Shown here: positions 1 through 31,726 of the stretch, in pieces
How the letters are laid out: each line of letters starts with the position of its first letter
Position numbering within the stretch: position 1 is the stretch's first letter
IMG/VR virus record: IMGVR_UViG_3300033067_000056
Span: 1 to 31,726 of that record
Reading direction: 5' to 3' (one strand)
From: a virus
Lineage: Duplodnaviria > Caudoviricetes
DNA: 31,726 nucleotides
Made by a program: the position numbers and the translations under genes
The notes under the pieces: model-generated
What the model saw: the letters and a program-made list of their open reading frames with translations, nothing else
Databases searched by the model: none
Told to the model about the DNA's origin: nothing

Positions 1-1
1 C

Positions 2-406
2 CAAGAACTACAAACTACTTTTCAATTAATTGACGAAACATACGGTCGCGGATGGGTTCATGACGACGATCCCAAGTTTACAGTTGCAGGTGTAATATAC
101 CTAAGCCCAGATGCACCTGATGGGTCTGGAACAACATTATACGGCGACCAAACAGATTTTAACGGCGACTTGTATACTGAGATTTTTATGAATGATGTGC
201 TAGTAGCAGATGCTGAAGAACGAGCTAGAGCTGCCAAGTACAGAGAAGAACAAATTTCTCACTTCACTCCAACTACAGAAATAGGGCATGTATACAATAG
301 ATGTATTATGTTTGATCCACGAACTTGGCATAGTGCTGATCAGTTCTTTGGAACTAACAAAGATAATACACGCCTAACACAAGTATTTTTTATCAGAGCA
401 CTCTAA
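2..406 (+). CDS. 2OG-Fe(II) oxygenase-fold protein (DUF6445-like), 5' truncated by the window edge
   Basis: The frame is open from base 2, upstream of the tracked 170 start, and reads QELQTTFQLIDETYGRGWVHDDDPKFTVAGVIYLSPDAPDGSGTTLY. It has an HxD motif, a distal His (TWHSA) and an R in RLTQVFF, the double-stranded beta-helix (DSBH) oxygenase pattern. Confidence 0.75.
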   Translation, partial: QELQTTFQLIDETYGRGWVHDDDPKFTVAGVIYLSPDAPDGSGTTLYGDQTDFNGDLYTEIFMNDVLVADAEERARAAKYREEQISHFTPTTEIGHVYNRCIMFDPRTWHSADQFFGTNKDNTRLTQVFFIRAL

Positions 407-1011
407 TGCGTAGAACACTAAAGCAACCTATAAAAATAATTGACGATTTCCTAGAAGCTCCAACACTATGGAGACACTTTGGTTTGCATCAATCACTGCA
501 ATCTGGAAATTATCCTGGGTTAGAGTCTGAACATATTGATGCATTAAACCCTGCATTGTTCCACAGAATTGCCTCTAAATTAATCAAGCACATACCTACT
601 GCTACTTCTTTTTCTTATTTGAAAATAACATATTCATTGGTAGATGCATCGTATAATGCTGGATGGATTAAACAATCTGATCCTGCATGTAATATTTCAG
701 GAACTATATTTTTAGATCCTGCGCCTACATTGAACACTGGTCTACAGTTCTTTACTAAAATTAAAGACAGTGATCAAAACTATTATAAAATGTTTGACGA
801 TGAAGTTGCGGCAAGTCCAATAGACCGTGCAGGCTTTATCAAATACAAGGATGAACAGGCATCATTATTCCGTCGAAATATGACTGTTGAAAATGTTATG
901 AATCGATGTGTGTTGTTCCATCCTGATGAATGGTATCGAGTTCCTAGCTACTACGGATCAACACTAGAAGATTCTAGACTAGTTATTAACTTTGTTGGAA
1001 TAGCAATATGA
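406..1011 (+). CDS. Paralog of the upstream DSBH oxygenase, lacking the Fe-binding residues
   Basis: Aligns by eye with the upstream ORF (GWIKQSDP vs GWVHDDDP; NRCVLFHPDEWYRV vs NRCIMFDPRTWHSA; SRLVINF vs TRLTQVF). TAATG stop/start overlap at 404-408. Confidence 0.7.
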   Translation: MRRTLKQPIKIIDDFLEAPTLWRHFGLHQSLQSGNYPGLESEHIDALNPALFHRIASKLIKHIPTATSFSYLKITYSLVDASYNAGWIKQSDPACNISGTIFLDPAPTLNTGLQFFTKIKDSDQNYYKMFDDEVAASPIDRAGFIKYKDEQASLFRRNMTVENVMNRCVLFHPDEWYRVPSYYGSTLEDSRLVINFVGIAI

Positions 1012-1625
1012 ACACACAGTACGGATCATTTGCAAATTACGGTTTTATCAAAGCCCAAGTGCCTACGCCTTTATTAGAAAAGTTGCGAGCTGAAGTTGAC
1101 GAGCTAGATGCATCATCGCCTAAATTCAACATGAACTTAGCAGGCAATCTTGAGTCAGAATTTAAGCTAGGTAAGAATAAGGAAGAGCTAGAAGCGTTCT
1201 TATTAACTCTGTGTCAAATGTATACACAGTCTTGGGACTTGACTAGAACTGTAAAAGATTTGAGATCTGATAATTTAGAATTGTATAGTCATTGGGTTAA
1301 TCTGCAAAAGAAGCACGAATTTAATCCGATGCATTCACATGACGGAGCATATAGCTTTGCCTTATGGTTAAAAGTTCCGTACACTATACAAGATGAAATT
1401 AATCATCCAAGTAGTGTTAACTCCAATTCCCCACGCGGCGGCATGTTTTCTTTCATATATACTAACATATTTGGAGAAATTAGAGAAGCTGAGTTTCCTG
1501 TAGATCGTAGTTACGAAGGTACTGTATTTTTGTTTCCCTCGTGTTTACAGCATACAGTATACCCATTCCGCAGTTCAGATGACACTAGGATATCTATCTC
1601 GGGAAATTTAAGAAGAAAATTATGA
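1008..1625 (+). CDS. Putative 2OG-Fe(II) oxygenase (HxH type, TIGR02466-like)
   Basis: WVNLQ..FNPMHSHDG, LFPSCLQHTVYPF and RISISGN motifs; ATGA overlap with the previous gene. Confidence 0.8.
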   Translation: MNTQYGSFANYGFIKAQVPTPLLEKLRAEVDELDASSPKFNMNLAGNLESEFKLGKNKEELEAFLLTLCQMYTQSWDLTRTVKDLRSDNLELYSHWVNLQKKHEFNPMHSHDGAYSFALWLKVPYTIQDEINHPSSVNSNSPRGGMFSFIYTNIFGEIREAEFPVDRSYEGTVFLFPSCLQHTVYPFRSSDDTRISISGNLRRKL

Positions 1626-2233
1626 ATGATATTATAGAGATTGAAAATGTTATCCCGTTAGATTATCAAAAGCATCTATTGGACTTAACTACTGGATTTA
1701 ATTTTCCATGGGTGCTAAACAAGAATATCGTATCAGGCGATGACTGTTTTGCAGACCAAAAAAATAATCCGGCGGGTTTCAATCACTTCTTTTACGAGAA
1801 TAATAAACCAACTAGCAACTTCTTTGATATAATTTATCCGATGGTTATGAGCATAACTAGCCAAGTTAAAGACTTGCCTATTAATAGATTAATCCGTGCT
1901 CGTGCAAACTTAACACTGGCTAATCATGCTCCTGAAGCTGATCAGTTTATGCCTCATATTGATAGTTTCTTTCCACACTATGTTGCTATCTACTATGTCA
2001 ATGATAGTGACGGAGATACAATTATCTTTAATGAAACTAATGATACATATGACTCAGGCGATACAGACATTAATAAAATCAAAACAGGTCCATTTACTAT
2101 CAAGCGTCGAGTAACACCTAAGCAAGGCAAGGTATTATTGTTTCCTGGAAATTATTATCATACAGCTAGCTTCTGCAAATCGTCAAAGTACAGATGTTTG
2201 ATCAACATGAATTTAGGATCATTCTTACTATGA
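1622..2233 (+). CDS. Putative 2OG-Fe(II) oxygenase
   Basis: PHIDS (HxD), IYYVNDSDGDT, LFPGNYYHTAS and RCLIN motifs; ATGA overlap. Confidence 0.8.
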   Translation: MNDIIEIENVIPLDYQKHLLDLTTGFNFPWVLNKNIVSGDDCFADQKNNPAGFNHFFYENNKPTSNFFDIIYPMVMSITSQVKDLPINRLIRARANLTLANHAPEADQFMPHIDSFFPHYVAIYYVNDSDGDTIIFNETNDTYDSGDTDINKIKTGPFTIKRRVTPKQGKVLLFPGNYYHTASFCKSSKYRCLINMNLGSFLL

Positions 2234-2784
2234 AAGATTATATACTACACCAATCAGAGTATATTCTGACACATCGTAATGACATTGATATTCATCTTGC
2301 AGAAGCACACAATAATTTTAAAAGATTATTTCCCACTGCTGACTCGACTTGGTCTTATAACAAATATAATCTGTTTGCACTAACTGCACCGTCTAGCATT
2401 TTTTATGAAATGTATAAAGAATTAAGAAATATAGTCAGAGGACAGTTAGGCGATCAAAGACCGTTATGGATACAAGCGTGGGTTAACTATCACAGACCTG
2501 AAGAAGTATTAGATTGGCACGAACACGAATTTGATTATCACGGATATATTAGCATTGATCCTAAACGCACAAATACTGTGTTCGAAGGATATTCTATAGA
2601 AAATAAACCTGGACAAATATATTTTGGCCCAGGTTATAGAAAACATAAAGTAGAAGTATTAGAACCTTTTGAAGGTTATAGAACTACTATTGGTTTTGAT
2701 ATACATGCAACTCCAGTTAATCCGCTAGTTCAAGACTATATCGAGTTACCGTTTGTTAACATGTCACTGATACCCTTATTATGA
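2230..2784 (+). CDS. Putative 2OG-Fe(II) oxygenase (HxH type)
   Basis: AWVNYH..LDWHEH, RKHKV and RTTIGFD motifs. Start set at ATG 2230 because it forms an ATGA overlap with the upstream stop. Confidence 0.7.
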   Translation: MKDYILHQSEYILTHRNDIDIHLAEAHNNFKRLFPTADSTWSYNKYNLFALTAPSSIFYEMYKELRNIVRGQLGDQRPLWIQAWVNYHRPEEVLDWHEHEFDYHGYISIDPKRTNTVFEGYSIENKPGQIYFGPGYRKHKVEVLEPFEGYRTTIGFDIHATPVNPLVQDYIELPFVNMSLIPLL

Positions 2785-3416
2785 AAGACGATTATATAAT
2801 TATTAAAAACGCAGTTTCACCTGACTTGTGTAAGTTTATTGCACTTGAATATGAAATGATGGAAACTGTTTGCAATCATTTATATCAAGGCGCTGACTTA
2901 TCTGACCTATGTAAAAACACATTTGCTAGATACAGTCCCTTAATGATGGAAGCATTGAGTGTGCAACTACAACCACAAATTGAGACAGCAGTTAACATGC
3001 GATTATTTCCTACCTATTCATATGCTAGAATATACTATGAGGGTAGCGAGTTACAACAGCACTTTGATAGGCCTAGTTCAGAAGTCACTGTAAGTGTATG
3101 CTTAGAAAAAGGCGTAGACTGGCCATTATATGTGCAGAATGCAGAAGGTGTAACTCATGCACTTGAGTTAGAAGTTGGTGATATTGGAATATATTCAGGG
3201 CGCAAACACAAACATTGGCGCGAACCGTTATCTGGAAAAAGACACATTCAGGCGTTTTTACAATATGTAAATGCTGAAGGTGACGATGCCTGGCTAAAGT
3301 GGGATACTCGGGCTTGTTTAGGCTTACCCTTTGAGTATACTAGCCAGGCAATTCAAAATGAGCTAAAGCACATTGCTAGCGTTAAGGACTTGCTCGATAA
3401 CGCTAGAAGAAATTAA
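2781..3416 (+). CDS. 2OG-Fe(II) oxygenase, prolyl-hydroxylase-like phage family
   Basis: PTYSYARIY..L..HFDRPSSE.TVS, GD..IYSG..HKHWRE and QAFLQYV motifs, typical of phage 2OG oxygenases. Confidence 0.8.
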   Translation: MKDDYIIIKNAVSPDLCKFIALEYEMMETVCNHLYQGADLSDLCKNTFARYSPLMMEALSVQLQPQIETAVNMRLFPTYSYARIYYEGSELQQHFDRPSSEVTVSVCLEKGVDWPLYVQNAEGVTHALELEVGDIGIYSGRKHKHWREPLSGKRHIQAFLQYVNAEGDDAWLKWDTRACLGLPFEYTSQAIQNELKHIASVKDLLDNARRN

Positions 3417-3584
3417 TTAGGCTTCTTCAACTAAGAACGGGCCGGCTACGATTCTTTTAACACCGTGGCGCTCTTCAAAAATCTTTGCGGCTTCGTCTCT
3501 ATTTTTAGCTTCGCAAGTATCTTCCATAACGGCTAGTGTCCCTGCTGGTTCAGGCTGTCTTAGAATCATCTTATATGTAGGCAT
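3417..3584 (-). CDS. Small 55-aa protein missing from the ORF track (MPTYKMILRQPEPAGTLAVMEDTCEAKNRDEAAKIFEERHGVKRIVAGPFLVEEA)
   Basis: ATG at 3584, AAAAGGAG Shine-Dalgarno just upstream and a CATAAATA motif at 3606-3613 (-). It fills the intergenic gap exactly, with its TAA abutting the TAA of the convergent gene. Confidence 0.8.
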   Translation of the reverse strand: MPTYKMILRQPEPAGTLAVMEDTCEAKNRDEAAKIFEERHGVKRIVAGPFLVEEA

Positions 3585-3608
3585 TGTATGTCTCCTTTTA
3601 CTATCTAT

Positions 3609-5168
3609 TTATGCTGTGCGCTGGACCCATTCTTCAATGGTCCAAAACGGCTTAACGAGATCTTGGTATCTCGATTCGTTGATATTTAGTACTTTTTGTC
3701 CTATGGGCAATAGTCGTTGATGCACATTTGCCATAGTAGAATGATCAAATACTGTTAGTCCTTGCAGAACCATTAGCCATGCAGTGTATGAATACCCGTT
3801 AACATACGGCTCTGCATCAGTACACATGTAGTATTTCTTCCAGCCTGCTAGTTTTTCTTGCAAGCTATCAGGAACACGGAAGCTATCATATGCATGGCTT
3901 TTCCAGAAATCTGTATCTCTGCGTTGTCCTCGATAATGCAATGCTAAGAAATCTCTGATGTCTTCAGTAATATGCCATACACGATCGTTAAATCTATCAA
4001 CACGGGCAGTATCTATGTCAGCCTCAAATGGCTTCCACAAGTCGAATAGTGCCCATAAGTTCTCAATAATAACACCAACTCCGTTAGCTTCTAAGGGCTC
4101 TAAAAATCCACTACTAAGTCCAATAGCTATAGTATTATTACGCCATGCTTTTTTCATGATGCCTGGAGTGAAACTAAAATTTGCAATAGGTTCAATATGC
4201 TCACCAAACTTTTGTCTTGCTTCGTCTAAGGCTTGATCAAGTGTTAGATGATCGGGATCATAAATGTAACCGTTGCCTGAACGATGTCTAAGGTTGATAT
4301 TCCAACTCCAACCATACTTCATTGCCGTGGCATTTGTTGTTACTGAATATTCAGGTTTATCCCACCATGCTACTACTGCTCTCGCTGGGAAGTAATTAGT
4401 GTAATCTACAATAGGTTCTTGATAAACTTTGCCAACTAATAGTCTAGAAAATCCTGAACAGTCAAAGAACCAATCAGCAGGTAAATCACGCTGACCGTCT
4501 AACACTATACTTGTAATGTTACCCTTCTCATCTTGAATAGCATGTTGGTATTCACCTTCAACTAAGTTTATACCCCTAGCTAATGCAGTGCTCTTAAAGT
4601 ATGCGGCACCCGCTCTGCTTTCAAAATGCCACATAGGAACACATGGCAACTCAAAGTTAGATGCACCAAATGGTACTTTATTTTCTTCAATGAACTTGTT
4701 AGCGTAGAATGCTTTTGCTAGAGGAGTGTTGTTAGCAATGATTGTTTTTAAGTAAACATCTTTTTCTTTTTCAGCATTAAGTATGCTAAACACTGTGCCT
4801 AAATTTAATTCTTCTTGAGGTGCATTGTTAACATAATCAGTCCAGCCGTCTAGCCACGGAGCATGATCTGTTTGCAAGCAATGAATGAATTCACTACCAA
4901 CTCCGTTCCAATCTTTAAACTTACCGCCTAACTTAGGAGTGGCATTTACTTCACGAACAAAATGGTCGTTATCAATTTTTAAATGTCTTAACAAAGCAAC
5001 AAAAGTAGTAGTACCACTTTCGCCTGCAATGATAGGAGGACGCTTAGGATCTTCTACTACAGTGATATCAACTTTAGGCCAGTTGCGTTGTATAAACAAT
5101 GCAGTTAGCCAGCCAGCAGTACCGCCGCCGAGTACTACAACTTTAGAATTTGTATTTAATTTCTTCAT
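3609..5168 (-). CDS. Flavin-dependent halogenase, tryptophan halogenase family (copy 3)
   Basis: GGGTAG FAD motif, AGES, ATPKLG (catalytic Lys position), FDCSGF, WSWNIN (WxWxIP variant), FLEPLEANG. Start set at ATG 5168 (MKKLN). Confidence 0.85.
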   Translation of the reverse strand: MKKLNTNSKVVVLGGGTAGWLTALFIQRNWPKVDITVVEDPKRPPIIAGESGTTTFVALLRHLKIDNDHFVREVNATPKLGGKFKDWNGVGSEFIHCLQTDHAPWLDGWTDYVNNAPQEELNLGTVFSILNAEKEKDVYLKTIIANNTPLAKAFYANKFIEENKVPFGASNFELPCVPMWHFESRAGAAYFKSTALARGINLVEGEYQHAIQDEKGNITSIVLDGQRDLPADWFFDCSGFSRLLVGKVYQEPIVDYTNYFPARAVVAWWDKPEYSVTTNATAMKYGWSWNINLRHRSGNGYIYDPDHLTLDQALDEARQKFGEHIEPIANFSFTPGIMKKAWRNNTIAIGLSSGFLEPLEANGVGVIIENLWALFDLWKPFEADIDTARVDRFNDRVWHITEDIRDFLALHYRGQRRDTDFWKSHAYDSFRVPDSLQEKLAGWKKYYMCTDAEPYVNGYSYTAWLMVLQGLTVFDHSTMANVHQRLLPIGQKVLNINESRYQDLVKPFWTIEEWVQRTA

Positions 5169-6645
5169 ATCTGTCTTTAAGAATGTTAATTGCCTGACGG
5201 TGAGTAAACACTGGCTCGTTAGTAGCAATCATATTACCTTCTGCAATCATTTTATTTGATATAGTAGTAAACATATCTAAGTGCTTTTTGTACTTGTCAT
5301 CAATCGCGGCAGTATTAAACATGTCTAGTCCGTGCATGACTTGAGCATAATTCAAGTGCGAGAACAGTTGCATCGGAGTGTTAAAGTACATAACATTTGG
5401 AAAACTATTTTTAAAATAGTCTAAGTACTGTCGATTAAAATCAGTTAGAGTTAACTCATTTTTACACCACTTCCAAAAGTCTGTATCTTCTCGTTTTGTA
5501 AAATAGTGTAGCTGAATAAAGTCAACAATATTCTTGGCAATGATTTCCATATCGTGATTATATTTGCTAGCTGTTAGTTCTTCTCCTTTGGAATAGAAGA
5601 ACACCGACGGGACTAGCATAAAACATTGTTGTATTGTAGTACCGATACTGGATGCTTCTAATGGTTCAACAAAAATCCCACTAAGACCAATAGTAACGCA
5701 GTTCTTCATCCAGAACTTATCCACATATCCGGCGCCAAATTTAACTCGACGGCCTACTTGTATGTTATCAGTAATCTTTAACTCTTTATAGTATTCAGAC
5801 ACTTCGTCGTATGCTTGAGTCTCGTTGATAAATTCATCACAAAATACATACCCGTTACCGTATCTCTCTTGAGTTGGAATTCTCCACACCCATCCGCTGC
5901 CTAATGCAGTTGCTTCAGTATATGAAGGAATGTCTTCAGTATAGCCTGTGGGAAATGCAATGGCACTATTCATAGGCAGTTGGCTAGTACAGTCAATCCA
6001 TTTAGCACCTAACTTGGAAGCAATTACTCTTCTAAAGCCGCTACAGTCAATATAGAAATCATACAGATGACTAGTGCCGGTTTTGTCAATCAACTCTTTA
6101 ACATATCCTTGTTCATCTAATACAACTTCGTTAACTTCTGTATCGACAATATTGATGTTTCGTTCTCTGCACAATCTATGCAAATAGTCATTAAGTTTAA
6201 AAGTGTCAAAATGATATTGACTTAAAATTCCGTGCAATGGTTCTACATGTTTACTATCTTGAGAAAGTTTCCATGAAGTGTCTAAAGGATCCCAGTTTTC
6301 ACCAATCATCCTAATCCAAGTGTGCGGTAATCCGTTTTCTTTAGCATGGCCGCCGTATTGCTCACTTAGACTATGGAAGTAATGTGTACCGTTGCCTTGC
6401 CAGTTAGTAAACTTAATTCCCATTTTGAAAGTAGCACCTGCTTCTCTAATTAAATCAGGTACGCTTATGCCTACATGGTCAATAAACTTTTTCCAGTGTT
6501 CTGTGCTGCCTTCGCCTACACCGATGATTCCTAGTTGACTAGATTCAATCATGGTGATTTTAAGATTAGGCCATGCTTTTCTCATTATTAAAGCAGACAC
6601 TAGACCACTAGTTCCGCCTCCTAAAATACATAATGAATCTATCAT
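5143..6645 (-). CDS. Flavin-dependent halogenase, tryptophan halogenase family (copy 2)
   Basis: GGGTSG, IGVGEGS, ATFKMGIKF, IDCSGF, canonical WVWRIP, FVEPLEASS. Confidence 0.9.
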   Translation of the reverse strand: MIDSLCILGGGTSGLVSALIMRKAWPNLKITMIESSQLGIIGVGEGSTEHWKKFIDHVGISVPDLIREAGATFKMGIKFTNWQGNGTHYFHSLSEQYGGHAKENGLPHTWIRMIGENWDPLDTSWKLSQDSKHVEPLHGILSQYHFDTFKLNDYLHRLCRERNINIVDTEVNEVVLDEQGYVKELIDKTGTSHLYDFYIDCSGFRRVIASKLGAKWIDCTSQLPMNSAIAFPTGYTEDIPSYTEATALGSGWVWRIPTQERYGNGYVFCDEFINETQAYDEVSEYYKELKITDNIQVGRRVKFGAGYVDKFWMKNCVTIGLSGIFVEPLEASSIGTTIQQCFMLVPSVFFYSKGEELTASKYNHDMEIIAKNIVDFIQLHYFTKREDTDFWKWCKNELTLTDFNRQYLDYFKNSFPNVMYFNTPMQLFSHLNYAQVMHGLDMFNTAAIDDKYKKHLDMFTTISNKMIAEGNMIATNEPVFTHRQAINILKDRYEEIKYKF

Positions 6646-8117
6646 AGGGTATATCCTTTTGTTCGATCTTTAATAATATCTACTGCTTGTCTGCAAGTAT
6701 AGAATGTATCAGTGTCTAATGTAGGGACGCTGGCTACTTGCATAATTGACGCTTGTGTTAAGTGGCTATGTAATGCATCATAACATTTTTTAACATTGGG
6801 TCTATCAAACATTCTAAGCCCGTGCATAACTTGTACCCAGTTTAAAACATCATAAATGTTGTAGTTATTTACAGGCAAGGCTAGCTGATTGATAAAGTTC
6901 TTTTTAAAAATTTCTAAATGTTCTACATTAAAGTCTGTCATCTTTAAATTAGTCTTACACCACTGCCAGAACTCTGAATCATTGCGTTCAGTAAAATAGT
7001 GCAGTTGGATAAAGTCTAAAATATTAAACATCACTTCGTCAAATATTTTATTATAGTGTTTCGGTGTCACAGTATCGTTACGATCCCATGTCGCCAATGC
7101 TCCAGCTAATACTCGTGCTTGCTGGACTGTTGTAGAAATACTACTGGCTTCTAATGGTTCCACAAAGCTACTGCTCAAGCCGATACTAACACAGTTCTTA
7201 ATCCAGAATCGATCAATCTTACCAGATACAAAGTTTACTTTGCGACCAATATTAATAGCGTCTGGGAATAGCTGTTGTATCTCGTCAAGCGCCTGTGTTT
7301 CAGAAATAAATTGATCGCTGAATACATACCCGTTACCAAATCTATCCTGCACTGGACTGCGCCAATGCCAGCCACTACTTAGTGCCTTAGCTAGTGTGTA
7401 AGGCGGAAGCTGTTCTTGATATGCGCTCGGAAATGCTATGGCGCTGTTCATAGGCAAGTGTGCAGACCAGTCAACCCATGTTGATCCAAGTTTGCTACTA
7501 ATAACTCTACGAAACCCGCTACTGTCAACAAAGAAGTCTGCAGAATATTTTACATTGTTAGTATCAACAATTGACTCAACGAAGCCTTCGTTGTCTATTA
7601 ATGCATCTACAATTTCTGCATCTATAACGGTGATGCCTCGTTCTCCACACTTTCTTAAAAATAAGCTGTTTAGCTTTTCGCTGTCAAAGTGAAACTGTGA
7701 AAAGTATTCACTACCAGGAATCATTCCGTTCATAGCTAAGTCCCAGTGTAGCTCTTCAGTACCTACCCCTTCACTAATCATTCTCATCATAGTATATGGA
7801 GTACCGGTGTAGTTGTCCATTGAAATTAAGTATTCAGGCAAACTGTGATAGTAGCTAGTACCATCTCCGTGCCAGTTTTCAAATTTGATACCTGCCTTAA
7901 GAGTTGCACCTGCTTCTCTAATCAGCTCCCAAGTTTCAATTCCAGTTGCTTTTGCAAATATGTCCCAGTGTTCAGTACTGCCTTCACCAACGCCAATAGT
8001 ACCAATCTTTGCAGACTTAACTACTGTAATGTTTAAACTAGGTAACGATGCTCTCAGATATAATGCGGTCATCAAGCCTGCATTGCCGCCACCTAACACA
8101 ATTAAATTTTTTGTCAT
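6642..8117 (-). CDS. Flavin-dependent halogenase, tryptophan halogenase family (copy 1)
   Basis: GGGNAG, IGVGEGS, ATLKAGIKF, VDSSGF, WHWRSP (WxWxIP variant), FVEPLEASS. Confidence 0.9.
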   Translation of the reverse strand: MTKNLIVLGGGNAGLMTALYLRASLPSLNITVVKSAKIGTIGVGEGSTEHWDIFAKATGIETWELIREAGATLKAGIKFENWHGDGTSYYHSLPEYLISMDNYTGTPYTMMRMISEGVGTEELHWDLAMNGMIPGSEYFSQFHFDSEKLNSLFLRKCGERGITVIDAEIVDALIDNEGFVESIVDTNNVKYSADFFVDSSGFRRVISSKLGSTWVDWSAHLPMNSAIAFPSAYQEQLPPYTLAKALSSGWHWRSPVQDRFGNGYVFSDQFISETQALDEIQQLFPDAINIGRKVNFVSGKIDRFWIKNCVSIGLSSSFVEPLEASSISTTVQQARVLAGALATWDRNDTVTPKHYNKIFDEVMFNILDFIQLHYFTERNDSEFWQWCKTNLKMTDFNVEHLEIFKKNFINQLALPVNNYNIYDVLNWVQVMHGLRMFDRPNVKKCYDALHSHLTQASIMQVASVPTLDTDTFYTCRQAVDIIKDRTKGYTL

Positions 8118-8563
8118 ATTAATTCTACAATATCAAATACTGTTTGGAGTTTTGTACGGATAGTCTTATTGCTAAAACTATTACGCAATCCTTGATGTAA
8201 CGGTTTAGGAGCCCAGTCTATTGTAGACCATGCCCATGCACAATGATCTTCGCTTAGTGTTGGAACAAATTCTTTTTCAACAACGCACAAGTAAGTGTGG
8301 AAATTAAAGACTGTGTCATTACTAACGAATGTCTCAATCGGGAGTGTTTTAATAATATCGGGCATGAAGCCGATTTCTTCAACCATTTCGCGCTGAAGAC
8401 CTTGCCATGGGTTTTCGCCGGCGATGTTAGTACCGCCAACAAGGCCCCATGTGCCTTGGTGTTTGCCTCTTGACTTTTGGACTAATAAGAACCTGCGACT
8501 AGCTTTAGCGTAGATCAATGCTCCGCTACATACTATTTTATCTGTTACAGTTCTAGTCTCCAT
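8114..8563 (-). CDS. Nudix hydrolase
   Basis: Nudix box GGTNIAGENPWQGLQREMVEEIG (Gx5Ex7REUxEExG). Confidence 0.9.
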   Translation of the reverse strand: METRTVTDKIVCSGALIYAKASRRFLLVQKSRGKHQGTWGLVGGTNIAGENPWQGLQREMVEEIGFMPDIIKTLPIETFVSNDTVFNFHTYLCVVEKEFVPTLSEDHCAWAWSTIDWAPKPLHQGLRNSFSNKTIRTKLQTVFDIVELI

Positions 8564-9969
8564 TCGCCGGCCTTATATTCACCTTCAAAAGATTTAGTCC
8601 ATGAAACATTGTTCCAGTAGTACTGAATTCTTTTACCATTGTATATATTAGTTTGATACAGGTCTTGGTCGGGTTCTTGAGCGTTAAATACTACTTGCCA
8701 ATTTACACCATCATACTCGATAATGTCGTTAGCATAAGCAGTAAAGTTACCCCAAGCATCTGTATTTTGAGGGATGTCCTCGATGATTAGGAAACGATCA
8801 CCGGCAGTTTCGCCAGTCATACCATGTCCAGGATACACTTTAGTTGGATCAATAATAGCATCAAATGTACCTAGTTCTCTGCCGCCGTTTGCACTACGGT
8901 CACCCGGTGATGGTAAATCATCATTAGGGTTTACATTAATCCAGTCACCGCTGATGATTAGTTGAGTAGGATCTGTTAAGTCAATACCAACATACCCCCA
9001 AATTTCACCGCCGCCGGGTTGTACTAGAATTAGTTTACTTGATCCAGGTACAAATTGTCCAGGGTACTGAGAAAATACAGTGTCCCATGCAATTGGTGTC
9101 CCTTGTCTAATAGCAATTTCTAAACTAGGCGCTCTAGGCAGTGCGTTTTCAGTTGCACCCATAACAGCAATGTACTTGTCGTAGACTTGGATACCAAAGT
9201 CGCTGATAGTAACAACATCTCTAGTTAGTTGATCGCTCATGGTAGTTGTACCGCCAGACAGGTCGTTGCCGTAACTGTCAACACCAGTCCAACCACTATC
9301 GGCAGCACCAAAGATACTAGTAATGACACTAGTAATGACACCAAGATGCTTGACCTTAACTGGAGGACTTAACCAGATAGGAGTTTCCAAATTCATTGTA
9401 GCAATAGAGATAGCCGAGTCTGCACCTTGAGGAACTTGTCTACTATCCCATACAAGGTCTTTAAGTTCTAAAACTGTTAAACTTGTCCAGTCAATGTAGT
9501 TGTCACTAGTTTGTAATTCTAAACTAGGATTAAACAAGACTAGTAGCTGTTCAAGAATTTGTAACTTTTGATCAGTGTTGGCCGCCCATATATCAACTTT
9601 CATAGTTAAAGTAAAAGGAGTAGGCATCAAGCGTTCGACTGTGTAATTCTTACCTTGACTATTTAGGTATTCGTTGTTATCAGAGTCGTAAGCTCTTTCT
9701 CGAATATGTAACTTACCAATGTGTGTAGCGTCTGCTAATCTTGCACGGTCCATTGATAGTCCACTAACATATACTGCAATGCGTGGAGTTGAGTTAACTG
9801 CGTTCTCTGAGTTTTGTCTAATGATAGCCGCAACTTGTCTGTCTTGATCTCCGTACATTACTGGAATTCTGTGTAATGTACCATCGCCATATTTTACTGT
9901 GAAGTTACTCAACGCACGAATAGTCTGCGTGATATATCTTCTAATTTGTCCGTCATAAAAATGAAGCAT
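8545..9969 (-). CDS. gp15: Tail terminator / sheath stabilizer, T4 gp15-like, with C-terminal extension
   Basis: N-terminus HFYDGQIRRY...IPVMYG...PRI...PTPFTL...DQKLQILEQLLVLFNP matches the gp15 pattern; adjacent to the gp14- and gp13-like genes. Confidence 0.8.
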   Translation of the reverse strand: MLHFYDGQIRRYITQTIRALSNFTVKYGDGTLHRIPVMYGDQDRQVAAIIRQNSENAVNSTPRIAVYVSGLSMDRARLADATHIGKLHIRERAYDSDNNEYLNSQGKNYTVERLMPTPFTLTMKVDIWAANTDQKLQILEQLLVLFNPSLELQTSDNYIDWTSLTVLELKDLVWDSRQVPQGADSAISIATMNLETPIWLSPPVKVKHLGVITSVITSIFGAADSGWTGVDSYGNDLSGGTTTMSDQLTRDVVTISDFGIQVYDKYIAVMGATENALPRAPSLEIAIRQGTPIAWDTVFSQYPGQFVPGSSKLILVQPGGGEIWGYVGIDLTDPTQLIISGDWINVNPNDDLPSPGDRSANGGRELGTFDAIIDPTKVYPGHGMTGETAGDRFLIIEDIPQNTDAWGNFTAYANDIIEYDGVNWQVVFNAQEPDQDLYQTNIYNGKRIQYYWNNVSWTKSFEGEYKAGEWRLEL

Positions 9970-11138
9970 TATACATCCGCCTGCGGTTTAAGTTTAAGAG
10001 CATGTGAAAGACTTTGTCTTTCTTCAATAACATCGCCACCGATGGTATTTGTAGTTGTGTTGTTAATGAAACTAGTTTTAAGAGTCTGTCTAGTATCGTT
10101 GTTGGTCATAGTCATACGCACATTGTCTTCCATCTTAACCCAACGCAGTCCGTCATATCGAAATAGTCTGTTAGGCAAGAAGTCATTGCGTAAGAAGTAA
10201 TCGTCTTTGGTAGCACCGTCTGGGAACTGCGGCCCTAATCCAAAGGCAGCGCCGTTCATTGGAATGCCGTCGCCTAACAAGTAACCACTGTAACCGTTGC
10301 GCTCAGGCGCAGGTGCAGTTGTTGCAGATAACAGCGCAGAGCTAGCATCAATTGTAGCCGCATCAGCAGTAGTTAATAAAGTTTTGCCATTAGCATCTAC
10401 TGCTAGGGTATAGAACTGTCTAGTTTCATATCCGCTCATTGGAGCATCAGCTTCTGCTTGATTTAAAATAGCATCATTAATTTCTAATTCTTTAGCACGA
10501 GTACTTAGAACGCTTTCTAAGGTAACACCTTCTACTGGATCGCCGTTGGCATCTAATACAGTCTGTTTAAGAATGTCGTCATACTGTTGACCGCCAGTGA
10601 TCTTTTTAAGTTTTAATCTATACAAGTGTGGGAACCAAGTTGAGCTAAAGCCTTCGCTAGCACGGCCCACATCTTCAATTACATAATAGCGAGGTAGTGC
10701 AAAGTCGTGATCGCTAAGTGCGAACTGATCACGCAAGTGCGGTAACTCTAGTACATCGCCGCTAATAGGCTTACGACCAATATACTTGATAAAGTCGTTA
10801 ATGTGTACTGTCATGAATAGTGTGTCATTGTCGATAAACAAACCAAATTGACTTAGGTTAAAGTCGATGTTCTGTACATTATACAAGCCACGAATAGTGT
10901 ACACACTCTCATCGTATTTTCTATCACGATTTTCTAAGAACAACAAATCTTGAATATTTGTCGGACTTTGTACATCGTAAACAGGCTGATCTACAGTACC
11001 TGTTTCAGGGCTTTTAGGGCCCAGGTATTTGTGGAGGTAAACATCAGTTCCGCCCGCCTGAAACATTTCTGAAATCTGACGGTCGATGAACTTGTAGTCG
11101 TTCCCTCGTTCTGGTTTGTATAAGGATAATCGTGGCAT
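9969..11138 (-). CDS. gp14: Neck / head-closure protein, T4 gp14-like
   Basis: G.DVYLHKY, DLLFLE, LSQFGLFID.D.LF, P..GDVLELP pattern; located between the gp13- and gp15-like genes. Confidence 0.7.
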   Translation of the reverse strand: MPRLSLYKPERGNDYKFIDRQISEMFQAGGTDVYLHKYLGPKSPETGTVDQPVYDVQSPTNIQDLLFLENRDRKYDESVYTIRGLYNVQNIDFNLSQFGLFIDNDTLFMTVHINDFIKYIGRKPISGDVLELPHLRDQFALSDHDFALPRYYVIEDVGRASEGFSSTWFPHLYRLKLKKITGGQQYDDILKQTVLDANGDPVEGVTLESVLSTRAKELEINDAILNQAEADAPMSGYETRQFYTLAVDANGKTLLTTADAATIDASSALLSATTAPAPERNGYSGYLLGDGIPMNGAAFGLGPQFPDGATKDDYFLRNDFLPNRLFRYDGLRWVKMEDNVRMTMTNNDTRQTLKTSFINNTTTNTIGGDVIEERQSLSHALKLKPQADV

Positions 11139-11143
11139 AATGA

Positions 11144-11163
11144 TATTTATCGTAAGATAAATA
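11144..11163. promoter_or_regulatory. Back-to-back divergent late-type promoters (GATAAATA on each strand)
   Basis: TATTTATC-GTAA-GATAAATA lies between the divergent gp14 and gp13 genes and resembles the T4 late promoter TATAAATA. Confidence 0.75.
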
Positions 11164-11179
11164 TGTATGGAGAACTAAT

Positions 11180-11947
11180 ATGTCAGATTCTACATCATTA
11201 ATTGAACGCAACAAGGTATTTGAGTATGTCCGCACGATGCTGGGCGACGGCATGGTTGAGGTAGAACTAGACCCTAAGCATTACGAAACCGCGCTTACTC
11301 GTGCGCTAACACGCTACAGACAGCGCAGTCCTAATGCTGTTGAAGAAAGTTACAGTTTTCTAGAGTTAATTCAGGATCAAAACGAGTATCGTTTACCGGA
11401 TGAAATTATTGAAGTACAAAGTGTATTTCGTAGAGCAATCGGTTCACGCAGTGGTTTGGGTGCAGGCGGAACATTGTTCGAGCCGTTCAACTTGGCGTAC
11501 ACAAACACATACTTGATGAGTGGAACTATGATGGGCGGCCTGGCAACATACGAACTATTTGCAGGATATCAAAAGTTAGTAGGTCGTATGTTTGGTAGCT
11601 ACATTGAATTTAAATGGAAGCCTACAAGCCATATTTTAAACATCCTACAACGCCCGTTTGCACAAGGTGAACAGATCCTAATTAAGTCTCACAACTATCG
11701 CCCTGATTTTGTACTACTTACAGATATCTACGCAAAACAATGGTTGTACGATTACACCCTAGCAGTATGTAAACAGCAACTAGGACAAGCCCGTAGCAAG
11801 TTTGGTAGTATTGCAGGCCCTGGCAGTTCGATTACCCTAAACGGTTCAGCCCTGCTAGCCGAAGCAAAAGAAGAACTAGCAGCCTTGGACAAAGAGCTCG
11901 AAACATACATTGCAGGTGGTACTGGTTACAGTTTTGTAATTGGTTAA
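11180..11947 (+). CDS. gp13: Neck protein / head-tail adaptor, T4 gp13-like
   Basis: LG...VEVEL N-terminus and WLYDYTLAVCKQQLGQARSKF...G.ITLNG..L..EA..E C-terminus; GGAG RBS. Confidence 0.85.
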   Translation: MSDSTSLIERNKVFEYVRTMLGDGMVEVELDPKHYETALTRALTRYRQRSPNAVEESYSFLELIQDQNEYRLPDEIIEVQSVFRRAIGSRSGLGAGGTLFEPFNLAYTNTYLMSGTMMGGLATYELFAGYQKLVGRMFGSYIEFKWKPTSHILNILQRPFAQGEQILIKSHNYRPDFVLLTDIYAKQWLYDYTLAVCKQQLGQARSKFGSIAGPGSSITLNGSALLAEAKEELAALDKELETYIAGGTGYSFVIG

Positions 11948-11954
11948 CTAATAT

Positions 11955-11984
11955 TTGCTCTCCTAGTACAGGTTGCTATATACT
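11955..11984 (+). promoter_or_regulatory. Possible sigma70-type promoter for the dNMP kinase gene, inside an inverted repeat
   Basis: TTGCTC-N18-TATACT upstream of AGGAG and ATG 12008. Confidence 0.45.
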
Positions 11985-12007
11985 AGCAAAACTACTAGGA
12001 GATTCTT

Positions 12008-12688
12008 ATGATTATTGGTGTATGCGGCTTCATTGGCAGTGGTAAAGATACTATTGCAGATTACCTTACTAACTTCCACGGATTCCGACGAGAAAGCTTC
12101 GCCAATACATTAAAAGATGCAGTTGCCCAAGTTTTTGGCTGGGATAGAACAATGCTAGAAGGGCGCACTAAGCAAGCTCGTGAATGGCGTGAACAAGTGG
12201 ATCCATGGTGGGCAGAACGCTTGAACATGCCAGATCTAACTCCACGATTAGTACTACAGCTTTGGGGTACAGAAGTTTGTCGTAAAGGCTTCCATGATGA
12301 CATTTGGATTGCCAGCTTAGAAAACAAGCTACGCACTAGCACAGACGATATTGTTATTAGTGACTGCCGTTTTCCTAACGAAATTAAATCAATTAAAAAT
12401 GCAGGTGGTATTGTTATCCGTGTAAAGCGTGGCGATGAGCCAGAATGGTACAAAGATGCTGCCGATATGAACGCCGGTGATCGTTGCTTAAATTATGCCC
12501 TAGCTAAAAGTAGAATGTCTAAGCTAGGAATTCATGCTAGTGAAACAGCTTGGGTAGGCACTAAGTTCGATGCAGTCCTAACTAACGATGGCACTATTGA
12601 CGAACTAATGGCCAAGGTCAAAGGTCTGGTACAAGATCCCCTTGCTTCCAGCGAACCCCTTCCTTATGAAGAATCCGTTGGCAGTTAG
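12008..12688 (+). CDS. Deoxynucleoside monophosphate kinase, T4 gp1-like
   Basis: P-loop GFIGSGKDT, SFA..LK, PRLVLQLWGTE, ISDCRFPNE and HASE motifs. Confidence 0.9.
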   Translation: MIIGVCGFIGSGKDTIADYLTNFHGFRRESFANTLKDAVAQVFGWDRTMLEGRTKQAREWREQVDPWWAERLNMPDLTPRLVLQLWGTEVCRKGFHDDIWIASLENKLRTSTDDIVISDCRFPNEIKSIKNAGGIVIRVKRGDEPEWYKDAADMNAGDRCLNYALAKSRMSKLGIHASETAWVGTKFDAVLTNDGTIDELMAKVKGLVQDPLASSEPLPYEESVGS

Positions 12689-12944
12689 AACATACTGTTT
12701 TTAGATTAGCATGTCGGCAGTTGTTTAAATCACCGTCGACATGGAACACATTAAACACCTCGCTGTGTGGGCTTTTAAAACCACACTTGTCGCAGGTGTT
12801 TTTCTTTTTGTAGCTTGCTTGCTCCCATCTTGATGTTTTAACACCTCTAGCACATGGGCCGCACTGACTACGATAGAAGGGCTTACCTTCTTTATAGTAA
12901 TTAATAGCAACAGGATGCTTGCCGCAGGTGCATAAAGGTCTCAT
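12618..12944 (-). CDS. Small zinc-binding HNH endonuclease-like protein
   Basis: CxxC pairs plus HVDGDLNN..ANLKTVCSNC...H; CTTAAATA motif 5 nt upstream of the ATG. Confidence 0.75.
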   Translation of the reverse strand: MRPLCTCGKHPVAINYYKEGKPFYRSQCGPCARGVKTSRWEQASYKKKNTCDKCGFKSPHSEVFNVFHVDGDLNNCRHANLKTVCSNCQRILHKEGVRWKQGDLVPDL

Positions 12945-13009
12945 ACAAATATTTAAGCCTTTTTAGAACCTTTTCGCCGGCTGATATTAAGGTTAAAAAG
13001 CCAAAAACC

Positions 13010-13017
13010 TATAAATA
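13010..13017 (+). promoter_or_regulatory. T4-type late promoter TATAAATA upstream of the tail sheath gene
   Basis: Exact T4 late consensus, 33 nt before ATG 13051. Confidence 0.8.
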
Positions 13018-13050
13018 CAATTAGAACATGTATTCATGGAGATTAATAAT

Positions 13051-16000
13051 ATGGCTCAACTAAGTTCACCAGGCGTAAGCGTATCAGTAATAGATGAGAG
13101 TTTCTATACACCCGCTGCCCCAGGTACAACTCCTTTAATTATTGTTGCAACCGCCCAAGATAAATCAAACGGCGCAGGCACAGGAACAGCGGCAGGTACA
13201 CTTCAAGCAAACGCTGGTCAAGTATATTTGTTGACAAGTCAGAAAGATTTGTCAGATACTTTTGGTACTCCTGTTTTTAAGACTGATGCAAACAATAACC
13301 CAGTTCACGCAGGTGAACAAAACGAATTCGGTCTACAGGCAGCTTATAGCTTCTTAGGTGTGAGCAATCGCGCTTATGTTGTTCGTGCTGATGTTGACCT
13401 AACAGAATTAGACGCAAGTCCTGATGCACCGGCTGGTTTACCAGTTGACGGAACTTACTGGCTAGATACTGCTAACACATCATACGGTATTTTTGAATGG
13501 AATTCTGCCGCAGAAGATGTTACTGGCGGACAATCATTTGCAGTCAAGTATCCAACAGTGATTACTGACTCTGCAAAAACAACAGGTGGCGCACCTAAGC
13601 CAAGTATTGGCTCTATCGGTGATTACGCAGTTGTAGCTTTACCAGATGTTGACTTGATTAAAGTTTGGTACAAGAAGGCATTAACTGACACAGCCGCAGG
13701 TACATGGGTTGAAGTTGGTTCAACAGCATGGGTTAAGAGTCGTCCAGCAGTAGTTGGTTCAACAACTGTAGGCACACTTACTTCTTCAGAATCTTTAGAA
13801 CTAAACAGTGTTGTATTCACTGGGCACACAGCCCTAAGCACATTAGTAACAGAAATCAACGGTGGTTCAGCAACTGGTATTACAGCCGCAGCCATTAACG
13901 GTAAGTTAGAACTATACTCAACTGGTGTTGCTATTGGTGTTGCAGGCGACACTGGTATGCTTGCTGATCTAGGCATTGTTGCTGGTTCATACCTAGCACC
14001 AACATTAGCTCTTGCTCCACACTATCAAGTTCCTACATTCAAGCGTACTGATAACACTGGATCAGAAATTGGTCGTCCAACAGGTTCTGTATGGGTTAAG
14101 ACTACTGATCCAAATGCAGGTGCTCGTTGGAGAGTTAAGCGTTATAACGAAGCAACACAAGCATTCGTAGAATTAACATCACCATTGTATGCAAACAATC
14201 ATTCTGCACTTGCAGGCATTGATGCAACAGGTGGCGGTATCAACTTAGCAGTTGGAACAACTTATGTAAAATACAACGATGCAGGCAACAGCCCAGCACT
14301 TGCTAACTTTAAAGTTTATGCAAGAAGCGGCGTTGGCGCAACTGTAGTAAGTACTAAGACAATTAGCACACAATTTACAGCAGGTTCTGTATCATTTACA
14401 ATCGCAGAAAGTTTAGTTGGTTCATCAACTTTAGCTGATCCAATCACTGTATCATTTACAGCAGTTCATAGTGTTGCTGATGCGGCATTGTTAGCTGAAG
14501 CTATCAACAACGCAACTAATACAGATACAAACCAAGGTTTTGTAAACATCACAGCTGAAGCAGTTGGCGGTGTAGTAACAATTACACACAAGACTGGTGG
14601 AGATTTCTTAATCGCCGGCATGACTGGATTTACAAATACAGTATTTCCAATTGAAGTAACTGGTTCAAGAATTACAGTTGACCCAAGTGATTCTGGCAAT
14701 GCAACTAAAGCACTTGCATCACTATGGGAACCAGCAATTGATTATAATGCAGATTATACTCAAGGTCCTGAGCAACCAACAACTACAACTGCTGACGGCA
14801 AGTTATGGTATAACAGTATTGTTGACGAAGTTGATATCATGGTACATGATGGCGACACATGGGTTGGTTATGCAAACTACACTCAAAACTTAGGTGGTGG
14901 CGGCACTACTGACGCAAACGGTCCAATCGTTAGCGCAACCAAGCCTACTAAGCAGAGTGATGGCGCAACTGCACTAGCAAACGGCGATCTATGGATCGAC
15001 ACTAGTGACATTGAAAACTATCCTACAATTTACAAGTTCAACTACGCACTACAGAAGTGGGTATTAGTTGACAAGGCAGACCAGTCAACAGAAAGCGGTA
15101 TTTTATTCCGTGACGCTCGTGCAGGAACAACTGGTGGTACAGCTACCGTTGCTCCAACTGGTACTATCCAAGATTTGCTAACTAGCGATTTCTTAGACTT
15201 CGACGCACCAGATCCTGCACTATATCCAAAAGGTATGTTGCTATGGAACTTACGCCGTAGCGGATTCAATGTAAAACGCTTCGTTCGTGATTATGTAGAT
15301 GTAACTGGTGACAACCTTCGTCAAGGTGGTGAGTCAATGGGTGCATACTATCCAAATCGTTGGTTGTCAGAGGCAGCAAACGAAGAAGACGGTTCAGGTA
15401 CATTTGGCCGTAAAGCACAGCGTAAAGTTGTTGTACAAGCATTGCAAGCTCTTGTAAATGCTAACCAACAAATCCGTGATGAAGAAAGCCGTGTGTTTAA
15501 CTTAATTGCTTGCCCTGGTTATCCAGAGCTAGTAGGCGAAATGGTTTCATTGAACTACGATCGTGGCTTAACAGCATTCATCGTAGCTGATACTCCAGCT
15601 CGTTTAACACCAGATGCTACATCATTGAGCAACTGGGGTAACAACCAAGCAGGCGCATTGGAAGACAATGACAAGGGTCTAGTAAGCAGTGATGAATACT
15701 TAGGCTTCTTCTATCCATGGGGTTACACAAGTGACAACATTGGTAACAACATTGCTGTTCCACCAAGCCACATGATTCTACGCACTATTGCGTTGAACGA
15801 CCAAGTAGCTTATCCATGGTTTGCACCAGCAGGCACACGCCGCGGTGGTATTACTAACGCTACAGCAGTTGGGTACATTACAGGCGAAGGCGAGTTCCAG
15901 TCAGTTGCATTAAACAACGGACAGCGTGACACACTAGCAAGTATTAAAGTTAACCCAATTACATTCATTACTGGTACAGGTCTTGTTAACTACGGTCAGT

Positions 16001-16350
16001 ACACTCGTGCTAAGAACGCAAGTTCATTAGATCGTATTAATGTGGCTCGTTTAGTAATTTACTTGCGTAGACAGTTTGCACAGTTGGCTAAACCTTATGT
16101 GTTTGAACCTAACGATAAAATCACCCGTGATGAAATCAAAGGTGCCGCAGAAAGTTTACTACTAGAATTAGTAGGTCAACGAGCACTATACGACTATCTA
16201 GTTGTGTGTGATGAATCAAACAACACACCATCAAGAATTGATCGTAACGAATTATATCTAGATGTCGCTATTGAACCAGTTAAGGCTGTGGAATTCATTT
16301 ACATTCCATTACGCTTGAAGAACACTGGCGAAATCGCTGGCCTAGCATAA
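13051..16350 (+). CDS. gp18: Contractile tail sheath protein with large internal insertion domains
   Basis: LSSPGVSVSVIDES N-terminus; PWFAPAG..RG, VNPI, LDRINVARL, FEPND, CDESNN and P.KAVEFIYI C-terminal motifs; GGAG RBS before ATG 13051. Confidence 0.95.
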   Translation: MAQLSSPGVSVSVIDESFYTPAAPGTTPLIIVATAQDKSNGAGTGTAAGTLQANAGQVYLLTSQKDLSDTFGTPVFKTDANNNPVHAGEQNEFGLQAAYSFLGVSNRAYVVRADVDLTELDASPDAPAGLPVDGTYWLDTANTSYGIFEWNSAAEDVTGGQSFAVKYPTVITDSAKTTGGAPKPSIGSIGDYAVVALPDVDLIKVWYKKALTDTAAGTWVEVGSTAWVKSRPAVVGSTTVGTLTSSESLELNSVVFTGHTALSTLVTEINGGSATGITAAAINGKLELYSTGVAIGVAGDTGMLADLGIVAGSYLAPTLALAPHYQVPTFKRTDNTGSEIGRPTGSVWVKTTDPNAGARWRVKRYNEATQAFVELTSPLYANNHSALAGIDATGGGINLAVGTTYVKYNDAGNSPALANFKVYARSGVGATVVSTKTISTQFTAGSVSFTIAESLVGSSTLADPITVSFTAVHSVADAALLAEAINNATNTDTNQGFVNITAEAVGGVVTITHKTGGDFLIAGMTGFTNTVFPIEVTGSRITVDPSDSGNATKALASLWEPAIDYNADYTQGPEQPTTTTADGKLWYNSIVDEVDIMVHDGDTWVGYANYTQNLGGGGTTDANGPIVSATKPTKQSDGATALANGDLWIDTSDIENYPTIYKFNYALQKWVLVDKADQSTESGILFRDARAGTTGGTATVAPTGTIQDLLTSDFLDFDAPDPALYPKGMLLWNLRRSGFNVKRFVRDYVDVTGDNLRQGGESMGAYYPNRWLSEAANEEDGSGTFGRKAQRKVVVQALQALVNANQQIRDEESRVFNLIACPGYPELVGEMVSLNYDRGLTAFIVADTPARLTPDATSLSNWGNNQAGALEDNDKGLVSSDEYLGFFYPWGYTSDNIGNNIAVPPSHMILRTIALNDQVAYPWFAPAGTRRGGITNATAVGYITGEGEFQSVALNNGQRDTLASIKVNPITFITGTGLVNYGQYTRAKNASSLDRINVARLVIYLRRQFAQLAKPYVFEPNDKITRDEIKGAAESLLLELVGQRALYDYLVVCDESNNTPSRIDRNELYLDVAIEPVKAVEFIYIPLRLKNTGEIAGLA

Positions 16351-16367
16351 TCAACGGAGAATAATAA

Positions 16368-16979
16368 ATGTCAATTGCAAGTTTATCAAAATTTACAGTA
16401 CCGTTAGCTTCAGGCCAAAGTTCTAGCACACAGGGTATGTTAATGCCTAAATTAACATACCGCTTTAGAATTATGTTTGAAAACTTTGGTACTAGCGGTT
16501 CTACAACAGAACTAACAAAACAAGTAGCGAAAGCGGCTCGTCCAAGCGTGGACTTTCCAAATATTCCTATCGACTTATACAACAGCAAGGTTAACCTTGC
16601 TGGTAAGCCAAGCTGGAAGGAATTCACAATTAACCTACGCGACGACGTCACAGGCGCAGTAGCTAAGTTAGTTGGCGAACAACTACAGAAACAGTTTGAC
16701 TTCATGGAACAAAGTTCTGCGGCTTCAGGCGGTAACTACAAGTTTACCACATCTATCGAAATGTTAGACGGTGGTAACGGTGGTAATGCTCCTGTTGTTT
16801 TAGAGCGTTGGGAATGTTATGGTTGCTACCTAAGAGCAGCAAACTATCAAACTTTAGATTACTCTGCAACTACACCGCAGATGATTGATCTAACAATCCA
16901 ACCAGACAACTGCGTTCAAGTAATTAACAACGCGGCAGGTCAACGAGGAACAGCGGCTACATTAAGTGGCGGCAAGTAA
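16368..16979 (+). CDS. gp19: Tail tube protein
   Basis: Directly follows the sheath gene; about 200 aa; RFRIMF, ARPS, LAGKPSW..FTINLRDD, W...GC and LDYS tube-like motifs. Confidence 0.85.
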   Translation: MSIASLSKFTVPLASGQSSSTQGMLMPKLTYRFRIMFENFGTSGSTTELTKQVAKAARPSVDFPNIPIDLYNSKVNLAGKPSWKEFTINLRDDVTGAVAKLVGEQLQKQFDFMEQSSAASGGNYKFTTSIEMLDGGNGGNAPVVLERWECYGCYLRAANYQTLDYSATTPQMIDLTIQPDNCVQVINNAAGQRGTAATLSGGK

Positions 16980-16981
16980 AG

Positions 16982-17004
16982 AAAGGCCGTAAAGGCCTTT
17001 TTTT
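16982..17004 (+). terminator. Intrinsic terminator after the tail tube gene
   Basis: AAAGGCC-GTAAA-GGCCTTT followed by a T run. Confidence 0.85.
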
Positions 17005-17038
17005 ATGGTTTTTAGTTAACTACATAGTTAATTCGTTC

Positions 17039-17046
17039 GATAAATA
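17039..17046 (+). promoter_or_regulatory. Late-type promoter GATAAATA
   Basis: Downstream of a terminator and 5 nt before ATG 17052. Confidence 0.7.
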
Positions 17047-17051
17047 TTAGT

Positions 17052-18008
17052 ATGGCAACTATACCTAATGCATATCTAAAATCTGATCCAGTTATCAGTC
17101 TACGCGATCCGCAACACGCGGCCCGTATGTTCACGGACGATAATTTTAGATTAGCACCTAAACAAAAGTTCTTATTCCATGTTGCGTTCAACATCAACCA
17201 GGCAGCACTAGTTACTCCTGCGCTTGGTTCTAGACATCGTAACGAAATTAACATGTTAGTTAAGACTGTTGACTTGCCTAACTTTACGATGAAGGTTGAA
17301 ACTATTAACCAGTACAATCGTAAAAAGAATATACAAACTGGTCATTCGTTTGCTCCGATTAACATCAAGTTTCACGATGACAACATGGGTCTAATTAATC
17401 AGCTGTGGCAAAACTACTACGGCTACTACTATGCAGATCCGCAAACTGCAAGCCAGCCAGGTACATATAATAGAACTGCAACTAGAAAAGGCACTTTTAT
17501 TACTAACAACTACGGTTTAGACAACGGAAGTACGCAACCATTCTTTAACTATATTAAAATTTATCAAATGGCTCGAGGCGAGTTTGTAAGCTACACTCTG
17601 CATAATCCTGTTATCAGTTCGTTTAATCATAACGGCTTAGACTATGCGGCCGGTACTGCACCGCACGATAATCAAATGGGTATACAGTTTGAAGCAGTAT
17701 CATATGACTCAGGGGTAGTATCAGCTGGAGATCCAGAAGGATTTGCACTTGAGCATTACGACTTAACTCCGAGCCCGTTAACTGGAACTGATGAAGGTTT
17801 AGTATCAGCTAGCCCTACTTTCTCAACACCGGCAGCTATACAGTCACAAGGTCTTAACTTTTTAAGTACCGCTATTGAAACTGTAAACTCTTATACAAAT
17901 ACCAAGCCGCTAGCCAAAGCAGGCAGTAGTGTCATTACTAATATTAGCGGAGTATCAACTCCGGGCACTGGCGGCTTGCAAGGCTTTGCTTTCCCACTAC
18001 CAAAATAA
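17052..18008 (+). CDS. Tail-tube-like baseplate/tube initiator protein (gp54/gp48-like)
   Basis: VKTVDLP, INIKFHDD, L.NP.I.SF...LDY tube-fold pattern; located after the tube gene. Confidence 0.55.
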   Translation: MATIPNAYLKSDPVISLRDPQHAARMFTDDNFRLAPKQKFLFHVAFNINQAALVTPALGSRHRNEINMLVKTVDLPNFTMKVETINQYNRKKNIQTGHSFAPINIKFHDDNMGLINQLWQNYYGYYYADPQTASQPGTYNRTATRKGTFITNNYGLDNGSTQPFFNYIKIYQMARGEFVSYTLHNPVISSFNHNGLDYAAGTAPHDNQMGIQFEAVSYDSGVVSAGDPEGFALEHYDLTPSPLTGTDEGLVSASPTFSTPAAIQSQGLNFLSTAIETVNSYTNTKPLAKAGSSVITNISGVSTPGTGGLQGFAFPLPK

Positions 18009-18011
18009 AAT

Positions 18012-18377
18012 ATGTCAAATTTACCATTACCACAAAGCGCAGATCGCGCCACTGAAGTTAAGTCGTTCTTTGATAAGTTTTATATCTCAGAAGTTAGCTT
18101 CCCAAGTAACCAGATTGATGCAGTAGTAGGCTTCTTCTTGAAGCGTGACTTTGATGCAGAAAGTGCTAGATCAACTGCTATTGTATTATTGAACCAAGCT
18201 CGCATTGATAATGTTAATGTATTCCAGCTAGTTGATACATTGAAAACACTAACCGATGTACAACTAAGTCAAGTTGTTGCACAGGTGCTAAACACTTATA
18301 GAGAGAAGGTTAGTTTATTAGGTTATAGAATTGCACCTATTGCAGACTTCTATGAATCTCGTAACATCCTAGTATAA
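18012..18377 (+). CDS. Hypothetical protein (virion module)
   Basis: 121-aa ORF tightly packed between structural genes. Confidence 0.7.
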   Translation: MSNLPLPQSADRATEVKSFFDKFYISEVSFPSNQIDAVVGFFLKRDFDAESARSTAIVLLNQARIDNVNVFQLVDTLKTLTDVQLSQVVAQVLNTYREKVSLLGYRIAPIADFYESRNILV

Positions 18378-18378
18378 T

Positions 18379-18816
18379 ATGGCATCAAAGTTTGCTCGTG
18401 GAAAATTTACTCCTAAAAATCCTGGCAAATATGTAGGCAACAAAGTCCCAACATATCGCAGTAGTTGGGAATGGAGTTTTATGAACTTTTGCGATACTAA
18501 TGAGAGTATACAAAAGTGGGCTAGTGAAGCTATTCAAATTCCTTACCGCGATCCGTTGACAGGACGCCACACAGTCTATGTTCCAGACTTCTTTATCCAG
18601 TATGCTGACAAGCAGGGTAAAACACATGTAGAACTAATCGAGATTAAACCAGCTAGTCAAGCAATCTTAGAGCGTGTGGGCAAGAACAAGTACAATCAAG
18701 CACAGTTTATTAAGAATCAAGCCAAATGGGCGGCTGCTAATATATGGTGCAGACAGCAGGGCTTGAAGTTCAGAATTGTCAGCGAAAATGATTTGTTCCA
18801 TACAGGCAAAGCATAA
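18379..18816 (+). CDS. gp4: Head completion nuclease, T4 gp4-like (TnsA-like PD-(D/E)xK fold)
   Basis: GKFTPKNP.KY.G, YRSSWE, WASE..IPY, Y.PDF, EIKP and AKW.AA motifs. Confidence 0.9.
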   Translation: MASKFARGKFTPKNPGKYVGNKVPTYRSSWEWSFMNFCDTNESIQKWASEAIQIPYRDPLTGRHTVYVPDFFIQYADKQGKTHVELIEIKPASQAILERVGKNKYNQAQFIKNQAKWAAANIWCRQQGLKFRIVSENDLFHTGKA

Positions 18817-18824
18817 GTAAAGTT

Positions 18825-19313
18825 ATGACTAAGAAACTCGAAGAAATCTTAAATTTACCTGAAAGCAAGAAGATTGTTAAACAGGAAGAAAAGAAGGCTA
18901 AAAAAGAAGAAGTAGCCCAGCTCTTTCTCCGCGACATATCAGAGTTCGATAAGATTGCAGCCGCACTACCAGCAGTAAAAGGCCTAGGTGATGCTAGCGA
19001 CGAAGAATTCGATGCCCTAGCAAAGCGAGCTACAGATGCATACGATGACCTAATGGACTTGGGTATGAATGTGGAAGCTCGTTACAGCGGCCGTATTTTT
19101 GAAGTTGCAGGCGGTATGTTGAAAAACGCTATCGATGCAAAAGCCGCAAAAATCGACAAGAAATTAAAGATGATTGAGTTACAGCTTAAGAAGCAAAAGC
19201 TAGATCAAGATGCTGCCGGAGGCGGCGACGGTGGAATTAGCATTCCTGGCGATGGAGTTATCGTCACTGACCGCAATAGCCTGCTTGCTAAACTTAAAAG
19301 CATGGATAAATAA
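18825..19313 (+). CDS. gp16: Probable terminase small subunit, gp16-like
   Basis: Helical protein with R.FEVAG.MLK followed by a coiled coil and a short ...DR..LL..L tail; lies upstream of the large subunit. Confidence 0.55.
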   Translation: MTKKLEEILNLPESKKIVKQEEKKAKKEEVAQLFLRDISEFDKIAAALPAVKGLGDASDEEFDALAKRATDAYDDLMDLGMNVEARYSGRIFEVAGGMLKNAIDAKAAKIDKKLKMIELQLKKQKLDQDAAGGGDGGISIPGDGVIVTDRNSLLAKLKSMDK

Positions 19314-19330
19314 TACATCGGGATTATACA

Positions 19331-19918
19331 ATGAAATCATTTAAAGACTATCTAATTGAAAGCAAACAAACTTACGAGTTTAAGATTAAACTTGCAGGTG
19401 ACTACGAAGATTGCACCAAAAAGATTAAAGAAGCACTTTCAAAGTTTGAAGTATCAAACTGCTCAGAAAGCAAGACAACTCCTATTCAGGAAACACAAGT
19501 TGACTTCCCAGACCATAAAAACATCGGCGTTACTATTGTTGATGTATGCTTGGACTATCCTGCTACATCAGCAGAAGTTCGCGCATTAGTAGCTGAAGCA
19601 TGTGGCTGTACTGAAAGTTGTGTTAAAGTACGCAACGAAAAAGAATTAGCTGAAGAAGAAGAAGTTAACAAACCTACAACAGAACAAGTGCTAGGTAAAG
19701 ACTATGCTAAAGAAAACAATCAAGGCATGGTAGGCGATAAAGGTGTTGCTAATTTCTTAAAAGAATTAAGCAAAGCTAAAACATCTCCAACACTAACACA
19801 GTACAAAGGTGTTAATGATAAAATCTTAGCAAAGAAAGCTCCTGCAGAAAAAGCAGTTAAAGCTGAAAAACTAACTGCATCTGCTAGCCCTATTAGCGGT
19901 AAGGCAAAAGGAAAATAA
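19331..19918 (+). CDS. Hypothetical protein, probable head-internal protein
   Basis: N-terminal MKSFKDYLIES resembles T4-type capsid-targeting leaders; GATAAATA at 19305-19312. Confidence 0.6.
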   Translation: MKSFKDYLIESKQTYEFKIKLAGDYEDCTKKIKEALSKFEVSNCSESKTTPIQETQVDFPDHKNIGVTIVDVCLDYPATSAEVRALVAEACGCTESCVKVRNEKELAEEEEVNKPTTEQVLGKDYAKENNQGMVGDKGVANFLKELSKAKTSPTLTQYKGVNDKILAKKAPAEKAVKAEKLTASASPISGKAKGK

Positions 19919-19919
19919 T

Positions 19920-20525
19920 ATGAATGAATTAAATTTTAGCTTTAGCGATCTATACAAGAAGATCCAAGCGATTGACGAATCAGTAGTAGAGCCAAAAGAC
20001 GAGCTTTCAGGCGGCGCTGGCGCATCTGATGAGTGTGGAAGCATGCCATCTAAAGGTATGGAAGCTCCACTAATGGGTGAAGCTCCTGTTGAAGAGTGTG
20101 GAATGGATATGATGCCTCGCCCGATGTCTTCACCTAAGCAAAGCGATTCAGTAACAATGAATGTTAGCATGAACGGCAGCGGATCAGGCGGCATTAAAGA
20201 TCTAATGCAAATCTTACGCAACATTGAATCAGGCAGTGAGCCAACTAATCCACATCCAGTAGATGCAAAAGCATTATTTGGAGATGAGGAAGAAGGTGTT
20301 AGCGAAGAACAGCAAGCCGCACATGACGGTAAGTTTGGCGACGCAACAACTAGCCCAAATGAAGTTACACTAGATATCGACTCTGTTATTCCAACTGGTA
20401 ACGACATGCACAGTAAAGGCAGCGAAGCTGAGAAAGTTAACGGCGGCGGCAACCCTTACAACTCTATAGATGAATCTTTGAAGTTTAAGTTGTTCAACAT
20501 GTACAACGAAATCAAAGGTCAGTAA
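19920..20525 (+). CDS. Hypothetical acidic low-complexity protein
   Basis: 201-aa ORF coupled to the upstream gene and followed by a terminator; repeated IDES motifs. Confidence 0.65.
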   Translation: MNELNFSFSDLYKKIQAIDESVVEPKDELSGGAGASDECGSMPSKGMEAPLMGEAPVEECGMDMMPRPMSSPKQSDSVTMNVSMNGSGSGGIKDLMQILRNIESGSEPTNPHPVDAKALFGDEEEGVSEEQQAAHDGKFGDATTSPNEVTLDIDSVIPTGNDMHSKGSEAEKVNGGGNPYNSIDESLKFKLFNMYNEIKGQ

Positions 20526-20541
20526 TTCGTCAGCAGTAACC

Positions 20542-20568
20542 AAAAGCCCACTTCGGTGGGCTTTTTTT
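20542..20568 (+). terminator. Intrinsic terminator with cUUCGg tetraloop
   Basis: AAAAGCCCAC-TTCG-GTGGGCTTTTTTT. Confidence 0.9.
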
Positions 20569-20582
20569 ATGTAAATAAAGTT

Positions 20583-22178
20583 ATGGCAAAATCACTAGAA
20601 GGCGTACTTGTTAAAAAGGCGCATACTCAAGAAAAGTTTACAGAAGCGCAAGTCCAAGACTTGTTAATGTGTGCTGATCCCGTTGACGGATACTTGCACT
20701 TTGCTAAAACATTTTTCTACATTCAACACCCTGTAAGAGGTAAAGTTCTATTTGAACCCTACGAATATCAAGTTAACTTGTTAGCTAGTTATCACGATTT
20801 CCGATTCAATGTAAACATGCTTCCTCGACAAAGTGGTAAGACTACTTGTGCATCAGCATACTTGTTATGGTATGCTATGTTCCATCCTGACCAGACTATT
20901 CTAGTCGCCGCGCACAAATATACAGGTGCCCAGGAAATTATGCAACGCATCCGCTACGGATACGAACTATGCCCTGACCATATTAGAGCAGGTGTTGTTA
21001 ACTACAACAAAGGATCAATGGAGTTTGAAAATGGTTCAAGAATTGTATCAGCAACTACTACCGGTAATACTGGTCGTGGTATGTCTATATCCCTACTATA
21101 CTGTGACGAGTTTGCATTCGTTCAGCCAAACATTGCAACAGAGTTTTGGACATCAATCTCACCAACACTAGCAACTGGTGGTAAGGCAATTATTACTTCA
21201 ACACCTAACAGTGACGAAGATACATTTGCGCTTATCTGGAAAGAAAGCCAGGACAAGTTTGACGAGTTTGGCAACGAGAAAGCAGACGGCTTAGGTCGTA
21301 ACGGCTTCCACGGATATAGAAGCTACTGGGGAGATCATCCTGATCGTGATGAAAACTGGAAGGCACAGGAACTAGGACGCATTGGTGAAGAACGATTCCG
21401 CCGTGAGTACGGATGTGAGTTCTTGGTATTTGATGAAACACTAATTAACTCTATTAAGCTGGCTGAACTTGACGGACGAGAACCTATTATGAAAATGGGG
21501 CAAGTTCGATGGTACAAGAGACCAACTCCGGGTAATACATACATTGCAGCCTTAGATCCTAGCTTAGGTACAGGCGGTGACTATGCTGCCATTCAAGTAT
21601 TTGAATTACCTAGCATGACGCAGGTAGCAGAGTGGCAACATAATATTACACCAATCCAGGGACAGATTAAACTGTTTAGAGAAGTATTGCGCTATATTCA
21701 AGACGAGCTAGGCGATGTTGCTATGAATAACATCTACTGGTCGGTTGAGAATAATACCGTAGGTGAAGCGGGCCTAGTTGTTATTCAAGACTTAGGTGAA
21801 GAAACATTCCCGGGATTGTTTGTAAGTGAGCCTGCTAGAAAAGGACATGTACGCAAATTCCGTAAGGGATTTAATACTACGCACGGCAGTAAGATTTCAG
21901 CTTGTAGTAGACTAAAGTTCCTAATTGAGGAAGACAAGCTAAAGATTAACAGCCGTCCGTTACTCAGTGAACTTAAGACATTTATTGCCGCAGGCTTAAC
22001 ATACAAAGCAAAATCAGGGCAACACGACGACTTAGTAGCGGCACTATTGCTAGTAATACGCATGAGCGTTATTTTAGCAGACTGGGATCCTAAGATCTTT
22101 GATACTCTAAGCGTTAACGGGCATGTAGACGAGGACTGGGAAGCACCCTTGCCTATCTTCATCTCTAGCAACATGTGA
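20583..22178 (+). CDS. gp17: Terminase large subunit
   Basis: Walker A PRQSGKT, Walker B LLYCDEFAF, ITSTPN, nuclease ALDPS and HDD motifs. Start set at ATG 20583 because the tracked GTG 20556 lies within the terminator. Confidence 0.95.
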   Translation: MAKSLEGVLVKKAHTQEKFTEAQVQDLLMCADPVDGYLHFAKTFFYIQHPVRGKVLFEPYEYQVNLLASYHDFRFNVNMLPRQSGKTTCASAYLLWYAMFHPDQTILVAAHKYTGAQEIMQRIRYGYELCPDHIRAGVVNYNKGSMEFENGSRIVSATTTGNTGRGMSISLLYCDEFAFVQPNIATEFWTSISPTLATGGKAIITSTPNSDEDTFALIWKESQDKFDEFGNEKADGLGRNGFHGYRSYWGDHPDRDENWKAQELGRIGEERFRREYGCEFLVFDETLINSIKLAELDGREPIMKMGQVRWYKRPTPGNTYIAALDPSLGTGGDYAAIQVFELPSMTQVAEWQHNITPIQGQIKLFREVLRYIQDELGDVAMNNIYWSVENNTVGEAGLVVIQDLGEETFPGLFVSEPARKGHVRKFRKGFNTTHGSKISACSRLKFLIEEDKLKINSRPLLSELKTFIAAGLTYKAKSGQHDDLVAALLLVIRMSVILADWDPKIFDTLSVNGHVDEDWEAPLPIFISSNM

Positions 22179-22188
22179 TAAATATACT

Positions 22189-24519
22189 ATGGACTCTAAC
22201 TTAGATAAAATTGCACTAGATTTGTATGGCAAAATACAAACCCGTTTCCCTAATATTCAAATGGGGGACGAAAACGCCACTGTGTTAAGCAGAAGGGCAG
22301 ATATTCCAAAGGCACGCTTCTTTGAATTTGAATACGAAGAAGGCGGTGAACCGCTAGGCACTATTGCTATTACACTAGATGCAGATGACGGTATTGTACT
22401 TCAAGTCAGCGGCGACTTAGTCAACGACAATGATAACACTACACATCACGGCGCATACAAGTTTATCAGATCTTTCAGACAATTTGCTAAAGATCGCTTG
22501 TTAAACTTTGATGTACAGAACATCGGAAAGAGCAATATGCAAAAGAGAGATTACGAGTTTCAGGCGAAACCTAAGGAACAACCAATGGAACCAATGATGG
22601 AAAACAAGATGTACGGTAACAATAAAATGAGTTACCAAGATTTAGGTGAGAATGCAAGACTTGTAGTTAAGCACAATGCGCCGGTAAACTTAGACTTGGC
22701 AGCAGGCCGCACAATGCACATTGAAAGCATCTATATCGAAAACGCACATGGCGAAAGATTTAAGTACCCTTTCAAACACCTTAACGGTGCTCGTGCTTTA
22801 GCAGAACATATTAAAGCAGGTGGAACACCATACGACGGCATTGGTAAACACATTTGCAGTCTAAGTGAAGAACTAGCAAGCCTACGCAAGTTTAAAGGTT
22901 ATGTTGGTCGTCAAGAACAATTATCAGAAGCAATGGATGATATTACAAGTGTAGTATTAGAGCGCATTGATTCTATCAAGAAAGAAATCCACAGCTTACA
23001 ACGCCCAGCATACTATCAAAGTTTTGCTGAGTCATTTGAAGAGCGTGAACAAAAAGCAATCCCAGAAGCAATTATGAATGACTGGATTGATCGTTTAACA
23101 ATCCGTACATTCAACGAAGAGCTAACAGCAGTGTTCCCATACATTTACAATCTAGTAGATGAGTCAATGGTTCCTGTTAAAGAAGTTAGCGCCGATGATA
23201 TCCTAAGCGAATTGAGCAAAGATACACTAAGCAATTACAGCGACAAAGCTGACATGGACATTGTCAAGAAGCATCGCAACCGTAGTGGTCAATCTGATGC
23301 AGGCGATGACGAAGCAGTTTCTAAAACAGACAAGCACATTGACAAGCGCATGAAAGGTATTGATCGTGCAGTTAATCGTTTGAATAAAGAAAGTTTAGAT
23401 CCTGAGTTAGCGTTTGAAAATTTCATGGATTCATTAATGGCTGAAGGACAAGACGAATTGTTTAGTCCTAACAAAGATGCACAGCAAACAGCTATTGAAA
23501 AACTAAACAAAATTATGGCAAAAGAATTGAAAGGCGGCCCAGAAGGCACTAACGCAATTCAAAGCCTAACAGGTATTATTGACAACCCTGAGTTCCTAGA
23601 GTCATTGAAAGATGTAGATCCGGACTTAGATGTACGCCCGTTGATTCAACAGTTTGTTACAGCTAATGCCCCAGAGATTGCATCCCAATTAAACTTTGGC
23701 GGTGAAGAAGGTGGACAGAGTGAGCCAGAAGCAGCCCCAATGCCTGCACCTGCTCCAATGCCAGAACCAGCTCCTGCACCAGCGGCAGCACCTCCTGCAC
23801 CAGTTGCAGAAGCTAAAGAAACTGCTGAGAAAGATGACAAGAAGCTAGGTCGTGCTCAGGCACTTAAGAAGTCTATTGAACTAGCTAAGAAAGCTGGCGC
23901 AACATTAGAGACACAAGTTGATTTTGGTAGCGGCACTAAGACTATCTCAGAAATTATCCAAGAGATCGGAATGACTCCGCAAGATGTTGGATTTGAGCAA
24001 GAAGATCCTTTACAAGCAATGTTAAAGTATGTTTCAGGATTCTGGAACAGAGAAGAAAAGAATTTCCCACTTGGTGGAGAGCGTGTTAAGATTAAAGTAC
24101 AGAAAGAGTTCGAAGACGGTCAATTTGGTAATGCTGACCCTAGAGCACTAGCACAGATCCTAGCGTTTATCGACAAGAAAGATCCTGGATCAGCACACGG
24201 ACAGCAACACGACATCTTGCGTTTGGCAGGACTTCCTGGACAAGACCGTGAAATGGATGAAGGTCCAGAAGACGCACAAATGGCCAAGTTAAATGACTTA
24301 ATGGCACAATTCAACAATATGAAAATCAAGTTCGGCGATAACGAAATTGATATGAGCAACCCAGATCAAGCAGGCGATCAGATCAAAAACATGATGGGTG
24401 GAATGATGAAGGGTGTACAAGGCCAAGTACCTAATCAAAACATTCAGTTCCCAGGCGGACAAATGAATCCTGCAGACATGATGAAGGACATCATGGGCAA
24501 AATTAACTTTGGAAAATAA
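22189..24519 (+). CDS. Large hypothetical protein, probable virion/head protein with Pro/Ala linker
   Basis: 776-aa ORF with GATAAATA at 22177-22184; modular, with a PAPAP tract and a Met/Gln/Gly-rich tail. Confidence 0.65.
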   Translation: MDSNLDKIALDLYGKIQTRFPNIQMGDENATVLSRRADIPKARFFEFEYEEGGEPLGTIAITLDADDGIVLQVSGDLVNDNDNTTHHGAYKFIRSFRQFAKDRLLNFDVQNIGKSNMQKRDYEFQAKPKEQPMEPMMENKMYGNNKMSYQDLGENARLVVKHNAPVNLDLAAGRTMHIESIYIENAHGERFKYPFKHLNGARALAEHIKAGGTPYDGIGKHICSLSEELASLRKFKGYVGRQEQLSEAMDDITSVVLERIDSIKKEIHSLQRPAYYQSFAESFEEREQKAIPEAIMNDWIDRLTIRTFNEELTAVFPYIYNLVDESMVPVKEVSADDILSELSKDTLSNYSDKADMDIVKKHRNRSGQSDAGDDEAVSKTDKHIDKRMKGIDRAVNRLNKESLDPELAFENFMDSLMAEGQDELFSPNKDAQQTAIEKLNKIMAKELKGGPEGTNAIQSLTGIIDNPEFLESLKDVDPDLDVRPLIQQFVTANAPEIASQLNFGGEEGGQSEPEAAPMPAPAPMPEPAPAPAAAPPAPVAEAKETAEKDDKKLGRAQALKKSIELAKKAGATLETQVDFGSGTKTISEIIQEIGMTPQDVGFEQEDPLQAMLKYVSGFWNREEKNFPLGGERVKIKVQKEFEDGQFGNADPRALAQILAFIDKKDPGSAHGQQHDILRLAGLPGQDREMDEGPEDAQMAKLNDLMAQFNNMKIKFGDNEIDMSNPDQAGDQIKNMMGGMMKGVQGQVPNQNIQFPGGQMNPADMMKDIMGKINFGK

Positions 24520-24520
24520 T

Positions 24521-25249
24521 ATGACAAAAAGAATGATCACTGAAAGCGAATTAGCATCGAAAGTTAGTTCACTAAAAGAAAAGCTAGCTAATGAAGCATG
24601 GTATAATCCAGCTACATGGGGTGGTGGCAATACAGGTGGTGGCGCCGCCACAGGCAATCCTAAGATTGCTGCTCAAGGCAAGAAAGCTGGTGCAACACCA
24701 GCACAAGGTGCTTCAACAACTCCAGTGGCTGCACCAGCAGGACAGCCAGATCCAAATGTCAAAGCACTACAAGACAAATTAATTGCAGCCGGTGCAAAAA
24801 TTAAAGCAGACGGCATTATGGGTCCAGCTACTAGAGCCGCCCAACAACAATTTCCAAATGTAACTACACAATCACCAGAAGAACAGGCAGTAGCAAAAGA
24901 CTTACTATCAGCAAATGATGGTTCAACTACTTCAGGCGCGGCACCTGCACCTCGTGATCCAAATGCAGGACTAGCTCCTGCGGCAGCTCCTGCGGCAGCA
25001 CCAGCAGAGAAAATGGCAGACGGCGGCCCTCCTCCAACACCAGAACAACTAAAATGGTTAGGCGGTGCAGACAAGACTGATCCAATTATCCTTGCTAGAA
25101 TGAGAAGTGCAGTTCCAAATGCTCCAGCGGCAGCACCGGCGGCAACACCAGCACCGGCGGCAGCACCGGCGGCAACACCAGTTGCAGAAAGTGAAACCAC
25201 TGGCTATAATGAGCTACAGCGCATTATGAGCATTATCCAACACAGATAA
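24521..25249 (+). CDS. Peptidoglycan-binding-domain protein with Ala/Pro-rich linkers
   Basis: VKALQDKL..AG..IKADGIMGPATRAA matches the PG_binding_1 pattern; start set at ATG 24521. Confidence 0.7.
   Translation: MTKRMITESELASKVSSLKEKLANEAWYNPATWGGGNTGGGAATGNPKIAAQGKKAGATPAQGASTTPVAAPAGQPDPNVKALQDKLIAAGAKIKADGIMGPATRAAQQQFPNVTTQSPEEQAVAKDLLSANDGSTTSGAAPAPRDPNAGLAPAAAPAAAPAEKMADGGPPPTPEQLKWLGGADKTDPIILARMRSAVPNAPAAAPAATPAPAAAPAATPVAESETTGYNELQRIMSIIQHR
25121..25180 (+). repeat. 30-bp tandem duplication encoding APAAAPAATP x2
   Basis: gctccagcggcagcaccggcggcaacacca / gcaccggcggcagcaccggcggcaacacca, 2 mismatches. Confidence 0.85.
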
Positions 25250-25289
25250 TATATTGGTGAAATAAAACCACATTTAAGCAAGAAATCTC

Positions 25290-25318
25290 TTGCAATGATA
25301 AATAAAAGCGTATACAAT
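25290..25318 (+). promoter_or_regulatory. Sigma70-type promoter for gp32 with a late-type motif in its spacer
   Basis: TTGCAA-N17-TACAAT; GATAAATA at 25297-25304. Confidence 0.7.
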
Positions 25319-25340
25319 AACATGTATGCGCTTTTTGTTT
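25305..25340 (+). terminator. Probable intrinsic terminator overlapping the gp32 promoter
   Basis: AAAAGCGTATACA...TGTATGCGCTTTT (one G-U pair) followed by TTGTTTT. Confidence 0.6.
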
Positions 25341-25408
25341 TAAGGTAGATCCGTAAAACAATACTAGGCAAATTAAAGCACATAAAGGCATATTACAGGA
25401 GAACTATT

Positions 25409-26392
25409 ATGGCAACTTTAGCAGAAATCAGAGCAAAACTTAAGGCAGCAGAATCGAAAGGTTCAAGCGAAAGCAGAACAGGTGGAGACAATTCCATTTA
25501 TGCGTTCTGGAATTTAAAAGAAGGTGACGAATCCGTTTTGCGATTCCTTCCAGATGGAAACACCGACAATACCTTTTTCTGGGTCGAACGAGCAATGATC
25601 AAATTGCCGTTTGCAGGCGTTAAAGGTGAAAGCGAAAGCAAACAAATCACAGTACAAGTACCATGCGTCGAAATGTATGGCGACACTTGCCCAATCCTAA
25701 CAGAAGTTCGTGGTTGGTTCAAGGATCCAGCATTAGAAGATATGGGTCGTAAGTACTGGAAAAAGCGTAGTTACATTTTCCAAGGTTTCGTTGTAGAAGA
25801 CGGACTTAGCGAAAAAGAAACTCCAGAAAACCCAATCCGTAGATTCATTATTGGTCCTCAGATCTTTCAATCAATCCGTGCGGCATTGGTAGACCCAGAG
25901 TTGGAAGACTTGCCAACTGACTTTGTACACGGTTTAGATTACCGTATGAAGAAAGGTAGCAAAGGCGGATACGCAGACTACTCAACTTCAACATGGTCAC
26001 GCCGTGAGCGTCCACTAAGCGAAGCTGAACAAGCGGCAATTGACAAACACGGTTTGTTCAACTTGTCAGACTTTTTACCTAAGAAGCCAACTGATGTTGA
26101 ATTGAAGGTAATGAAGGAAATGTTTGAAGCTTCTGTTGATGGCGAACCATATGATATGGAACGCTGGGGTCAGTACTTTAAGCCAGCTGGCATGAGCCAG
26201 AACACTGGTGATCCACAAAAAGCATACACTCCTAAGGCAGCACCAGCACCTGCCGCATCGCATGATGATGACGACACACCTGCTCCAGTAGCTAAGGCAG
26301 CACCTGCTCCGGCAGCGGCAGCTCCAGCGGCTGAAGGTGGCGACAGTCGTGCCCAAGACATCTTGGCAATGATTCGCAATCGTCAAAAGTAA
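25409..26392 (+). CDS. gp32: Single-stranded DNA binding protein, T4 gp32-like
   Basis: LRFLPD, C..MYG..CP, G.DY..KK..KGGYADY..S.W motifs; CAGGAG RBS; upstream of uvsX. Confidence 0.85.
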   Translation: MATLAEIRAKLKAAESKGSSESRTGGDNSIYAFWNLKEGDESVLRFLPDGNTDNTFFWVERAMIKLPFAGVKGESESKQITVQVPCVEMYGDTCPILTEVRGWFKDPALEDMGRKYWKKRSYIFQGFVVEDGLSEKETPENPIRRFIIGPQIFQSIRAALVDPELEDLPTDFVHGLDYRMKKGSKGGYADYSTSTWSRRERPLSEAEQAAIDKHGLFNLSDFLPKKPTDVELKVMKEMFEASVDGEPYDMERWGQYFKPAGMSQNTGDPQKAYTPKAAPAPAASHDDDDTPAPVAKAAPAPAAAAPAAEGGDSRAQDILAMIRNRQK

Positions 26393-26402
26393 TTGCACAA
26401 GC

Positions 26403-26424
26403 GTAGGGGGCTTCGGTCCCCTAC
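26403..26424 (+). terminator. cUUCGg stem-loop between gp32 and uvsX (weak terminator or stability hairpin)
   Basis: GTAGGGGGC-TTCG-GTCCCCTAC followed by ATTCATTT rather than a clean U tract. Confidence 0.6.
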
Positions 26425-26446
26425 ATTCATTTAGGAGAATTAACTT

Positions 26447-27505
26447 ATGGCTACAAAAGCCTTCGATTTATCGAAATTTCGTAAAACCTTGACTAAGTCT
26501 ATTGACGGTCTAGGTGTAGGATTTAACGATCCTACAGATTGGGTTAGTACAGGCAATTATGCTTTGAACTATCTAATCAGCGGTGACTGGAACAAGGGTA
26601 TTCCTTTGGGCAAGGTTACTGTATTTGCTGGCGAATCCGGCGCAGGCAAGAGCTATATCTGCTCAGGCAACATTGTCAAACATGCACAGGAACAAGGCAT
26701 TTATGTTATCTTGATTGATAGCGAAAACGCATTGGACGAGCAATGGTTGAAAGACCTTGGCGTTGACACAAGTGAAGACAAGTTGCTAAAACTTAACATG
26801 GCTATGATTGATGATGTGGCAAAAACCATTCATGAATTTATGGACGAGTACAAGGCAATGACAGAACGACCAAAAGTTATGTTTGTTGTAGACTCGTTAG
26901 GCATGTTGCTAACACCAACTGACATTAATCAGTTCCAAGCAGGTGATTTGAAAGGTGATATGGGCCGTAAGCCTAAAGCACTTACAGCACTTGTTCGTAA
27001 CTGTGTAAACATGTTCGGTAATTACAATGTAGGTATGGTTTGTACGAACCACACTTATGCGTCACAAGACATGTTCGACCCAGATGACAAAATCAGTGGC
27101 GGACAAGGTTTCGTTTACGCAAGTTCTATCGTTGTTGCAATGAAGAAGTTGAAGTTGAAAGAAGACGAAGATGGTAACAAGGTATCAGAAGTAAATGGTA
27201 TCCGTGCTTCATGCAAGATCATGAAGACTCGTTACTCAAAGCCCTTTGAAACACTTCAAATTAAGATTCCGTACACAACCGGTATGAATCCATATAGCGG
27301 TTTAGTAGACATGTTTGAAAAACAAGGTTTGCTAAAACAGTCTGGCAACAGACTTGCATGGATTGATCCAGAAACAGGTGAGGAATTCAAATTCTACCGA
27401 AAAGAATGGAAAGATGATAAATTAGATATGATAATGAATAAATTTCATTTGATTGCTAGTGCAACACCAACCGTTCCTGAGGAGATAGACGAGAATGTTG
27501 AATGA
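26447..27505 (+). CDS. uvsX: RecA-like recombinase UvsX
   Basis: Walker A GESGAGKS, IDSENA, VVDSLG, NHTY and SGG.G..YASS motifs; AGGAG RBS. Confidence 0.92.
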   Translation: MATKAFDLSKFRKTLTKSIDGLGVGFNDPTDWVSTGNYALNYLISGDWNKGIPLGKVTVFAGESGAGKSYICSGNIVKHAQEQGIYVILIDSENALDEQWLKDLGVDTSEDKLLKLNMAMIDDVAKTIHEFMDEYKAMTERPKVMFVVDSLGMLLTPTDINQFQAGDLKGDMGRKPKALTALVRNCVNMFGNYNVGMVCTNHTYASQDMFDPDDKISGGQGFVYASSIVVAMKKLKLKEDEDGNKVSEVNGIRASCKIMKTRYSKPFETLQIKIPYTTGMNPYSGLVDMFEKQGLLKQSGNRLAWIDPETGEEFKFYRKEWKDDKLDMIMNKFHLIASATPTVPEEIDENVE

Positions 27506-27740
27506 AACACAAATCGGCGATATTTGGTTAAACTTCGTTGAGTATTTAGATAAGAAACAATTAGAAACAGTAGCTGAACGCTACATTGATTTGCTTGCTG
27601 ACTTTGGTGTTAGTGACAGAACAATGCAAGGTGCTACTGGTGTAGATGAAATTCTAGACCAAGCAATTGCCTACTATCTAAATGACGACGAGTTAGGCGA
27701 AGAAGACGACGACGACGATTATAAAGAACTGGAGTTTTAA
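27495..27740 (+). CDS. Small acidic hypothetical protein
   Basis: 81 aa, overlaps the uvsX end, poly-Asp C-terminus, TAATG coupling to the next gene. Confidence 0.7.
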   Translation: MLNETQIGDIWLNFVEYLDKKQLETVAERYIDLLADFGVSDRTMQGATGVDEILDQAIAYYLNDDELGEEDDDDDYKELEF

Positions 27741-28195
27741 TGGGCTGGTATTCTGAGATATCTAAAGACATATCGAACATTCCCGATGCGATGGAATATT
27801 TTGAGTCTGAATTAGTAGACGCAAGAAAAGAATGTCGCATCACTGGAAATGTTGAACGAGCCGCGGCACAAATGCCAGGTATTGTTGAACAACGATTTGC
27901 TCAACTTCAAGAAATTGAAGCAATTTTAGAATACCTGAACATTGAGCTTCGCAGATTAAAGAGTCAGCACTTTAGGAAGTACCTAGAGAACTATCAAAGA
28001 GCATTGAGCTCAAGAGATTGTGAAAAGTTTGTTGAGGGCGAATCGGATGTAGTTGATTTTGAAAAGATTATCAACGAGTTTGCTTTGCAACGAAACAAAT
28101 GGTTAGGTATTACTAAAGCTCTGGACCAAAAACAATGGCAAATCACAAATATTGTGAAGTTGCGTGTTGCTGGTATGGAAGACGCTACACTATAA
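27740..28195 (+). CDS. uvsY: Recombination mediator UvsY-like
   Basis: 151-aa helical protein ending KALDQKQWQITNIVKLRVAG, like UvsY C-termini; located between uvsX and uvsW. Confidence 0.75.
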   Translation: MGWYSEISKDISNIPDAMEYFESELVDARKECRITGNVERAAAQMPGIVEQRFAQLQEIEAILEYLNIELRRLKSQHFRKYLENYQRALSSRDCEKFVEGESDVVDFEKIINEFALQRNKWLGITKALDQKQWQITNIVKLRVAGMEDATL

Positions 28196-28218
28196 TCAAT
28201 TTGCCCAAACGGCATTGG

Positions 28219-28251
28219 ATAGGCCTTAAATATTATAGGGCCTATTTTTTT
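28219..28251 (+). terminator. Intrinsic terminator after uvsY
   Basis: ATAGGCCTTA-N7-TAGGGCCTAT (one G-U pair) followed by a T run. Confidence 0.7.
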
Positions 28252-28261
28252 GTCTAAAAGG

Positions 28262-28290
28262 TTTACAAATTAAAATCATGAGTGTATACT
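28262..28290 (+). promoter_or_regulatory. Sigma70-type promoter
   Basis: TTTACA-N17-TATACT, 6 nt before ATG 28297. Confidence 0.7.
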
Positions 28291-28296
28291 TATAAC

Positions 28297-29484
28297 ATGA
28301 CGACTGTTGATCAATTACTTACAAATTTAGTGAATTCTACACAACCCACTGTAGAAGATATTATCCCTAAGCGTGATGCTCGTGTACTGCGAAGCATTGC
28401 AACGGCAATTAATGGCCCACTTTTTATTACAGAAAATCAAAGTAAGCTATTACTTAAAATTCTCCGTGATAATGAGAAAAAACTGGATTTTCTAGGTGAA
28501 GGCATTCCGGCTGTTTTGGCAGCACCGCAATGGACTAGAATTTTTAGAGAAGTGGACAAGACAAAGAAATTATATATTGGAAGAAATCCAGCCGACGAAT
28601 CTGCGCTGGTTATTGAATATGCATTTTCTTCGCCAATTCGCAAAATTATTGGAAATTTGACGAAAATTACCGATGGCCCGATTGTCAGCCTTACTAACAA
28701 AATTCATCAATGTGACCTCACTGAGAAAAATATTGTCTTGGTAGTAGAGGCATTGCAGTCACAAGGTTTTGAAATTGACGAACTTGTAAAAACCCACTAT
28801 GATACCATAAAATCATGGTCAGAAATTGAGGTGAAAAACCAGTTTCAGCTGACTACCATTACTCATACAAATTTTCAAAAGCAAATTACTGCGGACCTCG
28901 GTATCCACACTGCCATTGATGATTACATCATTGCTGACCGTGGAATGCGCTATCAGTACTTCACCGAAAAAACCGAAAAAAATCCGGAAAATTTGACAGA
29001 AATTGTGGCTAACAGAACCAGTACAAAAGTCTGGGTCGACAGTACAAAATATTCTTTAGACGATATTGTAAAGTCTTTGATTGAACTAAAAAGATTTCCA
29101 GTCATGTTTGTTTTTGACGGATTTAATCCAGCTAGTCAACACTCAGAATTGCATAAACTTGCAAAAACGCTGGACGAAGTGGGAATTTACGATGGCGTCG
29201 GTATGTACTTCCGATTGCCTAGTAATCCTATTGGCAATGAATTTAATGCACTAGTGAAAGAAAAGCAGTATAATTGTCAACTAGACAAAACTACAAAAGT
29301 AGTAGGTGTACAAAGTGGAAAAATTCCGAAATTTTTCCTGAATAACGAATGGAAGCCAATGAGTGTTGTTTGTATCGGCACCACATTGCGACATAGCAAG
29401 ACTGCGGTGTATGCAAACTGTTGTGATTTGATTATTTCTTTTACTCCTACTAATCCAATTATTGAGACAAAAATATGGCAGTAA
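28297..29484 (+). CDS. Hypothetical protein coupled to uvsW
   Basis: 395-aa ORF from ATG 28297 overlapping the uvsW start by 10 nt; no catalytic motif recognised. Confidence 0.7.
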   Translation: MTTVDQLLTNLVNSTQPTVEDIIPKRDARVLRSIATAINGPLFITENQSKLLLKILRDNEKKLDFLGEGIPAVLAAPQWTRIFREVDKTKKLYIGRNPADESALVIEYAFSSPIRKIIGNLTKITDGPIVSLTNKIHQCDLTEKNIVLVVEALQSQGFEIDELVKTHYDTIKSWSEIEVKNQFQLTTITHTNFQKQITADLGIHTAIDDYIIADRGMRYQYFTEKTEKNPENLTEIVANRTSTKVWVDSTKYSLDDIVKSLIELKRFPVMFVFDGFNPASQHSELHKLAKTLDEVGIYDGVGMYFRLPSNPIGNEFNALVKEKQYNCQLDKTTKVVGVQSGKIPKFFLNNEWKPMSVVCIGTTLRHSKTAVYANCCDLIISFTPTNPIIETKIWQ

Positions 29485-30944
29485 GATTAGTAATCAAAGA
29501 TGAAGTAAACATTAAGCTAGATAACCTTCCTTTAGATGTTAGAAAGAAGTTAGCTAACACTTTTAAGTATGAGCTAGGTTATGCCAAGTATCATCCTGCG
29601 TATAAATTAGGACGCTGGGATGGTACGGTTAGCTTGTTTGGTCTTGGCGGCAATGGTTACTTAAATCAACTAGAAACAATCCTTGATGTCATGGCAAAAA
29701 ATGGCATTCAAGTAGAGGATGTTGAAGACCATAGACTAACACATGATCTAACATTTCCACTAGTCACAGAAACCTACTGGGCAGATCAAGGTAAGGTATG
29801 GCCTAAAGGTCATCCACAAGAAGGCACGCCTATTATGTTGCGTGACTATCAGATCGATGCAGTTAATACTTTCCTGAAAAATCCCCAGTCAATCCAAGAA
29901 ATTGCCACTGGTGCAGGCAAGACAATTACCACAGCAACATTGTCACAACTATGTGAAAGACTTGGTCGCACTATCACAATCGTACCTAACAAGTCTCTAG
30001 TTGAACAGACAGAAGAAGACTTTATTAACTGTGGACTAGATGTTGGTGTTTATTACGGCGACCGTAAAGATATCAACAAAACACACACAATTTGTACATG
30101 GCAATCACTTAACATCTTAGACAAGAAGAGCAAGGATTGGGATGCAGATCTTGCATACACCCTCGCTGAATTCCTTGATGGTGTTAAGGCTGTTATCGTC
30201 GACGAAGTACACATGGCTAAAGCAGAAGTGTTGAAGAATTTGCTCACACAGAACCTTTGTAATGCCTGTATTCGCTGGGGTCTAACAGGTACAGTACCTA
30301 AAGAAAAATATGAATCGGAGCAAATCTTTGCAAGTATTGGTCCGGTTGTAGGCGGCATCTCTGCACACGAATTACAAGACAAGGGCGTACTAAGTAACTG
30401 CCATGTTAATGTAGTACAAATGATTGACGTCAAGGAATTTAAGGCTTACTCAGACGAATTAAAGTATCTCGTTACTGATGAAGACCGAATGATTTATATT
30501 AGTAAACTTATTACAGGCATCGCACAAACAGGCAATACATTAGTTCTAGTTAATAGAATTGATTCAGGCAAATTTTTAATCAATGAAATACCAGACTCGG
30601 TGTTTATATCAGGTGCAGTTAAGACAACAGATAGGAAAGAAGAATATGATGAAGTTAGGACAAGCAGTAACAAAGTTATTGTCGCTACATATGGCGTGGC
30701 GGCTGTCGGTATTAATATTCCTCGGATCTTTAATTTGGTTCTTCTGGAGCCTGGCAAGTCGTTTGTTAGAGTTATTCAATCGATAGGCCGTGGCATTAGA
30801 AAAGCAGAAGACAAAGATTTTGTTCAAATCTGGGATGTAACTAGCACTTGTAAATATGCCAAAAGACATCTTACTGAGCGTAAGAAATTTTACAAGGATG
30901 CCAAGTACCCGTTTACTATTACAAAAACGGACTGGCAAAAATAA
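29475..30944 (+). CDS. uvsW: SF2 DNA helicase UvsW-like
   Basis: G.WDG, LRDYQ, ATGAGKT, DEVH, GLTGT and QSIGRGIR motifs. Confidence 0.92.
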   Translation: MAVRLVIKDEVNIKLDNLPLDVRKKLANTFKYELGYAKYHPAYKLGRWDGTVSLFGLGGNGYLNQLETILDVMAKNGIQVEDVEDHRLTHDLTFPLVTETYWADQGKVWPKGHPQEGTPIMLRDYQIDAVNTFLKNPQSIQEIATGAGKTITTATLSQLCERLGRTITIVPNKSLVEQTEEDFINCGLDVGVYYGDRKDINKTHTICTWQSLNILDKKSKDWDADLAYTLAEFLDGVKAVIVDEVHMAKAEVLKNLLTQNLCNACIRWGLTGTVPKEKYESEQIFASIGPVVGGISAHELQDKGVLSNCHVNVVQMIDVKEFKAYSDELKYLVTDEDRMIYISKLITGIAQTGNTLVLVNRIDSGKFLINEIPDSVFISGAVKTTDRKEEYDEVRTSSNKVIVATYGVAAVGINIPRIFNLVLLEPGKSFVRVIQSIGRGIRKAEDKDFVQIWDVTSTCKYAKRHLTERKKFYKDAKYPFTITKTDWQK

Positions 30945-30950
30945 GGATTT

Positions 30951-31457
30951 ATGCAAATATTAACATTAGATAACGAGACATTTAGTCTAAACAATTTACC
31001 GGATGAGGTAGATGAAAATACTAGATTCGCGGTACTAGATAACAGTAACCCAAGCGAACCTGATTTCTTTTTCATGCCGTTAATCTTTTTGGAAAGTTTC
31101 AATGCACCAGCAATGGTACTACGAATTGGCGACGATGAAGTTACTATGCCGATTGACTGGAGCATTGCAGTTGGCGATAGCTCATGTGCTAGCGATATTG
31201 AAATTTTACCATTAACAAGTTTAAATGACAGAGGTTTCGAAGCATTGTGTTTTAATCCACTTAGCAGTTTTAGAGTCGAGTTTAAAAAGATCGAAATTAT
31301 TAATTTCTACAACGATGTAAAGTGGTACTTTCCTAAAATGAAAAACGGACAGCTATTGGCAACCCCTACTCATTATGGATCAAAGCCAACTTGTGCTTAC
31401 TTCGTTAAAGAAATTAGTCGCCAAAGCGAGATCATTCAATTAGATAAGATCTTGTAA
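30951..31457 (+). CDS. Hypothetical beta-rich protein
   Basis: 168-aa ORF with an AAGGA RBS directly after uvsW. Confidence 0.7.
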   Translation: MQILTLDNETFSLNNLPDEVDENTRFAVLDNSNPSEPDFFFMPLIFLESFNAPAMVLRIGDDEVTMPIDWSIAVGDSSCASDIEILPLTSLNDRGFEALCFNPLSSFRVEFKKIEIINFYNDVKWYFPKMKNGQLLATPTHYGSKPTCAYFVKEISRQSEIIQLDKIL

Positions 31458-31464
31458 GCAGGTG

Positions 31465-31473
31465 TGTTATAAT
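31465..31473 (+). promoter_or_regulatory. Extended -10 promoter (TGnTATAAT)
   Basis: TGTTATAAT upstream of AAGGA and ATG 31491. Confidence 0.55.
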
Positions 31474-31490
31474 AGTAAAAAGGACATGAG

Positions 31491-31726
31491 ATGACATTGA
31501 AAGTAGCATACTTCCAACCAACAGTACTAGCAATTGATACAGTACCTCCAGTTGAGTTTAGCAAGATTTATACTCTTGCTGAACAGCTACACGCACATCC
31601 AGAATACAATGATGCGGATAATCCCTTCATTAGTATTCGCGGAGGACAACAGATCCAAGTATATCCTAATCAGCTGAACATCGATGTTAACTGGTTAGTT
31701 AAGTGGATTGAAACAATCTGTACAGG
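31491..31726 (+). CDS. 3'-truncated ORF, possibly another TIGR02466-like oxygenase
   Basis: Open frame MTLKVAYFQPTVLAIDTVPPVEFSKIY... to the window end, with an AAGGA RBS. The family guess rests only on the F.P-type N-terminus. Confidence 0.55.
   Translation, partial: MTLKVAYFQPTVLAIDTVPPVEFSKIYTLAEQLHAHPEYNDADNPFISIRGGQQIQVYPNQLNIDVNWLVKWIETICT

Follow-up and report, generated by a model that had tools for sequence, protein, structure and literature searches.

A Syn9-type halogenase/oxygenase cassette in a freshwater jumbo phage: candidate late enzymes for fiber-tip modification and a lineage-specific join to neck genes

RESULTS

Two converging enzyme arms lie beside the neck genes

The window (the whole 31,726-nt stretch of DNA analyzed here) comes from an uncultured freshwater jumbo phage related to Rak2 and Atu_ph07 and holds the neck-side half of a halogenase/oxygenase cassette of the type known from cyanophage Syn9 (Table 1). 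Its minus strand carries a coupled run of 7,722 nt, made up of two genes for virion proteins, one Nudix gene, three genes of the Trp halogenase family (HalA, HalB, and HalC) and a gene for a 55-aa protein, with successive overlaps of 1, 19, 4, 4, and 26 nt and then a gap of 24 nt. Six oxygenase-fold open reading frames on the plus strand (2-3416), overlapping one another by 1 to 4 nt, converge with this run, and the stop of ox6 abuts that of the 55-aa gene. The left contig end cuts the oxygenase arm; the window is a fragment of a larger cassette. All nine enzyme genes are under purifying selection (dN/dS, 0.013 to 0.079). The original prediction described a unit of about 7.7 kb uniting three halogenases with Nudix, gp15-like, and gp14-like genes; layout, overlaps, and leading motif were confirmed, but the gp14-like label describes nothing beyond position. 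When 72 homologues of the gene in question were combined into a profile, it matched annotated HTVC008M gp14 at an E value of just 0.31.

Table 1. Coordinates of genes and motifs in the window
Feature	Position	Strand	Details
ox1, C-terminal part of DUF6445/Syn9 gp52-type Fe(II)/2OG oxygenase	2..406	+	HxD...H intact
ox2, second gp52-type paralogue	406..1011	+	both iron-binding His lost
ox3, PF13759 oxygenase	1008..1625	+	HxH...H; lacks a close orthologue in Syn9 (best E 1e-5)
ox4, Syn9 gp53 match	1622..2233	+	E 1e-51; HxD...H
ox5, Syn9 gp47 match	2230..2784	+	E 3e-28; HxH...H; start likely 2230, not 2194
ox6, Syn9 gp54 match, last of oxygenase arm	2781..3416	+	E 2.5e-42; HxD...H
55-aa conserved protein	3417..3584	-	72 homologues; no Trp; predicted beta-beta-alpha-beta fold
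ATAAATA late-promoter-type motif	3606..3612	-	overlaps HalC stop; AGGAG next; ahead of 55-aa gene
HalC, own phage clade	3609..5168	-	PF04820, E 6e-89; Lys79, Glu357 invariant; WxWxIN
HalB	5143..6645	-	PF04820, E 8e-101; Lys74, Glu327 invariant; WxWxIP; 38% to P-SSM2 gp217
HalA, sister paralogue of HalB (46%)	6642..8117	-	PF04820, E 2e-97; Lys74, Glu320 invariant; WxWxSP
Nudix hydrolase, conserved third gene of neck-side unit	8114..8563	-	
gp15-like tail sheath stabilizer	8545..9969	-	PF16724, E 6e-22
Virion structural protein of Rak2/Atu_ph07-like phages	9969..11138	-	PHROG 11591; 40% to Atu_ph07 gp142
Back-to-back GATAAATA motifs	11143..11164		11144-11150 on minus, 11157-11163 on plus

At least six coupled 2OG-Fe(II)-fold genes had been foreseen in the converging arm, and six were found there, although ox2 lacks both iron-binding His residues. 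Lys and Tyr occupy these positions in the window and in a 92%-identical relative (contig L081), and the ox2 product is likely catalytically inactive in the source lineage, to judge from its sequence, despite a dN/dS of 0.079 that indicates purifying selection. Such decay is recurrent among relatives, and ox3 is variably present. The other five carry the Hx(D/E/H)...H iron triad and the Arg/strand motif; the triad His residues are kept across 15 to 24 orthologues per oxygenase, with ox6 varying between His, Gln, and Lys at the last motif. The truncated ox1 has a 236-aa counterpart in the 92% relative. PHROG labels of "minor coat protein" (ox1/ox2), "DNA endonuclease V" (ox4), and "ferrochelatase" (ox6) were dropped because these sequences bear oxygenase triads.

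HalA, HalB, and HalC form clades separate from VirX1

The three halogenases score 299 to 339 bits against PF04820 (cut-off, 21) and contain the GxGxxG flavin motif. In alignments to PrnA, whose catalytic residues we take to be K79 and E346, the catalytic Lys and Glu are invariant in 23 HalA, 26 HalB, and 22 HalC sequences. Both Trp residues of the WxWxIP motif are likewise invariant in all three, and the exact motif occurs in HalB only. Because the alignments end at PrnA residue 429 to 436, its C-terminal Trp-binding loop (presumably about residues 440 to 459) is unmatched, and substrate cannot be read from that. HalA to HalC share the fold family and catalytic residues of VirX1 (cyanophage Syn10; PDB 6QGM) but are not its orthologues (HalB E 3e-40). 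All three are distinct from it, with 24 to 29% identity to the VirX1 orthologue of the cassette, and the tree places them outside the Syn9 gp42/VirX1 clade, inside which the fourth halogenase of the relatives falls. By sequence, then, they are phage-specific halogenase clades separate from VirX1.

The closest halogenases of cultured phages, P-SSM2 gp217 and HTVC008M gp079 (33 to 38% identity), also lie by structural genes, the former divergent from fiber-assembly genes and the latter between terminase genes. Unlike the window, each of these regions holds one match, and neither an A-B-C trio nor the 55-aa gene was seen there. In another phage type (L330, L340, L342, L351, and L353), HalB-like genes stand singly, with no oxygenases nearby. 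An obligate HalA/B/C heterotrimer, an idea taken from the VirX1 trimer, was rejected on the absence of HalA from L085, L129, L220, L317, and L318. One HalB orthologue (L220) sits with fiber genes on an 8-kb contig from a Polynucleobacter bin, too weak a link for host assignment.

Promoter motifs point to late expression

The GATAAATA pair serves two sides, namely the 7.7-kb unit (start at 11138) and a gp13-like gene at 11180. A separate ATAAATA and an AGGAG stand ahead of the 55-aa gene, a correction to the original prediction. In Rak2-like phages, ATAAATA has been predicted to mark late genes, as described for phage CBB (PMC5259590). Its eight copies in the window are no over-representation (shuffles, 10.0 +/- 2.9), and for seven of them a start codon is found no more than 60 nt away (binomial p about 1e-10). 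A sigma-70 scan returned 54 sites, against 39.9 +/- 6.1 in shuffles, with no convincing site at HalA, and a terminator scan stayed at chance level.

Among 63 informative contigs, 61 have a halogenase arm that begins behind a divergent gene; the motif leading the arm is ATAAATA in 30 of them and ATATATA in 31. ATATATA is rare at structural genes (0/58 gp14 and 0/29 sheath genes), so late timing is uncertain in the 31 of 61 arms that it leads. Examined as a possible general late variant, TGATATATAK has only one or two copies per genome. On the motif evidence, the cassette enzymes are probably made late in infection. Late-type control in a virion-assembly context, as originally proposed, is backed by promoter motifs and synteny.

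The halogenase trio is joined to the neck genes in one lineage only

Fusion of the halogenase trio to Nudix, through an ATGA junction with HalA, was found in only 2 of the 63 informative contigs, both of one lineage, and in 1 of 27 informative clusters. The HalB of the window nests in the tree among arms that start behind the divergent gene. We are therefore highly confident of the architecture and of a derived neck fusion peculiar to the source lineage; the notion of an enzyme island wired to the neck operon, once synteny in relatives is compared, holds for that lineage and fails elsewhere. None of the assembled contigs listed over all 30 bins of the window bridges the Nudix-HalA junction. 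Taken alone, the fusion amounts to a local rearrangement and holds limited interest.

Narrower versions of the original prediction, with the fused neck proteins or a 55-aa precursor peptide as halogenase substrate, are very improbable. Such targets would fit the tight coupling seen in the window and two related contigs, an independent ATGA junction between Nudix and a halogenase in L354, the HTVC008M halogenase and oxygenase between terminase genes downstream of gp13-15, and the Trp-rich gp15-like protein (13 Trp in the 92% relative). Neck proteins were nonetheless rejected as a conserved partner of the cassette, given the rarity of the fusion and the presence of the same neck proteins in relatives where no enzyme was seen after Nudix.

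The 55-aa gene follows HalC in all 56 contigs covering that flank. Structure prediction gives its product a folded domain (pLDDT 80), and its homologues have 0 or 1 Trp, no conserved Trp/Tyr core, and no conserved aromatic core besides one Phe. A RiPP-like system would offer a short precursor with a conserved modifiable core, which this protein does not resemble; as a Trp-free, predicted globular protein, it is an unlikely precursor, and the phage-encoded peptide substrate of the original prediction becomes doubtful. Foldseek with the 55-aa model gave no match at E <= 0.001, and the ESM Atlas returned unnamed clusters only. Fold resemblances to T7 Gp2 and ribosomal eL20/LX (Z 5 to 6; best, 6.3), together with a cassette JmjC of protein-hydroxylase type (see below), could speak for enzymes that modify host proteins or cell-surface molecules late, e.g., in receptor masking or counter-defense. 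We consider this quite improbable; a Z score under 8 reflects a common arrangement and is no evidence of function.

Variation around the locus bears on yet another explanation, in which the slot between fiber and neck operons is a recombination hot spot that gathers late enzymes with separate jobs and no single pathway. Among 38 informative gp14-anchored loci, 16 carry other enzyme sets on the neck strand after Nudix, contents are often unrelated, and 14 have no such enzyme seen; patchy HalA, variable ox3, and repeated decay of ox2 would also fit. This explanation is improbable, since core gene order is kept at 45 to 75% identity and is nearly collinear with Syn9, and the 55-aa gene invariably follows HalC.

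The full cassette in relatives ends in fiber-tip genes

The missing half, beyond the left end of the window, is present in the 92% relative, where three Gly/His-rich fiber-tip genes are accompanied by a VirX1 orthologue, a putative dUTPase-fold protein, a NO66-like JmjC, and further oxygenases, bringing the full cassette to 4 halogenases and 11 oxygenases. Gene order is near-collinear with Syn9 gp40 to gp54: ox1/ox2 correspond to gp52, ox4 to gp53, ox5 to gp47, and ox6 to gp54, and the relative adds orthologues of gp43 (E 7e-94), gp44, gp46, gp49 (E 4e-88), and gp51. Three Gly/His-rich tips, a gp40-like gene, and the VirX1 orthologue (E 1.7e-194 to 6QGM) occupy the far end in 8 of 8 long contigs examined. 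A tip-anchored search returned 80 loci; once 12 that were too short had been dropped (at least 1.2 kb downstream was required), a gp40-like gene and a halogenase lay within 2 kb in 68/68. ATAAATA precedes the gp40-like gene in 60 of 73 loci; for the first halogenase the figure is 48 of 69.

Seven His residues are invariant in the tips, whose profile matches are PF21722 and PHROG 863 ("tail fiber assembly"). No solved sequence relative of the tip proteins was found; the polyglycine domains of ALK/LTK, the Pam3 fiber, and the Bxb1 tip matched weakly (E 0.02 to 0.2) and are leads only, and the structure model is of low confidence (pLDDT 49). The best solved relative of the cassette JmjC is the protein histidyl hydroxylase NO66 (E 2e-7), a remote match in a clade whose other members act on Arg.

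DISCUSSION

The cassette itself has been known since 2010 from cyanophage Syn9, whose gp41-gp54 neighborhood of tandem dioxygenases, Trp halogenases, and a dUTPase-fold Cys protein was described by Iyer et al. (PMC2938197). As in Syn9, tandem dioxygenases of several families, orthologous and near-collinear, accompany Trp halogenases in the window, and the 92% relative has the MINA/NO66 JmjC, the gp43 protein, gp44, the gp42 orthologue, gp40, and gp38/39-type tips behind ATAAATA. Unlike Syn9, a member of the Kyanoviridae, the carrier is a jumbo phage related to Rak2 and Atu_ph07, with a second converging arm of three other-clade halogenases and the 55-aa gene that is fused to the neck unit in the source lineage.

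Our preferred though tentative reading, to which we give somewhat less than even weight, is that this cassette encodes late enzymes most likely hydroxylating and halogenating Gly/His-rich fiber tips, the neck join likely having arisen by a deletion confined to the lineage. Such a deletion would have removed the halogenase arm's own promoter and two to four genes, whereupon the arm would have captured the neck promoter. Enzymes made late would act on protein substrates, foremost the fiber tips, whose genes relatives carry at the cassette's far end, with reduced flavin supplied by the host; flavin reductase PF01613 was found in none of five partial genomes of relatives (36 to 75% complete). Since the conserved neighbors are Gly/His-rich tip genes, fiber tips are a better candidate than neck proteins. 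That at least some of the cassette enzymes act on the tips or their assembly helper is a possibility we rate slightly lower still. The link derives from loci at 65 to 100% identity and may be plain shared descent, though it extends to Syn9; the neighbors of the tips are the oxygenase arm and the VirX1 orthologue rather than HalA to HalC; each tip protein has only one or two Trp; and fifteen enzymes seem a large number for a single small target.

More doubtful is the extended version, a late 15-enzyme pathway in which hydroxylation and halogenation of His-rich polyglycine tips would yield naturally halogenated virion proteins and reveal the native substrate of VirX1-type enzymes, HalA-B-C being an add-on kept late even after rearrangement, here via the neck promoter. 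That hydroxy-His would make the tip an iron-binding siderophore mimic for TonB-dependent receptors is a long shot.

Iyer et al. proposed secondary-metabolite synthesis, and do not appear to link the phage array to fiber genes (PMC2938197). In line with that proposal, the cassette could make or edit a small molecule or host metabolite, its late-gene location setting timing alone. Sets of several oxygenases and halogenases are typical of metabolite pathways (PMC2938197); VirX1 acts on small aromatics in vitro (PMC8407142); among solved structures, the HalB profile matches bacterial halogenases best; and one of five long relatives has an AMP-binding gene near the neck genes. We regard this alternative as unlikely, yet the most serious one: no AMP-binding gene was found in the other four partial genomes, and a metabolite role leaves unexplained the fixed fiber-tip linkage from Syn9 to an unrelated lineage. 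Modification of protein by the cassette would fit the large, open active site of VirX1 (PMC8407142) and has a family precedent in the flavin halogenases MibH and ChlH, which halogenate Trp in peptides (bioRxiv 10.1101/2025.01.12.632611); unlike in those systems, neither a precursor peptide nor a flavin reductase was found in the locus or the relatives examined, and MibH is among the weakest solved matches.

Phage halogenases and tandem oxygenases are common, with a halogenase gene reported in 20 of 153 cyanophages (PMC10452541), and our literature search for their natural substrate found no paper giving one. What stands out here is a cassette that a freshwater jumbo-phage lineage shares nearly gene for gene, including the fiber-tip genes, with an unrelated cyanophage available in culture; it offers a concrete substrate candidate, open to testing in Syn9 or Syn10. 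HalA to HalC, being distinct from VirX1, may also be useful catalysts.

Organization of the cassette

The coupled gene organization of the original prediction is borne out by the ORF list, junction analysis and family scans. The minus-strand run of 7722 nt comprises, in order, the virion structural gene, a gp15-like gene, Nudix, the Trp-halogenase-family genes HalA, HalB and HalC, and a gene for a 55-aa protein, joined by overlaps of 1, 19, 4, 4 and 26 nt and a single 24-nt gap; the "gp14-like" label of the same prediction finds no support in sequence comparison. Because the window is the entire record, the opposing oxygenase-fold run (ox1 to ox6) is truncated at the contig end.

Features of the window and of related loci
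Feature	Location	Strand	Remarks
Six oxygenase-fold ORFs	contig end to 3416	plus	adjoin 55-aa gene
ox2	406-1011	plus	second gp52-type paralogue
Virion structural gene	11138-9969	minus	first of coupled minus-strand run
Two late-type motifs	11143-11164		inverted repeat with short spacer; serve gp13-like gene and 7.7-kb unit
Ala/Pro-rich protein gene	24509-25249		peptidoglycan-binding domain; between terminase region and ssDNA-binding gene
Cut ORF	31491-31724		past UvsW-like region; may, from its opening residues, be a further oxygenase-like gene; no PHROG match on 78 aa
GATATATA(T/G) site	45-85 nt spacer ahead of halogenase arm		L075-L077, L082-L084, L088, L094 and others
Subtilase (S8) gene	L085:5168-7192		among fibre-type genes opposite halogenase arm, one sub-lineage; genes of similar size in L119, L124, L349, L362
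Syn9 gp39 as annotated	L095:12179-13357		reads like two tip genes joined via a frame change
AMP-binding-family gene	G007:C1:44780-45553		just past gp13-like gene, 1 of 5 long relatives

In cyanophage Syn9, Iyer et al. described in 2010 (PMC2938197, in excerpt) an array of ten dioxygenases, one of them a MINA/NO66 homologue, together with two Trp halogenases and a protein of dUTPase fold that carries a conserved Cys; cyanophages with halogenases and multiple 2OG oxygenases have also been tabulated (PMC3037559, in excerpt). In the window, ox1 and ox2 match Syn9 gp52, ox4 gp53, ox5 gp47 and ox6 gp54, and the related, 92%-identical contig L081 extends beyond this part with matches to gp51, gp49, gp48, gp46, gp44, gp43 and gp42. 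The far end of L081 holds fibre genes and three Gly/His-rich fibre-tip genes (tips) matching Syn9 gp39 (E 1e-69 to 1e-87), followed by a gp40-like gene and a fourth halogenase, the VirX1 orthologue, each preceded by ATAAATA; from the fourth halogenase's motif to ox6, that strand has no more ATAAATA. This layout, with 4 halogenases and 11 oxygenase-fold genes in total, therefore defines a cassette of two converging arms placed between the fibre and neck operons. The gene neighbourhood of which it is a variant has been known since 2010, and the feature is real and well conserved.

Three tips lie ahead of the fourth halogenase in all eight contigs picked as long ones (G004 and G010 are not in this count), and Syn9 may have had three, like these relatives. 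A gp40-like gene and a halogenase lie within 2 kb of the tips in 68/68 loci with enough flank (best 80 of 201 loci, 12 having too little), which are 65-100% identical to the query and therefore not independent. Tandem duplication of the VirX1-like halogenase brings the number of halogenases to five in L117, L125, L127, L128, L395, L420 and L427.

The neck link across relatives

The proposed wiring of these enzymes to the virion neck operon holds in the window's lineage and fails elsewhere. Among 75 viral contigs with an A-B-C arm at no less than 44% identity, 12 are cut; the arm is fused to Nudix in 2 of the 63 informative contigs. Clustered at 90% HalB identity, both fall into a single cluster out of 27 informative ones, that of the window's own lineage. 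The arm in the remaining 61 starts next to a divergently oriented gene and usually has two additional oxygenases at its front; the start comes after ATAAATA with a fibre-type gene opposite in 30 and after ATATATA with an oxygenase opposite in 31. Since the window's HalB nests among the divergent-start arms in the tree, the fusion would most simply be a deletion that placed the halogenase trio under the neck promoter. The wiring is a lineage-specific rearrangement.

Outside this tally are L220 (a genome bin), lone HalB-like genes of another phage type (L330, L340, L342, L351, L353), L354, and the more distant L011, L132, L136, L138, L139, L357 and L359-L370. Some of them favour the original prediction: an ATGA junction between Nudix and a halogenase occurs independently in L354, and the neck strand carries extended enzyme runs in L357, L359, L360, L363 and L369, those of the first three seen converging on tip genes. 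In a gp14-anchored set (80 loci, 42 too short), the same-strand run past Nudix holds a halogenase-like gene in 10 of 38 informative loci and only an oxygenase or gp43-like gene in 6; enzymes occur solely on the opposite strand or past a break in 8, and 14 have no enzyme within the available flank. In the cultured phage HTVC008M, a halogenase and an oxygenase are located between the terminase genes. Given these arrangements, read-through from a late structural unit recurs, with no fixed tie to neck proteins.

The post-Nudix slot, before the oxygenases, often holds a GroES (Cpn10) gene (L018, L022, L034, L049, L064); in L069 and L048 it is taken up by genes for an outer-membrane beta-barrel protein and a DUF401 membrane protein.

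Halogenases, oxygenases and the 55-aa protein

All three halogenases keep GxGxxG and the catalytic Lys and Glu, with no change across alignments of 23 (HalA), 26 (HalB) and 22 (HalC) orthologues; WxWxIP is present in HalB, and HalA and HalC depart from it. A midpoint-rooted FastTree phylogeny of 61 sequences places HalA and HalB as sister groups (support 0.995) within a clade that includes P-SSM2 gp217, and HalC in a clade of its own; none falls into the Syn9 gp42/VirX1 grouping. Cellular relatives reach at most 33% identity among the best 80 of 589 and best 80 of 95 loci of genome scans, bar the metagenome-bin contigs L140 and L220. Short contigs in bacterial metagenome bins also carry phage-clade halogenases, namely, L220 (JBBAKF010000091.1; Polynucleobacter) and L141 (labelled Klebsiella; its halogenase groups with HTVC008M gp079). 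Both contigs are probably viral or mis-binned.

Five oxygenases retain the iron triad. Both iron-binding His are lost from ox2 in the window and several other lineages (L081, L092, L119 and L124 are named). Between the window and L081, dN/dS is 0.013-0.079 for each of the nine enzyme genes (dS 1.1-2.9); the two 55-aa proteins are the same. Judged by these ratios, the enzyme genes are maintained, not relics. The ox2 value, 0.079, denotes purifying selection, and its product is possibly a pseudo-enzyme or scaffold subunit.

The 55-aa gene directly follows HalC in all 56 contigs with flank available and is missing beside more distant HalC-like genes. It usually has its own late-type motif and AGGAG: among 18 distinct upstream regions, 11 have ATAAATA, and variants of the motif also occur. 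The protein (72 homologues) has a predicted beta-beta-alpha-beta fold (pLDDT 80) resembling eL20/LX, T7 Gp2 and PaaB at Z 5-6.3, a likeness that says nothing on function. Its complete lack of Trp and predicted folded domain make a peptide substrate or precursor, as originally proposed, less likely, and an accessory or structural role more likely. That neck proteins or this peptide are the targets of the cassette enzymes is a very improbable reading.

Candidate substrates

The fibre tip would be the best candidate substrate, a choice we hold tentatively and at somewhat less than even confidence, because it is the stable neighbour from Syn9 to the window's lineage, has 7 invariant His within a polyglycine domain, and accompanies a cassette JmjC most similar to NO66, a protein histidyl hydroxylase (E 2e-7). 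Against it, tips have few Trp, and HalA-C lie at the cassette's opposite end, at times travelling alone. The small-molecule role favoured by Iyer et al. is unlikely in our estimation, a hot spot that gathers unrelated enzymes distinctly so, and host targets are improbable. Late transcription from both flanks, as the motifs suggest, would have the enzymes made during fibre assembly. Reduced flavin, which the halogenases need, would likely be host-supplied, since a search of five partial genomes found no PF01613 flavin reductase. Siderophores use hydroxy-His to bind iron. PMC12753301 (in excerpt) mentions the "Ferrojan horse" idea. Searched titles and abstract openings, in which subscription journals are mostly uncovered, report neither a native substrate for such enzymes nor any virion modification by them; the substrate question is real, and approachable in a cultured phage.

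Late-type motifs and occurrence

ATAAATA, which is predicted to act as the late promoter in Rak2-like phages (PMC5259590, in excerpt), has 8 sites in the window, not above chance; seven are no more than 60 nt from a start codon (p about 1e-10). The near-palindromic site listed in the table occurs between divergent enzyme genes in 31/31 such contigs, at only 1-2 copies per genome, and may be a weak late promoter working in both directions or a site for a regulator.

The best cultured relatives of the neck-side protein are in Atu_ph07 (40%), Phosso, and PA5oct-like and Rak2-like jumbo phages. Two freshwater metagenome runs from one study and a third, unlabelled run cover all 30 bins of window positions 1-12000.
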